Shown piece after piece: positions 1 through 64,000 of a DNA stretch of 64,000 bases. The notes under the pieces are model-generated. The model was not told the origin of the DNA and searched no databases. It was given only the letters and a program-made list of their open reading frames with translations. Position 1 is the stretch's first letter, and the number at the start of each line of letters is the position of its first letter. The translations under genes and the position numbers were made by a program. Source of the stretch: Candidatus Babelota bacterium (GTDB lineage: Bacteria > Babelota > Babeliae > Babelales > Vermiphilaceae); NCBI GenBank assembly GCA_049325595.1, contig JBMOLF010000010.1, positions 128,001-192,000 of the forward strand, given 5' to 3'.

Positions 1-526
1 TGTTGCGGTGATCAAAGTAGGTGCGGCAACTGAAACTGAAATGAAAGAAAAGAAAGATCGCATTGAAGACGCTCTGAGTGCAACTCGTGCAGCAGTAGAA
101 GAAGGTATCGTTGCAGGTGGTGGTGTTGCCTTGATTAGAGCACAAAGTGCTTTAGAAAGTCTTAACCTTACTGGCGATGAAAACCTAGGCTTACAAATTG
201 TAAGAAAAGCTCTTGAAGAACCATTACGCATTATTTCTTCAAACGCGGGCTTTGAAGCATCAGTAGTAGTTAACCGTGTTAAAGAAGAAACCGGTACCAA
301 AGGATTTGATGCAAAACATGGCCACTATGTTGATATGATTGCTGAAGGTATCATCGATCCTGCTAAAGTAACTCGTTCTGCAATTCAAAATGCAGCATCT
401 ATTGCTGGATTACTCTTAACAACCGAAGCAACCATATACGAAATACCACAAGAGAAAAAGGAAGCAAACCCTGCTCATGGTGGTATGGGAATGGGTGGCA
501 TGGGTGGTATGCCAGGCATGTACTAA
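1..526 (+). CDS. groEL: Chaperonin GroEL, C-terminal part (truncated by window start)
   Basis: [39 protein letters not shown] and the GGM-repeat tail. Confidence 0.98.
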
Positions 527-548
527 TAAAGAATCTTACTATCAATCC

Positions 549-586
549 AAAAAAAGGCTCATGGAATTTTCCATGGGCCTTTTTTT
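549..586 (+). terminator. Intrinsic terminator after groEL
   Basis: Stem AGGCTCATGG/CCATGGGCCT flanked by A and T runs. Confidence 0.85.
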
Positions 587-845
587 ATGCAATAGCTTGA
601 TCTGATCGAATCAAAATTCAACTTGAATGAAATAGATATTTTTTTGGCATTTTTTTTGTCGATTTATATTCTCAATTGCCTAATTTAAAAAATATTAAAT
701 TGGGCAAATTTTATTGAAAATAATAAATTTACCCATTAAATATTTTCTACTTGAATAATTCTAGCGTAAAATTTAACATTTTATTATTTTTGTGTAATAT
801 AAGAAGTGAGCCAAGTTAATTGGCATTTTGTTCTATGGAGGTTAT

Positions 846-2309
846 ATGAATAAATTAATAGTATCAGTTTTACTACTCATGATGGGTGGTACAACTTTAG
901 GTATGTATAAGAAAGAAGAAATCCAAGCGGTTGAATTAAATGATTCAGCAGCAATTTCGCAAGAACATACCAAACAAATAAAACATATACATTTTTTCAA
1001 TGATGGCAGCATGCTTTCTATTGGCCAGGATAAAGCAGTTTATTGGAATGATAAATTTCAAAAAACTAAAGAAGTTAACTGGGACAATGTTGGTATGCCA
1101 TTGGTTGTTGCATCATCCAATGATTACATTGCAATAGCTCATAGCTATAAAAAAATAAGCATTTATAAACCAGATTTAACTCTTAAAACTGAGTTTGACT
1201 TTGAGAAATTGCATGTTGAAGCGTTATGCTTTGTAAACGATAATCAGCTTGTTGCAGCAATGTCAGATGGTATAATAATATTGTTAGATATAAGCAATGG
1301 TTTGCGTCGACCATATACGTTGCGTCATGATAAAAATACCGGCGAAAAAATTGAGACTGTCAAAATTAAAGCATTAAAATATAACAAAGCTAAAGAAATT
1401 TTGCATATTTCTTGGGATGATGGTGCTATTGGTCAATGGGATGTTTGTATAAATGAAAGATTGCCTGCATTAGAATTAGAAACTAACACGCAAGTTATTG
1501 ATTTTGCCTATTCGCAAGACAAAATGCTTACGGTTTCTGATGATGAATATATGCGTATATGGGAAGCTGGCAATAAATTAGGCTCATATAAAGTACAAGC
1601 AACATTTAATTGTGGAAAAAAATGCTCTGTAATAGCGGTATCTTCTGATGGCTCATTAGCAGCAGTAGCACATTTTAAAGGTATTGATATTTTTGATATT
1701 ACAAATAATGAATTAATCGAAAAAGTGAATTTACCTACACGTGCCCAAAAGCTTTGCTTTACACCTGATAATACCCTAATTATTAGTACTGGAAAGCAAT
1801 TATTTAAGCACATGATTGCATATGAATTGGTAAAGCCTGCGCATATAGTAAACAATGTGCAAGATGAGGCTCTAAATACAGATACTCCTGAACAGCGTTA
1901 TTTTGCAGCTTGGGAAACGTTTGCTACCATCAAGAATGAAGAGAATATTCAAGAACGCATTTCAAACTTAAAAGCATTGTTAACAAAAACTTACCATTTT
2001 GGTAGTGACACTGAAAAAGCTTTTCGTATTATGATTCAACAAAAAATTGCTACATCATATTTTGATTATGCTATGTCGCAAAAGAGTGCAAGAGATCGTT
2101 ATTCTGAGTTAGTCGCGTTGAAGAATAGCACGTATTTAAATTGTTTTGATTTTGCTGAGAAAGCAGAATTTGAACGTAAAATACAAAACGAGATTAATAA
2201 AGTTGGTCTGGTGAGCTCATTATGGTTTACGTGGTCAGGCAAAGCAAAAAGTTGGCTATCTAATAAGGTAACCAATACGTTAATGAAGTTAACACCACTT
2301 CTTCCATAA
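846..2309 (+). CDS. Secreted WD40-like beta-propeller protein with helical C-terminal domain
   Basis: GGAG SD before ATG 846; signal peptide; WD-like motifs (WDDGAIGQWD, VSDDEYMRIWE, IDIFD). Confidence 0.8.
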   Translation: MNKLIVSVLLLMMGGTTLGMYKKEEIQAVELNDSAAISQEHTKQIKHIHFFNDGSMLSIGQDKAVYWNDKFQKTKEVNWDNVGMPLVVASSNDYIAIAHSYKKISIYKPDLTLKTEFDFEKLHVEALCFVNDNQLVAAMSDGIIILLDISNGLRRPYTLRHDKNTGEKIETVKIKALKYNKAKEILHISWDDGAIGQWDVCINERLPALELETNTQVIDFAYSQDKMLTVSDDEYMRIWEAGNKLGSYKVQATFNCGKKCSVIAVSSDGSLAAVAHFKGIDIFDITNNELIEKVNLPTRAQKLCFTPDNTLIISTGKQLFKHMIAYELVKPAHIVNNVQDEALNTDTPEQRYFAAWETFATIKNEENIQERISNLKALLTKTYHFGSDTEKAFRIMIQQKIATSYFDYAMSQKSARDRYSELVALKNSTYLNCFDFAEKAEFERKIQNEINKVGLVSSLWFTWSGKAKSWLSNKVTNTLMKLTPLLP

Positions 2310-2315
2310 CTTAAT

Positions 2316-2350
2316 AAAAAAAAGCCCTACAACACTGTAGGGCTTTTTTT
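2316..2350. terminator. Bidirectional intrinsic terminator
   Basis: A-run-GCCCTACA-acac-TGTAGGGC-T-run between convergent genes. Confidence 0.9.
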
Positions 2351-2963
2351 ATTGCAGATCACACTTTTTTTTCTCACTGGTAGCTGATGTTTTAATAGTA
2401 ACCGGTTTACTAATTGCAGATTCTATTTGCTCAATGGTTCCAGACTTTAATGCGGTCAACAATTCTTGTCTATTGTGTTTTATGATACTAATGTCCTTTT
2501 TTTTAATATTGACATCGGTAAGATCAGTAGCTTCTTTGAATTGTTTGAATTCATCTAACTTTTCAAGATATAAATAGTATTTTGCTTCAATGCTATTTCT
2601 TTTATTTTCTTCGCCAGAAATTAAGGGATTAATATTTTTTTCATCAAGAACCGATTTTGCTAAAAGTCTGAAGTCTGTTAAAACTAATCTTTCTACTAAA
2701 TTTTCTGCTGAGCTTTCATAGTGAGGCATTATAACAATCGGTGTATTATTATTGTATATTATTCGTAATGATCCATGCATTATAGCATTGAGTAATGATA
2801 TTTTATTTGCAATGCGCAAAACATCTTCGTTGGTACTCGACCTGTTTGATATATTAAAATTACGATAGTAATTTTCTATATCTTGATCTGATCGTTCGCT
2901 TGCCTTACTTATACATACCAGAAAAATTAAATTAAGAACAAAACGTGTTGTTATTATTTTCAT
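2349..2963 (-). CDS. Secreted hypothetical protein with C-terminal polybasic CaaX-like motif
   Basis: 204-aa ORF, AAGGA SD, N-terminal signal peptide, ends KKKCDLQ. Confidence 0.7.
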   Translation of the reverse strand: MKIITTRFVLNLIFLVCISKASERSDQDIENYYRNFNISNRSSTNEDVLRIANKISLLNAIMHGSLRIIYNNNTPIVIMPHYESSAENLVERLVLTDFRLLAKSVLDEKNINPLISGEENKRNSIEAKYYLYLEKLDEFKQFKEATDLTDVNIKKKDISIIKHNRQELLTALKSGTIEQIESAISKPVTIKTSATSEKKKCDLQ

Positions 2964-3028
2964 ACATAATCCTTTTTTAGCGACTTGTTTATTTGATTAT
3001 GAAAGAAATAAAACAACAAAATCAATTG

Positions 3029-4525
3029 TTAAAATGAGCCACCCGCTTTAAACCAAAAACCCCATAGTGTCAGTGTGGTATTCTTTTGGGGAAACTCCGC
3101 ATAAAACCCCATACCAAGAAAAGTATCAATAGTTTCGCCATAATTAAAAAAGCCATAAGCTGCATGACCGCGGTGATTAAGCGATGCGCGAGCAGAGGCG
3201 GACTTTAAATTAAGATCAGTTTTTTTTATGGGTACAAAAATTGGACATCCACAATCATCAACGTCATTTGGGGCCAGGCAAGCAATTGTACTTTTGCTAG
3301 CAGATGAAGCAGTTAGAACCTGTGCACATGGATCAAGTGGTCCGCAGCCAGCTATGCCATAAATTTCTTGAAAACAATCGGTTAATTCTATGCGCTCGTC
3401 AGGTTTGCCCCAGATACCATAGCCAATTTCAAATTCGCCATAATTATTAATAAAGCGCCATCCCGTAGAAAAATCAACGCGATTAAATGGGCGAACGGTA
3501 ACATTTTGAGTTAAAATATTTGCACCAGGAATAAATTGATCTGGTGGGCCATTTTTTTTGTTGAGCAATAAATATCTACTCCATGGTTTTCCCTTTAAAT
3601 CAATCGTGCGATATTCATTGCCGCGTATCAAAAAAATACTCTCAAAATTTATAAACAAGCAAGATGAATATGCAGAATTATCACGATTCAAAACAATTTG
3701 AAAATTAACTCCAGTAATAAAGCCAAGATGTCCATTATTACCAAGAAATGGATTAAATATATAATCGGCATTTTGTCCATTTGCAGTGGGCAATGACACA
3801 CCGGTGTAATAGATTACTTCAAAATCATCACAGGCAAGATAAGCACGTCCAAATCGGATAGTAAGTTCAGCAAGTCCCAATCGGGAATGACCAGTCGGAC
3901 GAATTTTAGCGTAACGCCAGGCAGGTTGATTAAAAGCGCTGATTATATCTTGAGCTGGACAATCTCCTAAGCCGTTCACGTCAAATTGTCGCAAATTAAT
4001 ATTATTATCAACTGCAACAATCGGAGCGGTAAAACTTACCCACGCATCACCAATAAAAGGCAAATTTTTTAAAATGCATGATAAATCTTGGTTATAATCA
4101 AGTATTACTGCTAGTTGTCGTTGACAAGGATTAATTGTCATTCTTCCTCTAAAATGAGGATTATTAATGCCAAGCCATTCTGCACGTATATCGCGCATTT
4201 CATTTGTAGGAATACAATCACCTTCAACTAGTAATTCAGTACGGCAGCGTGGTAAAAAATATTGAATCGTTCTTTCATCACTGAGCGATTGTTGATACAT
4301 GCCGCGAATTTGAAAGCTGGCTTTAAGTGGACCTCTTTTATTATAAATAAAATTATGCCATACCGACTGCCATGCTGGTACATTTTGATATATGGGATGA
4401 GTGAACATGAATGACTGGCTTGTTTTTAAATTAGGCGATCGGAATCTTAAAAATTCATACGATGATCCTTTTAGTACAGATGCCATGCATATAATAAATA
4501 AGGCACCGCGGAGAAAAATCTTCAT
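3029..4525 (-). CDS. Putative outer-membrane beta-barrel protein, Cys-rich
   Basis: Signal peptide; amphipathic aromatic strands; C-terminal WGFWFKAGGSF resembling a beta-signal. Confidence 0.6.
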   Translation of the reverse strand: MKIFLRGALFIICMASVLKGSSYEFLRFRSPNLKTSQSFMFTHPIYQNVPAWQSVWHNFIYNKRGPLKASFQIRGMYQQSLSDERTIQYFLPRCRTELLVEGDCIPTNEMRDIRAEWLGINNPHFRGRMTINPCQRQLAVILDYNQDLSCILKNLPFIGDAWVSFTAPIVAVDNNINLRQFDVNGLGDCPAQDIISAFNQPAWRYAKIRPTGHSRLGLAELTIRFGRAYLACDDFEVIYYTGVSLPTANGQNADYIFNPFLGNNGHLGFITGVNFQIVLNRDNSAYSSCLFINFESIFLIRGNEYRTIDLKGKPWSRYLLLNKKNGPPDQFIPGANILTQNVTVRPFNRVDFSTGWRFINNYGEFEIGYGIWGKPDERIELTDCFQEIYGIAGCGPLDPCAQVLTASSASKSTIACLAPNDVDDCGCPIFVPIKKTDLNLKSASARASLNHRGHAAYGFFNYGETIDTFLGMGFYAEFPQKNTTLTLWGFWFKAGGSF

Positions 4526-4607
4526 TACACAAATCCTTTAAAAGCTATGCTCGTACGCTCAATAGCTTAGGATAGGTTGCGTATAAAAACAAGTAGGTGA
4601 TCGTTAT

Positions 4608-5522
4608 CTAATTCGCTTCTAATGCATTATGTAAAGCTTGTTCTACGTCTAAGCCCTTATTAATAATGCCATCAAGAGCTATTATCAATTGCTCAGCTGA
4701 ATGAAGATTTCGTTGGAACAAATTGCGGCCTATAGCAACACCATGTGAATTTCCTAAATGTATTTGATTATAAATAGATTGCAGTAATGTTTTAAGATCT
4801 TGATAATTACCCCCTGAGCAAATTATTTTGGTATTTCCAGCTGCTACTACTGCGCGATGTAAATCTGCTGTGGATTCAGCACCATTAACTTCAGGCATTT
4901 TTAGTTTTACAAAATCAGCACCTAAACTTGCTGCAACACCAGCTGCACCAATAATATACTCAGGAGATGTTTCGTTGCGTATAGTGCTACCTCGTGCATA
5001 CAGCCACACAAGAGCAACAAGGCCATGTTGATGTGCTTGAAATATTGCTTGAGCAGTTTCTTTTAACATCTGTGGCTCATACTGACTACCTAGATATAGG
5101 GTTATGCCTATGCCGCGAATTTTTAATCCAGAATGCTTTTTGAAAGTAATTACATCATGTACGCTCCATAATGGAGAGCTGTAAGGATCGATAACGCTAT
5201 TTTTTAGTGCATTAGTTTTGGCATTAAGTTTTATGACATAGTTAATTTCTGGATATAATTTGCCATAACGAGCTACCAATCCTAAATGAGCAGCAAAGGC
5301 ACCAACTTGGTTATGTTTTGCCAATTTAAAAAGATATTCAGGATGCTGCATCTGTTCGGTAACATGAATAAAGTCGTCATTTAAATGTTCAATTTTATGA
5401 TCACATACAAATAAAATTAAATTATCAGTATGTTGTGTTATAGCTTGATAATTGCTCACATATTCAGCATCGTAATTGCCTGGTACATCACTCGGCACAA
5501 TAATGGTACTTATTTTTTTCAT
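4608..5522 (-). CDS. Class I fructose-bisphosphate aldolase (DhnA/FbaB type)
   Basis: CDHKIEH, IKLNAKT, WLYARG, LGADFVK (Schiff-base Lys), SGG, AIGRNLFQ. Confidence 0.88.
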   Translation of the reverse strand: MKKISTIIVPSDVPGNYDAEYVSNYQAITQHTDNLILFVCDHKIEHLNDDFIHVTEQMQHPEYLFKLAKHNQVGAFAAHLGLVARYGKLYPEINYVIKLNAKTNALKNSVIDPYSSPLWSVHDVITFKKHSGLKIRGIGITLYLGSQYEPQMLKETAQAIFQAHQHGLVALVWLYARGSTIRNETSPEYIIGAAGVAASLGADFVKLKMPEVNGAESTADLHRAVVAAGNTKIICSGGNYQDLKTLLQSIYNQIHLGNSHGVAIGRNLFQRNLHSAEQLIIALDGIINKGLDVEQALHNALEAN

Positions 5523-5533
5523 TGGTAAATTTC

Positions 5534-7171
5534 CTATACAATTTGATCTTGGATGAGTACTTTTTCAGCAATACGTTCAAAAAGTGGTACTGCAACAGTT
5601 GATGCGTACAAATTTTTTGAGTTTGCCTCTTTTACTAATACAACAACAACTCGCTTATAGTTATTCTTTTGAACAATGCCAGCACAACTAAATAAATTTT
5701 TGTCAGGATTATATTTTCCATTTTCTAGCATATTAGCAGTGCCGGTTTTACAAATAATGCGATATCCTTTTATGGCAGCACGTTTTGCGGTTCCTGCAAT
5801 AGTAGTTTGTTCTAAAATTTCCTGAATTACTTGCATTGTTTGAGATGAATATAAATGTTTATTTATTGCTGGTTCTATATCATCAAAAATTATACGGGGT
5901 ATACATTCAAAACCATTATTGGCGATCATTGCAAAAATGCGTGCTAATTGTATCAATGTAACGGTAACTTCATAACCATATGACAATGAAATTATTGATT
6001 GTTTAGACCACGTAGGGGGCGGATTGATATAGCCGCTATTTTCACCGAACATATTAATGCCAGTTTTTTTACCTAACCCCATTTTTTGATAATGATCGTA
6101 CAATTTTGTTCCTAACCGTTTGGCAACTTGGGCAATACCGATGTTGTTTGATAACGCGATCACCTGCGTGAAAGGAATCATACCTCTTACAGAGCTTGGT
6201 ACAGTATTAATTGTTCTTCCATCTATTACCGCGGTTTTACTATTTTTACAATCAATGATTTCATAAGGATGAACTATACCCTCTTCAAGAGCAGCTATTG
6301 CACTTAATACTTTTATAACTGATCCTAATTCATAAGCATCGGTAATTGCGATATTTTTAGTATGCTCAATTACAAGGTTGTACAAATTGTTAGGGTCAAA
6401 AGTTGGTACATTTGCCATTGCAATGATATGCCCATTAGCAGGATCCATAATTACTGCGGCAGCTGCTTTTGCATTAAATTCTTTTAATGTTTCTTGTAGC
6501 TCTTCTTGTACTAAAAATTGTAAATTTCCATCAATTGTTAATCGTATTGGTTTGCCATCATTACCATTTGATTGAATTTCCTTATTAAAATAAAAATGAC
6601 CTGATCGTGCATCACGTTCAAGACGATAATGGGTTGGTGTACCGGATAATTGTGTATTGTATTGAAATTCTATTCCCAACAAACCGTTGTTTTCAGCATC
6701 TACCGTACCTATAATATTCGCTGTTGCTGGGTTAGGATAAAAGCGACTTGGTTCTTGCAAAAATTTAATGTCAGATAAATTGCTTTGTTCTATTAACATG
6801 ATTTCTTCTGGTGTTAATTTGCGCTTTATATACATAAATTGAGTGTGTGGTTTTATTTGTAATCGTTCATAAGCATCGGAAAAATGTTGTTTTAAAAATT
6901 GTTTGATAGCAGCTGGGTCAGAGATTTTTGATGGTATAATAAAGGCTGTTAATGAATCTTTATTAAGAGCAAGTGGATTACCATTTCGATCGGTTATTTC
7001 TGCTCGTTGTGGGAAGCGAGTGATGCTAACCAAGTATTGTCGTTCTCCTAATTGAACATAATAAGATCCATGTATAATTTGAATGAAATAAAGATTTGCA
7101 ATAATCAGACTATAAAGTAGTACAAATCCAAAAAAAACAACTCCTGTTCGTCTTGAAATGCTACTATTCAT
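5534..7171 (-). CDS. ftsI: Class B penicillin-binding protein (FtsI/PBP3-like)
   Basis: N-terminal TM, RAEITDRNG, SxxK (SVIK), SxN (SNN), KTGT; overlaps an upstream FtsL-like gene. Confidence 0.88.
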   Translation of the reverse strand: MNSSISRRTGVVFFGFVLLYSLIIANLYFIQIIHGSYYVQLGERQYLVSITRFPQRAEITDRNGNPLALNKDSLTAFIIPSKISDPAAIKQFLKQHFSDAYERLQIKPHTQFMYIKRKLTPEEIMLIEQSNLSDIKFLQEPSRFYPNPATANIIGTVDAENNGLLGIEFQYNTQLSGTPTHYRLERDARSGHFYFNKEIQSNGNDGKPIRLTIDGNLQFLVQEELQETLKEFNAKAAAAVIMDPANGHIIAMANVPTFDPNNLYNLVIEHTKNIAITDAYELGSVIKVLSAIAALEEGIVHPYEIIDCKNSKTAVIDGRTINTVPSSVRGMIPFTQVIALSNNIGIAQVAKRLGTKLYDHYQKMGLGKKTGINMFGENSGYINPPPTWSKQSIISLSYGYEVTVTLIQLARIFAMIANNGFECIPRIIFDDIEPAINKHLYSSQTMQVIQEILEQTTIAGTAKRAAIKGYRIICKTGTANMLENGKYNPDKNLFSCAGIVQKNNYKRVVVVLVKEANSKNLYASTVAVPLFERIAEKVLIQDQIV

Positions 7172-7436
7172 TGTCTTCTATTTTTCTAATTTGGGTTATT
7201 GCCATTTTTTTCATTTTTAATTGATTACTGGCATATTCTTTTATTTCTGTTTTATTAGATGCAAGTACATGTAATTGATGCAGTAATTCTTGTTTGGTTT
7301 TAATATGAATAGTAAGTTCTTTTTCTTGTTCTTGCTTTTCATAGGAAAGCTTGATCCAGCGACTTTGCTGATCGATATATACAAAAATCATTACAACTTG
7401 GAGCAAAATAAAAACAATGAGTTTGCCATAATGCAT
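7164..7436 (-). CDS. ftsL: FtsL-like cell division protein
   Basis: 90 aa, single TM followed by a coiled coil, directly upstream of ftsI. Confidence 0.65.
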   Translation of the reverse strand: MHYGKLIVFILLQVVMIFVYIDQQSRWIKLSYEKQEQEKELTIHIKTKQELLHQLHVLASNKTEIKEYASNQLKMKKMAITQIRKIEDNE

Positions 7437-7532
7437 TTATTACCTTTCTTTAACTTAAGGTTAGAAAGTTCAATAAATGATCGTCAAGCAATGCTTTTTT
7501 GTTTATTCGACTAAATAGAAGTAATATTGAAT

Positions 7533-7564
7533 AAAAAAAAGGCCCGCTACTGCGGGCCACTTTT
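7533..7564 (-). terminator. Intrinsic terminator after bamA
   Basis: GGCCCGC/GCGGGCC stem with an A8 run on the + strand (U run on -). Confidence 0.8.
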
Positions 7565-7569
7565 AGTTT

Positions 7570-10251
7570 TTAATTCCAACCATAAGCCATGTTAAAATGT
7601 ACTTCGTGAACTGATTCACCTTTGCGAGGATCAAGTTTGAAGCCCCAGTCTATGCTAAGTGGCATTGGATTTAATAATCGAATACCAACTCCTACTGCAT
7701 GGCGATAATCAAATCCATTATGGCGTATAAATTGTGCAGGAACATCACGTGCATATGGGTTATCCCAGCCAGATCCGCCATCGTAAAATAAAAGACCTTT
7801 TACGCTGAAATCTGACATAATAGGGAAAATAAATTCAGCATTCACATATAATGCCTTACTTGCACCGATTGAGTCTCCAAGGAAGGAGTCTTCTAAATCA
7901 ATGACACCAAATTGTGGGCTGATTTGTCCCCATAAAAATCCTCTTACTGTGGCTGGTCCACCAATGTGGAAAAGATCGCGGTAAGGAATTAAGCGTCCTT
8001 TAAATGGATTGGCAAAACCCAAGAAAGTATGTAAGTGGAAAATAAGATCATACTCACCAATAAGTGGCGTGTAATAGTGAAAGTCAAAGTCAAACTTGTA
8101 AAAACCAGTACAGCCTTGAGTTCCTGAGAATGCACCCACAGCACGAGCAAGCCAACTATGCCCTCGATTTGGGTGTAATGGATGATTACGAATATCTTGT
8201 CCTAATTGTGCTACAATTGAAGCATACGTATTAGGTCGGAATAATTTTTGAAGTATTATGTCATAGGCAGCAGCTGCTTCAAAACGTTCAACTTCGTCAC
8301 GTGCACGTGTTATTATCGCACGCGGAATAGCCTGATATTTAATGTTATCAAGCCCCACAGCACATCGTACAAACACATCATTAATCCAAGGGAAGGTGCG
8401 CATTCGTGTTACAAAACCGCTTGTTACCACACCACCTGTATCAATTTCATTAATTGGTAAGGTATGGTGTACTTCCTCATAGGCAAGTCGTTTATGATAC
8501 GTATCAAAAGAACCAAAAATTGGTTTATCAAATAACCAAGGTTGAGTCATGTTAAACATGAAGCTTACATCTTCATGTGAGAATCTACTGGTAATATTGG
8601 TACGAATACCGGTTCCAAATAAGTTAATATCAGAGACATTCAATTCCATTGAAACACCTTTGAGTGGCGAAGAAATTGAACGATCTGTACCAGAAAATGA
8701 AAGCTGGAAAGAGGCATTACCCGTTCGCGCTTCTTTAACAATGAGGTCTAAGTCGGCCGTATCATCGTCAATACGATTGATTTTCCAGTTAACCCCTTCT
8801 CGTTGGTCAAAGTAACCTAGAGATTCAACACGATTTTTGGAAATTTCCATTTTTTGATTAGTAAGTAATTCACCCTCATCAAGAACTAATTGACGACGAA
8901 TAACTTTGTCACGTGTTTTTTTATTTCCACGAACAGTGATTCGATTTAAGGTAATTTTTTTACCAAGCTCGGTATAAAATGCCAAACTAATAGTTTTATT
9001 TTCTTCATCAACTTGAATTGACGGGTCGACATGGGCAAAAATATAACCATGCTCACCCCACACAAATTCTAAAGCTTTAATCGTTTCAACGACAAGTTCA
9101 CGAGAAAAAACATCTCCTGGTCGTATTGGAATACGACATAGAATAAATTCTTCAGAAAGTATTTCATTGCCCGGCACTTGAATATCTTTGATGTGATACA
9201 AAGCACCTTCTTGAATTTCGTAAGTTATAGTAAAACAACTATTGGTAGCATCTGGTTCAATAATAACGTCAGTTACTTTTGCATCATAATAACCATGATT
9301 TTGATAGTATTGTTCAATTGCATACTTATCGCCTTCTAAACGTTCTTCTTGAAAAATACCCGATCTATCTAAAAAGCTGAGCAACCAATCTTCTCGGGTA
9401 TACAATATGCTTCTTAACTTTTTGCTTGGAACATGGTTGTTACCGGTAAATTCAATACGCTTAACAACAGCACGTGGATGCTCGGTAATGAAAAATTTTG
9501 CCACCGCTTTATTACTATCATCAACTTCAAGTTCAGTTTGAATATCGATACGATGATATCCTTTTTCGCGATACAGGCGTTTAATTTTTAAGGCTATCGT
9601 GTCAAGTTCTTCTTTATCTATAGCGGGGATTTCATCAATTTTTAATTTCTCATAAATTTCTTTTTTCGTTAATTGATTGTTGCCGCTAAATATAAAGTCT
9701 TTAAGAGGGTATTTTTCCTGAACGATAATATAGAGCGTAATATTGTTTTCATCAATCTGTTCTGTTTCTATCGTAATATTTCTAAAACGCTTCAATTCAG
9801 TAAAAAGATTGCGAATAAGCTTACCAGTTAGTTGTGGATTAAAAGGCTGTCCAACTCGATATGGTATGCGATTTAATATTGCTTCAGTTGCAACATATAC
9901 ATTTCCTTGCACTATAATATTAGCAATAATAGGCATTTTTGATAAGGATACTGTAGTTTCTTCTTCTGCCTCATCATCACTTTCATCTTCGTCTGCTTCA
10001 TCATACTCGACATCATCTTCGGCATCTTCTTGCTCGACTATATCATCGTGATTGTCTTGAAAATTATCTTGATCAGACGATAATTCAAGAGCTTCTTGGT
10101 CAGTTATTTCTTCTTGCGATGATGTTGAGTGCATTTCTTCTGCAGGTAGCATTGTTGCTTGATTATTGTAAGAAGTATTGCAAAAGAGAGCTATTAATAA
10201 GAACGCTAGCCACGTCGCGCTCTTGTTTTTAGTAAGAACAGATCGAGTCAT
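7570..10251 (-). CDS. bamA: Outer membrane protein assembly factor BamA
   Basis: POTRA motifs (IEFTGN, YYQNHGYYDA, RGNKKTRDKVIRR), TVRGF loop motif, C-terminal barrel. Confidence 0.95.
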   Translation of the reverse strand: MTRSVLTKNKSATWLAFLLIALFCNTSYNNQATMLPAEEMHSTSSQEEITDQEALELSSDQDNFQDNHDDIVEQEDAEDDVEYDEADEDESDDEAEEETTVSLSKMPIIANIIVQGNVYVATEAILNRIPYRVGQPFNPQLTGKLIRNLFTELKRFRNITIETEQIDENNITLYIIVQEKYPLKDFIFSGNNQLTKKEIYEKLKIDEIPAIDKEELDTIALKIKRLYREKGYHRIDIQTELEVDDSNKAVAKFFITEHPRAVVKRIEFTGNNHVPSKKLRSILYTREDWLLSFLDRSGIFQEERLEGDKYAIEQYYQNHGYYDAKVTDVIIEPDATNSCFTITYEIQEGALYHIKDIQVPGNEILSEEFILCRIPIRPGDVFSRELVVETIKALEFVWGEHGYIFAHVDPSIQVDEENKTISLAFYTELGKKITLNRITVRGNKKTRDKVIRRQLVLDEGELLTNQKMEISKNRVESLGYFDQREGVNWKINRIDDDTADLDLIVKEARTGNASFQLSFSGTDRSISSPLKGVSMELNVSDINLFGTGIRTNITSRFSHEDVSFMFNMTQPWLFDKPIFGSFDTYHKRLAYEEVHHTLPINEIDTGGVVTSGFVTRMRTFPWINDVFVRCAVGLDNIKYQAIPRAIITRARDEVERFEAAAAYDIILQKLFRPNTYASIVAQLGQDIRNHPLHPNRGHSWLARAVGAFSGTQGCTGFYKFDFDFHYYTPLIGEYDLIFHLHTFLGFANPFKGRLIPYRDLFHIGGPATVRGFLWGQISPQFGVIDLEDSFLGDSIGASKALYVNAEFIFPIMSDFSVKGLLFYDGGSGWDNPYARDVPAQFIRHNGFDYRHAVGVGIRLLNPMPLSIDWGFKLDPRKGESVHEVHFNMAYGWN

Positions 10252-10418
10252 TATCTAAGCTCCTGAGCCAGTTGATACCGTTTTTTTAAGTTATAATTAC
10301 GTGTCAATGCAGAAAACTAGCATACTATTTTTTTTTGAATTGAACAGGCCTGTCGCTATTTAAAGAAAAAGTTTATGCTATATTTAAAGTGAGCAAACCG
10401 TTAAATGTGAGAAAAAAT

Positions 10419-11756
10419 ATGTTATCCATTACTAATACTTTATCGGCTACTAAAGAGCTTTTTAAACCACATAACTCAGAAAAAATAACAATGTATGTAT
10501 GTGGTATAACCCCCTATGATTATGCACATTTAGGGCATGGTAGATGTTATGTAACATTTGATTTATTGTATAGATTACTTTTAGCACTAGGTTATACGGT
10601 TACCTATTGTCGTAATTTTACAGATATTGATGATAAGATCATTGCAAAAGCGCAACAAGAATTTGGTGATGAGGCAAAATTTTTAGAGATTGCCAATCGT
10701 TATATTCAAACATTTAAAGAAGATATTGGACTTCTTAATTGCAAGAATCCATCAATTGAGCCGCGAGTAACTCAAACCATTCCAGAAATAATTTCATTTG
10801 TAAAGGGTCTTATCAAGGCTGGTAAGGCATACGAAGTTGATGGTGATGTTTATTATCATATTTCACAATTTCCAGGCTATGGTAAACTCTCAAAACAAAA
10901 GCTTGATGAATTGCGAGCCGGTGCTCGTGTTGAGCTGAGTGATAAAAAAAGAGATCCACTTGATTTTGCCTTATGGAAAAGTGAACCAGAAGGCCACTTT
11001 TGGCAAAGTCCGTGGGGATGGGGACGACCAGGCTGGCATATTGAATGTTCTGCTATGGCGGCTAAATTTTTAGGCGAGACTATTGATATTCATGGTGGAG
11101 GCATGGACTTAATTTTCCCTCATCATGAAAATGAAATTGCCCAATCAGAAGGCTTGTTTGAACAACCTTTAGCAAAATATTGGGTACATAATGGTTTTGT
11201 GCGTGTAAATCAAGTAAAAATGTCCAAATCTCTTGGTAACTTTTTTACGTTGCGTGATTTGTATGCAAAATTTGATCCCATGGTGATTCGTTTTTATTTT
11301 TTAAACCATCAGTATAAAGCGCCGCTTGAATTTTCATTAGATGATTTAGAGGTAATGAAAAAGACTTATCAGCGACTATGCAAATCTTTTGTTGGATCTT
11401 CTGCTCAAGTGGTTACTGATCGTGATATGTTAAATAGTAGTACGGTTCAAAAGATGCTCACATTTTTATACGATGATCTAAATACACCCGGCATGTTAGG
11501 GGTTTTATTTGAATCTCTTCCCTCGTTGCGTAGTACAGAGTCTGAGTTTTTTTCGGTTAAAAGATTTTTGCAAGAGATCTTAGGATTGTCGCTTGTGCCA
11601 TTAGTTGAACCAGAAGTTGTTATGACTCCTGAAATTGAACAATTAATAGCCCAAAGAGAACAAGCGCGATTAGAAAAAAATTGGCAACGTGCAGATCAAA
11701 TCCGCGAGCAACTCAAACAAATGGGCTATGATGTACAGGATAAGAAAATTAAATAA
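10419..11756 (+). CDS. cysS: Cysteine--tRNA ligase
   Basis: MYVCGITPY, HLGH, WGRPGWHIECSAM, DLIFPHHENE, KMSKS; ATG 10419 preferred over GTG 10389. Confidence 0.97.
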   Translation: MLSITNTLSATKELFKPHNSEKITMYVCGITPYDYAHLGHGRCYVTFDLLYRLLLALGYTVTYCRNFTDIDDKIIAKAQQEFGDEAKFLEIANRYIQTFKEDIGLLNCKNPSIEPRVTQTIPEIISFVKGLIKAGKAYEVDGDVYYHISQFPGYGKLSKQKLDELRAGARVELSDKKRDPLDFALWKSEPEGHFWQSPWGWGRPGWHIECSAMAAKFLGETIDIHGGGMDLIFPHHENEIAQSEGLFEQPLAKYWVHNGFVRVNQVKMSKSLGNFFTLRDLYAKFDPMVIRFYFLNHQYKAPLEFSLDDLEVMKKTYQRLCKSFVGSSAQVVTDRDMLNSSTVQKMLTFLYDDLNTPGMLGVLFESLPSLRSTESEFFSVKRFLQEILGLSLVPLVEPEVVMTPEIEQLIAQREQARLEKNWQRADQIREQLKQMGYDVQDKKIK

Positions 11757-11778
11757 AGATGATTTAAAAGCATTTGTG

Positions 11779-12582
11779 TTATAGCGGGGGTTGTTGATTA
11801 TGGTTGATCCTGGCTTGCTGTAATTTGCAATGTATTGTTAACCATAGAAGCAAAATAAAAATACCCCATGAAATGCCAAATAAAATTACTACAATTTTGA
11901 GGACTATGATTGGAGTTCTTTTAAAAAGTACGGTAAATTGTCTGTATGCCTGTAAAGTAATTATCAACATAATGAGAAGTTTTAATGTGGCTTTTTTCGA
12001 TAGATTCCAACTTGCTAATAAAGCGGCGATAGGTGTTTTTTGATTCACGCATATTTCGGGAATAAAAAAAATGAATCGACTGCACATGAAAAATAAAGTT
12101 GCAACGCCAATTATATAATGTACTTCTCTTAGATTCTGTGGGTTAACTTGAAAATAACCTCCAATTACTAGAATTGGTATTGAGATGTGCGCGACTATGC
12201 CTAAAAACAGTAAAACAAGTAATGCCATTGATATATATAACAAAAAACTATCGCGTATTGATTGGTGAAAAAGTTTTTTTTGATTATTTTTTTTATTCAG
12301 ATTATGAATATACCCTATACTGTTGGTCAAACCAATATAAAAGGGCATAGCTTTGATGGATTGTAAAATAAGATCAATGATAATTTTTATATAGAAGTGC
12401 TGATTGGTCAAAGGAGCAAGCCACGGACTCACTTGTGCCAAAGAAAAATTAACTATATATGATAGTAATAAAGTTGCGATATAGATAAGCGTTATTGGAA
12501 AGAATAGAATAACAAAATTTTTTTTATAAAAAGCAAAAGCTTCTTTTATTGATTTTGATAATAAATTCCATGTTAAATACAT
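11779..12582 (-). CDS. Multi-pass membrane protein of unknown function
   Basis: About six hydrophobic segments; ALLASWNLSK-type motif. Confidence 0.65.
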   Translation of the reverse strand: MYLTWNLLSKSIKEAFAFYKKNFVILFFPITLIYIATLLLSYIVNFSLAQVSPWLAPLTNQHFYIKIIIDLILQSIKAMPFYIGLTNSIGYIHNLNKKNNQKKLFHQSIRDSFLLYISMALLVLLFLGIVAHISIPILVIGGYFQVNPQNLREVHYIIGVATLFFMCSRFIFFIPEICVNQKTPIAALLASWNLSKKATLKLLIMLIITLQAYRQFTVLFKRTPIIVLKIVVILFGISWGIFILLLWLTIHCKLQQARINHNQQPPL

Positions 12583-12639
12583 ATGAAATCTTTCATGAAT
12601 ATTGAATTAAGTAACATCGATATATAAGGTATAGGTAGT

Positions 12640-12897
12640 ATGAGGAAGCTAAAAATTATTCTTCTTGTGGGTGTCATGCCGTTGATTGCAAATGCAATGA
12701 TAAAAGATGAAGATAAAACATACGCACAATTTATTATAGCAGATTTTCTCACTCATCATAATCAAGAAAACAATAATGAATGGCATCGCAATGAGCAAAC
12801 ACACTGTTGGGAGCATTGCTGTTCATATAATATTAAATCGGCTCTGAATGTATATGAATCTCTTTTAAAAATTAAATTAGAAGAATTTACAGAATAG
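12640..12897 (+). CDS. Small secreted hypothetical protein
   Basis: AGGT SD, signal peptide ending ANA|M. Confidence 0.6.
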   Translation: MRKLKIILLVGVMPLIANAMIKDEDKTYAQFIIADFLTHHNQENNNEWHRNEQTHCWEHCCSYNIKSALNVYESLLKIKLEEFTE

Positions 12898-12957
12898 ATA
12901 GTTTTTTAACTATTCCCAACAAAAATAAAGATTTGTTAAAGTTGCAAAAAAAGATAG

Positions 12958-13536
12958 TTGGGGAAAATGAAAGTGTATTTATTAATATATTTTCCATTCT
13001 TGAGAGTAACAAATAATAAATTTTTTATTTTTGTTTTAAAACTTTTTTTAATGACAATAAATCATGTTTATGCGCAAGAAGGTTCATACAATGTAACAAT
13101 CAATATTGATAATAGCAGTAATCAGGGAATAAATAATCAAATACATCAGCAATGCAAATGCATTAAATATTTTGGGCAAAAATTACGAGAATGCATGAAA
13201 ACATTATCAAAAAAAGAGCAAAAAATTAATTATCTTGCGATGACAGAAGATGCCCAAATGGAGTATGTCAAATCTTTAACTCTTCTTGAACATATAGCAT
13301 TGATCAGGCTTTTTGAGCATGACACAGAAATAGGTCCAACTGAACAAGAAATTATTAATCAATTCAAAATGATTGAAGAAGTTTATAACAAAAGAAATAA
13401 ACTAAGTCCTGAAAATACAATTATATGTAGGTTATTTCCTTTTCCTTCATGTATACCATCAATTTGGTATGACTATTTATTGGCAGATTATGCTGTAGCA
13501 AAAAAAAAATATTTTTTAAAAAAAGGTAAAACATGA
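12958..13536 (+). CDS. Hypothetical protein, probably secreted (start uncertain)
   Basis: 192-aa ORF, hydrophobic N-terminus ending VYA, ATGA overlap with next gene. Confidence 0.6.
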   Translation: MGKMKVYLLIYFPFLRVTNNKFFIFVLKLFLMTINHVYAQEGSYNVTINIDNSSNQGINNQIHQQCKCIKYFGQKLRECMKTLSKKEQKINYLAMTEDAQMEYVKSLTLLEHIALIRLFEHDTEIGPTEQEIINQFKMIEEVYNKRNKLSPENTIICRLFPFPSCIPSIWYDYLLADYAVAKKKYFLKKGKT

Positions 13537-14171
13537 GCAATGACCTAACAAACCCGTTTAGAATTATTATCTATCTGTTGGGTGTTACTTTCTTTATTGC
13601 AGCAGAATCAATTAAGTTGCCAGTAAAAAATGGTTTTACTATACATATACAAAATAATTCAGTTCAAACAATAAATTCTTCTGATCAATGTACTAAGCCG
13701 ATGGAGAAAGTACCTGTAGTTAATTGGGTAACTAACCATCCAACTAAATCTTTACTTGCCAGTATTATAGCTCTTTATACAGTTGGTGGTATGCTTTTTT
13801 TCTTGCTTAAATATGGTGCTCGTTATATTGATTGTTGGTCAAGTTGGAAATCAGAAGTTCCCCTTACTATTTTAAAGCAGATTAAAATTAACGATTTAAT
13901 GGATGAGTTATTTATCGATGTAGCAAAGAAATATAAAGAACAAGAAAAATGGAAACTTTTATATAAAACTCTTTCTGATATTCAACGCTCAATAGCTCTC
14001 TATGCTGCAGCGTTTAAGATACACGGTTATTTTGAATATATTAAATTAGACTTTTTATGGAATCCAATCAGTAAAAAACAAACTATTTTAGAAAAAATAG
14101 AACGACTGGAATTATTGCAAGATCGCATTAGCCAATTTCTTACAGAAAAATACCATGCTCAGATTAGCTAA
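13533..14171 (+). CDS. Hypothetical membrane/secreted protein
   Basis: Signal-like segment plus internal TM; overlaps both neighbours. Confidence 0.65.
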   Translation: MSNDLTNPFRIIIYLLGVTFFIAAESIKLPVKNGFTIHIQNNSVQTINSSDQCTKPMEKVPVVNWVTNHPTKSLLASIIALYTVGGMLFFLLKYGARYIDCWSSWKSEVPLTILKQIKINDLMDELFIDVAKKYKEQEKWKLLYKTLSDIQRSIALYAAAFKIHGYFEYIKLDFLWNPISKKQTILEKIERLELLQDRISQFLTEKYHAQIS

Positions 14172-14649
14172 AAACTTAGTAGTGTTTTTTTGTTTGATGA
14201 GCATATCTACTTATGGTTATGGAATACTCAAACGAACACCAGCTTTTGATGCATTGGTTACACAATTATTAAACCAACAATATAATCATGTTGCCTTAAC
14301 CTCTGTTGATAACAATACAACAGTAAAACCAAATAATAAGTCTTATAATTCTTTAATAAAAAAGCTTAATCAAATTTCAGTTATTTACTTTGCAATTCGG
14401 TTAGGAACATATGATATGGTACATAACAGTAAATTAGGAAAAACTTTTGCAATAAAAGAAAATTTTATTTTAAAAAAACTCAATATTACAAAAATATGGC
14501 TGTATAAGCTAACCACGATAGCCATTGAAACATTAATACTCAAAACTATCATTAAATCTGGCATCTACATAGGTATGCATGATGCATTTGATGCAACTTT
14601 AGATAGCATCAAACGGTTATTTAAGATAATTTTGAGTATTATGTACTGA
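14155..14649 (+). CDS. Hypothetical protein with signal peptide
   Basis: 164-aa ORF, last of a coupled cluster. Confidence 0.55.
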   Translation: MLRLAKNLVVFFCLMSISTYGYGILKRTPAFDALVTQLLNQQYNHVALTSVDNNTTVKPNNKSYNSLIKKLNQISVIYFAIRLGTYDMVHNSKLGKTFAIKENFILKKLNITKIWLYKLTTIAIETLILKTIIKSGIYIGMHDAFDATLDSIKRLFKIILSIMY

Positions 14650-14970
14650 TTAACTTAAATATTCTTGAATGCGAGCTTTTAGATCATCTTTGCTCATGTA
14701 ACCAGTTTCTTTTGCTTTTATTTCGCCATTTTTAACGAAGATAAAAGTAGGAACCGAGGTTACGCCAAATTGAATAGAAAGATCGCGTGCTTCATCGACA
14801 TTTAATTTGACAAATTTGTACTCATCTTTTAATTCTTTTTCTAGCGCTTCAAATATAGGAGCCATTTGTTGGCAAGGTCCACACCAGCTTGCATATACAT
14901 CAATTACAACCGGGAGTGTAGAGTTAACAACTTCTTGTTGGTAATTATCTTTAGTTATAGAAACTGACAT
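14650..14970 (-). CDS. trxA: Thioredoxin
   Basis: WCGPC active site, cis-Pro SVPT, 106 aa. Confidence 0.95.
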   Translation of the reverse strand: MSVSITKDNYQQEVVNSTLPVVIDVYASWCGPCQQMAPIFEALEKELKDEYKFVKLNVDEARDLSIQFGVTSVPTFIFVKNGEIKAKETGYMSKDDLKARIQEYLS

Positions 14971-15147
14971 TGCTTGTCCTTATGTTTTGATTATTTACCA
15001 TCTTATTTAGGGTATCATAAGTGGACTATTCTGACTATGATTGAGCAAGAATCATTTTTTACTATGTAACTTATTGCGTTTATAAGTCAAAGGACAGGAT
15101 ACTTAACAAAAAAGAGAGTTGTTTTTATAAAAAAATAGGAGAGGTCC

Positions 15148-16890
15148 GTGAAAATTTTATGCTACATAGTGCTGTTATTAGTGGCACAGATCAGCACAAC
15201 GGATATGTATGCCGCCTTTGGAGAAAGTGCAAAAAGAAGAACAAATCAAGAAGGTCAACAAGAAAATCAAGCACCCTCATCTCAAATGGTTGATACATCT
15301 GCTGATGATGATGAATTTGTTTTACCAGAGTTAAGTTCCCAAGAAGATGTAGATACTAAAGAAAAACGTAAAAGAGCAATTGAGTTAGTGCAACATGGTA
15401 TTAATTATGCAATGGACCATTCGCTTGATGAAAGCTTAAGTGCTTTTACTCATGATGCTAAGCAATTTAGGCATGGTGAACTCTATTTATTTGTATTTGG
15501 ACTTACTGGTAGTTGGCGTGGTGTGTGTCTAGCGCATGGTCAAGAGCCAACAATAATATGGCAAAATTTGATTGATAAGCGTGACAAATATGGAATTCCT
15601 TTGGTGCAAAAAATGATTAGCCGTGCCGAAAAAGGTGGCGGTTGGGTTACCTATCAATGGCGTAATTCGACTAAAACTTCATATGTGAAAATGTTCACTA
15701 AGGGTAATCAAAGTTTTTTAATTGGATCGGGTTATTATCCCCATTCAAAACCTGATGCAGTAGTCAGTTTGGTAAAGGGGGCAGTTTCTTATTTTAAAGA
15801 TATTGTGTATAACAAAAATTTAGATCCCGTTGATGCTTTTAGTACTTTTAGTTTTCCGGGTGGGCAGTTTGTTTATGGTGATTTATATCTTTATGCTATT
15901 GATGCCAATGGTACTATGGTAGCTAATGGCGAACGGCCTGGATTAGTGGGCGTAAATATTTTTGATCAAGGTATTGCCGCAGGAAAATTACTTGATAGAC
16001 AAATGCTTACTCAACTTCGTGAATCTAATTCAGGATTATGGTTTAGGTCTCAGCATAGAGGCACGCTTAAATTATCTTATGCAAAAAAAGTAAAAGATCG
16101 ACAAGGTAAAGAATATATTATTGCATCTGGTTATTATCCCTATGCAGACAGACGTGCAGCAGTTGAACTAGTGCGACGTGGTTATGATTCGATGAAAAGA
16201 CAGGGCAAATCAGTAACCGTGCGTGAGATTAACGAAACAAGAACTGATAGCTTTCGCTTTGGTGATTTATATCTGTTTATTTATGATATGAATGGTGTGT
16301 CTATAGCTAATGGTGATAGACCTGATTTTGTAGGCCTTAATCAGAGCAATGCCCAAGATGAAGATGGCAGATTTTATGTGAGAGAAATTATTGAAAAAGC
16401 AAAAAATGGTGGTGGCTGGATCAATTTTAGAATGAACAATGCAGTTCAAGTAGCTTATGTTGAACAAGTTGATATTGGCAGCGGTAGGTATGTAATTGGT
16501 ACTGCATTATTTCCAGTATCAAAACAAGAAACAGCACGTTTAATGTTAAGAGGTGCACGCGGTTATTTAGAACGAATGCCAGAACCTATTGCGATTCGTG
16601 AATTTTCAAATCCTAAAAGTCGTTTTATTCGAGGCGATTTATTTATTTTTGTTATAGATTCTACGGGAATATGTTGGGTGTATGGCGATACACCACATAT
16701 TATTTGGCGTAATTTGTTAAATGCCAAAGATGATACAGGGAAGCAATATGTGCGTCTTATGATTAATACTGCGCGAGGTGGACCTGGACAAGTAACATAT
16801 ACTATTAATGGTACCAAACGAACTGTGTTTGTAGAGCCGTTACAAAAAGGTGAGAATAATTTTATTTTAGGATGTGGCTATTATATTTAG
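15148..16890 (+). CDS. Exported protein with four tandem single-Cache (sCache_2-like) domains
   Basis: Four repeats of FxxGDLYLFxxD...GGGW...IGSGYY; signal peptide; no TM or output domain. Confidence 0.8.
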   Translation: MKILCYIVLLLVAQISTTDMYAAFGESAKRRTNQEGQQENQAPSSQMVDTSADDDEFVLPELSSQEDVDTKEKRKRAIELVQHGINYAMDHSLDESLSAFTHDAKQFRHGELYLFVFGLTGSWRGVCLAHGQEPTIIWQNLIDKRDKYGIPLVQKMISRAEKGGGWVTYQWRNSTKTSYVKMFTKGNQSFLIGSGYYPHSKPDAVVSLVKGAVSYFKDIVYNKNLDPVDAFSTFSFPGGQFVYGDLYLYAIDANGTMVANGERPGLVGVNIFDQGIAAGKLLDRQMLTQLRESNSGLWFRSQHRGTLKLSYAKKVKDRQGKEYIIASGYYPYADRRAAVELVRRGYDSMKRQGKSVTVREINETRTDSFRFGDLYLFIYDMNGVSIANGDRPDFVGLNQSNAQDEDGRFYVREIIEKAKNGGGWINFRMNNAVQVAYVEQVDIGSGRYVIGTALFPVSKQETARLMLRGARGYLERMPEPIAIREFSNPKSRFIRGDLFIFVIDSTGICWVYGDTPHIIWRNLLNAKDDTGKQYVRLMINTARGGPGQVTYTINGTKRTVFVEPLQKGENNFILGCGYYI

Positions 16891-16901
16891 TTAAAAACCA
16901 A

Positions 16902-16937
16902 AATGAGGTAGATATATTGTCTACCTCATTGTTTTTT
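16902..16937. terminator. Terminator hairpin between convergent genes
   Basis: AATGAGGTAGA/TCTACCTCATT 11-bp stem followed by a T run. Confidence 0.8.
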
Positions 16938-16957
16938 AATTCATTGATTTTAAAAAA

Positions 16958-18583
16958 TTAGCGGCAAAAATAACCGTGAACCGTAAATGGAATATGGTGT
17001 GGTGCATATGCGCGGGCAATTTCTTTCATGTCTTTTGCATCTAATATAACTAAAAATGATTGTTTTTTAGCAGGATCTAATACTAAGCTTAAAATTATCC
17101 CATCATCTTCTGATTGAGTGCCAGGTCTTGCAACAAAAATTGGTTCAGTTGGATATCCTTCAACATTCCATAGGGTACTTTTTCCTGTATTCACATTAAT
17201 TTTAACTAAATTTTGAGCAAGTTTAGCCCCTACAGGTGTTTCGGTTGCATAAACGTAATTGTACGAGGTTGCATTGTTGTCATAATTAATGCGAGGAAGC
17301 TCGATGGCATGCGATGATAGTAATTTAGTTGCAATTTTTTTATTGGCAGGATCTAGGGTAAATCGTTTTAAATTCCCTTGGGGGGTTGGTTTACTATTAT
17401 CTTTCATATAGTCAAGATAGTATGCCTTGATAATATCCGGATTTTTGTAGCTGATCATATCAAGAATAATTTTTCCATTTTGTTCAAAAGCATTTACTTG
17501 GTGTAACGCAAAAAAAGCATCAGTATTAAGAGTAGTAATATGCTTTCCGGTATTTCTATCAACAACAATAAAGTTGGTTCCTAATTTTGGTTTCCATTTA
17601 AATGTTTCAATAAATGATTTTCCTTTTAAAACCAAATCTATTGGATTTACCACAAAAGGAACTTCTATGAGGATAATATAATGAGGAGTGACTGCAAAAC
17701 TATGCATATAAGATGGATAAGAAACCGGTAATTTGCAGAGAGGAACTCGCTCAGTAGAGCCTTCTTTTAAGGTATAAATAGTATAAGTGCTTGAACGTGC
17801 AAAAGTTGTAGCATAGCTAATGAGTTCTTTGCTCACTGGATCATAATGTGGGTGAGCACAGCTAAATTGAGCTTCAGATAATTTGTCATCAAAGATTATT
17901 GGCTTTTGTTTTTTTAAATTGGTGCATGAACAACACATAGGCTGTGTTGATTCGGTGAGCGCAATATAGTGATCATTCATTTTTATGATATTTACATTGG
18001 TATTATCATAAACTGGGCGTGATGAACTTGAAAAAAGTGATGCCCATTTTGAAAATGTTGAGGTTGGTGGTGGAGTACTACCGGTTATTTTACCTTTTTT
18101 GAGTGATTCTTTTCTATAGCCACTATCAATAAAAGCATTACTGTATTTTATGCCGGTATTAGATATTTTAAATTGATGGAGCATTGCAAATCCATCAAGC
18201 CAATGATCTGCAGTACTATCATTTAGTGCAAATTGTGCGGGGCCAATCGTTAAAAAGTTTCCATTAAGCCATTTAGGCAATGTTCCTTCGATTATCATTT
18301 CATGATTACAAAGTTCTTTACGTTGACAGGTAAACCCGAGATAGTATGTATTATCGTTTTTGTTAACAGAACATTCGGATTTGGGTATAGCAATACAAGT
18401 TGCCAGCTCAGTAGGTTTTTCATGTACCGTTGGCTCTTCTTGCATGAATAGATTGGTAGTTGATTGGGATGTACTAGTAATTAATTTATTTTCTTGAAAA
18501 AGATAGTAATATCCCGTTGTTGCAATGGCTAAAATAAAGAAACTTACCACAAAACTTTTTTTCATAGCCTGATACTTTCGCAC
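16958..18583 (-). CDS. Carotenoid oxygenase (RPE65/CCD family)
   Basis: GTLPKWLNG, HWLDG, four Fe-ligand His (CAHPH, YMHSF, LHQVNAF, VHGYF), ELPRIN, EPIFV, EDDG. Confidence 0.92.
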   Translation of the reverse strand: MRKYQAMKKSFVVSFFILAIATTGYYYLFQENKLITSTSQSTTNLFMQEEPTVHEKPTELATCIAIPKSECSVNKNDNTYYLGFTCQRKELCNHEMIIEGTLPKWLNGNFLTIGPAQFALNDSTADHWLDGFAMLHQFKISNTGIKYSNAFIDSGYRKESLKKGKITGSTPPPTSTFSKWASLFSSSSRPVYDNTNVNIIKMNDHYIALTESTQPMCCSCTNLKKQKPIIFDDKLSEAQFSCAHPHYDPVSKELISYATTFARSSTYTIYTLKEGSTERVPLCKLPVSYPSYMHSFAVTPHYIILIEVPFVVNPIDLVLKGKSFIETFKWKPKLGTNFIVVDRNTGKHITTLNTDAFFALHQVNAFEQNGKIILDMISYKNPDIIKAYYLDYMKDNSKPTPQGNLKRFTLDPANKKIATKLLSSHAIELPRINYDNNATSYNYVYATETPVGAKLAQNLVKINVNTGKSTLWNVEGYPTEPIFVARPGTQSEDDGIILSLVLDPAKKQSFLVILDAKDMKEIARAYAPHHIPFTVHGYFCR

Positions 18584-18708
18584 TATGTCAATTTAATTGT
18601 TGGTTGGATACATAATTTCAAGTTTATAAGAATAAAAAAGCTAGTCAAATTAACTCGCTATTATTTCAGTTTGAAATAATAAAAATGATGATAATAAGTA
18701 TATTTATT

Positions 18709-18736
18709 AAAAAAAAGGCTCACCGTATGTGAGCCT
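18709..18736 (-). terminator. Intrinsic terminator after carbonic anhydrase
   Basis: AGGCTCAC/GTGAGCCT stem with an A run on the + strand. Confidence 0.8.
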
Positions 18737-18765
18737 GCCTAAGTTTTGGATAATTTCTAGATAAT

Positions 18766-19449
18766 TTATTCAATCCAGGTAACAGCACCATTTCCAAAAT
18801 TATACACTCCACCAACAATGAGTAAGCGACCTTCCTGAATTAGTTCCTTAAGGAGTGGATTATTGCGTAATTTATTAACTTGATTGCGTACATTAGCCGC
18901 AATAGCTTGTTGTTTAGCATTTGGATTTGTAGGGTTTATGCTAGCAACAGCTGGACGAATTGCATTAATTACTGATTGGATGTCGCCTGGCTGTGGTTTA
19001 TTTGCTAGAGCAGCATCAACTGCGCCGCAATTTTCATGCCCTAAAACTACTATGAGAGGTGTTCTGAATGCAAGAGCTGCAAATTGTAAGCTACCAATAA
19101 GTTCTGCATTTGTTACGTTTCCAGCAACACGAGTAACAAATAGTTGTCCAGACTGAACATAAAATATTGCTTCTGGTGTAACGCGTGAATCAGCACAGCT
19201 TACAACTGCGGCAAAAGGGCTTTGCGCACCGCCGCGATTACGATCAAATTCCATACAAATTCTACCGCCACGCTGGTATTGAATATTTCCTTCTTTCAAT
19301 CGTCTTAAAGCTTCTTGTGGTTTTACATCAGTTGGTTTCACGGGTTCTTCTGTATCATATTTAATTTTTATATTTTCTTTTATTGTTGCAGCAAAATTGA
19401 TGCTCGGTATCACTAATAATAAGAAAAATTTTAAGATTTGTTTAGACAT
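18766..19449 (-). CDS. Beta-class carbonic anhydrase with signal peptide
   Basis: CADSR, RVAGN, GHENCGA; AGGAG SD; N-terminal signal peptide. Confidence 0.93.
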   Translation of the reverse strand: MSKQILKFFLLLVIPSINFAATIKENIKIKYDTEEPVKPTDVKPQEALRRLKEGNIQYQRGGRICMEFDRNRGGAQSPFAAVVSCADSRVTPEAIFYVQSGQLFVTRVAGNVTNAELIGSLQFAALAFRTPLIVVLGHENCGAVDAALANKPQPGDIQSVINAIRPAVASINPTNPNAKQQAIAANVRNQVNKLRNNPLLKELIQEGRLLIVGGVYNFGNGAVTWIE

Positions 19450-19707
19450 ATTCTCTCCTTTTTTATTTAATTTTTATCTAAAATAACTTGCATTGAGTAT
19501 AAATTTTTTTTTGAAATAATTAAGTAAAATAAATCTACATACTCAATCTTGCTTTTGTGTTCAGAAAACATCTTACAAATATTATAATTATTCTCAGATT
19601 GAAAAATAAAGAAAAAGGTGGCGAAAAGATAATAATTTTTAAGAAAAGCTTTAATACTTATTTTTTTACACAAAAGCTCTATCAATTAATGATAGAGCTT
19701 AAAAGAT

Positions 19708-20184
19708 TTATTGTGGCAGGCAAGAACGAAGCATCCAAGCCATTTTTTCATGTTTTTCCATGATTTCAGTCAAGAAATTGGCTGTTCCTTCATCGTTAAG
19801 TTTTTGTTGTATTGTTACAATATCTTCACGCATATGACGAATAATTGTTTCATGATGCTCAAGCAAATTTTTGATCATTTGTTGAGTTGTTACTTTTTGT
19901 TCAATTTTTTCCTTGATGTGTGCGTATTTAGAAAAATCTTGTAATGTTCCTAATGAGAATTGGCCGAGTGAACGTACACGTTCGGCAATATCGTCAACTA
20001 ATTCAAAAAGTTCTTCATATTGTTTTCTAAAAAAAGCATGCATCGCATCAAAATAGGGATCAACAACATTCCAATGATAATACAGTGTTTGTGTATACAA
20101 AATATATTCATCAGATAATAGCTTATTTAAATGCTCGCATACTAATTTGCGATTGTCATCTGATATGCCAATATTAATTTTCAT
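19708..20184 (-). CDS. dps: Dps family DNA protection/ferritin-like protein
   Basis: HWNV, DDIAER, EKMAWML; AGGAG SD before ATG 20184. Confidence 0.93.
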   Translation of the reverse strand: MKINIGISDDNRKLVCEHLNKLLSDEYILYTQTLYYHWNVVDPYFDAMHAFFRKQYEELFELVDDIAERVRSLGQFSLGTLQDFSKYAHIKEKIEQKVTTQQMIKNLLEHHETIIRHMREDIVTIQQKLNDEGTANFLTEIMEKHEKMAWMLRSCLPQ

Positions 20185-20289
20185 GTAATTCTCCTGTATA
20201 AAAATCTCTGTTATGAATATACACAAAAATACATAAAAAAAATCAATGTATTTCTAACAAAAAATGATCTTTAATACAATTCATAAAAA

Positions 20290-20913
20290 TTATTTTTTCT
20301 GAATTGCTTTATTAATTTTTTCTAAATATTCTTCTATGCTATTAATTCCTTTTTTGGTGCGTCTTGCATTGATAATTTCAAATGAAGCATCGCATGGTGC
20401 AATTTCACAATTGCCATTAGCTGGTACCACTTTTGTTCCATATCGTTGTTTTAGTCCTGAGCAAAAAGCCAAATGGTCATATAAATAAGCATAATTTTTT
20501 TTGCTAACCCTATTTTCTTTTGCCAATTGTCTAATAAGCATTAGACATTGAAACTGGAAAACTTGATCATGATTAGCTTGCTGTACAATACTCCATGCAT
20601 AGCTATCATAATCAGTTCCAAAAGTATCTATACATGGCCATTGATAATGAAGCATTATTTTTTTTAATTGTTCAGCATTAAACACGGTGATTTTTTTTAT
20701 GAGTTTTTCATCTTTATATTTTCGTGTTAATTCAATAAGTTTATTGAGTGCTTCTAATTCTTTTTTGGCAATTGAAATAGAATCTAAATTTTTATCAAAT
20801 TCTAGACAAAGCTTTTTTGTTTCTTTAAATACCTCTGCGCAATTTTTGCTGTTATCTTGGCTAAAAAGAGGAAAAAAATTGCAGAGCATAACAATAAAAA
20901 GCTTCATAAGCAA
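20290..20913 (-). CDS. Secreted DUF6624-like protein
   Basis: WP..., AWSIVQQA, YAYLYD, QRYGT, INARR pattern; signal peptide. Confidence 0.7.
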   Translation of the reverse strand: MLMKLFIVMLCNFFPLFSQDNSKNCAEVFKETKKLCLEFDKNLDSISIAKKELEALNKLIELTRKYKDEKLIKKITVFNAEQLKKIMLHYQWPCIDTFGTDYDSYAWSIVQQANHDQVFQFQCLMLIRQLAKENRVSKKNYAYLYDHLAFCSGLKQRYGTKVVPANGNCEIAPCDASFEIINARRTKKGINSIEEYLEKINKAIQKK

Positions 20914-20940
20914 TCCTTAAAATTGGGATAAATGCTTATT

Positions 20941-21678
20941 TTATACTTTAATATTTCTTAAGGCTCGTTTGCAAATTTTGGAGGTATTTTCAGTATGAGA
21001 ACTTAAAATCCATTGTGTGCATAATGATTTTACCCATTCAGGATGGTCTTTTCCTGCATCATTTAGCCAATTGCCGACTGATAATTGAACATATCGACTG
21101 GGATCATCTTTTAATTTTTCTAAAAGTGACAATGCTTGCCAGGGTTCTTTTTTCAATTCTTTAATATGGCTACACCAAACACCACGTGGCCGTGTGATTT
21201 CACAAGCAAATCTTCTAATGTTCTCTTTAGAGTTGTGTGCCCAGGGCAATAAATTTTTGATGCCTTGATGCGGATTTTTAATTATTTCTTCTCTTAAGCA
21301 AAGCCATGCCCATTCACGAACACCAAAATGACTATCATTGGCAAGATCATAAATTAAAGTAAGTTTTTCATTAAATGGCTGTGAGGTTTGTGCGATTAAA
21401 AAGCAAGCTATACCCCGGACTGTATCTGAATTATGAGTTTTAAGAAAATCAAACAAAGTAAATTGATTTTTTTGATATATCAATTGAGCGGTAAGAAGCA
21501 TTTTTTTAGTGATACCAAGGGAATTATTGATAGTAAATTCTTTAAATTCTGGCAAAACAGAAGGAATAAGAATATTAAAATCAATGGACAAAGCTTCCAT
21601 CAAATTTTTAGTTTCTAGCTTTCCGGTATTAAGCAAAAATTTTTTTTCTTGGTTAGACACGATGTTTTGCCTTAGCAT
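20941..21678 (-). CDS. HEAT-repeat DNA alkylation repair protein (AlkC/AlkD-like)
   Basis: DSHFGVREWAW, RRFACEITRPRGVW, DPSRYVQLSVGNWLND. Confidence 0.85.
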   Translation of the reverse strand: MLRQNIVSNQEKKFLLNTGKLETKNLMEALSIDFNILIPSVLPEFKEFTINNSLGITKKMLLTAQLIYQKNQFTLFDFLKTHNSDTVRGIACFLIAQTSQPFNEKLTLIYDLANDSHFGVREWAWLCLREEIIKNPHQGIKNLLPWAHNSKENIRRFACEITRPRGVWCSHIKELKKEPWQALSLLEKLKDDPSRYVQLSVGNWLNDAGKDHPEWVKSLCTQWILSSHTENTSKICKRALRNIKV

Positions 21679-21854
21679 GGCCTGCCAGTCGTAGCCGATT
21701 TATACATATTAGCCCGTGCTATGCTTATCCAGGCCTATTGGCTTGGCACGTGTGCGGCATAGCCTTTGGCGACGACGTAAGCTATGCAGGGCATGCTTCA
21801 TTGTTAAAATGATTTTATGGCTGTGCCATGTGTAGTTCGTAGAACGAAACATGG
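21670..21854 (-). repeat. tRNA 3'-trailer composite palindromic element, copy 1 (after tRNA-Ser TGA)
   Basis: GC-rich hairpin modules; 21670-21696 matches 25593-25619 at 25/27; 21819-21846 matches 25480-25507 at 23/28. Confidence 0.8.
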
Positions 21855-21943
21855 AGGAGAGGGAGGGATTCGAACCCTCGATTCCCATCTCTGGGAATAA
21901 CGGTTTTCAAGACCGCCGCATTCAACCGCTCTGCCACCTCTCC
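21852..21943 (-). tRNA. tRNA-Ser(TGA)
   Basis: GGAGAGG acceptor stem, GCGGT-CTTGAAA-ACCGT anticodon arm, long variable arm, GTTCGAATCC, CCA. Confidence 0.95.
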
Positions 21944-22001
21944 AATTGAGATGCCTTATTATAATATAAGTAAATTCATAGTTTTTCAAATTTTTTTCAC
22001 T

Positions 22002-22577
22002 TTAATAGACTATTTTATCTTTTTTATCCTGCCATAAGGTGAAAAGTTCTTTGGCTTTAGGTTGGCATGTTGTTACGTGAGTAGTTTTAATAAGACGTTG
22101 TTCTTCAGGGGTTTGTAACTCTTGATAAATTAATGAATCATCAAAACCAACCTGAGCAGCATCAAGTTTGGTAGCCGCATAATAAATATGTCGTGGACGA
22201 GCCCAATAAATAGCGCCAAAGCACATAGGGCATGGCTCACAACTAGTATATAATTCACAATCTAAAAGCTGAAAAGTTCCCAATTTTTGACAAGCAAGCC
22301 TAATTGCCATTACTTCTGCATGAGCAGTAGGATCGTTAAGGCTGGTAACTTGATTAGTTCCAACCGCAATAATTTTACCATTATTAACAATGACTGCGCC
22401 AAAAGGACCACCTTTACCTTCGAGCATGCTGTTCTTTGCTGCATCAATAGCAATATTAAGAAAATAAGAAGATTGATCAAAAGGTAGCACTATTTTTTTG
22501 GGTGTTTTTTTTCTTTTAAAAAAATAATAACCAATGAATAAGCTTACTATAACTACCAAATAAATAAGACCAATCAT
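22002..22577 (-). CDS. Zn-dependent nucleoside/guanine deaminase (GuaD/TadA-like) with N-terminal TM
   Basis: GGPFGA, DPTAHAE, EPCPMC, GFDD. Confidence 0.9.
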   Translation of the reverse strand: MIGLIYLVVIVSLFIGYYFFKRKKTPKKIVLPFDQSSYFLNIAIDAAKNSMLEGKGGPFGAVIVNNGKIIAVGTNQVTSLNDPTAHAEVMAIRLACQKLGTFQLLDCELYTSCEPCPMCFGAIYWARPRHIYYAATKLDAAQVGFDDSLIYQELQTPEEQRLIKTTHVTTCQPKAKELFTLWQDKKDKIVY

Positions 22578-22586
22578 TAATTTTCC

Positions 22587-24422
22587 TTACATATTTTGAT
22601 ATGAATCGAATGAAAAATTATTAATCAAATCACAAGCATAGCATGATCCATTACTATTGCTAATGGTATTGCACATTGAGCAAAGTAAATGTCCGCAGTG
22701 TGTATAGAGTGTATTTGGTATTTCTTTTAATTGATAAGCACAACTAGGACATTTACCATGATTAGATTTCCAAATGCAATGAGCAATATATTCGATTAAT
22801 TCTTTATTTTGTGGATCAATAAGATCCAAGGGTGTTTTACCACTATCAGAGCACCATGTCATATCACTGAAAGTAAAGTTTTTAGTTGATAATAGCCATT
22901 GAACCATTTTTGTATTATTTTCGCGGGCTGCTAGATGTAAACCATTTTCGTTATACTGAGTTAGTTTTTTAATCATGCCTCCTGATTTATATAGAAATTC
23001 ACTAATTGCTATGTTGCCACATGCAATAGCCCACAGCAATGGTGTTAATCCATTAACATATTCATTCTCAAGAAGATCCATATTTTCTTGTAGCAATTGT
23101 TCAAGAAATGTTTGATTGTCAAAATAAATTGATCGATGCACTAAGAAGCTTTTATCTATCTTTAGATTGTTATTATTGCAAAGATATTCTGCAATATCAT
23201 TTTTTTGGTTTTTTAAGGCAATATTTAAAATATTATCATGTTCATCTTGGGCTGACAAAACAACAAAACGATGCTTCTCTATTAAGTTCTTTACAACTTC
23301 CCGGCTGCTTTTTTCGCATGCAAATTTAAGATATTCATGCATTTGAATTTCATCTATTTTAAATTTTTCAAGCAAAGCATTAATAGTTTCACATGATTGA
23401 GCTAAAATCGCTTCGTGTAAAGGGGTATGGCCGTTTTTCGCTTGATAGTTATCAAGAGTTATTTTCTTTTTCTCTTTTAAAAATTCTTTTATAAATTCAG
23501 CCTTGCCATTTAAGGCAGCATAGTGAAGTGCGCTTTTATCTTCTTTATCAGTCTCATTGGATCTGTGTTTTATATGACGAAGAATTTTATAAATATCAAA
23601 ATGTCCTTCACGAGCAGCATAGAGTGCTGGTAGTACAGCAAATATATTTCGTTCTGTTTTTAATTGTGGGCGTACTTCTAAAATTTTTGTTACCATCGCC
23701 ATATTACCTGCTTGAGCAGCAAAATGTAGCACATTTTCTTTGTCTCTACTGGTACTTGTTATTTTTATTCTGTCCATCAGATAACTAAATACATCAATAG
23801 AAACTGTTGGTTTTGCCATAGCAGAATGCAATAATGCATTATTGCCGTGGTCATCCGTTTCTAAAGGATCGTAATGAAACTCTTCAATCATGACTGTAAC
23901 CATTTTAAGACAGCCAGCCTTGCATGCCCAATGTAAAGGGGTTTCACCACGATAATTACACAAAAGATGTTTTCCTTTGAAACTATGTAATATTTTAAAA
24001 GCCTCTATTGAATTATTCTTAGCTGCATAATGATGAGGATAATTACCATGGTCATTTGCTTCAAGAGGGTTCATTTCATATTTGTGTATAAGTTCTTCTA
24101 GTATTGATGACTGATTACCTAATGCGGCTAAGTGAAGCAGAGTTGTTTTTTTTGGGGTTGGGAAATTATATGAGATAGTTAAATCAAACAATTCTTTATG
24201 TCCATAAACAGTCGCATGTTGTAGAGCTTCATTCATCTTTTTAGTAAAATCTGGATCACTTGGAAATTGACTTTTTATAGTGCTTAAGATTAGATCAGCT
24301 GGCTTTTTTAAAAATACCATCTCTTTTATATCACAAGCAGTGCTTTGATTTGTTATTGGTGCGTCGTTGGTGTGGCTTAATAAATGAAATAGAAAAATAA
24401 GTACTACAAAATAAATAGTCAT
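22587..24422 (-). CDS. Secreted ankyrin-repeat protein with C-terminal C3HC4 RING finger
   Basis: Many TPLHxA-type repeats; C-terminal CPSC...CGH..CSMC...CYAC; signal peptide. Confidence 0.9.
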   Translation of the reverse strand: MTIYFVVLIFLFHLLSHTNDAPITNQSTACDIKEMVFLKKPADLILSTIKSQFPSDPDFTKKMNEALQHATVYGHKELFDLTISYNFPTPKKTTLLHLAALGNQSSILEELIHKYEMNPLEANDHGNYPHHYAAKNNSIEAFKILHSFKGKHLLCNYRGETPLHWACKAGCLKMVTVMIEEFHYDPLETDDHGNNALLHSAMAKPTVSIDVFSYLMDRIKITSTSRDKENVLHFAAQAGNMAMVTKILEVRPQLKTERNIFAVLPALYAAREGHFDIYKILRHIKHRSNETDKEDKSALHYAALNGKAEFIKEFLKEKKKITLDNYQAKNGHTPLHEAILAQSCETINALLEKFKIDEIQMHEYLKFACEKSSREVVKNLIEKHRFVVLSAQDEHDNILNIALKNQKNDIAEYLCNNNNLKIDKSFLVHRSIYFDNQTFLEQLLQENMDLLENEYVNGLTPLLWAIACGNIAISEFLYKSGGMIKKLTQYNENGLHLAARENNTKMVQWLLSTKNFTFSDMTWCSDSGKTPLDLIDPQNKELIEYIAHCIWKSNHGKCPSCAYQLKEIPNTLYTHCGHLLCSMCNTISNSNGSCYACDLINNFSFDSYQNM

Positions 24423-24477
24423 AGAGCTCCCCCTTACAAAGAAGCTTAGACTATAAGGGGGAAAGATTTAAATTATT

Positions 24478-25053
24478 TTATTGCGCATCAGATTCTTGAG
24501 CTAAACGGAAATAGTGTTCAGCGCGCTCTAAATTGTTTTCAGCTTTATAAAGAGCACTTAAATTGATAAATGCTTCATACAACCGATGTTCGTCGGCAGC
24601 GCGATGAAAATATTTTTTTGCCAATTCAAAGTTTTTTTCTTGCTCATATACACAAGCCAACACAAATTGTGCTTGCGGAAAATTGTTAGTATCAGCAGCG
24701 CAATGTAAATAATGTTTTGTTTTTGTAGCATCAGATTGGGAGTCATAAAACAATCCAAGATTTAATTGGGCATGAGCAAGATTATGCTTGTCAGCTGCTA
24801 TGTGTAAATAGTGAAGAGCTTTTTCTGTATTATTTTCGTGGGCATATAAAAAGCCAAGATTATTGTGAGCGCCTGGATGATCATGTTCATCGGCAGCTTG
24901 ATGATAATATTTTTTTGCTAATTCGTTATTGTTTTCATCTTCGTATAATAATGCCAAATTAAATTGAGATTGTGCATCATTAAGTTGATCGGCGCCAAAA
25001 TGAAGAGCTTTTTTATCTTTAGGTTGATGATCTGAGCAATGATTAGTACACAC
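24478..25053 (-). CDS. Sel1-like repeat protein
   Basis: Repeats of AQxNLGxxY...AxxYxHxAAD; AAGGA SD before GTG. Confidence 0.85.
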   Translation of the reverse strand: MCTNHCSDHQPKDKKALHFGADQLNDAQSQFNLALLYEDENNNELAKKYYHQAADEHDHPGAHNNLGFLYAHENNTEKALHYLHIAADKHNLAHAQLNLGLFYDSQSDATKTKHYLHCAADTNNFPQAQFVLACVYEQEKNFELAKKYFHRAADEHRLYEAFINLSALYKAENNLERAEHYFRLAQESDAQ

Positions 25054-25189
25054 GAAAAATCCTTAAGTGAGTTGATGAGTGAAAAATTAATTAATAATTT
25101 ACAAGATTTTTGTATCTATCTAAAGTAGGTAATTTTGATTGTAGAGAAATTTTTGCAATTTTTTATTCAAGATAAATAACGTACTAGTA

Positions 25190-25361
25190 AAAGAACATGG
25201 CTTGTCAGCTGTAGCGGGCAATGTTTATAGTGTTTAGTCCAGCCTGCGTGTCTCACTTTGTTCGCTTACTTCGGCGGACAGCTTTCGCCACTTTTTTTAT
25301 AATAATTTATTATTCATTTGAAAGAATATGGCTTGCCAGCTGTAGCTTTAGCGAAAGCTGG
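25190..25361 (-). repeat. tRNA 3'-trailer composite palindromic element, copy 2 (after tRNA-Arg)
   Basis: CCAGCTTTCGCTAAAGCTACAGCTGG hairpin beginning at the CCA; 25190-25215 matches 25321-25346 at 24/26. Confidence 0.8.
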
Positions 25362-25435
25362 TGCGCCTAAAAGGAGTCGAACCTTTAACCTTCAGATCCG
25401 TAGTCTGACGCTCTATCCAGTTGAGCTATAGGCGC
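25359..25435 (-). tRNA. tRNA-Arg(ACG)
   Basis: GCGCCTA acceptor, TCAGA-CTACGGA-TCTGA anticodon arm, GGTTCGACTCC, CCA. Confidence 0.95.
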
Positions 25436-25479
25436 ATATATTTCAATAATATATACAACTTTAAGTTGTATCACAATTT

Positions 25480-25637
25480 GGTTGTGCCATGCAAAGTTCA
25501 TAGAACGGTCCGTCTACGCTTATCCGGGTCATCAGACTCGGCAAGCTTCATCGGACAGCCTTCGCAATTATATATCAAAGATATTTTTAATACCTTAACA
25601 TGGCCTGCCAGTCGGAGCCTTTATTGGCGAAGACTGG
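25480..25637 (-). repeat. tRNA 3'-trailer composite palindromic element, copy 3 (after tRNA-Ser GCT)
   Basis: CCAGTCTTCGCC...GGCTCCGACTGG hairpin from the CCA; second GTCCG...CGGAC hairpin; modules shared with copies 1 and 2. Confidence 0.8.
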
Positions 25638-25725
25638 TGGAGAGAGGGGGATTCGAACCCCCGCGCCCCATTTCTGGAGCTCTTGCTTAGCAGGCAAGCG
25701 CTTTAAGCCACTCAGCCACCTCTCC
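25635..25725 (-). tRNA. tRNA-Ser(GCT)
   Basis: CTTGC-CTGCTAA-GCAAG anticodon arm, long variable arm, GTTCGAATCC, CCA. Confidence 0.95.
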
Positions 25726-25918
25726 GATACAAGACATCAAAGAGAATAAAGCATTTGCCATTTTATGCAAGTAGTTTGACATTTTTTCTATAAGTTTATC
25801 CCTTTTTTTTGTTTTGTATATATCAATTTTTTTATTTTTATAGGTATCTTATAGCATTTAATGGAGCTGGCCTGTTATAATTAAATGCGTATTTATTCAA
25901 CAAAAAAGGATAATCTAT

Positions 25919-26215
25919 ATGCCATTGCTTATTGAAGTTAAAGCAGTACCTCAATCAGGAAGACATGAGTGGTCTTTAGACAAAGCTGGACGTATTAAAG
26001 TGCATTTAAAAAATCCTGCTGAAGACCATAAGGCTAATAGTGAAATTATTAAATCTTTGGCAGAAATAGTTGGTATTCCTCAAAGTAAAGTGGAAATAGT
26101 CGCAGGATTGGCAAGTCGTAATAAAAAAATAAAAATTGGCGCAGAGATTACCTTAGAGCAGTTGTTGCAAAAATTAGGCATCGAGCAACAACAAAATATT
26201 TTTAAAAAAGGCTAA
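25919..26215 (+). CDS. DUF167/YggU family protein
   Basis: VKAVP, KANSEII, IVAGLASRNK. Confidence 0.85.
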   Translation: MPLLIEVKAVPQSGRHEWSLDKAGRIKVHLKNPAEDHKANSEIIKSLAEIVGIPQSKVEIVAGLASRNKKIKIGAEITLEQLLQKLGIEQQQNIFKKG

Positions 26216-26218
26216 TAT

Positions 26219-27400
26219 ATGCCCTTTTATAAATGGCATGGGGTTGATTTATTAGCAACTTCTTGTTCGGGTAAATTGTATGCGTCATCAATTGAGGAAT
26301 TAAACAATAAACTACGACAAAAAAATATAGCATTATTACGCGCTCGTCCGATAAAAATAATATATTACCGAAAACCACGATTGGCTGATAAAATGGCAGT
26401 GGCAACTCATTTGTCTTATCTTATTAAGGCAGGCATATCAATACCACAGGCACTTGAGTTGGTTGGGAATCAGTTTGCTAACAAAGCATTAGCATGTATG
26501 CTTTATGAAGCTTCTCAAAAAGTGACACAAGGACAGTCTTTAAGTAATGCGATGTGTTCGTATACTATTTTTGATCCGTTGCTTGTACGTTTAGTTGAAA
26601 TAAGCAACCATACTGGCAATGTAGAACGAGCATTTGATCAAGCAATAAATTATTTGTCTGAGCGACAAGTTCTTTATAGAACGTTGTGGTCTGCCGCTTC
26701 TATGCCCCTTATTACTTTTTTTTTATTTATGGGGATTTCAATTTTTGCCTTGCTGGTGCTGATTCCCCAGTTTGCCCATTTATACCAATCAATGAATATT
26801 CAATTGCCTGAATCTACTCAAAAGTTGTTGATGATAAATCAGTTGGCAAACGATAAAGATCTTTATGTACTTGGTGGTATGGCTATAGCTTGTTGTGCCA
26901 GTATTTGCCTATGCATGAAAAGGTTTTTTAAAAAAATAGTTATGGCGATATTTTGGCATTTTCCTGTTTGCTCTCGAGTAATGCGTTCGTATGTATATGC
27001 ATTGTTTTTTGATTCGGTAGGTTACCAATTACAATCTGGTATTCCACTTGCTGATGCGCTTAAATCCAGCATAGTAATAGTTAATGATCTTCCGGTGATT
27101 ACTTTATTTAGAGGGATTATTCAAGAAGTAGAATCAGGCATGTCTCTTGGAAATTCGATGGCTCGTGCAAACTTATGGCAGCAGGATACTATAGCGATGA
27201 TTAATATAGGTTATGAATCAGGTACACTTGCCACTATGATAACTGCTATAGGAATGCGTTATCGCCAATATTTTCAAAAGCAACTAGAAAAAATAACTTT
27301 CTTTTTCCAGCCATTTTTACTCTTAGTATTAGGCCTTATGATTGGTTATTTTGTCTATGCTCTTTATATGCCTATCTTTTCCGTTGGCAATAGCTTTTGA
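26219..27400 (+). CDS. Type II secretion F / type IV pilus platform protein (PilC-like)
   Basis: Two GspF-like repeats (LIKAGISI, LQSGIPL), GYESGTL, ALYMPIF C-terminus. Confidence 0.85.
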   Translation: MPFYKWHGVDLLATSCSGKLYASSIEELNNKLRQKNIALLRARPIKIIYYRKPRLADKMAVATHLSYLIKAGISIPQALELVGNQFANKALACMLYEASQKVTQGQSLSNAMCSYTIFDPLLVRLVEISNHTGNVERAFDQAINYLSERQVLYRTLWSAASMPLITFFLFMGISIFALLVLIPQFAHLYQSMNIQLPESTQKLLMINQLANDKDLYVLGGMAIACCASICLCMKRFFKKIVMAIFWHFPVCSRVMRSYVYALFFDSVGYQLQSGIPLADALKSSIVIVNDLPVITLFRGIIQEVESGMSLGNSMARANLWQQDTIAMINIGYESGTLATMITAIGMRYRQYFQKQLEKITFFFQPFLLLVLGLMIGYFVYALYMPIFSVGNSF

Positions 27401-27427
27401 AAAACAATCTTTTTTTCCTTTTAGAAA

Positions 27428-27456
27428 TTGACGGACCTAAGAAATTGATTTATTAT
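27428..27456 (+). promoter_or_regulatory. Sigma70-like promoter for tRNA-Leu
   Basis: TTGACG-17 nt-TATTAT upstream of the tRNA. Confidence 0.65.
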
Positions 27457-27483
27457 TTAACTACCATTTCAATAAAAAAGCAT

Positions 27484-27571
27484 GCCGGAATGGCGGAATT
27501 GGTAGACGCACGGGACTCAAAATCCCGCGGTGTTTGACACTGTGTCGGTTCGAGTCCGACTTCCGGCACCA
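27484..27571 (+). tRNA. tRNA-Leu(CAA)
   Basis: GCCGGAA acceptor, CGGGA-CTCAAAA-TCCCG anticodon arm, variable arm, GTTCGAGTCC, CCA. Confidence 0.95.
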
Positions 27572-27586
27572 ATTAATGGCGTAGCA

Positions 27587-27922
27587 ATGAAAAATTCATG
27601 CATATTTTGCAAAATTATTCAAAAGTCTCTTCCTTCTCAAATTGTTGCTGAAACAGATGATATTCTAGTTATTAAAGATATCGCTCCCAAGGCTCCTATA
27701 CATTATTTACTGTTACCAAAAAAACATCTTAAAGATTTACGTGAGTTAACTCCTGATGATTCTAAGCTAGCAGGTAATCTTTTATTAATGGCTGCGCTGT
27801 TAGCAGAAAAAGAAAATACCGGTTTTCGCTTAGTAGTAAATAATGGTGAAGATGCGGGGCAAATAGTATTTCATGCCCATGTGCATTTTTTAGCGGGCAA
27901 AAAGATGAAGCATGATTTATAA
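27587..27922 (+). CDS. HIT (histidine triad) family nucleotide-binding protein
   Basis: CIFCKI, GQIVFHAHVHFL; ATG 27587 (the longer ORF overlaps the tRNA). Confidence 0.92.
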   Translation: MKNSCIFCKIIQKSLPSQIVAETDDILVIKDIAPKAPIHYLLLPKKHLKDLRELTPDDSKLAGNLLLMAALLAEKENTGFRLVVNNGEDAGQIVFHAHVHFLAGKKMKHDL

Positions 27923-27932
27923 TCTTTTGTAT

Positions 27933-28019
27933 GTCGAGATGGCCAAACTGGCAGACGCACCAGCTTCAAGTGCTGGCGGTGGCAACAACATGCCGGTTCA
28001 AATCGGGCTCTCGACACCA
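27933..28019 (+). tRNA. Atypical or degenerate tRNA-Leu(CAA), possibly a pseudogene
   Basis: GTCGAGA/TCTCGAC acceptor, CCAGC-TTCAAGT-GCTGG arm, encoded CCA; G-G mismatch in the T stem. Confidence 0.75.
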
Positions 28020-28023
28020 TAAA

Positions 28024-28359
28024 TCAACTGATTTTAAGACCATTAGCAACAGGACGTTCTGGCTGTAATAAAACACACCTGCCTTCATTATCAACTATTC
28101 CTGTAACTAAACAGTCTGAGGAAAAGTCAGCAATTTTTTTAGGTGGAAAATTGATTACACCAATAATTTGTTTCCCAATAAGATTTTCGGGTGTATAAAA
28201 TGCAGTAATTTGAGCACTTGATTTTTTTATACCAAACTCCCCAAAATCTATCCATAACTTGTAGGCAGGTTTCTTGGCCTTAGGAAACTCTTCTACTCTG
28301 ATAATGGTGCCGGTCCGTAATTCGATTGCATCAAATTGTTCCCAGTTTATTAAATTCAT
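28024..28359 (-). CDS. csaA: tRNA-binding/secretion chaperone CsaA (Trbp111-like)
   Basis: FPKAKKPAYKLWIDFG, SSAQIT, NFPPK. Confidence 0.9.
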   Translation of the reverse strand: MNLINWEQFDAIELRTGTIIRVEEFPKAKKPAYKLWIDFGEFGIKKSSAQITAFYTPENLIGKQIIGVINFPPKKIADFSSDCLVTGIVDNEGRCVLLQPERPVANGLKIS

Positions 28360-28468
28360 GTTAATTTACCTTTGCTGGTTATGACATAACTAATAGCAAG
28401 ATTGGCTGACATTATATATGAATTTACTTATCTTGTTAAAAAAATTAGAGATTAAAAATAGGTGAGCT

Positions 28469-29404
28469 GTGTACAATGTAATGAATATGCTTAAAATTTT
28501 CTGGGGTTTTGCGCTGTTAGCAAGTGGTATTGTCGCTAACAAAATTATTTTACTTTACGTGCCACCAATTTTATCAGTTGCGTTGCGCATGATTATTGCA
28601 GGATCGATATTGCTTGCATTTGCTTTACGTCGCGTGCACAATTTACGCTGGTCTTATATCAAACAAGATGCGTTTGCGCTCATTGGGGCAGGTACTTTGA
28701 CAACATTGGTTCCAGCAATTTTAAAAGCATATGCGCTTAAAAATATGCTTTCATCTAAGGCGGCTTTTTTAGGAAGTTTAGATCCTTTTGTTACTGCCAT
28801 GTATGCGTATTTGTTTTGGCGGGAAACATTAAATTGGCAAAAGGCGGTAGGAATATTTTTTGGTTTTGCGGGCGCAGTAATAATGTTAGTATCATCAGCG
28901 CCGGCAGAAGCTAACTTAATTGCATGGGGACGTTTGTCATATCCTGAGCTAGCAGCACTTGCTGCTATGGCTTTAGGTCGACTTGGTTGGATGGTAGTTC
29001 AAAAATTAATGAGATCAAATCGTTATAGTGCTGCAGAAATGAGTAGTGTGAGTATGTTATTTAGTGGTAGTTTGGCGTTTTTACTATCTCTTTATTATGA
29101 GCAAATAACCACTGTTTGTTTTGATAATTTGACTCATTTATTTGCTGCATTGTTATGGACCGCTATTATCGGTAATGTAATTGCGTACACTATGTATACA
29201 AATTTCTTAAAGCATTATAGCTCTACCTTTATCTCATTGACTGGATTTTCAGTGCCCATATTTGTCTATTTATATGGTTGGATGTTGCTTGGTGAACCAC
29301 TTACCTTTTCATTTATAGCAGCTATTTCAGTCACCTTAATTGGTGTGTTAATTTTTTACAGTGCAGAAATTAAAAAGCCGTCATTCTTTGCTTATAAACA
29401 ATAA
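28469..29404 (+). CDS. DMT/EamA family transporter
   Basis: About ten TM segments in two EamA repeats (LDPFVTA, LLGEP). Confidence 0.88.
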   Translation: MYNVMNMLKIFWGFALLASGIVANKIILLYVPPILSVALRMIIAGSILLAFALRRVHNLRWSYIKQDAFALIGAGTLTTLVPAILKAYALKNMLSSKAAFLGSLDPFVTAMYAYLFWRETLNWQKAVGIFFGFAGAVIMLVSSAPAEANLIAWGRLSYPELAALAAMALGRLGWMVVQKLMRSNRYSAAEMSSVSMLFSGSLAFLLSLYYEQITTVCFDNLTHLFAALLWTAIIGNVIAYTMYTNFLKHYSSTFISLTGFSVPIFVYLYGWMLLGEPLTFSFIAAISVTLIGVLIFYSAEIKKPSFFAYKQ

Positions 29405-29449
29405 TATTGTTTTTATACAAATAAAAGACAGAACTCAAAAATAGATCAA

Positions 29450-29893
29450 TTAATTATGTAACCACAATCTTAGCTTTTTTTGTAAAAAGGCTGCAAAAGT
29501 AAGAGCCGAATAAAATAATACAAATTTAATGCCTAAATGTACCACATAATCTGCTATATATACCAATTGTTTGATTACTGGAGCGGAAAAATCAAACCAG
29601 TTATAATAAAGACATTTAAGAGGTGCGAGTCCTAATTTTACTGCTAAATAGCGTGTAATAAATTTAACAAATTCGCCTGCGAGAACTAAACTACCTGAAA
29701 GTTTAATTTTTAGATCATAATCGGCAAGATCAAGTTTAACTAAAGACGCCAAGATTACCGGTAATAAAAAAAATACGAGTACATGTAATATTCCTAGATC
29801 ATAATAATAACTAAAGAGAAGAATGCTTGGGATAGAAATTAAGACCCAGAATATTAAATAAAAAGCACATTTAGTGTTATTTTTCATATTCAA
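29450..29893 (-). CDS. Small membrane protein of unknown function
   Basis: About four hydrophobic segments. Confidence 0.55.
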   Translation of the reverse strand: MNMKNNTKCAFYLIFWVLISIPSILLFSYYYDLGILHVLVFFLLPVILASLVKLDLADYDLKIKLSGSLVLAGEFVKFITRYLAVKLGLAPLKCLYYNWFDFSAPVIKQLVYIADYVVHLGIKFVLFYSALTFAAFLQKKLRLWLHN

Positions 29894-29930
29894 CCATGTA
29901 TTAAAAAATTTTAAATTTTTATTTATATTG

Positions 29931-30845
29931 TTATGTTGCTAAATCACTTTCTGGATCAATGGGATTTTTTAGTTCATCGCCATAAAAAAGATACAATCCA
30001 ATAAATACAATTACTGCTGAAATAACAAAATTCCAGGTAATTGTTTCATGTAATATTAGCCATCCATAAAAAGCAGTAAAGAGTGGCCCAAGAAAGCCGG
30101 CGAATGATAAAAACGTTGCGGTGTATCGCTTTAATAAGTGCGCATATAAATTATGGCAAATAATATTGCTAATCAAAATGATAAGCAATAACCATCCAAT
30201 AAAACTTCCAAGTGAAGGTATAGGTTGAATACCTTCGGTAAATATACCCGTAGCTAGAGCGAATAGTCCGCCAATAAACATGCTAAAGCCATTGATAAGT
30301 GAAGGAGAGTGATTGCGATGACGAACCATTTGGCGCATTACAATCCAACTATAACTATGAGCGGCAACTGCTCCTAAAATGGCAAGTTCGGGCCAAGAAA
30401 CAAATGATATTTCTCCGATAATTTGTTCGGATTTGGAAGTGGTCATTAAAAGAGGAATAATTCCAATAAATCCAATTGCAAGTCCAATCCATTGGCGTAA
30501 TGTAGGTTTTTCTTTGAATATCAAATATGAATAAAATGATGAAAAGAATGGTGCTACATTAAATAAAAAAGCTGTTTTTGAGGAGGGTAAATAGGTTAAA
30601 CCCCAAAATCTGAGAATATAAGTTATATAAATGCCAAAGAAAATAATTTGAGCAAGCAACCATAAATCTTTTTTGTGAAAACTAAATCGTTGTCGAACAT
30701 AAAATCGCTCATAACCGAGCAGTAATGCACCGGCAATAACCATACGAATGCCCGTATAGAAAATAGGTGTCACATAGCTGAGCAAAATTTTACTCATTGG
30801 AAAAGAAGTAGCAAAAAGAGCATAGAGTAATAAAATTAAAAACAT
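29931..30845 (-). CDS. DMT/EamA family transporter
   Basis: Two EamA repeats; paralog of 28469..29404 (shared S[YW]PELA). Confidence 0.88.
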   Translation of the reverse strand: MFLILLLYALFATSFPMSKILLSYVTPIFYTGIRMVIAGALLLGYERFYVRQRFSFHKKDLWLLAQIIFFGIYITYILRFWGLTYLPSSKTAFLFNVAPFFSSFYSYLIFKEKPTLRQWIGLAIGFIGIIPLLMTTSKSEQIIGEISFVSWPELAILGAVAAHSYSWIVMRQMVRHRNHSPSLINGFSMFIGGLFALATGIFTEGIQPIPSLGSFIGWLLLIILISNIICHNLYAHLLKRYTATFLSFAGFLGPLFTAFYGWLILHETITWNFVISAVIVFIGLYLFYGDELKNPIDPESDLAT

Positions 30846-30963
30846 GGCGCTCCATATAGTCAGATCTGATAATTTTTTTATTTTTAGTGTATAACAAAAG
30901 CCTTAATTTGTCTTTGGTCTTTTTTATGTTACATTCTTTGCAGTTTAGAGAATAAATAATGCT

Positions 30964-32589
30964 TTGGTAAGAATTTTTATGAAGAGGTTTTGGATGAATC
31001 GTGTGTATGCTTTTTTAGTGAGTATATTTCTTTCTATTTTTTCAACAACAGTTATGAGTTATATTTCAATGGCTGCTCCGATTGGCCCTTGGATTGCTCC
31101 TACATTAGTTTTATGTGCCAGTTTATTATTTTCATGGGTACGTTCTAAAGAAAGTTTTACTACCACAGTTGCTCTGGTAACTGCAGCAGGATCTGTTGGG
31201 GGGATAATTGCAACCGCATTTGCATTTTCATTTCCGGCTATTTATTTTCTTGATTCGGCAACATTTAATCGTTGGTTAGGAAACCCATGGTATTTTGCAC
31301 AAATTATGACCGGGTTATCTTTAGCTGCTGGTAGTTTTGGCATTTGGATTGCCAACTTGTATGAGGATGATTTAATACAAGTACAACAATTACCTTTTCC
31401 TATTGGTCAACTCATTTATAAAATGATTTCAGCAGGCAATCAAGTACGAAAAGGGATCGAGTTAGTAGTTGGTTTTGTTTCTGCAACTATAATTTCTATT
31501 TTACAAGACGGTCTTTTTTTTAAAGGATTTGTCCCTAAAGCAATTACGTTATTACACGCCCGATCTTTGAGTGTTATTTCTATTCCGCTACTTCGTTTTG
31601 ATCTTTGGCCAATGCTGTGGGCGATTGGTTTTGTTACTGGTCATGTAATCGCAATTCCCCTATTGGTTGGCGCAATATCAAAAATTATTATTATAGATCC
31701 ACTTAATAATGTCTTTTTCCCCTCGCTGAATAGTATGGATTTTGTATTAGCGTTTTGCAGCGGTATGGTGTTAGCAGGAGCGGCATTAGGATTTTTATTT
31801 AGTCCTCAAGCTCTATGGAATTCACTAAAAAAATATGTTGATAAAAATAACACAGCGTATAATTTTTCCCGTTATACAAAGAACATTCTCATACAGGGTC
31901 TCATAACAATACTAATCTGTATGGGGTATTTATCATATTTTGGATTTGGAAGTCTGCCAATTGCATTGTTGCTGTTAGCCTCAGGAATATGTAGCTACCA
32001 ATTAGGTGAAATTGCAGGAAAAATGGGTTTAGCGCCTCTTGGTCGCTATGCAACTTTTGTTATGGTTCCTGCAATGTTATTGTTTAAGCTCAATGCAGTG
32101 CAAATTATTATTATTGCAACTTTTGTAGAAATTGCTGGCGGCGTAACTGCCGATATTTTGTTTAGCCGTAAAATGGCGCGACTAGCGCATATATCAAGAA
32201 ACAAAATAATGTGGTATCAATATTTAGGATTGCTTGCAAGTAGCTTGTGTATTGGGGTAGTTTTTTGGTTGTTTATTTCGCATTTGCATTTGGGTTCTGA
32301 TACATTATTTGCTTATAAAGCGCAAAGTAGGGCATTGCTGGTAAATGCAAAGCAGTTTAATTATTTTGTTTTAGCGCTAGGTGTTTTGTTTGGTCTTTTT
32401 CTCAAACAAATAAAAATGAATCCTGCGTTAGTACTTGGTGGATTGCTTATGCCGCTTAACTTATCACTAGGTCTTATTGTGGGTGGGTTACTTACTCTCT
32501 TGACCAACAATAAAGAAGAATATTTTCCTTTTTGGTCAGGAGTTTTTGCCGCCAATTCAATTTGGATGTTGATTAAAGCACTATGGTAA
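30964..32589 (+). CDS. Multi-pass transporter, OPT/YSL-like
   Basis: Many TMs; AFSFPAIY and LPFPIG motifs; start uncertain (ATG 30979 or 30994 possible). Confidence 0.65.
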   Translation: MVRIFMKRFWMNRVYAFLVSIFLSIFSTTVMSYISMAAPIGPWIAPTLVLCASLLFSWVRSKESFTTTVALVTAAGSVGGIIATAFAFSFPAIYFLDSATFNRWLGNPWYFAQIMTGLSLAAGSFGIWIANLYEDDLIQVQQLPFPIGQLIYKMISAGNQVRKGIELVVGFVSATIISILQDGLFFKGFVPKAITLLHARSLSVISIPLLRFDLWPMLWAIGFVTGHVIAIPLLVGAISKIIIIDPLNNVFFPSLNSMDFVLAFCSGMVLAGAALGFLFSPQALWNSLKKYVDKNNTAYNFSRYTKNILIQGLITILICMGYLSYFGFGSLPIALLLLASGICSYQLGEIAGKMGLAPLGRYATFVMVPAMLLFKLNAVQIIIIATFVEIAGGVTADILFSRKMARLAHISRNKIMWYQYLGLLASSLCIGVVFWLFISHLHLGSDTLFAYKAQSRALLVNAKQFNYFVLALGVLFGLFLKQIKMNPALVLGGLLMPLNLSLGLIVGGLLTLLTNNKEEYFPFWSGVFAANSIWMLIKALW

Positions 32590-32747
32590 GTACGGAGTTT
32601 AAAAAAGAACTTGTAGATAAAGTAAAAAAACTATTTTTTTATCAAAAAGCTTTATGCTACAGTATCATTGTATAAAAACATACCATGGGTTAGGGGGAAT
32701 TAGGGAAAAATGGAGGCCTACCCTTGTGATTTTTTGATGTTTATTTG

Positions 32748-33833
32748 TTATTCTAATAAAGTTTCGATATTTACAGTAACAAAATGGGTTGTTGTTTTAT
32801 TTTCCATTGTTGATTGTGCGATAAAAGTGCATAAACTATTTTGAACTTTTATCATTAAAATTTGATAGTCCGCTTTGATAATGTTATCTAATACTTTTCT
32901 TGGTTTAGCAATTTTGAAAGCTAACTTGGCGGAGGTAAAATTACTGTCGCAAACTATTGTGTCGTCTTTTTTGCTAATTATGATTAATTTGTTTGATGTA
33001 TTATCAAAAGTATAATCTTTAATATCTTTTACTTCTTTTGGTAAATGTAATTTGGTAAATACTACATTACCATTGGTTTGTATCAAAAATAGTTTTCCAG
33101 TGTTCTGCAATCCTAATAATTCACTATCATTGATAAAGCTTAATTTTGAAAAATAAAGACCGTTATTATTGTTGTTAAAGGCTATTGGAGTCAAGGTTAA
33201 GGGTGATGTTTCCGTTACATTAATTTTAAAAATGGTAAAGGGGTTATGACATGGATTAATATTTCGTGCTGAAATAGCAAGTAAATTATGTGTTGATAGT
33301 GCTTGTGCGCATAAACAAATCGATTCGCCTTTTTGATCAGAGATTAAATTAAAGGGATGAAGTTTCTTAGTTTTTAAATTTTTTAGATAAAGTCTGACCT
33401 TGTAGGCAAACTTTTCGCGATAATTTATACCATAGGCTATTAAAGAATCTGCATTAGGTCCATCCATAAAATTGCGGTAATAATTTGATATACAAGGATT
33501 TTCTAATACATAATGATGCAAATCATCATAGGCCGATTTAATCAAATATCCTCGTGAGAGTTTTTCTAAGCAGATCAAATTATTATCAACAGATTTTTTA
33601 TCAGCGCTGTCAAACCAATTTTCGCTTATTGTTGTATTACAATGGTCGTTTATTTCATCTAAATTAGGTGAATTAATTTTAAATTTTCTTTTAAAGTAAG
33701 AATGCGATATTTTTTTACTATTTTTAGGCGATAAGCTTATAAAATAAGAAGATGCTGATTTAGTTATTGTGTTTTCGCTGCAAGATAATGATGTGATAGA
33801 AAAAATAGATAATAAAATGATTTTGCTTTTCAA
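32748..33833 (-). CDS. Secreted hypothetical protein, beta-rich
   Basis: GGAGAGG SD before TTG; signal peptide. Confidence 0.65.
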   Translation of the reverse strand: MKSKIILLSIFSITSLSCSENTITKSASSYFISLSPKNSKKISHSYFKRKFKINSPNLDEINDHCNTTISENWFDSADKKSVDNNLICLEKLSRGYLIKSAYDDLHHYVLENPCISNYYRNFMDGPNADSLIAYGINYREKFAYKVRLYLKNLKTKKLHPFNLISDQKGESICLCAQALSTHNLLAISARNINPCHNPFTIFKINVTETSPLTLTPIAFNNNNNGLYFSKLSFINDSELLGLQNTGKLFLIQTNGNVVFTKLHLPKEVKDIKDYTFDNTSNKLIIISKKDDTIVCDSNFTSAKLAFKIAKPRKVLDNIIKADYQILMIKVQNSLCTFIAQSTMENKTTTHFVTVNIETLLE

Positions 33834-34032
33834 TGTTTTATAGCCTCTCCAGCTTTTTTTAATTAAGAATGCCTCTAAATTGAATAAAACATCAATGCTT
33901 TGTTTTCAAAATATCCTTACTGCAAAAATCATTTAGATATTTATTTTCTAACAATACATTTTATTGAAAGTTAATTTTATTTAGCTATCATATTGAGCTA
34001 ATATATTTTAATTAACCTTCGGGGGATTTTCT

Positions 34033-34728
34033 ATGAACAGGTATCTATCATTTAAGTTTTTATTGGGTATTCATTTATTAATGAGTGCACAACATAGTTT
34101 TTCTATGTGGAAAGAGGCATCAAATAAATTTAAATCTAATTTTGAAAATTTAGTTAATCGTGCTACTAATTTTTCTCTATCGCCAACTACACAATTTGGA
34201 TTAGGAATTAGCATTGGGTTTGCGGGAATTTCAGCCAGTAAGATTAAACAAAGAGTTGATCAATACAATAATGCAATCAATCAAAAGTTAAGCAAGCCGC
34301 TAACAACTAAGGGTAAATCTGCAGCCTTTGAATATGCAGTTCGTTATAAAGCATTTGATATTCTTAATAAAACTAATAATTTTCAAAAAAATCAGCACAT
34401 TATAGGAGCAGGTGATTTCACCGAATCTGCTATTACTCTTGCTGCAAATGATTATTTAAAAAATCTTAATAATGTTTTTAAGGAAGAGCAATTTGAAGAT
34501 AAAGTTGAGCATATAAAAGATAATTTGAGAAAATATAAACAAGGGCTAAATAATCAAAAAAGAGATCCTATTTTTTCGTACTATACTAATATGAGTTGGT
34601 ATAAAAAAGCATGGTTTGGACAAAGTGCTGAAAAATGGCACATTGCTCCTGATTATAAATTATCTGAACGTATTCGGTACTATGATCCTATTGCCGCGCT
34701 TGAGGATATTGCACGAGGTAAAAAATAA
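34033..34728 (+). CDS. Secreted hypothetical protein
   Basis: GGGGGA SD; signal peptide ending SFS|M; internal Gly-rich hydrophobic stretch. Confidence 0.7.
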   Translation: MNRYLSFKFLLGIHLLMSAQHSFSMWKEASNKFKSNFENLVNRATNFSLSPTTQFGLGISIGFAGISASKIKQRVDQYNNAINQKLSKPLTTKGKSAAFEYAVRYKAFDILNKTNNFQKNQHIIGAGDFTESAITLAANDYLKNLNNVFKEEQFEDKVEHIKDNLRKYKQGLNNQKRDPIFSYYTNMSWYKKAWFGQSAEKWHIAPDYKLSERIRYYDPIAALEDIARGKK

Positions 34729-34750
34729 ATATCAAAAAAGATAATATAAC

Positions 34751-34776
34751 AAAAAGGCCGCATTCAACGCGGCCTT
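34751..34776. terminator. Terminator hairpin between convergent genes
   Basis: AAGGCCGC/GCGGCCTT stem with an A run. Confidence 0.75.
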
Positions 34777-34794
34777 AATTATTTAGATTGAAAA

Positions 34795-35880
34795 TTATTT
34801 TTTGGTTGCCCAAATTAAATAACTCTCAATAAAATCCATAAGTTCGCCATCAAGAATCAAATCTGGTTGAGGTGATTCGTGATCGGTGCGATGATCTTTA
34901 ACCATTTTATACGGATGCAGCACGTAAGATCGAATTTGCGATCCCCATTCAATTTTCTTTTTTTCTATAGCAGCAGTTTTTGCTTCTTGTTCTTCTTTAG
35001 CTTTTTGAGCGAGCCGCGCCTTGAGCATTTTCATTGCTGTTTCTTTATTTTGGGTCTGCGAACGCTCATTTTGGCATGAAACAACAATGCCCGAAGGATG
35101 GTGTGTTATACGGATAGCCGATTCAGTTTTATTAACGTGTTGGCCGCCAGCGCCACCAGCACGGAAAGTGTCAATGCGCAAATCATTAGGATCGATAGTA
35201 ATTTCTACTTCAGGTACTTCAGGAGTAAGGCTTACTGCAGCAAAAGAAGTATGTCGTCTTTTTGCAGCATCAAAGGGAGATATTCGTACTAAACGGTGAA
35301 TGCCCTGTTCACCTTTGAGTAATCCATAAGGATTTTTGCCTCTAATAAAAAGTGTTGCAGATTTTATACCAGCACCTTCTCCTACTTGATGGTCTACTAT
35401 TTCTACGGGTAAACGCTCGCGCTCGCAGAATCTTACATACATACGCAGCAAAATTTCAGCCCAATCTTGTGACTCGGTACCGCCCGCACCACAATTAATA
35501 CTCAAAAAGGCGTTGGAGCTATCTTGAGGGTCGTTAAGTAAAAGAGCTATTTTAAAAGAGTTAACTGCTTTTTTTAAAGCAATTATTTCACTGCTTAACT
35601 TCTTTAATTCTTCTTCATCATCTTTAAACATGGCTATAAATTCTTCCATATCTTTATGGTTTTGGGTGATGTGAAGATATTGTTCTCTTATGGTACGTAC
35701 TTTTTGTAATTCTTTTAAGATTTCAGCTTGATTTTGATTTTTCCAGAAATCTTCTTGTTCGGTTTCCTTATGTAATTTTTGATATTTTTCTTCAAGATTG
35801 GCATTTTCCCAGTAAGCCTTGATGATGGCAATATCAGGTTGCATAGACTTTAATTGTTCTTGTAATTCGTCAAAAAACAT
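34795..35880 (-). CDS. prfB: Peptide chain release factor 2, single uninterrupted ORF
   Basis: GAGGTESQDW, SPF motif, GGQ, WGSQIRSY; AGGA SD before ATG 35880. Confidence 0.96.
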   Translation of the reverse strand: MFFDELQEQLKSMQPDIAIIKAYWENANLEEKYQKLHKETEQEDFWKNQNQAEILKELQKVRTIREQYLHITQNHKDMEEFIAMFKDDEEELKKLSSEIIALKKAVNSFKIALLLNDPQDSSNAFLSINCGAGGTESQDWAEILLRMYVRFCERERLPVEIVDHQVGEGAGIKSATLFIRGKNPYGLLKGEQGIHRLVRISPFDAAKRRHTSFAAVSLTPEVPEVEITIDPNDLRIDTFRAGGAGGQHVNKTESAIRITHHPSGIVVSCQNERSQTQNKETAMKMLKARLAQKAKEEQEAKTAAIEKKKIEWGSQIRSYVLHPYKMVKDHRTDHESPQPDLILDGELMDFIESYLIWATKK

Positions 35881-36348
35881 AAAATTCCTGTTTGCGGTTA
35901 TTACTTGGTGATAACTAGCATAACACACCAGGCTTAGCCTGGTAATAGGTAGACTTTTTAATTGTATGCAAAAAAAGATAATTTTTATTAAAATTTGGCT
36001 GCAAATTTATAGTGTTTTTAAAGGAAACTTTTTTGCCCTATATATAATAAGGATATATATGGCCAAAAAGTAACATAAATAATGATTATTAATTTTTATA
36101 TATCTGATAACCAAAGAAATAAAATTATGTATAAGAAAAATGAAAAAAAATTTAAAAAGTTATAGTTATTTTAAACTTTTTTGAAAAAATTTTTCGATTG
36201 TCTTAGAAAAAATATCTGTGCAGATACAATTTAAATATAGATCGATTGGATCGGCATATTCAAAATAAATGTGCGTATTGTTAATTAAATGTTTAAAGGT
36301 CTTTTTTCTACGAATTTAAAAAAAAATAAAAAAATTTATAAAAAAGTG

Positions 36349-36376
36349 TTGACTCTATTTAGAATGCAGTTATAAT
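36349..36376 (+). promoter_or_regulatory. rRNA operon promoter with upstream A-rich UP element
   Basis: TTGACT-16 nt-TATAAT; boxA-like TTCTTTGAAA downstream (about 36432) and before 23S (about 38426). Confidence 0.8.
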
Positions 36377-36502
36377 TTAACCATCATTGATTGAAAGTTC
36401 GAAACAACGAAACGAATCAAACGAAAAAGTTTTCTTTGAAATACATGGGAATAACAAATAAGCCTACCAGTTCTTTAAGTAAAAAGAACCCAATTCAATT
36501 TT

Positions 36503-38047
<1,545 letters not shown>

Positions 38048-38156
38048 CGAGGGAGTAAAATCCGACTAGATTTTATCTGGTCATTATATTTAGGTGTAAT
38101 TTGAAAGTCTTTTTCTAAAGACTGGTAGGCAATAAATAACTAATACTCTACGGGCT

Positions 38157-38233
38157 GGGCCTATAGCTCAGGTGGTTAGAGCACCCCGCTGATAACGGGG
38201 AGGTCAGTCGTTCAAGTCGACTTAGGCCCACCA
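38157..38233 (+). tRNA. tRNA-Ile(GAT)
   Basis: CCCCG-CTGATAA-CGGGG arm, in the ITS, CCA. Confidence 0.96.
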
Positions 38234-38260
38234 AGCTATAGTAACTAACTCCAAGAGAAT

Positions 38261-38336
38261 GGGGATGTAGCTCAGTTGGTAGAGCGTCCGTTTTGCACGC
38301 GGAAGGTCAGCGGTTCGATTCCGCTCATCTCCACCA
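38261..38336 (+). tRNA. tRNA-Ala(TGC)
   Basis: GGGGATG acceptor with G3-U70, TTTGCAC loop, CCA. Confidence 0.96.
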
Positions 38337-38481
38337 AAAAAAGTAAAAAATAAGTTGTTTATTAATTATTCTTGTGTATACTATCTGAAGCTTAAAAAAG
38401 AGATAGTGATAAAAAATTTCTTGTGTTCTTTGAAATATATGTAGATTAAGTACTCAACGCTGAGTAAACCAATAAATTTGT

Positions 38482-41497
<3,016 letters not shown>

Positions 41498-41593
41498 ACA
41501 CTAAAAATCTTATTGGTCGAAAGTTGTGTGCTTAATCTACACTTATCAACACACAAGAAAAAATTATTATGACATTTAATGTCACTAACAAAT

Positions 41594-41708
41594 TTCTGGT
41601 GGGTATAGCTACAGGGAAACACCCGTTCCCATTCCGAATACGGAAGTTAAGTCTGTAGCGCCGATGATACTTGTCTGGAGACGGACTGGAAAAGTAGGTA
41701 CTGCCAGG
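41594..41708 (+). rRNA. rrf: 5S rRNA (ends approximate)
   Basis: CACCCGTTCCCATTCCGAA, GAAGTTAAG, GCCGATGAT, AGTAGG. Confidence 0.95.
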
Positions 41709-41715
41709 TTATATT

Positions 41716-41746
41716 AAAGCCTCGAGAATTTCTCGAGGCTTTTTTT
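41716..41746 (+). terminator. rrn operon terminator
   Basis: AAAGCCTCGAGA/TCTCGAGGCTTT stem followed by a T run. Confidence 0.9.
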
Positions 41747-41802
41747 ATGCTTATTAAATTATTTAATATGAGAGAAAAGACATTTACTATCTTTTTGCTT
41801 CG

Positions 41803-42981
41803 TTATAACAAATCAATTGTAAATAAAGAATCATAGCTCTCGCAGCTTTCCATAAAATCCTTTGTGGTAATCCATTGTGGAACGACTCGCTGTGCATATG
41901 ATAAAAACGAGAGCAATCCTACGCGATGTTCAGTATTACCAGCTTGATCGGTTACTTTTTCAGGAAATGCAATGCCAAAGCCAAATAAACGTGGTCCAAT
42001 TGTACCAGTTGATTCATTGTATACCACATTGCTGTTATCTCCATTAATGAGTGGTATATTATTACGTTCAAAACCACAAGCATAAATTATTTTAGTGCAA
42101 TTAACTAACCATTTTTTACGTGCTTCTGGTGTATTAATAATTCTGATGAGATTGCTTGGAAGTTTTTTTTCTAAAACTTCTTTGGCCCAACGTGCAGTTA
42201 TTCCCTTCAATCCTTCTTCTTGATGTAAAATCCAACTACCCATATCAACAGCATATTTAATCGGTTCAGTATAAAAATTTATAATACGGCCTACGCGCAA
42301 CTCAGAAAGAAATTTCAAGATTAAAATAGCAGAATGTGCACTTCCGACAACACCAACCACATCAGAAGGCATTATTGCTTGTGTTAAAGCTGTTTTATCA
42401 AGAGCTACATCAAAGGGAATTTCTTTAAGACCATAATTTAGTTTTTTTGGGTGTGATCCAGTAGCAAGCACCACATATCGTGCCTTAATTGTTTTATTGT
42501 TTTCTGTTTGTATGTGCCAAACATCATCGATAAAATCAAGACTAATTACCTTTCCCTGAACGCCATCAACTTTTGTTAAAAGATATTGCGTTATTTCCTG
42601 CAATGGATCAATAATAACTTTTAAAAAACACTCATAATTGGGATCAAGTTCACAATTATATAATAGTTTTTCAAGAGCGGGAGATTTAACTTCTTGAAAG
42701 GTTTTTAAAGATTTAAAGAATTTGATTAAAACGCCAGTTTTTACATTTCCGGGAACGGTAGGATAAGAACTTAATCTTCCTACGGTAAAATTATTGGCAT
42801 CTGCCCAATGAATTTCGTTATCTGGAATTCCCAAATCTCGGAGCAGTGATACCATTATTATTCCTGCTGGACCACCACCTACAACGAACCAATCCTGAAT
42901 TTCAGGTTCATTTTGCGAAAAAACGAAATTGAAATTTAAACAAAAAAAACAACTTAATAAAAAACAAACTAATTGCTTCAT
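41803..42981 (-). CDS. FAD-dependent oxidoreductase with signal peptide
   Basis: VVGGGPAG, VLATGS, VVGSAHSA, FGFGIAFP. Confidence 0.8.
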   Translation of the reverse strand: MKQLVCFLLSCFFCLNFNFVFSQNEPEIQDWFVVGGGPAGIIMVSLLRDLGIPDNEIHWADANNFTVGRLSSYPTVPGNVKTGVLIKFFKSLKTFQEVKSPALEKLLYNCELDPNYECFLKVIIDPLQEITQYLLTKVDGVQGKVISLDFIDDVWHIQTENNKTIKARYVVLATGSHPKKLNYGLKEIPFDVALDKTALTQAIMPSDVVGVVGSAHSAILILKFLSELRVGRIINFYTEPIKYAVDMGSWILHQEEGLKGITARWAKEVLEKKLPSNLIRIINTPEARKKWLVNCTKIIYACGFERNNIPLINGDNSNVVYNESTGTIGPRLFGFGIAFPEKVTDQAGNTEHRVGLLSFLSYAQRVVPQWITTKDFMESCESYDSLFTIDLL

Positions 42982-43061
42982 ATATTCTCTCCTTTTTAAC
43001 TAATATCATTACTGTATAAAAGATTATCTATATGCTACAAGGATTAGTTTTGGTTCGTTGA

Positions 43062-44399
43062 TTAAGAAAAAAGGGCTAATAATTCATAAACATTATTATA
43101 TCTTTTTACCTGTGCGTTTATTGGATCTAGTTTTTGATTAGCGCTAATGAGGAAATTATTAAAACCAAATTTTTCAGCTTCTTTTGCAAAAATATTAATT
43201 TGATTAATAGGTTTGATTTGACCAGTGAGACTAATTTCACCAAGCGCTATTGTTTTTTCTGGCAATGGTTGTTGGAAATAACTTGAAAGCAAAGCAAGTG
43301 CTATACCAAGATCACTCGTGCTTCCTTTTAATTTAAAACCACCACTTGTTTTAAAAAATATATCATGTCCACTAAAGCGTATATGCAGATATTTTTCTAG
43401 AATTGCTGCAATTAAAACAACTTCTTTATGATCAATACCGGTAATAACTCTTTGAGGTATTGCCATTTTAGATTCAATTGTTAAAGCTTGAATTTCAAGC
43501 AAAAGAGGCCGTGATCCTTCTACAATTGAAACTAAGGCAGATCCAGGAGCTTGGCTAATATCATTCAATAAATATTGATTGATATTGCACACTTCTTGCA
43601 AGCCATGTGAATTCATTTCAAAAAATCCCAGTTCATTTACTGTTCCAAATCGATTTTTTACCGATCTTAAAACACGGGTCTCAAAACGATCTTCTCCTTG
43701 GAGATAAAATACCGCATCTACCATATGCTCTAATGTTTTAGGACCAGCAATATTACCCTCTTTAGTAATATGACCAGTTAAGATAATTGTTACTCCCTGT
43801 TCTTTTGCAAGCCTCATTAATTGAAAAGCTGATTCACGTAATTGGCCTACACTTCCGGGGTATGTTTGTGTGTCTGATGTGTAACAGTTTTGTATGGAAT
43901 CTATAATAAGTACATCGGGCTTTTCTTGAGTGGCGACATTAATTATTGATTCAAGGTCTGCATTGTCAGAAAAAAGCAAATTAGTTTCAAGACAGCCAAC
44001 CCGATCAGCGCGTTGTTTTACTTGATTGAGTGATTCTTCGGTGGAAAAATAAAATACGCGATATTGAGATGCCAATGCATTACAAACTTGTAATAGAAGT
44101 GTCGATTTACCTATACCAGGATCACCAGTTAAAATCACTAATGAGTAAGGCATAATACCACCACCCATTACACGATCCCATTCCCCAATACCCGTTAACA
44201 AACGAGGAATATTAGTGCTACTTACTGTATGTAACTGTGTAAGCTCAATTTTTTTATGAGAACTTTTTTTTACCAAATTATCTGTCAGTATATTTTCTTG
44301 AAAGGTGCTCCAGCCATTGCATTCTGGACAACAGCCAAGCCATTTTAAACTTTTATAATCGCATTGCGCACAGATGAAAAGCGATTTTGTCTTACTCAT
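43062..44399 (-). CDS. radA: DNA repair protein RadA/Sms
   Basis: N-terminal C4 zinc finger, GDPGIGKS, KNRFG. Confidence 0.96.
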   Translation of the reverse strand: MSKTKSLFICAQCDYKSLKWLGCCPECNGWSTFQENILTDNLVKKSSHKKIELTQLHTVSSTNIPRLLTGIGEWDRVMGGGIMPYSLVILTGDPGIGKSTLLLQVCNALASQYRVFYFSTEESLNQVKQRADRVGCLETNLLFSDNADLESIINVATQEKPDVLIIDSIQNCYTSDTQTYPGSVGQLRESAFQLMRLAKEQGVTIILTGHITKEGNIAGPKTLEHMVDAVFYLQGEDRFETRVLRSVKNRFGTVNELGFFEMNSHGLQEVCNINQYLLNDISQAPGSALVSIVEGSRPLLLEIQALTIESKMAIPQRVITGIDHKEVVLIAAILEKYLHIRFSGHDIFFKTSGGFKLKGSTSDLGIALALLSSYFQQPLPEKTIALGEISLTGQIKPINQINIFAKEAEKFGFNNFLISANQKLDPINAQVKRYNNVYELLALFS

Positions 44400-44402
44400 C
44401 TG

Positions 44403-44984
44403 CTAGTATCCATCCAGTTGATAACAATTACGACAACGGGCTTGATATGCTTCTTTTGCCCCAACTAAAATTACCGGATCTTCAGATCGAGCAGGAAAGC
44501 CATTAATTAATCGTTGGCTAAGTAAAGCATCATCTCCACATTCTGTACATATAGCTGTTAACTTAGTAACAGTATCTGCAAGTGCCATTATGACAGGCAT
44601 TACACCAAAGGGCAAACCACGAAAATCAAGATCTAGTCCTGCAATAATAACTCTTTTACGAAGATTAATAAGAGTTTTGATTACTAACAAAATTTCTTCA
44701 GAAAAAAACTGTGCTTCATCTATACCAATTACTGTTGCATTTGAATCGGTAACCAATTGAACTAACAATCTGATATCAGATAATGAGTGAGTTTGAAATT
44801 TAGAACCATTGTGTGAAACAATATGTTCTACTGACCAGCGATCATCAAGTGCATGTTTAACGCATAAAACATTTTGACGCGCTATTTGGGCTCGACGTAA
44901 CCGACGTATTAATTCTTCAGATTTTCCCGAGAACATTGGCCCGCAGATGACCTCTAAAAAACCTTTATTGTGAGAAATTTTCAT
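44403..44984 (-). CDS. tdk: Thymidine kinase
   Basis: GPMFSGKSEELIRR, IDEAQF, C-terminal CxxC pairs. Confidence 0.95.
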   Translation of the reverse strand: MKISHNKGFLEVICGPMFSGKSEELIRRLRRAQIARQNVLCVKHALDDRWSVEHIVSHNGSKFQTHSLSDIRLLVQLVTDSNATVIGIDEAQFFSEEILLVIKTLINLRKRVIIAGLDLDFRGLPFGVMPVIMALADTVTKLTAICTECGDDALLSQRLINGFPARSEDPVILVGAKEAYQARCRNCYQLDGY

Positions 44985-45060
44985 AATATTAATGATTAAA
45001 AGAAGATTATATATTAAACTTTTTTAAAAACATACACCTCTTAAGATATCCCAAAAGCAT

Positions 45061-45822
45061 ATGAAAAACAAAAAAAATAATACATCGGCAAATGAATTCA
45101 CTCTTAACAAATTTTTAGCTCACGCAGGTGTTGCATCCCGTCGTAAAACAGTAGAAATAATAAAAAAAAATTTGGTTAAAGTTAATGGTAAAGTAATCAA
45201 TGATCCTTCTTACAAAGTTCATGAAAATGACCAAATTACAATCGATGGCGATTTAATTACCATCGAAGAAAAAAAATATTTGCTCCTTAATAAACCAACA
45301 AAAATAATTTCTACGGTTTCAGATGAAAAAGGAAGAGCAACCGTTGTTGATGTTATTGGTGATTATGCCAAAGAATTACGATTATATCCTGTCGGTCGCT
45401 TAGATTATGAAACTACTGGTCTGCTTTTGCTAACAAATGATGGTCAACTTGCTCATCAACTTGCGCATCCAAGGTTTGAAATAAAAAAAATTTATCATGT
45501 TACTCTTGATAAACCTGTACAATTAAAACACCTTGAACTGATTAAAAAAGGGGTAATGCTGGAAGATGGTAAAGTTGTGGTGGATAATATTACTCACGTT
45601 TCAGGAAAACCGATGAATCATGTACACATAACCTTACATAGCGGAAAATATCGAATAGTTCGTCGATTATTTGAAGCCTTAGGGTTTGTGGTACACAAAC
45701 TCGATCGTATTAATTATGCAGGATTAACAAAAAGAGGATTGCCCATTGGGGCCTGGCGTAACTTAAGAAAAGAAGAAGTTAAAAAATTGTATCTTTTAGC
45801 TTCTAAAAAAATTAAAAAATAA
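45061..45822 (+). CDS. S4-domain pseudouridine synthase (RluB/RsuA family)
   Basis: LNKFLAHAGVASRR, YPVGRLD, GLLLLTNDG. Confidence 0.92.
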   Translation: MKNKKNNTSANEFTLNKFLAHAGVASRRKTVEIIKKNLVKVNGKVINDPSYKVHENDQITIDGDLITIEEKKYLLLNKPTKIISTVSDEKGRATVVDVIGDYAKELRLYPVGRLDYETTGLLLLTNDGQLAHQLAHPRFEIKKIYHVTLDKPVQLKHLELIKKGVMLEDGKVVVDNITHVSGKPMNHVHITLHSGKYRIVRRLFEALGFVVHKLDRINYAGLTKRGLPIGAWRNLRKEEVKKLYLLASKKIKK

Positions 45823-45930
45823 TAAATAAAAATATTTACTTTTATTAAGCCAAAGGTACAGTATAAAAAATATTTTATTTCTGTGATGAAATATTTTATC
45901 TTTTTTCGATACAACAGTTATAGGATGACA

Positions 45931-46143
45931 ATGAAAAAATATTTTTTATTATTTAGCATGGTTGCCATTTTTGGTAATGCTAGTGAGAATCTTAATTTGC
46001 CATATAAAAATAAATTAAAGATTAAAGAAGAAAAAGTTTTAAAAGAATTTAAACAAAAACGCACTGAAGAAAAAATTTCCCGAAGTAATTTAGCTGGATT
46101 AAGACTAAACCGAGTAATTAAAGCTAAACGTGAATTATTTTAA
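45931..46143 (+). CDS. Small secreted basic hypothetical protein
   Basis: AGGA SD; MKKYFLLF signal peptide; start uncertain. Confidence 0.5.
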   Translation: MKKYFLLFSMVAIFGNASENLNLPYKNKLKIKEEKVLKEFKQKRTEEKISRSNLAGLRLNRVIKAKRELF

Positions 46144-46146
46144 AAA

Positions 46147-47481
46147 ATGAGTAGCATTATGATAACTCCCTATATTCAGATTGAACATTCACCCAAATTA
46201 CAGGGACAGGTTGTCCTTAGTGGAGCTAAAAATGCAGTTTTGGTTATTATAGCTTCATTGATTTTAACACGAGGAAAGTCTATCTTGACTAATGTTCCTC
46301 TTTCAGATGATGTTACCAATATGATTAAATTATTGGTAAATCTGGGCGCAAAAGTTTTCTTTTTTGAAGAAGAACGAATATTAGAAGTAGATACCTCTTC
46401 CTTGCACAATTGGCATGTAAGTGCTGACATTATGAAGAAAATGCGGGCTTCTATTTTAGTTATGGGGCCATTATTGGCACGATTTGGTAAGGCTGAAATA
46501 GCTGTTCCAGGAGGTTGTGTGATTGGATCTCGCCCTATTGATTATCATCTAAAAAATTTTAAAAAAATGGGTGCTTCTATTCATGAAAATGGCGACATTT
46601 TAAGTGCTGTTTGTGATAATGGTCTTATTGCTAATAAATATGTACTTGAGTATCCAAGCGTGGGAGCAACCGAAAATATTCTCATGGCTGCCGTATTAAC
46701 ACCAGGCATTACGCAGATTGTTAATGCAGCTCTAGAGCCTGAAGTAATCGATTTAATAACAGTGCTTGGTAAAATGGGAGCTCGAATTACGATAAAAGCG
46801 CCTGCAACCATAGAAGTTGAAGGGGTAGAGTCTCTACATGCTATAGAGCATGGCATTATGCCAGATCGTTTGGAGGCTGGATCATTATTGCTTGCTGCTG
46901 CAATAACCAAAGGAGAAATAGAAATTGTAAATGCTCAGGCTGACTACATGGATGTATTTCTTTTAAAACTTGAAGAAATGGGTCATAAAATTGTTACTGG
47001 TTCACAAGGTGTATATCTAAAAGCAACAGATATGCCACGAGCAGTATCATTTAAAACTTCGCCTTATCCAGGCTTTCCTACTGATTTACAAGCTCCTATG
47101 ACGGCAGCATTATGTTTAGCTGAAGGAACAAGCGTTATTGAAGAAACGGTTTTTGAAAATAGGCTAGTTCATATTCGTGAATTACAAAAAATGGGTGCAC
47201 AAGTAAAAATTGAAAGCAATAAAGCTTTTATTACTGGGGTTGAACAATTATACGGTACTTCTGTTATTGCAACTGATATTCGTGCTTCGTGTGGATTGGT
47301 GCTTGCGGGATTAGTTGCCAAAGGCATTACTATAATGACGGGAATACATCATTGGACACGTGGATACGACCATTTAGAGAAGAAATTAGCATACTTAGGC
47401 GCTCGAATAATGCTTGTAAATCATGATAAATCACCTCTTGCTATTTCCACTGCCGATCGAATTGCAGAAAATACATTATAA
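46147..47481 (+). CDS. murA: UDP-N-acetylglucosamine 1-carboxyvinyltransferase
   Basis: SGAKNA, PGGCVIGSRP (catalytic Cys), PSVGATEN, YPGFPTDLQ. Confidence 0.97.
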   Translation: MSSIMITPYIQIEHSPKLQGQVVLSGAKNAVLVIIASLILTRGKSILTNVPLSDDVTNMIKLLVNLGAKVFFFEEERILEVDTSSLHNWHVSADIMKKMRASILVMGPLLARFGKAEIAVPGGCVIGSRPIDYHLKNFKKMGASIHENGDILSAVCDNGLIANKYVLEYPSVGATENILMAAVLTPGITQIVNAALEPEVIDLITVLGKMGARITIKAPATIEVEGVESLHAIEHGIMPDRLEAGSLLLAAAITKGEIEIVNAQADYMDVFLLKLEEMGHKIVTGSQGVYLKATDMPRAVSFKTSPYPGFPTDLQAPMTAALCLAEGTSVIEETVFENRLVHIRELQKMGAQVKIESNKAFITGVEQLYGTSVIATDIRASCGLVLAGLVAKGITIMTGIHHWTRGYDHLEKKLAYLGARIMLVNHDKSPLAISTADRIAENTL

Positions 47482-47535
47482 ATAAAGAAGCTTTTTTTTA
47501 GAGCTTCTTCATATTTTGGAGATAAGGCTCTTAAT

Positions 47536-48369
47536 TTAGAAATTACTACCGGTAAGTTCAGTTAATTCTTTAGTAATTTTAGCTTGCCGCAATTTATTAT
47601 ATTGAAGTTTAGTTTGATCTAATAAACTTTGGGCATTGCGTGTAGAATTATCCATAGATAAAAAGCGAGCAGCTTGTTCTGCATACAGAGATTGAAATAA
47701 AATATACTGAATTTGAGATTCAATTATTTGTTGTAATAAGTTATCCAAAACTTCTTGAGGTGATTGTTCCCAATGATAATCTTCAGTTGGTTTTAGGTCT
47801 GCAATTTGTTCTTCGACCGGTATCAGATGAGTAATGTGAGGCTTTTGAACAAAAAAACTTTTTAATTGATTGCTTACTAAGCTTACTGAGCTTGGTTCTT
47901 TTGCTAAGATAAATTTGACTATTTCTTGGGCTATAGTTGTTAAGGTTGTAACATGAAGATCTGAATACTGACTAGATATTTTAATATTTTTATCAGTAAC
48001 AAGATCAATCATTTTTTTGCCCACAACAATAATATCTATGGCATTAAGGTTTTTATAATTATTAAAGAAAAAATTCAAAAGAGAGCTATTAAAATTGCCA
48101 CAAAGACCCTTTTGTGATCCTATTAAAATAAGTAAAGGACGTGATTGAGGTTTTTGGCTTGGTTCAATAAGTGGATTTTTCCAGGTAGGTAGCGCATATT
48201 TTACCCGTTTTAATAAATTACTAGATGCTTTAATATAGGCTTTAAGTGCATCATCCTGTTGTCGCATGCGCGTATGAGCAGACATTGAAATCAAACGCAT
48301 GGCATGAGTAATTTTTTTTATAGTCTCTATTGCTTTTATTCGTTGTCTAAGATAAATGAGCTGTGACAT
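47536..48369 (-). CDS. atpG: F1 ATP synthase gamma subunit
   Basis: KITHAMRLIS, KGLCGNFN, EQAARFLSM, RQAKITKEL; start ATG 48369. Confidence 0.93.
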   Translation of the reverse strand: MSQLIYLRQRIKAIETIKKITHAMRLISMSAHTRMRQQDDALKAYIKASSNLLKRVKYALPTWKNPLIEPSQKPQSRPLLILIGSQKGLCGNFNSSLLNFFFNNYKNLNAIDIIVVGKKMIDLVTDKNIKISSQYSDLHVTTLTTIAQEIVKFILAKEPSSVSLVSNQLKSFFVQKPHITHLIPVEEQIADLKPTEDYHWEQSPQEVLDNLLQQIIESQIQYILFQSLYAEQAARFLSMDNSTRNAQSLLDQTKLQYNKLRQAKITKELTELTGSNF

Positions 48370-48481
48370 GATAATATCCGGTAAGAGTAACTTTTTTTGC
48401 TCTTTATTGATAATGTAGTATGTATTAGGCAGGTTTGCAATTATTACTACTAATAAAAGTAAAAAATAATAATGGTAATGT

Positions 48482-49057
48482 ATGTTTTTAATTATTGATG
48501 CATATAACATTTTAAAACAGGTTATATCTCTTAAAGAGATTACTCGTGTGCAACGAGAGCGTTTTATACAGCTTGTTTTTACCTATGCGCGTCGAAAAAA
48601 CCATTATGCAGTTATTGTTTTTGATGGCGGAGCTGATAGATGGCCATCGACTGAGAAAAAAAAGCAGGGATCCATTACTTTTGCCGGTACTACCATTTCT
48701 GCTGATGACTATATTAAAACTTTTATTAGCGATAACAAAGATAAAGATATGTTACTTATTTCGACTGATCGAGCCTTAGCGACATGGGCCAGTAAATATC
48801 GTGTGCCTGCTATTGATGCACTTGATTTCTATCAATTCTTAAAGAACGAACTTAGCAATGAAGTTGAAAGAAAGAAAAACTTAGTATTACCAGTCAAAAT
48901 AACTGAAGATGAAAATCCTGAATTAGATCGTTTAATGACCCAAGCAAGTGAAACTATTTATCCAAAGCAAGAAGAAAAGCAAGCTGATAGAAAGTCTTCT
49001 GGCCAACATCAATCAAAAAAAGAAAGAAAAATACTCCAGAAAATAAAGAAACTGTGA
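48482..49057 (+). CDS. NYN-domain (YacP/Rae1-like) ribonuclease
   Basis: IIDAYN, IVFDG, SADDYI, ISTDR acidic motifs. Confidence 0.8.
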   Translation: MFLIIDAYNILKQVISLKEITRVQRERFIQLVFTYARRKNHYAVIVFDGGADRWPSTEKKKQGSITFAGTTISADDYIKTFISDNKDKDMLLISTDRALATWASKYRVPAIDALDFYQFLKNELSNEVERKKNLVLPVKITEDENPELDRLMTQASETIYPKQEEKQADRKSSGQHQSKKERKILQKIKKL

Positions 49058-49072
49058 TACAGTTTAGGAACT

Positions 49073-49513
49073 ATGAAATTATTAAAAGAATTTATAATTG
49101 GAAAAAATCAATTGCCAGAAGTGGTTGATTTTTTAATGAATTTAAAAAAGAGATATCCGATAATTACTTTTACCGGTCCTTTAGGAGCTGGGAAAACCAC
49201 CTTAGTTCAATTATTTTTAAAACGCTGCGGTGTACAAGAAACAATAACGAGTCCTACTTTTACTATTATGAATAGCTATCATAATAATAAAGGTGAAACA
49301 TTTTATCATTTTGATTTGTATCGTTTAACTAATCTGGATGATTTTTTTCAAGGTGGCTTTGAAGAATATCTTTATCAGCCTAATAGTGTAGTGTGTATTG
49401 AGTGGCCTGAGATTATTATGCCATTTTTAAATACCATATCAGAAAAAGTTTGTTCGGTAGTTTTAGACTACTCTGATATTGATAAAAGAATTATAAAAAT
49501 AATAACTCAATAG
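49073..49513 (+). CDS. tsaE: tRNA t6A biosynthesis ATPase TsaE
   Basis: GPLGAGKTT, SPTF, HFDLYR, IEWP. Confidence 0.95.
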   Translation: MKLLKEFIIGKNQLPEVVDFLMNLKKRYPIITFTGPLGAGKTTLVQLFLKRCGVQETITSPTFTIMNSYHNNKGETFYHFDLYRLTNLDDFFQGGFEEYLYQPNSVVCIEWPEIIMPFLNTISEKVCSVVLDYSDIDKRIIKIITQ

Positions 49514-49527
49514 GGATTACCTAGTTT

Positions 49528-49734
49528 ATGAATAATTACACTAGTCCGTTAGCAGAACGCCCCGATTATTTAGTTTGTACCTGCATGGGTGTTATGTATA
49601 GCGAACTTTATCAAGCCATACAAGAAGGTGACAACACATTTCAAGCTTTATCCGATCGTTTTGGTGTAGGAACTGGTTGTAGTAGTTGTGTTGACGAAGT
49701 AATAACAATGTTAAAAGAACAAGCAAAAAAATAA
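49528..49734 (+). CDS. BFD-like [2Fe-2S] protein
   Basis: VCTC...GTGCSSC. Confidence 0.85.
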   Translation: MNNYTSPLAERPDYLVCTCMGVMYSELYQAIQEGDNTFQALSDRFGVGTGCSSCVDEVITMLKEQAKK

Positions 49735-49746
49735 GAAAGATTTTAC

Positions 49747-50647
49747 ATGAATAGTTTGCAGCGTATTTTAATTTTATCTGTTTTTTTTTACCACAACATC
49801 TTATACCAACATTTCTGTGGGCGATTTACACCCTGCAGTTAAAGAGTGGTGCGATAAAAACCCTAAATGTGTTGAATGTACACAGTTTGCAAAATTTATT
49901 TTTTGTGCTCAAAAACGTCCCTTGCCTTGGGAAATATCGGTAGCTGAAAAAAATGATGACACTCAAACTTTGAGTACTGAATTATTTTGTCAAGAACAAC
50001 CATGGACAGAAAAATGGCGGTCTGTATCAACAGATAATGGTAAATATGTAACGTTTGATAACATTTATAACGAAGTTGAGCATATTTTTGAGAAAAAAGA
50101 TGGTTGGTCAAAATTTAATAGACTAAAAGCGTTAGAGGTTACTGAAATTATTGGAAAAAAATTAGAGCATTTAGCTTGCGAAAAAACTTATTCGCATGCG
50201 GACCTAAAAAAAGCTCTATCATATCTACCTAATGAGTTCAGTCAATTATGCGCAACTAATGTACATAATAGAAATTGTGGATTTATTGTCGCTGCCTTTA
50301 AAAATCCAACATTATACCAGACGCAAGAATTGGCTCAGCATGTGATTAAAATTGGCGAAGAACAACAATGGTCTGGTGATCAAGTTGTTTATTATATAAC
50401 GCAAATAAACGAAGCATTTGGAAAAAGAAAAGTAGATGTTATTAAGAGTTTTTTATTAAAGACAGTTCAGCAATTGCCTAAAGTTGGTATAGTAGAACTT
50501 AATAGAGCTCTGGCTATAGCAGAAACAAATGTAGAAACAATGGCAGAATTAATAGCGAGAACATTTCATCATATGATGGATGGAAATATTAGAAAAGCAT
50601 ATTATACACTCAAAAAAGATTTTAAAGTTTTAAAAAAAAGAGGTTGA
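49747..50647 (+). pseudogene. Secreted hypothetical protein interrupted by a one-base frameshift in a T9 tract (or a sequencing error)
   Basis: ATG 49747 encodes a signal peptide that is in frame with ORF 49817..50647 only if T9 (49781-49789) is T8. Confidence 0.65.
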
Positions 50648-50666
50648 TTGCCTCAACCTCTTTTTT
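50634..50666. terminator. Bidirectional intrinsic terminator
   Basis: AAAAAAGAGGTTGA-ttgcc-TCAACCTCTTTTTT. Confidence 0.88.
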
Positions 50667-50667
50667 G

Positions 50668-51585
50668 TTATGCTTTTAATACGAGTTGTTTCGTTTGATA
50701 TATCCAACGAGCGAGGGTATCTAATAATACCGCATCTGATTCATCATTTTCATAGGCTGCTCCAACAGTTTCACAGGTAAATTCTTTTGGCAAAAAAGTA
50801 CGCGCAACAGTGTCTTGATACCCAACATAAGGCTGAGAAGAAATCACCAATACTGATCCAGGTTGGGCAGATGTGGAAAGCCAGCTTGCAAATGTATCAC
50901 CAGTAGTAGGGCGTATTAAACTTCCTCCAGGTCCTACTTTGCAAGGGGTATCAATAACCTTAATTTTCTCTTTTACATTCTCTGATAATAAGGTTTGATC
51001 AATAACCATTTGTGTCATTTCAGTTTCTGTAGTCGGTAATGTTGTAGGTTTTTTCCAATTATTATTTGTCGGCAATGCAGAATTTTTAAAATCAAGTAAT
51101 ATTTCATCACTTTCAATAGTTTTATCTAATGGGCGTTGTCCGCACAAAAAGAGAATCGAATTAAATGAATATCCTTGATTTATTAAGTGCAATAAATGAG
51201 CAAAGCGACTGCGTGTTCTTTCAACAGTTCCGCCAAGCACTAAAGCATAATCGTATTTTTTACTCTGCGGCTTAATTTCTTGCAACATGCCAAGCTTATC
51301 GCATTCATGCATTATTAATGAATGCGTTTGGGGAGAAAAAATGTTATCTACTTGCCAACGTTCTTTGCCTGGTTTTCGCAGCCATTCCTTTTGAGTTCCT
51401 TCTACAATACTTTCAAGCGTATTATTATGAGAAATCTTAAAAGCATTTAATAAGACAGTAATAGATGTATGGGGCGTTGTGTTTGCGTTGAAAAGTTGAG
51501 GAATAGACGATTCCTGAGCGTGTTGAAAAAAAGCAATAGAAGTAATGAGTAGCGCAATTGTAATAAGATAATATTTTATATTCAT
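50668..51585 (-). CDS. Membrane-anchored or exported hypothetical protein, possibly DUF218-like fold
   Basis: YDYALVLGG, GQRPL, TETEM, RPTT, VISSQPY motifs; N-terminal hydrophobic segment. Confidence 0.65.
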   Translation of the reverse strand: MNIKYYLITIALLITSIAFFQHAQESSIPQLFNANTTPHTSITVLLNAFKISHNNTLESIVEGTQKEWLRKPGKERWQVDNIFSPQTHSLIMHECDKLGMLQEIKPQSKKYDYALVLGGTVERTRSRFAHLLHLINQGYSFNSILFLCGQRPLDKTIESDEILLDFKNSALPTNNNWKKPTTLPTTETEMTQMVIDQTLLSENVKEKIKVIDTPCKVGPGGSLIRPTTGDTFASWLSTSAQPGSVLVISSQPYVGYQDTVARTFLPKEFTCETVGAAYENDESDAVLLDTLARWIYQTKQLVLKA

Positions 51586-51701
51586 AAAATCCTTATAGGC
51601 ACTTTAGTTATTATGAGATTAATTTTTGTTGGCATTAATGATAATTATAATTGTTCAAAAATCAAATGATGTTATAATTACAATAAAATGAAAAATTTAA
51701 G

Positions 51702-51730
51702 TTGAAATTTTTAAAGAAAACCAATATCAT
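51702..51730 (+). promoter_or_regulatory. Sigma70-like promoter for the tRNA cluster
   Basis: TTGAAA-17 nt-TATCAT. Confidence 0.6.
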
Positions 51731-51756
51731 AATGACACGTTGACAGAAATGACAGC

Positions 51757-51842
51757 GGCGAGATTCCCGAGTGGCCAAAGGGGACGGACTGTAAATCCGT
51801 TGGTGTAAGCCTTCGTAGGTTCGAATCCTACTCTCGCCACCA
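51757..51842 (+). tRNA. tRNA-Tyr(GTA)
   Basis: ACGGA-CTGTAAA-TCCGT arm, long variable arm, CCA. Confidence 0.96.
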
Positions 51843-51845
51843 GTT

Positions 51846-51921
51846 GCGGGAATAGCTCAATTGGTAGAGCGGCAGCCTTCCAAGCTGTAGGTTGCGGGTT
51901 CGAGTCCCGTTTCCCGCTCCA
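51846..51921 (+). tRNA. tRNA-Gly(TCC)
   Basis: GCGGGAA acceptor, CTTCCAA loop, TCCA end. Confidence 0.96.
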
Positions 51922-51968
51922 CTAATGATTCTGTTAAGGTGCGCATGATAAAGGGTGTAGAGATAAAT

Positions 51969-52044
51969 GCTGGCGTAGCTCAGTTGGTAGAGCAGCTGAT
52001 TTGTAATCAGCAGGTCACTGGTTCAAGTCCAGTCGCCAGCTCCA
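51969..52044 (+). tRNA. tRNA-Thr(TGT)
   Basis: GCTGA-TTTGTAA-TCAGC arm, CCA. Confidence 0.96.
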
Positions 52045-52136
52045 GAAAAATGTTCTAAAATGTCACAAAAATAATTTGTCTTTTGCTCTTTTTTCATTTA
52101 CTCTATATCTAAATCATTAAGGAAATGTGAAAATAT

Positions 52137-52212
52137 GCCCACGTAGCTCAGGTGGTAGAGCACTTCCTTGGTAAGGGAGAGGTCACCGGTTCAAGCCCGG
52201 TCGCGGGCTCCA
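52137..52212 (+). tRNA. tRNA-Thr(GGT)
   Basis: TTGGTAA loop, CCA; one A-C mismatch in the acceptor stem. Confidence 0.93.
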
Positions 52213-52271
52213 GGTTTAGTAAGTAGCATTTAAAATAAATTGTAGCGATTTAAAACGTGTTTTGAGATGAT

Positions 52272-52430
52272 ATGGCAAAGAATAGAGTAACTACCCATTT
52301 AGCATGCGAGCAGTGTAAAGAGCGTAATTATACTCAAGTGGTCTCAAAAAAGAGATCTGTTGGGTCTTTATCACTTAAAAAGTTTTGCTCTCGTTGCCGT
52401 GCGCACGCAACTCACAAAGAAACGAAATAG
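52272..52430 (+). CDS. rpmG: 50S ribosomal protein L33, Zn-binding form (not in the ORF track)
   Basis: Hand translation MAKNRVTTHLACEQCKERNY...LKKFCSRCRAHATHKETK. Confidence 0.95.
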   Translation: MAKNRVTTHLACEQCKERNYTQVVSKKRSVGSLSLKKFCSRCRAHATHKETK

Positions 52431-52437
52431 GTAGAGT

Positions 52438-52514
52438 AGGCCAGTAGCTCGAATTGGTAGAGCGGCAGACTCCAAATCTGCGGGTTGGGGGTTCGAATCC
52501 CTCCTGGCCTGCCA
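52438..52514 (+). tRNA. tRNA-Trp(CCA)
   Basis: GCAGA-CTCCAAA-TCTGC arm, GCCA end; conserved position before secE. Confidence 0.96.
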
Positions 52515-52556
52515 CACAACTGCAGGCGCCAAAAATCGTTACCGTGTGGAGTAATC

Positions 52557-52754
52557 ATGAAAGATGTCGTTCAGTTTTTAGCCGAAGTTAAAAATGAGTT
52601 AGGCAAGGTTGTTTGGCCTAAAGTTGATGAGTGGATAGGTTCTACTATAATAATGATTATTTTGGTATTTGCTTGTGCTCTCTATTTGGGCGCTGTTGAT
52701 TTTGGCCTGTCTAAGCTTGCCGGCCTTATATTTAAAAGTTACAGCTTGAATTAA
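52557..52754 (+). CDS. secE: Preprotein translocase subunit SecE
   Basis: FLAEVKNELGKVVWP plus one TM; GGAG SD before ATG 52557. Confidence 0.93.
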   Translation: MKDVVQFLAEVKNELGKVVWPKVDEWIGSTIIMIILVFACALYLGAVDFGLSKLAGLIFKSYSLN

Positions 52755-52776
52755 TTTGGGATCGGGTGCAAATACA

Positions 52777-53295
52777 ATGAAACGTTGGTATGTGGTACAG
52801 GTTTATGCCGGCTATGAAGATTCGGTTAAATCTGATATTGGCAAGCGTATTAAGGAAGCTCATTTAGAAGATAGCTTTGGTGAAATTTTGATCCCTTCGG
52901 CAAAGTTAAAGCCATTGTTTGAGGTTGAAGAATCCAGGGACTCTCAATTGTTCCCTGGTTATGTTCTTATAGAAATGGAAGCGTCGCCAGAGGCGATTCG
53001 TTTGGTAAATTCGTCAACTCGCGTTATTAAGTTCCTCGGGGGCAAAGAGCCTGTTCCTTTAAGTAAAAGAGAGATTGATCGCGTTATTTCTCAGATTAAA
53101 GGTGAAGTTGCTGTTGCGCCTCAAAAGAGTGAATTTGTTGTTGGTAGCGAGGTAGAAATAAAAGAGGGACCATTTGCTGGATTTGTTGGCATTGTCGACA
53201 AAATTGATGATGAAAATGAAAAGTTAACGGTGATGGTAAGTATTTTTGGACGAATGACTCCTGTTGAAATTGGATTTAATCAAGTAAAACGATAA
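52777..53295 (+). CDS. nusG: Transcription factor NusG
   Basis: WYVVQV, FPGYVLIEM, KOW motif GPFAGF, IFGRMTPVE. Confidence 0.96.
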   Translation: MKRWYVVQVYAGYEDSVKSDIGKRIKEAHLEDSFGEILIPSAKLKPLFEVEESRDSQLFPGYVLIEMEASPEAIRLVNSSTRVIKFLGGKEPVPLSKREIDRVISQIKGEVAVAPQKSEFVVGSEVEIKEGPFAGFVGIVDKIDDENEKLTVMVSIFGRMTPVEIGFNQVKR

Positions 53296-53316
53296 GGTTT
53301 TCGATAGGTTTTTACT

Positions 53317-53742
53317 ATGGCAAAAACGGTAAAAGCGCAAGTTAAGCTCCAAATACCAGGTGGAGCAGCAACTCCAGCGCCACCAGTTGGTTCTACGCTT
53401 GGTCAGTTGCAAGTTAATATTATGGAGTTTTGCAAGCAGTTTAATGCGCTTACTGCAAACAGAAGAGGCGAAACAGTCCCGGTAATTATAACAGTATATA
53501 CCGATAAGACATTTTCCTTAATTACTAAAACTCCTCCTACAACAGAATTGATTAAGAAAAAAATCAATCTGCAAAAAGGATCTTCCAAGCCAAATACCGA
53601 TAAAGTTGGTAAAATTAGCTGGAGAGATATTGAGGAGATTGCAAAAGTAAAACTTCCTGACTTAAATGCAAGCGATTTAGAGCAAGCTAAAAAGATTGTT
53701 GCGGGAAGTGCGCGAAGTATGGGCGTTGAAGTAATCGAATAA
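53317..53742 (+). CDS. rplK: 50S ribosomal protein L11
   Basis: [21 protein letters not shown]. Confidence 0.98.
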
Positions 53743-53761
53743 TACCTAGAGGCACAAAGCA

Positions 53762-54460
53762 ATGTCTAAACACGGAAAAAAGCACGAAGAATCGCAAAAA
53801 AAAGTCATAAAAGGTCAAATTTATCCGCTATCAAATGCGCTTACTTTAGTAAAAGAATTGGCTCATGCAAAATTTGATGAGTCAGTAGATGCTCAAATTA
53901 ATCTCGGAATAGATGCTTCTAAGGGAGACCAAGCTGTTAGAGGTTCGGTAGTATTACCTCACGCTAAAGGTGGTCCTGCGCGAGTTCTTGTTTTTGCTAA
54001 AGGTGATTATGCTGATCAAGCAAAAAAAGCTGGCGCTGATTTCATTGGGTCAGACGATTTGATAGAGAAAATTACTGGCGGATGGATGGATTTTGATTAT
54101 GCAGTTGCAACCCCCGATTTAATGGGAATGGTTGGTAAAGTTGCAAAAATACTTGGGCCACGTGGTCTATTGCCAAATAAGAAGCTTGGAACGGTGACCT
54201 TTGATGTGGCGGCAGTTGTTGCTGATCTTAAAAAGGGTCGTGTGTTCTTTAAAAATGATAAAAATGGTATAGTACATTTTTCTTTTGGTAGAGTTTCTTT
54301 CAGCCCAGAAAAGCTTCAAGAAAATCTAGTCACCTTTGTTAAGGCTTTGGCTGCAGTAAAGCCGCCATCATCAAAAGGTAAATTTTTGAAAAAAGTTACC
54401 ATTTCTTCCACTATGGGTGTCGGTATTCAAGTGGGTGCTGATGAAATCTTAGGCTCTTAA
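53762..54460 (+). CDS. rplA: 50S ribosomal protein L1
   Basis: KFDESV, LGPRGLLP, SSTMG. Confidence 0.98.
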   Translation: MSKHGKKHEESQKKVIKGQIYPLSNALTLVKELAHAKFDESVDAQINLGIDASKGDQAVRGSVVLPHAKGGPARVLVFAKGDYADQAKKAGADFIGSDDLIEKITGGWMDFDYAVATPDLMGMVGKVAKILGPRGLLPNKKLGTVTFDVAAVVADLKKGRVFFKNDKNGIVHFSFGRVSFSPEKLQENLVTFVKALAAVKPPSSKGKFLKKVTISSTMGVGIQVGADEILGS

Positions 54461-54478
54461 TTATTACAGAGGTCTACA

Positions 54479-55000
54479 ATGAATCGTCAAGAAAAATCCC
54501 TTGTTATTGATACGTTAAAAAATGACTTTGAAAAGAGTCAGGCTTCATTTTTAGTGAACTACAAAGGTCTAACTGTTGCACAATTGCAAGCTTTGCGTAA
54601 AGCATTGAGCAGTACCGGAAGTTCTTTTAAAGTTGCTAAAGCTCGTTTAGTTAAAATAGCTGCTCAAGATATTGAAAATGCAGAACCGTTAACTCCATTC
54701 TTAAAAGAACAAGTCGGAGTTGTTTTTGCGTATAAAGATGTTTCTGCTGCTGCTAAAGCATTGCATGATTTTGCAAAACAAAATGAACAATGCAAGTTAG
54801 TTGCTGGATGCTTTGAAGCTAAGCCGCTTAATGAAGAGGCAATTAATAGAATTGCGCTTCTTCCTTCAAGAGAGGTATTGTTGGCGCAAGTATGTGGCAC
54901 GCTTAAAGCTCCTATTACAGGACTTGTTGTTGCACTCAACCAAAATATTCTTCGTCTGTTATGGGCTTTGAAGCAAGTTGGCGAGAAAAAACAAGCATAA
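54479..55000 (+). CDS. rplJ: 50S ribosomal protein L10
   Basis: YKGLTV, LPSREVLLAQ; gene order. Confidence 0.96.
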   Translation: MNRQEKSLVIDTLKNDFEKSQASFLVNYKGLTVAQLQALRKALSSTGSSFKVAKARLVKIAAQDIENAEPLTPFLKEQVGVVFAYKDVSAAAKALHDFAKQNEQCKLVAGCFEAKPLNEEAINRIALLPSREVLLAQVCGTLKAPITGLVVALNQNILRLLWALKQVGEKKQA

Positions 55001-55062
55001 TTTTTAATGTATTAATAATTATATAAATTTTTAACGTTTATTTTTTATTCACGGAGAATGCT

Positions 55063-55449
55063 ATGGCATCCAAACATGAACAATTAGTACAAGAAATTGG
55101 CAATATGTCAGTTTTAGAATTAGCAGATTTAGTAAAAGCTATCGAAGAAGCTTTTGGTGTTTCAGCTGCAATGCCAGTAGCGGCAGCAGCTCCAGCAGCA
55201 GCCGGTGCAGCAGCTCCAGCAGCTCAAGAAGAGAAATCTGAGTACAAAGTAACTTTACAAGATGCTGGCTCAGAGAAGATCAAAGTTATCAAAGCAGTTA
55301 AAAGCGTGATTTCAGGTCTTTCTCTTTCAGAAGCTAAAGAAAAAGTTGAAGGTGCTCCATCAGTATTGGCTGAATCAGCTTCAAAACAAGATGCAGAAAA
55401 AATTAAAAAAGAATTGGAAGCTGTTGGTGCGAAAGTTGTACTTTCTTAA
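55063..55449 (+). CDS. rplL: 50S ribosomal protein L7/L12
   Basis: SVLELADL, Ala-rich hinge, KIKVIK, GAKV. Confidence 0.98.
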
Positions 55450-55488
55450 TCCTAATATTTCATATTCTTTTTGAATCATTGGCTGCAG

Positions 55489-55518
55489 CCTTTGTGCTTT
55501 AATAGGCACAAGGGTTTT
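55489..55518 (+). terminator. rplL-rpoB attenuator or terminator-like hairpin
   Basis: CCTTTGTGCTT/AGGCACAAGGG stem followed by TTTT. Confidence 0.6.
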
Positions 55519-55558
55519 GATTTAATTAATGACTTTTGCATAAATGAGGAGCGACTTA

Positions 55559-58500
55559 ATGTCTAAGTTGCATGTGGACAAAAATAGTATCCGTAAATCT
55601 TTTGGTAAGATCAAGGATATTGTCCCTGTCCCTAATTTAATAGAAATACAATCTACTTCTTTTAACGATTTTGTACAATTAGATTTTCTGCCTGAAGAAA
55701 GAAAGTTGATTGGACTTGAAAAGGTACTTCGGGATATTTTCCCCATAGATTATAACGATAAAATGTCGTTAGAATATGTGAGTTATGAATTAGGTCAGTG
55801 GGCTTGTGCATGTGGCAAGTTGACAGGTATCGAAAATAGATATCATTGGAGTTGTTCCTCTTGCAAAAAGTCAGATTGTTCAAGACTTGAAAAAGATTCC
55901 GTTTGTAATTTTTGTAAAAAAAATAAAGCAAAATACAAAACGTGTTCTAATTGCTTGTCTCGAGTTATTGTGCGTTTGCCAATGACGCTTGATGAATGTC
56001 GCTCTAGTGGGCAAACATTCTCAATGCCTCTAAAAATTAAGATTCAACTTATTAGTTGGTCTGCCGATGCTGAAGGCAAAAAAGTTGTTCATGATATTAA
56101 AGAACAAGATATTTTCTTTGCAGATGTTCCAGTAATGGCAGATTTATATGAAGAAGCTGGTAGATTCAGACTTGGAAACTTAGGAACATTCCTTATCAAT
56201 GGTGTTGATCGTGTTATTGTGAGCCAATTGCACCGTTCTGCTGGTGTAGTTTTTTCACAAAGTAAAAAGGTAAAAGACTTTAGAGGTCGACCTTATTATG
56301 TAGCGCGTATAATTCCTATGCGTGGTTCATGGATTGATTTTGAATTTGATAGCAATGATTATTGCTATGTCCGTATTGATAAAAAGAAAAAATTACTTGT
56401 AACTACCTTTTTACAAGCGCTTGGTATTTCACGCGATCAAATTCTTTCATTATTTTACAATTTTGAAAAAATTTATTCTGAAAAAGGAACTTTCTACCGC
56501 TTAGTTGATAATACCTTGATTGGTCAACGTATTGAAAAAGGTATGCTGCCTGAATCAGAAGAAAAACCTTATTTAGGGCTGCGTGTTACTAAAGATGTAG
56601 TAGCGCGATTACTCAAAGCAAAAATCGATAGACTTATTTTAAGACAATCAAGTCTTTTCAATCGAGTATTTGCAAAAGATGTTATTGATCCATTAACTGG
56701 AGAAATTCTTGTTGAACAAGGTCAAACGTTTACTGAAGATCATTATAATCTTTTCAAAAAATTCAAATCTTTAGAGTTTGATCTTATCCAATCATCAGGA
56801 TATGTATTCCAGCCAACTATTGCTATGACTCTTGCAGAAGATAAATGCTTTACAGAAGAAGAAGCATTAAAAGAAGTCTATAGCAAAATTTCACCTGGTG
56901 ACATTTTATCTGCAGATGAAATTAAAGAACGTATTGATAGTTTATTCTTTAATTCTCGTTTTTATGATTTAACTAAAGTTGGTCGTATCAGAATGAATAG
57001 AAAGCTTGGCCTTTCAATTTCTGAAGACACTATAGTTTTAACTAAAGAAGATATTGTTGCCACCGTTCGCTATTTAGTTGATTTGCGTGAACGTGGAGAA
57101 GGTGAGTTGGATGATATTGATCACTTGGGTAACAGAAGGGTTCGTTTGGTTGGTGAATTACTTACTAATCAAGTGTATCTTGGCTTCTTACGTATTGAAC
57201 GAATAATACGTGAACGTTTCCGTATGCAAGAGCCTCATGGCGCTTTAATGCCTCAAGATTTTCTTAACGTAAAACCATTAAGTGTTGTTTTAAGAGAGTT
57301 CTTTGGGCTTGGACAACTTTCTCAATTTATGGATCAAACCAATCCGCTTTCTGAAGTAGCACACAAACGTCGTTTTTCAGCTCTCGGGCCTGGTGGTGTT
57401 TTAAAAGATCGTGCTACCTATGAAATTCGTGACGTTCACATATCGCACTACGGAAGAATTTGTCCTATTGAAACTCCCGAAGGTCAAACTATTGGTTTGA
57501 TTTCTTCATTGGCTACCTATGCAATGGTGAATGATCTTGGTTTCATTGAAACAGCATATAGACCAGTTGTTGATGGAAAAATTAAAGATGAAGTTGTTTT
57601 CTTGGATGCTTTTGAAGAGGCAGACAAGGTAATTGCGCAAACTGATGAAGTAGCATCTGATGGCGTTAGCTTGCAAGAAGGAAAGATTTTTGCAAGACAT
57701 CAAGGCGATTTCATGTATGTTGATGCAGAAAAAGTTAATTATATTGACCTTTCTCCTCAACAATTAGTTTCTGTAGCTTCAGCATTAATTCCTTTCTTAG
57801 AGCATGACGATGCGAGCCGTGCATTGATGGGTGCAAACATGCAACGTCAAGCGGTTCCATTGATCCGAACTCAACCACCATTGGTTGGAACTGGTATGGA
57901 ACAAGCAATTGTTCAAGCATCAGGTTCTGTGATTACCGCAAAACGAGCAGGTGTTGTTGAGTATGTATCATCACGCAAAATTATTGTTCGTGCTCATCAA
58001 GCTGAATTCAATAATGTTGATGATTGGATTTCTCAAGCTATAGATACCTATTATTTAAGAAAATTTGAAAGATCAAGCTACAGTACTTGGATACATCATT
58101 CGCCATTAGTTAAAGTTGGTGATGTTGTTAAAGCTGGTGATATTCTAACAAATGGTCCGGCTATTAAAGATGGAGAATTAGCGCTAGGTGCTAATTTAAC
58201 CGTAGCCTATATGCCATGGCATGGATATAACTTTGAAGATGCTATTATTTTAAGTAAGCGTTTGGTAGCAGATGATGTGCTTACTTCTGTTCATATAGAT
58301 GAATATGTGGTTGATGCACGTGATACCAAGCTCGGGCCTGAAGAAATTACCCGTGATATTCCTAACGTAAGCGAATCAGCATTGGCTGGTCTTGATGAAG
58401 ACGGAATTGTGCTTATTGGTACTCGTGTTAGACCTGGAGATATTCTCGTTGGTAAAGTTACCCTAAAAGGTGATGTTCAATATTCTCCAGAAGAAAAATT

Positions 58501-59884
58501 ATTACGCGCTATTTTTGGCGAGAAATCACGAGAAGTTCGTGATACTTCTTTAAGAGTACCACCTGGTGTTGAAGGAACGGTTGTTGACGTTAAAATTTTC
58601 TCACGAAGTGGTGTTAGAAAAGATAAACGTTATAAAGAAGAAATTGCAAAACAAATTGCTAAATATGAGACTGATTTTAGTGACCATTTAAAATATTTAG
58701 AAAAAATGGTTGCAGAGCAGGTTATGCAAGAGCTTCATGGTAAGAAAGCTGCGACGGGTGTGAGCAAGAGCTTCTTAACCGATGGTAATTTTGATAAAAA
58801 CAAAATTGCAGATTTAAGCTTTGCAGAAATATTATCGCTTAAAGCTCATGATAAAGAAATAATACAATCGATAAGCCAACTTAAAGATTCTTATGAAAAT
58901 CAAATAAGAATTTTAGATGGGCTTAAAGAAGAACGTATAAATAAACTCAAAAAAGGTGATCAGCTGCCATCTGGTGTAATTAAAATGGTTAAAGTTTATA
59001 TCGCAATGAAACGAACTGTTTCTGTTGGTGATAAACTTGCTGGTCGTCACGGTAATAAGGGTGTTGTTTCAACGATTGTTCCTCGCGAAGATATGCCATA
59101 TCTTTCAGATGGTACACCGGTTGATATAATTCTTAATCCATTAGGTGTTCCTTCTCGTATGAACGTGGGACAAATTCTTGAGACATTGCTTGGATTTGCC
59201 GGAAAAGAAATTGGTAATAAGTTGCAAGAAATGTTGGCTACACAAGGTGAGCAAGAAATAAGAAAATACCTTGAAACTTATTATGGTAAAGAATTAGTTA
59301 ATACCTATGTTGATTTATACGGCAAAGAAGAATTAAAAAGACTAGCTCATAAAACAGCTGAAATGGGATTAGCATTTAGAACACCAGTATTTAATGGTGC
59401 TAAATATGATACCGATATAGCGCCACTAGTTGAAAGCTTGGGTATTCCAAAAACTGGTGAATTTATGTTACGCGATGGTCGTAGCGGTGAATATTTTGAA
59501 CAACCAGTTACTGTTGGCTGCATTTATATCCTTAAGTTAAATCACTTGGTAGATGATAAGTTGCACGCACGTTCTGTTGGACCATACTCGCTTGTAACAC
59601 AACAGCCATTAGGCGGTAAAGCACAGCTAGGTGGACAACGACTTGGTGAAATGGAAGTTTGGGCACTTGAAGCATACGGCGCTGCTTATACGTTACAAGA
59701 AATGTTAACCTATAAATCTGACGATGTAAGCGGAAGACACAAGGTATACGAAGCGATTGTTCGCGGTGAAGATGTTCCTGCTCCTGGTGTACCAGAATCA
59801 TTCAATGTATTGATTAAAGAACTTCAAAGTTTAGGCTTGCAAGTGGATTTATTTAAAAGTGGCAAGGAGAAGATAAGTGAATAA
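55559..59884 (+). CDS. rpoB: RNA polymerase beta subunit
   Basis: INGVDRVIVSQ, GANMQRQAVP, GDKLAGRHGNKG, GGQRLGEME; GAGGAG SD before ATG 55559. Confidence 0.99.
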   Translation: MSKLHVDKNSIRKSFGKIKDIVPVPNLIEIQSTSFNDFVQLDFLPEERKLIGLEKVLRDIFPIDYNDKMSLEYVSYELGQWACACGKLTGIENRYHWSCSSCKKSDCSRLEKDSVCNFCKKNKAKYKTCSNCLSRVIVRLPMTLDECRSSGQTFSMPLKIKIQLISWSADAEGKKVVHDIKEQDIFFADVPVMADLYEEAGRFRLGNLGTFLINGVDRVIVSQLHRSAGVVFSQSKKVKDFRGRPYYVARIIPMRGSWIDFEFDSNDYCYVRIDKKKKLLVTTFLQALGISRDQILSLFYNFEKIYSEKGTFYRLVDNTLIGQRIEKGMLPESEEKPYLGLRVTKDVVARLLKAKIDRLILRQSSLFNRVFAKDVIDPLTGEILVEQGQTFTEDHYNLFKKFKSLEFDLIQSSGYVFQPTIAMTLAEDKCFTEEEALKEVYSKISPGDILSADEIKERIDSLFFNSRFYDLTKVGRIRMNRKLGLSISEDTIVLTKEDIVATVRYLVDLRERGEGELDDIDHLGNRRVRLVGELLTNQVYLGFLRIERIIRERFRMQEPHGALMPQDFLNVKPLSVVLREFFGLGQLSQFMDQTNPLSEVAHKRRFSALGPGGVLKDRATYEIRDVHISHYGRICPIETPEGQTIGLISSLATYAMVNDLGFIETAYRPVVDGKIKDEVVFLDAFEEADKVIAQTDEVASDGVSLQEGKIFARHQGDFMYVDAEKVNYIDLSPQQLVSVASALIPFLEHDDASRALMGANMQRQAVPLIRTQPPLVGTGMEQAIVQASGSVITAKRAGVVEYVSSRKIIVRAHQAEFNNVDDWISQAIDTYYLRKFERSSYSTWIHHSPLVKVGDVVKAGDILTNGPAIKDGELALGANLTVAYMPWHGYNFEDAIILSKRLVADDVLTSVHIDEYVVDARDTKLGPEEITRDIPNVSESALAGLDEDGIVLIGTRVRPGDILVGKVTLKGDVQYSPEEKLLRAIFGEKSREVRDTSLRVPPGVEGTVVDVKIFSRSGVRKDKRYKEEIAKQIAKYETDFSDHLKYLEKMVAEQVMQELHGKKAATGVSKSFLTDGNFDKNKIADLSFAEILSLKAHDKEIIQSISQLKDSYENQIRILDGLKEERINKLKKGDQLPSGVIKMVKVYIAMKRTVSVGDKLAGRHGNKGVVSTIVPREDMPYLSDGTPVDIILNPLGVPSRMNVGQILETLLGFAGKEIGNKLQEMLATQGEQEIRKYLETYYGKELVNTYVDLYGKEELKRLAHKTAEMGLAFRTPVFNGAKYDTDIAPLVESLGIPKTGEFMLRDGRSGEYFEQPVTVGCIYILKLNHLVDDKLHARSVGPYSLVTQQPLGGKAQLGGQRLGEMEVWALEAYGAAYTLQEMLTYKSDDVSGRHKVYEAIVRGEDVPAPGVPESFNVLIKELQSLGLQVDLFKSGKEKISE

Positions 59885-62800
59885 CCGGATCCTAGAGCGT
59901 TTTAGAGAGTATGTAAGTATTACTCAGTTTAATGCTATGAAGATTGGTCTTGCTTCTCCGGAGAAGATACGCTCTCTTTCTTATGGTGAAGTGAAAAAAA
60001 TAGAGACCATAAACTATAGAACATTAAAACCCGAACGTGATGGTTTGTTCTGTGCGCGCATTTTTGGTCCCCAAAAAGACTGGGAATGTAACTGCGGAAA
60101 ATACAAACGTATGAAACACCGTGGTGTAACGTGCGAGAAGTGTGGCGTTGAAGTGATTCAATCACGCGTTCGCCGTGAACGTATGGGTCATATTGAGCTT
60201 GTTTCACCGGTATGCCACATTTGGTATCTTAAGGGTATTCCTAGTTACTTAGGGCTTATCTTAGATATGCCAATTAAAGATTTGGAACGCGTAATTTATT
60301 TTGATGCGTACTTGGTTATTCATCAAGGGATGTCTCCGTATCCACGAAAAACGGTATTAACTAACGCGGAATATGAAACTTATATTGAAGCGCATCCAGA
60401 TGACTTTGAATTTGTAGTCGAAATCGGTGCAGAAGCAATTAAATCTATTTTGTCATTAATAGATCTTAAGACTGAAGTTGCAATTCTTGAACAAGAGTAT
60501 AGTAAGACAACGTCTGTTGCTATTCGTCATAAAATAATGCGACGAATTAAAATATTCTCAAGTCTATTGCAAAGTAATTTAAGACCTGAATGGATGGTAA
60601 TGTCTGTATTACCAGTATTACCGCCCGATTTAAGACCATTGGTTCCTTTAGAAGGTGGCCGTTTTGCAAGTTCAGATTTAAATGAATTATATCGACGCGT
60701 ATTAAACAGAAATATTCGTTTACAGCGCCTTATTGAAATTGAAGCGCCATCAGTAATTGTAAAAAACGAAAAAAGAATGTTGCAAGAAGCAGTTGATGCA
60801 CTTATTGATAATGGTCGTAGAGGTCAGCCAGTTCGTGGCTCTAACCGTCGCCCACTCAAGTCTCTAAGTGAAATGCTTCGAGGAAAACAAGGTCGTTTTA
60901 GACAGAACTTGTTAGGACGCCGTGTTGATTATTCAGGTCGTTCAGTGATCGTTGTTGATCCAGAATTAAAAATGGATAAATGCGGATTGCCAAAAGCAAT
61001 GGCGTTAGAATTATTCAAGCCGTATGTTTTTGCGGGCTTAATACAACGTGAAATTGCGCCTAATCTTAGAGTTGCAAAGCGAATGGTGGAAGAACTTGTT
61101 CCTGAAGTATGGGATGTTCTTGAAGAAGTTGTTAAAGATAGACCGGTATTACTCAACCGTGCACCAACATTGCACCGGCTAGGTATTCAAGCATTTTATC
61201 CTATTTTAGTTGATGGAAAAGCAATTAAGATTCACCCACTCGTTTGCGCAGCATTTAACGCGGACTTCGATGGTGACCAAATGGCTGTTCATCTTCCATT
61301 AAGTAAAAAAGCTCAAGATGAAAGTAAAATTCTTATATTGTCGACGAACAATATTTTATCTCCAGCTAATGGTCGTCCAATAAAAGTTCCTTCTCAAGAC
61401 ATGGTTCTTGGTTTGCACTATATAACTAAAGTGCGTTGTGGTGCAAAAGGAGAAGGTATTGTTTTCTCTGGTATTTCTGAGGTAATAACCGCTTATCAAT
61501 GCCATGAAGTAGCATTACATGCAAAGATTGTATTGCGCTTAAATGAAAAAGAAACAGTACAAACAACGGTTGGTCGTGTTATTTTATTTGATGCATTACC
61601 ATCAGGGTCAGATTTTAGTTGGATCAACAAAATTATGAAAAAATCTGATCTGACAAAACTTGTTGAGCGTATTTACTATCGTTTTGGTAGTGATGCTGCT
61701 GTACAGTGCTTAGATAAAATTAAAAAGTTAGGGTTCTACCATTCAACTATGGCAGGAATATCAATTTCCTTGTCAAATATAATTGTACCTCAAACCAAAA
61801 AAGAGATTCTCAAGAAAGCTGAAAAAGAAGTACAGCGTGTAGAAGATCTTTATATGGATGGGGTAATCACCAATGGAGAACGTTATAATAAAGTTATTAG
61901 CATTTGGGGTCATGCTACTGCTGATATAGCAAATGAGATGACTCAAGAACTTGAAGCTGAAGATCATCAAGCGTATTTAAATGAGGCTGGTTCATTCCGT
62001 CCATTTAATCCATTATTTATGATGCTTGAATCAGGAGCGCGTGGTTCTAAAGATCAAATTAAACAGCTAGCTGGTATGCGTGGTATGATGGCAAAGCCAT
62101 CTGGTGAAATTATGGAAACACCAGTTAAAAATAACTTTAAAGATGGATTAAGTGTTTTTGAATACTTTATTTCCACCCACGGTGCTCGTAAAGGTCAAGC
62201 GGATACCGCATTGAAAACGGCAAACTCAGGTTATTTAACCCGTCGTTTAGTAGATGTTGCGCAAGATGTTATTGTAACAATGAATGACTGTCAGACTTTA
62301 GGGTATATTGAAATTCAAGACCTAAAAGAATCTGGTGATGTTATTTGTCCATTATCTGCACGTGTATTTGGCCGTGTTGTAGCAGTTGATATTAAAGATC
62401 CAGTAACTGGAGAATTGATTCTCAAAGCTGGTGAAGTAATTGAACGAGATTCAATTAGTAAAATATCTGAATCTGCAGTTAATAAAATATTGGTACGTTC
62501 AGTTTTAACCTGTCAAGCAAAACGCGGTGTATGTTCACGTTGTTATGGTTATGATTTATCAAAAGGTTCCTTTGTAGATGTTGGAACAACTGTTGGTATT
62601 ATTGCAGCGCAATCAATTGGTGAACCAGGAACTCAGCTTACCATGAGAACCTTCCACATAGGGGGTACTGCAAGTGGTTTAGCAGAACAGCCATTCTTTG
62701 TTGCAAAACATGATGGTATTGTTCAGTTCTATGGCGTTCGTATGGTTAAAAATCGTCATAATCAATGGATATTAATGACGCGTAAAGCCCGTCTTGTTAT

Positions 62801-63986
62801 CCTTTCTCCAGATGGTCGTGAATTACAGCGCCATGATCTTGAATATGGATCAGTAATGTTGGTTAATGACAAAGATCATATTAAGGCTGGCACTAAATTG
62901 GTTGAATGGGATCCAAACAGTAAAGTATTGGTGACTGAAAAATCAGGTATCGTAAAATTTGTTGATTTAATTGAGAACGTTACCATTCAAGAACGTTTTG
63001 ACGAAGCAACAAAAAAATCTAACTTTATTGTTTTAGAACATAAAGGCGAAAAATACCAACCAGCATTAAGTATTGAATCTGTTGATGGTGAAGAAGAAGC
63101 ACATTACTACCTATCTCCAGGATCATACTTGGGTGTAACTGAAAATCAAAAAGTTGAAGCTGGTGACATATTGGTAAAAATACCACGTGAAGCTTCTAAG
63201 ATTAAAGATATTACCGGTGGTTTACCTCGTATTGCTGAGTTGTTCGAAGCTCGTATGCCAAAAGATCCGGCAATATTAGCTGATATTGATGGTGAAGTAG
63301 TTATTGGTGGCTTACACAGAGGTCAACGAAAACTTTCTATTGTATCAGGATCTCAGACTGTTGATTATTTAATCCCTCGCGGTAAACAACTTAACGTTGC
63401 GCATGGCGATCATGTAAATGCGGGTGATCAAATTACCTCTGGATTACCAATTTTACAAGATATTTTAAGAATTTTGGGTGCTGATATAGTACAAAGATAT
63501 TTAGTTGATCAAATTCAGCAAATTTACCGCTTACAAGGAATTGATATTAACGATAGACATATTGAACTTATTGCTCGACAAATGTTGCGTAAAGTTCGTA
63601 TTGTTGATCCAGGTGATACTGATTTCTTAATTGGTGACCGTGTTGATAAAGTTCACTTTAAGATGGTAAACTCGCTTATAAAAGCTGAAGGTAAGCGAAT
63701 GGCGGTAGCAAAACCAGTGTTGATGGGTATAACTCAAGCCTCACTTGGTACTGAAAGCTTTATTTCTGCGGCATCGTTCCAAGAAACAACGCGTATTTTA
63801 GCTGAAGCGGCTATTGCTGGTCAAGTTGATCATCTTTATGGCTTAAAAGAAAATGTAATTGTTGGTAAACTAATACCAGCAGGGACTGGCATTCCTTCAT
63901 TTGCTGAAAAATATCTAGGTCAAGATATTTCTGAACTAGAGAAGAAAGCCCAGCAAGAAGAAATGGAAGAAAATCAGTCTGAGTAG
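59877..63986 (+). CDS. rpoC: RNA polymerase beta' subunit
   Basis: N-terminal zinc finger, [27 protein letters not shown]. Confidence 0.99.
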
Positions 63987-64000
63987 ATGAAATTTTGTAT

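Follow-up and report, generated by a model that had tools for sequence, protein, structure and literature searches.

What are the GC-rich, palindromic blocks that begin exactly where three tRNA genes of this bacterium end, and what kind of entity do they belong to? The window, a stretch of 64,000 nucleotides from a Candidatus Babelota bacterium (positions 128,001 to 192,000 of contig JBMOLF010000010.1, assembly GCA_049325595.1), holds three such elements of 166-185 bp, which start at the CCA of tRNA-Ser(TGA), tRNA-Arg(ACG) and tRNA-Ser(GCT), all on the minus strand as placed by ARAGORN. They are richer in GC (0.43-0.49) than the contig (0.345). Read on the tRNA strand, hairpin A uses the tRNA's own CCA as its left arm and has the form CCA-xyz-TTCG...CTAC/TCC-x'y'z'-TGG. 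Next come a C(A/G)NGCCAT tail and an AT-rich spacer, and then a second hairpin (B) and a partial copy of hairpin A. The stems of hairpin A vary between the three elements while complementarity is kept (CCATGT/ACATGG, CCAGCT/AGCTGG and CCAGTC/GACTGG), and the motif CTAC, which occurs in hairpin A, also flanks a 25-nt core on both sides. The features are the following, with S1 to S4 denoting the pairing segments.

21852..21943, minus strand: tRNA-Ser(TGA) (ARAGORN, Rfam tRNA); element 1 begins with its CCA (21852-21854)
21670..21854, minus strand: element 1, whole, 185 bp, GC 0.49; matched by covariance model R1, absent at the orthologous site of the congener G001
21826..21854, minus strand: element 1, hairpin A, made of S1 (CCATGT-TTCG), an inner stem-loop, CTAC and S2 (ACATGG)
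21817..21829, minus strand: element 1, small palindrome ATGGC-ACA-GCCAT (S2/S3), a competitor of hairpin A
21792..21800, minus strand: element 1, S4, complementary to S1 and 3' of the AT spacer (21801-21816)
21712..21792, minus strand: element 1, composite hairpin B; inner hairpins flanked by GTAG are nested in it, and its 25-nt core is at 21723-21747
21670..21696, minus strand: element 1, what is left of an earlier A unit of the GTC type (…CTAC-GACTGG-CAGGCCATG…)
25359..25435, minus strand: tRNA-Arg(ACG) (ARAGORN, Rfam tRNA); CCA at 25359-25361
25196..25361, minus strand: element 2, whole, 166 bp; R1 match at 25217-25361
25336..25361, 25328..25335 and 25289..25327, minus strand: element 2, hairpin A, tail and AT spacer
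25279..25288, 25237..25279 and 25196..25215, minus strand: element 2, S4, hairpin B and 20 nt that repeat the 3' half of A
25635..25725, minus strand: tRNA-Ser(GCT) (ARAGORN, Rfam tRNA); CCA at 25635-25637
25453..25637, minus strand: element 3, whole, 185 bp; R1 match at 25488-25637
25608..25637, 25599..25607, 25566..25598 and 25556..25565, minus strand: element 3, hairpin A, tail, AT spacer and S4
25508..25556, minus strand: element 3, hairpin B (core-like part 25518-25542)
25479..25505 and 25453..25471, minus strand: element 3, remnant of an older TGC-type A unit, and an AT-rich hairpin
25506..25627, minus strand: 122-nt segment of element 3 that a near-identical strain lacks; across the joint its tRNA strand reads CCAGTCTTCG|TTCTATGAAC

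That the elements are more than a chance arrangement follows from covariance model R1, whose 21 source sequences are from other phyla and none from this genome; it matches all three at full length, beginning each time at the CCA (25488-25637, E 5.4e-12; 25217-25361, E 6.9e-9; 21742-21854, E 4.1e-5). Their RNA folding z-scores against shuffled sequences are -3.66, -1.46 and -2.05. The remaining nine tRNAs of the window lack an element, and the window contains no nuclease or transposase gene. An earlier note, made from the letters of the window alone, had stated these last two points, as well as the CCA as left arm and the stems that differ while pairing is kept, and was right on them. Its description of a terminal "half copy of A" holds in part. 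A partial copy is present at the right end, but in two of the three elements its stem type is unlike that of the left hairpin, which makes a leftover of an earlier resident unit the better reading. An open reading frame called at 20941-21678 has its ATG (21676-21678) within the GTC-type remnant of element 1. No known Rfam family accounts for the module: at the gathering score, Rfam 15 gave only rRNA and tRNA matches in the window, and at E <= 1 it gave nothing over the module in seven full cassettes.

The scan for further copies that the note had proposed gave ten in the genome, every one abutting the CCA of a tRNA or tmRNA gene (BLAST, ARAGORN). A hairpin-A start stands behind 10 of the 39 such genes. 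R1 recovers nine of the ten at full length (E <= 4.1e-5), each from the CCA. The choice of target is biased, as six of the ten occupied genes end in CTCCNCCA, compared with one of the 29 unoccupied ones (Fisher p 4e-4). Nine copies carry no gene. The tenth, at the tmRNA on another contig, is followed 200 nt further 3' by an 80-aa open reading frame of the Slx1/UPF0213 type of GIY-YIG nucleases. No such small frame stands directly 3' of the module in the three window copies, which for that reason are classed as non-autonomous derivatives. The nuclease belongs to Pfam PF01541 (E 1.4e-14), and its closest solved proteins are UPF0213 BH0048 and SLX1, with profile matches of E 1.6e-10 to 1ZG2 and 1.7e-9 to SLX1. 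Residues of catalytic type (Y5, Y17, R27, H31 and E63) are invariant across 14 nuclease sequences, as are G19 and N32. It consists of the catalytic domain alone and has no separate DNA-binding domain. No NCBIfam model matches the 80-aa protein, and tblastn of the plasmid and phage collections gave no match to it.

The combination is not confined to this genome. The family is present in many phyla and is tied to tRNA and tmRNA 3' ends, which bears out the link to small GIY-YIG genes that the note had suggested. Of the 80 best among 557 confirmed nuclease loci in other phyla, 61 have a same-strand tRNA or tmRNA gene 90-435 nt upstream, and 72 have the module ahead of the nuclease gene (our own tally from the table). 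The layout common to these phyla is a CCA-xyz-TTCGC hairpin, a linker, the complementary GCGAA-x'y'z'-TG, a second hairpin and the GIY-YIG frame. The nuclease of this genome shares 63-65% identity with copies from Verrucomicrobiota, more than the 59% that it shares with that of its congener. Six records of Bradyrhizobium and one of Tardiphaga have the cassette at tRNA-Ala(ggc), a distribution that stable vertical inheritance would explain no less well than mobility. In some tmRNA genes the module replaces the encoded CCA.

Within the same order, 26 of 40 relatives have the GIY-YIG gene, with 1-5 matches each and several with stop codons, and 28 have R1 matches; module and nuclease occur together in 23, the module alone in five, the nuclease alone in three and neither in nine, all of these being counts among relatives that are not independent. 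The five with the module and no nuclease match include the nearly complete genomes G008 (97%) and G034 (99%). A tRNA or tmRNA gene lies 73-435 nt upstream of the nuclease on the same strand in 18 of the 28 sampled loci, a count that leaves out locus L075. One relative, G039, departs from the tRNA association, with 21 of its 30 non-redundant module matches away from tRNA ends.

Comparison with G001, a complete one-contig genome of the same genus, shows how the sites differ between close relatives. In G001 the sites at all three window tRNAs are empty: only 33 nt separate the CCA of tRNA-Arg(ACG) from the next open reading frame, and the two tRNAs that neighbour element 3 are 9 nt apart. Its single module with a GIY-YIG gene stands at tRNA-Ala(ggc), where our genome has a gene-less copy of another stem type, and the alignment of the two loci covers the 76-nt tRNA only. 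The same tRNA is thus occupied by different element lineages in the two congeners. Older units, lacking nothing but the CCA, stand behind newer ones: at tRNA-Ser(gga) of our genome a GTC-type unit that starts at the base normally following the CCA lies behind a newer unit, in G001 a GTC-type unit without CCA sits 3' of the GIY-YIG gene, and the second and third units of a tandem array in G031 also lack it. The strain variant without 122 nt of element 3 was found in reads from another study, on a 5467-nt contig with a depth of 26 that has 10-11 other letters in some 4.3 kb. Its appearance is that of a deletion between two units, not of an empty site kept from an ancestor. A contig from a second dataset, which joins tRNA-Arg to tRNA-Ser through 12 other letters, was set aside; it has no more than 28 fitting letters on a side and probably comes from another organism. 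In this material we saw no transposition event, no target-site duplication and no defined right end.

The explanation that we favour, and hold to be likely, is that the window elements belong to a selfish cassette residing directly 3' of the CCA of tRNA and tmRNA genes, as non-autonomous copies that lack its gene and were stacked by repeated arrivals. The note had already proposed tRNA-targeted non-autonomous mobile elements, and the empty sites in the congener, the strain polymorphism and the nine gene-less copies beside one with a GIY-YIG gene all speak for it. The full cassette consists of hairpin A, whose left arm joins the tRNA's own CCA to a variable triplet and TTCGC; a short palindrome with a linker; the complement of the left arm with hairpin B; and the 80-aa GIY-YIG gene, which reads in the direction of the tRNA. 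New copies would enter exactly 3' of the CCA and displace older ones downstream, which would yield the partial copies of A at the right ends. The nuclease could be supplied in trans by the tmRNA-linked copy; it would start the insertion by cutting a DNA structure, either the hairpin junction of the element or the tRNA gene itself, after which repair would copy the element in. Transcription of the cassette may come by read-through from the tRNA promoter, and the two-hairpin module may also act as a leader that restricts the expression of the nuclease.

A further step, which we put forward as a possible but rather doubtful idea, is that this is a new class of mobile elements in which a bare Slx1-type GIY-YIG domain targets the shape of nucleic acids, not their sequence, and thereby inserts exactly after the CCA. 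Its targets would be the cloverleaf or cruciform extruded by the tRNA gene and the switching hairpin junction that the element builds on the CCA. In a related scenario the nuclease might trim the co-transcript as well and so keep the host tRNA functional, a self-cleaning comparable to that of a self-splicing intron.

The best surviving rival, close to the regulation of tRNA 3' processing that the note gave as its other alternative, is that the module is primarily an RNA device, a tRNA trailer and leader that switches between S1:S2 on the one hand and S1:S4 with S2:S3 on the other, and thereby controls tRNA 3' maturation, termination or translation of the nuclease; gene-less copies would be retained by a need of the host or of the tRNA transcript. 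The pairing data are what recommends it. The two mutually exclusive helices covary, with S1:S2 paired in 96% and S1:S4 in 90%, a covariation score that none of 500 shuffles reached. An exact downstream complement of CCAxyz is present in 57 of 83 copies, against 4.2% with a foreign xyz, and an exact S4 segment, counted as the exact pattern only, in 53 of 83 against 1.8% in the control. The S2:S3 helix has 50% of its cells paired in the alignment, which is partly an alignment artefact, and its support comes from a weaker tally (31 of 83 copies, control 6.9%). There are 15 G-T wobbles to five A-C, compact copies have a Shine-Dalgarno-like GGAGG inside the 3' arm of hairpin B, 6-11 nt before the ATG, and the minimum-energy folds of the window copies are divided, with S1:S2 in one and S1:S4 in two, element 1 being of the latter kind. 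The exclusive-helix covariation, the excess of G-T over A-C and the placement of GGAGG point to selection at the RNA level. Element 3 probably lies within a tRNA co-transcript, since its flanking tRNAs are 9 nt apart in G001. Such a device is compatible with mobility, but as the primary role of the module we find it unlikely. The empty sites of the congener indicate that the tRNAs do not need the module, its sub-hairpins are found in both orientations relative to the tRNA, G039 has its dispersed copies away from tRNAs, and the T-run 3' of S3 is missing in GC-rich phyla. Between 21500 and 26000 the promoter-like sites (23, with 18.7 expected) and terminator-like sites (five, with 2.7 expected) are not above chance.

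The kinship with REP sequences that the note suggested is not supported. Here the elements would be REP- or BIME-type palindromes moved by a RAYT or an IS200/IS605 Y1 (HUH) transposase, and the resemblance is real: the elements are GC-rich imperfect palindromes in mosaics, CTAC/GTAG stands on either side of their inner hairpins, as in REPs, and Y1_Tnp is present in the genome as two intact genes and three fragments. However, the 563-bp unit common to the two Y1 copies is unlike the elements, and so are its flanks. Y1_Tnp occurs in just seven of the 40 relatives, and 22 of the 28 module-positive ones have none at all, among them complete genomes with 15-18 module matches; the gene that the module precedes is the GIY-YIG gene, in 72 of the best 80 loci. 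This reading is thus largely refuted and very improbable. An origin as PATE derived from IS200/IS605 was also rejected, as the similarity to the resident Y1 loci (L001-L004) is at chance level, and the suggested likeness to integron attC found no support either, the core motifs RYYYAAC and GTTRRRY being absent from both strands of the three elements. That the elements are att sites, the scars of tyrosine or serine integrase elements that entered tRNA 3' ends, is scarcely credible. The genome does have three large serine recombinase genes that end at the 3' ends of other tRNAs, and it has three tyrosine recombinase genes. But no duplicated tRNA 3' segment flanks the elements, none of these genes adjoins any of the ten copies, no island with an integrase was seen between the module and a repeated tRNA 3' end, and the linkage of module and GIY-YIG gene is conserved across phyla.

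The cassette shares features with several known systems. The 3' ends of tRNA and tmRNA genes are classic integration sites, and the cassette uses the same class of targets as tRNA-targeting integrative elements, with tmRNA, tRNA-Ser and tRNA-Arg being frequent. Unlike these, it has no adjacent recombinase and no tRNA 3' duplication, and it measures only 0.1-0.5 kb. Short GC-rich palindromic repeats that spread in AT-rich intracellular genomes are known as well, e.g. the Rickettsia palindromic elements. The window elements are likewise short GC-rich palindromes but have no sequence relation to them and no Rfam match, and we know of no tRNA-end specificity and no linked GIY-YIG gene in those or other small structured repeats. 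With the REP, BIME and REPIN-RAYT systems they have in common the GC-rich imperfect palindromes with GTAG/CTAC at the foot of the hairpin, the mosaic clusters, and numerous copies without a gene where nuclease genes number one or a few. The partner enzyme, in contrast, is a GIY-YIG nuclease and not an HUH Y1 transposase, and most copies stand at tRNA or tmRNA CCA ends in a single orientation.

The Seg proteins of phage T4 have a C-terminal DNA-binding part. One of them, SegB, is a free-standing GIY-YIG homing endonuclease in the tRNA gene cluster (PMC13096335). The cassette resembles the seg genes in being a small selfish GIY-YIG gene by tRNA genes whose presence differs among close relatives, with a spread that is presumed to go through a break and repair copying. 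It differs in that its protein is the bare 80-aa catalytic domain, that the junction is fixed at the CCA, that a conserved two-hairpin module precedes the gene, that many gene-less copies exist, and that its hosts are bacterial chromosomes of many phyla with no match in the phage and plasmid collections. By sequence the nuclease belongs to the same family as the stand-alone GIY-YIG proteins of the Slx1/UPF0213 (YhbQ) type (PDB 1ZG2 and 1YWL; SLX1 7CQ2 and 4XLG). SLX1 cuts branched DNA, which would fit the predicted structure-guided action on hairpin junctions. The available portion of the 2006 survey regards the UPF0213/YhbQ type as a minimal, possibly ancestral GIY-YIG (PMC1564403), and that portion holds nothing on a location behind tRNA genes or on a conserved hairpin module. 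Searches of papers turned up no description of the cassette, nor did passages of PMC1564403 and PMC12455944, and a GIY-YIG cassette at tRNA and tmRNA ends has apparently not been described before.

If our interpretation is true, a very common family of small "hypothetical" nucleases (UPF0213/YhbQ-like) would gain a biological context, as the enzyme of a selfish cassette that colonises tRNA and tmRNA 3' ends in many phyla, including cultured Bradyrhizobium, and hairpin repeats of the REP kind would gain a new partner enzyme. For annotation it matters that the module overlaps tRNA ends and can provide start codons to adjacent open reading frames. It would also account for the puzzling GC-rich blocks 3' of tRNA genes in AT-rich reduced genomes, and would make the cassette a compact system, about 100 nt of DNA and an 80-aa protein, for targeting with single-nucleotide precision without a DNA-binding domain.

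Twelve tRNA genes were located in the window with ARAGORN (used for tRNA and tmRNA genes throughout), and three of them are joined on their 3' side, read on the tRNA strand, to a GC-rich block without a gap (GC 0.43-0.49 vs 0.345 for the contig):

21852-21943, minus strand, tRNA-Ser(tga), followed by element 1
25359-25435, minus strand, tRNA-Arg(acg), followed by element 2
25635-25725, minus strand, tRNA-Ser(gct), followed by element 3

All three blocks have one layout, given here on the tRNA strand, with xyz for the variable triplet after CCA and x'y'z' for its complement:

S1, left arm of hairpin A: the tRNA's own CCA, xyz and TTCG
a small inner stem-loop, then CTAC (or TCC)
S2, right arm of hairpin A: x'y'z'TGG
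C(A/G)NGCCAT as a tail; S2 and this tail form a small palindrome (S3)
an AT-rich spacer
S4, GCGAA-x'y'z'-TG, a second complement of S1
hairpin B
a partial A unit that closes the right end

The stem triplets of the three copies are TGT, GCT and GTC, with complementarity kept in each, and in elements 1 and 3 the stem type of the right-end remnant differs from that of the left hairpin. The earlier note had described three elements of shared layout whose stems vary while pairing is kept, and had found the other tRNAs of the window to be without one; both observations hold, and the nine others have ordinary AT-rich trailers. Rfam gave rRNA and tRNA matches only in the window, and no model matched the module (both hairpins together) in seven full cassettes, even at E <= 1.

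Some local features were seen beside these elements. The ATG (21676-21678, minus strand) of a 245-aa ORF, 20941-21678, sits within the right-end remnant of element 1; the first ~25 residues are unlike the orthologue in the congener G001, similarity begins near LMEALSID, and the start of this ORF, or a leader, may be new and come from element 1. A perfect AT-rich 8-bp hairpin, ATACAACT-TAA-AGTTGTAT (25453-25471, minus strand), lies in the right part of element 3, as does a promoter-like TTGTGA-17-TATATT immediately before tRNA-Arg(acg). Two tRNA-Leu(caa) were called on the plus strand 360 nt apart, 27484-27571 and 27933-28019; the second scores just 33.3 bits against Rfam tRNA and may be a decayed duplicate.

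Outside the window, the source genome (1.29 Mb, 24 contigs, 38 tRNAs and one tmRNA) was searched by BLAST with the three elements. Further copies, each starting at a CCA, stand behind the tmRNA, tRNA-Ser(cga), tRNA-Ser(gga), tRNA-Arg(cct), tRNA-Arg(tcg) and tRNA-Ala(ggc), and a minimal copy, hairpin A fused to a right-end hairpin, behind tRNA-Gln(ttg), so that with the three in the window 10 of the 39 genes are occupied. The only small GIY-YIG match in the genome is an 80-aa ORF (PF01541, E 1.4e-14), 200 nt past the tmRNA and immediately after its element; the nearest solved relatives of this nuclease are UPF0213 proteins and SLX1. The hairpin ATCC..GCAGGA..GAGCCA sits behind the ORF, and likewise ends the gene-less copies at tRNA-Arg(cct), tRNA-Arg(tcg), tRNA-Ala(ggc) and tRNA-Gln.

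One genome per species was scanned with 14 aligned nucleases, and at least 557 nuclease loci were confirmed. The best 80 of these come from Verrucomicrobiota, Alphaproteobacteria (cultured Bradyrhizobium included), Ignavibacteria, Patescibacteria, Omnitrophota, Acidobacteriota, Lentisphaerae and others, and 61 of them have a tRNA or tmRNA on the same strand whose end lies 90-435 nt upstream (tRNA-Ala 16, tmRNA 12, and eleven other identities). Eight of the 19 loci without such a call have less than 500 nt of upstream sequence, and in at least four more (L079, L080, L083, L151) inspection by eye reveals a T-arm and an acceptor end ahead of the CCA. The spacer layout is identical in type across all phyla; by our own count of the table the module precedes the gene in 72 of the best 80, and a second module lies right behind the gene in five. 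The link to small GIY-YIG genes that the earlier note mentioned holds both at the tmRNA copy and across phyla.

The 83 copies compared carry 15 different xyz triplets. In 57 of them CCAxyz meets its exact complement downstream (4.2% with foreign xyz as control), in 53 an exact S4 follows still further on (control 1.8%), and in 31 a second CCAxyz, with at most one mismatch, stands past S2 (control 6.9%). For 21 short spacers from other phyla RNAalifold predicted hairpins A and B; S1:S2 pairs at 96%, S1:S4 at 90% and hairpin B at 89-95%, vs ~40% in slid controls, double changes are abundant in the helices, and the covariation score was reached by none of 500 shuffles. S1:S2 and S1:S4 are mutually exclusive, so conservation extends to two alternative folds. 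G-T wobbles outnumber A-C (15 vs 5), and compact copies carry GGAGG in the 3' arm of hairpin B, 6-11 nt upstream of the ATG. The two folds, the wobble excess and the GGAGG are RNA-like, and the module may also have a role at the RNA level.

A covariance model built on these 21 spacers alone, with nothing from the source genome, recovers nine of its ten copies full length (E 5.4e-12 to 4.1e-5), all beginning at a CCA, with no comparable match away from these copies. In 40 genomes of the same order the model matches 28, with up to 38 matches per genome, some being both strands of one palindromic copy. The nuclease was found in 26 (1-5 matches each, several with stops); 23 relatives have both, five the module only, three the nuclease only and nine neither. 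Nuclease loci were sampled in the relatives, and at 18 of 28 a tRNA or tmRNA on the same strand precedes the gene by 73-435 nt, nine identities being represented. Sixteen of the 40 carry several copies of the 37-nt inner hairpin; at 12 of 26 sampled core-match loci it lies at a tRNA or tmRNA 3' end or within ~130 nt of one, and the other 14 loci are free of tRNA genes. The base following the tRNA discriminator begins 14 of 18 non-redundant matches in the relative G018 and only 9 of 30 in G039, where the remaining ~21 copies are a dispersed palindromic derivative of ~95 nt starting TCCGAC. At twelve places on G039:C1 (L189-L200) this repeat has the same A/B design away from tRNAs, with conserved flanks, …GTCATCCTGAGG… / …AGGATCCAG. 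Two tmRNA genes, L202 (G018:C1:182200-182900) and L129, miss the templated CCA; S1 there takes its 'CCA' from the two C's that end the acceptor stem, together with the discriminator A.

The single-contig congener G001 is syntenic with the window region, and its sites there are empty. The gap between its tRNA-Ser(gct) and tRNA-Arg(acg) is 9 nt, vs ~196 nt in the source genome, where a similar 9-mer persists just before tRNA-Arg; the next ORF is 33 nt from its tRNA-Arg(acg), and the sequence behind its tRNA-Ser(tga) is unrelated. G001 holds a single module with GIY-YIG gene, of stem type ACC, at tRNA-Ala(ggc), where the source genome has a gene-less TGC-type copy, and the alignment covers the 76-nt tRNA only. 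The G001 nuclease gene is itself followed by an older module of GTC type, beginning GTCTTCGCC, the bases normally found after CCA; an older GTC-type unit with the same kind of start also lies past the newer one at tRNA-Ser(gga) of the source genome, and a tRNA-Leu of the relative G031 is trailed by two units of 132 nt and part of a third, with CCA missing from the second and third. Such stacks are to be expected if one element after another entered exactly 3' of the CCA, and this accounts for what the earlier note called a half copy of A.

Contigs from four metagenome runs were placed on 21000-26400. In a near-identical strain from another study (10-11 differences in ~4.3 kb) elements 1 and 2 are intact and 25506-25627 is missing, the joint lying directly after the TTCG of S1. 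Since its left and right arms are mismatched, a deletion between two stacked units is more likely than an ancestral state. Small deletions of 1, 11 and 5 nt were also seen there around 25453-25471.

The likeness to attC and REP elements that the earlier note had suggested does not amount to membership. The attC motifs are absent. Y1_Tnp genes are present in the source genome, but their flanks are unrelated to the elements, and such genes were found in just 7 of the 40 relatives, with none in 22 of the 28 that have the module. In the source genome two are intact, IS200-like and 155 aa (C15:98579-98941 and C19:7018-7380), both within a 563-bp unit that they share at 98% identity, and three decayed copies lie on C9 and C17. 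As for integrases, tyrosine recombinase genes lie elsewhere in the genome and three large serine recombinase genes end at three other tRNAs. The latter are paralogous opposite-strand ORFs outside the window, with open frames of 351-486 aa, whose ends coincide with the 3' ends of these genes or lie up to 3 nt away:

C7, 8363-8437, tRNA-Glu(ttc)
C10, 99639-99715, tRNA-Arg(tct)
C10, 282430-282507, tRNA-Asp(gtc)

By our reading, their translated C-terminal halves have a Cys-rich motif typical of large serine recombinases, and they look like a second class of tRNA-end elements. The small nuclease had no match in plasmid and phage collections.

A conserved module is fused to the CCA and linked to a minimal GIY-YIG gene, and it has undergone gains, losses, stacking and reduction to gene-less derivatives. 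We hypothesize that a new element enters exactly 3' of the CCA, that the nuclease is provided in trans and, by analogy with SLX1, is guided by structure, be it a hairpin junction or the tRNA gene, and that repair copies the element in. The tRNA promoter could drive expression by read-through, and hairpin B would hide the ribosome site. In the source genome 6 of 10 occupied genes have acceptor ends that read CTCCNCCA, vs 1 of 29 unoccupied genes (p 4e-4), and ctcca+CCA precedes 25 of 57 cross-phylum copies, a bias that hints at some sequence or homology requirement.

A full-text literature search gave no account of a tRNA-end GIY-YIG cassette or its module, nor are these described in passages of the 2006 GIY-YIG survey (PMC1564403) and an HGT paper (PMC12455944). 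The empty sites in G001, and the gene-less copies beside the GIY-YIG-bearing tmRNA copy, support the earlier reading as non-autonomous mobile elements. We class the three elements of the window with the selfish nuclease cassettes, as non-autonomous members of a variant not yet described, and apart from REP, PATE and attC elements.
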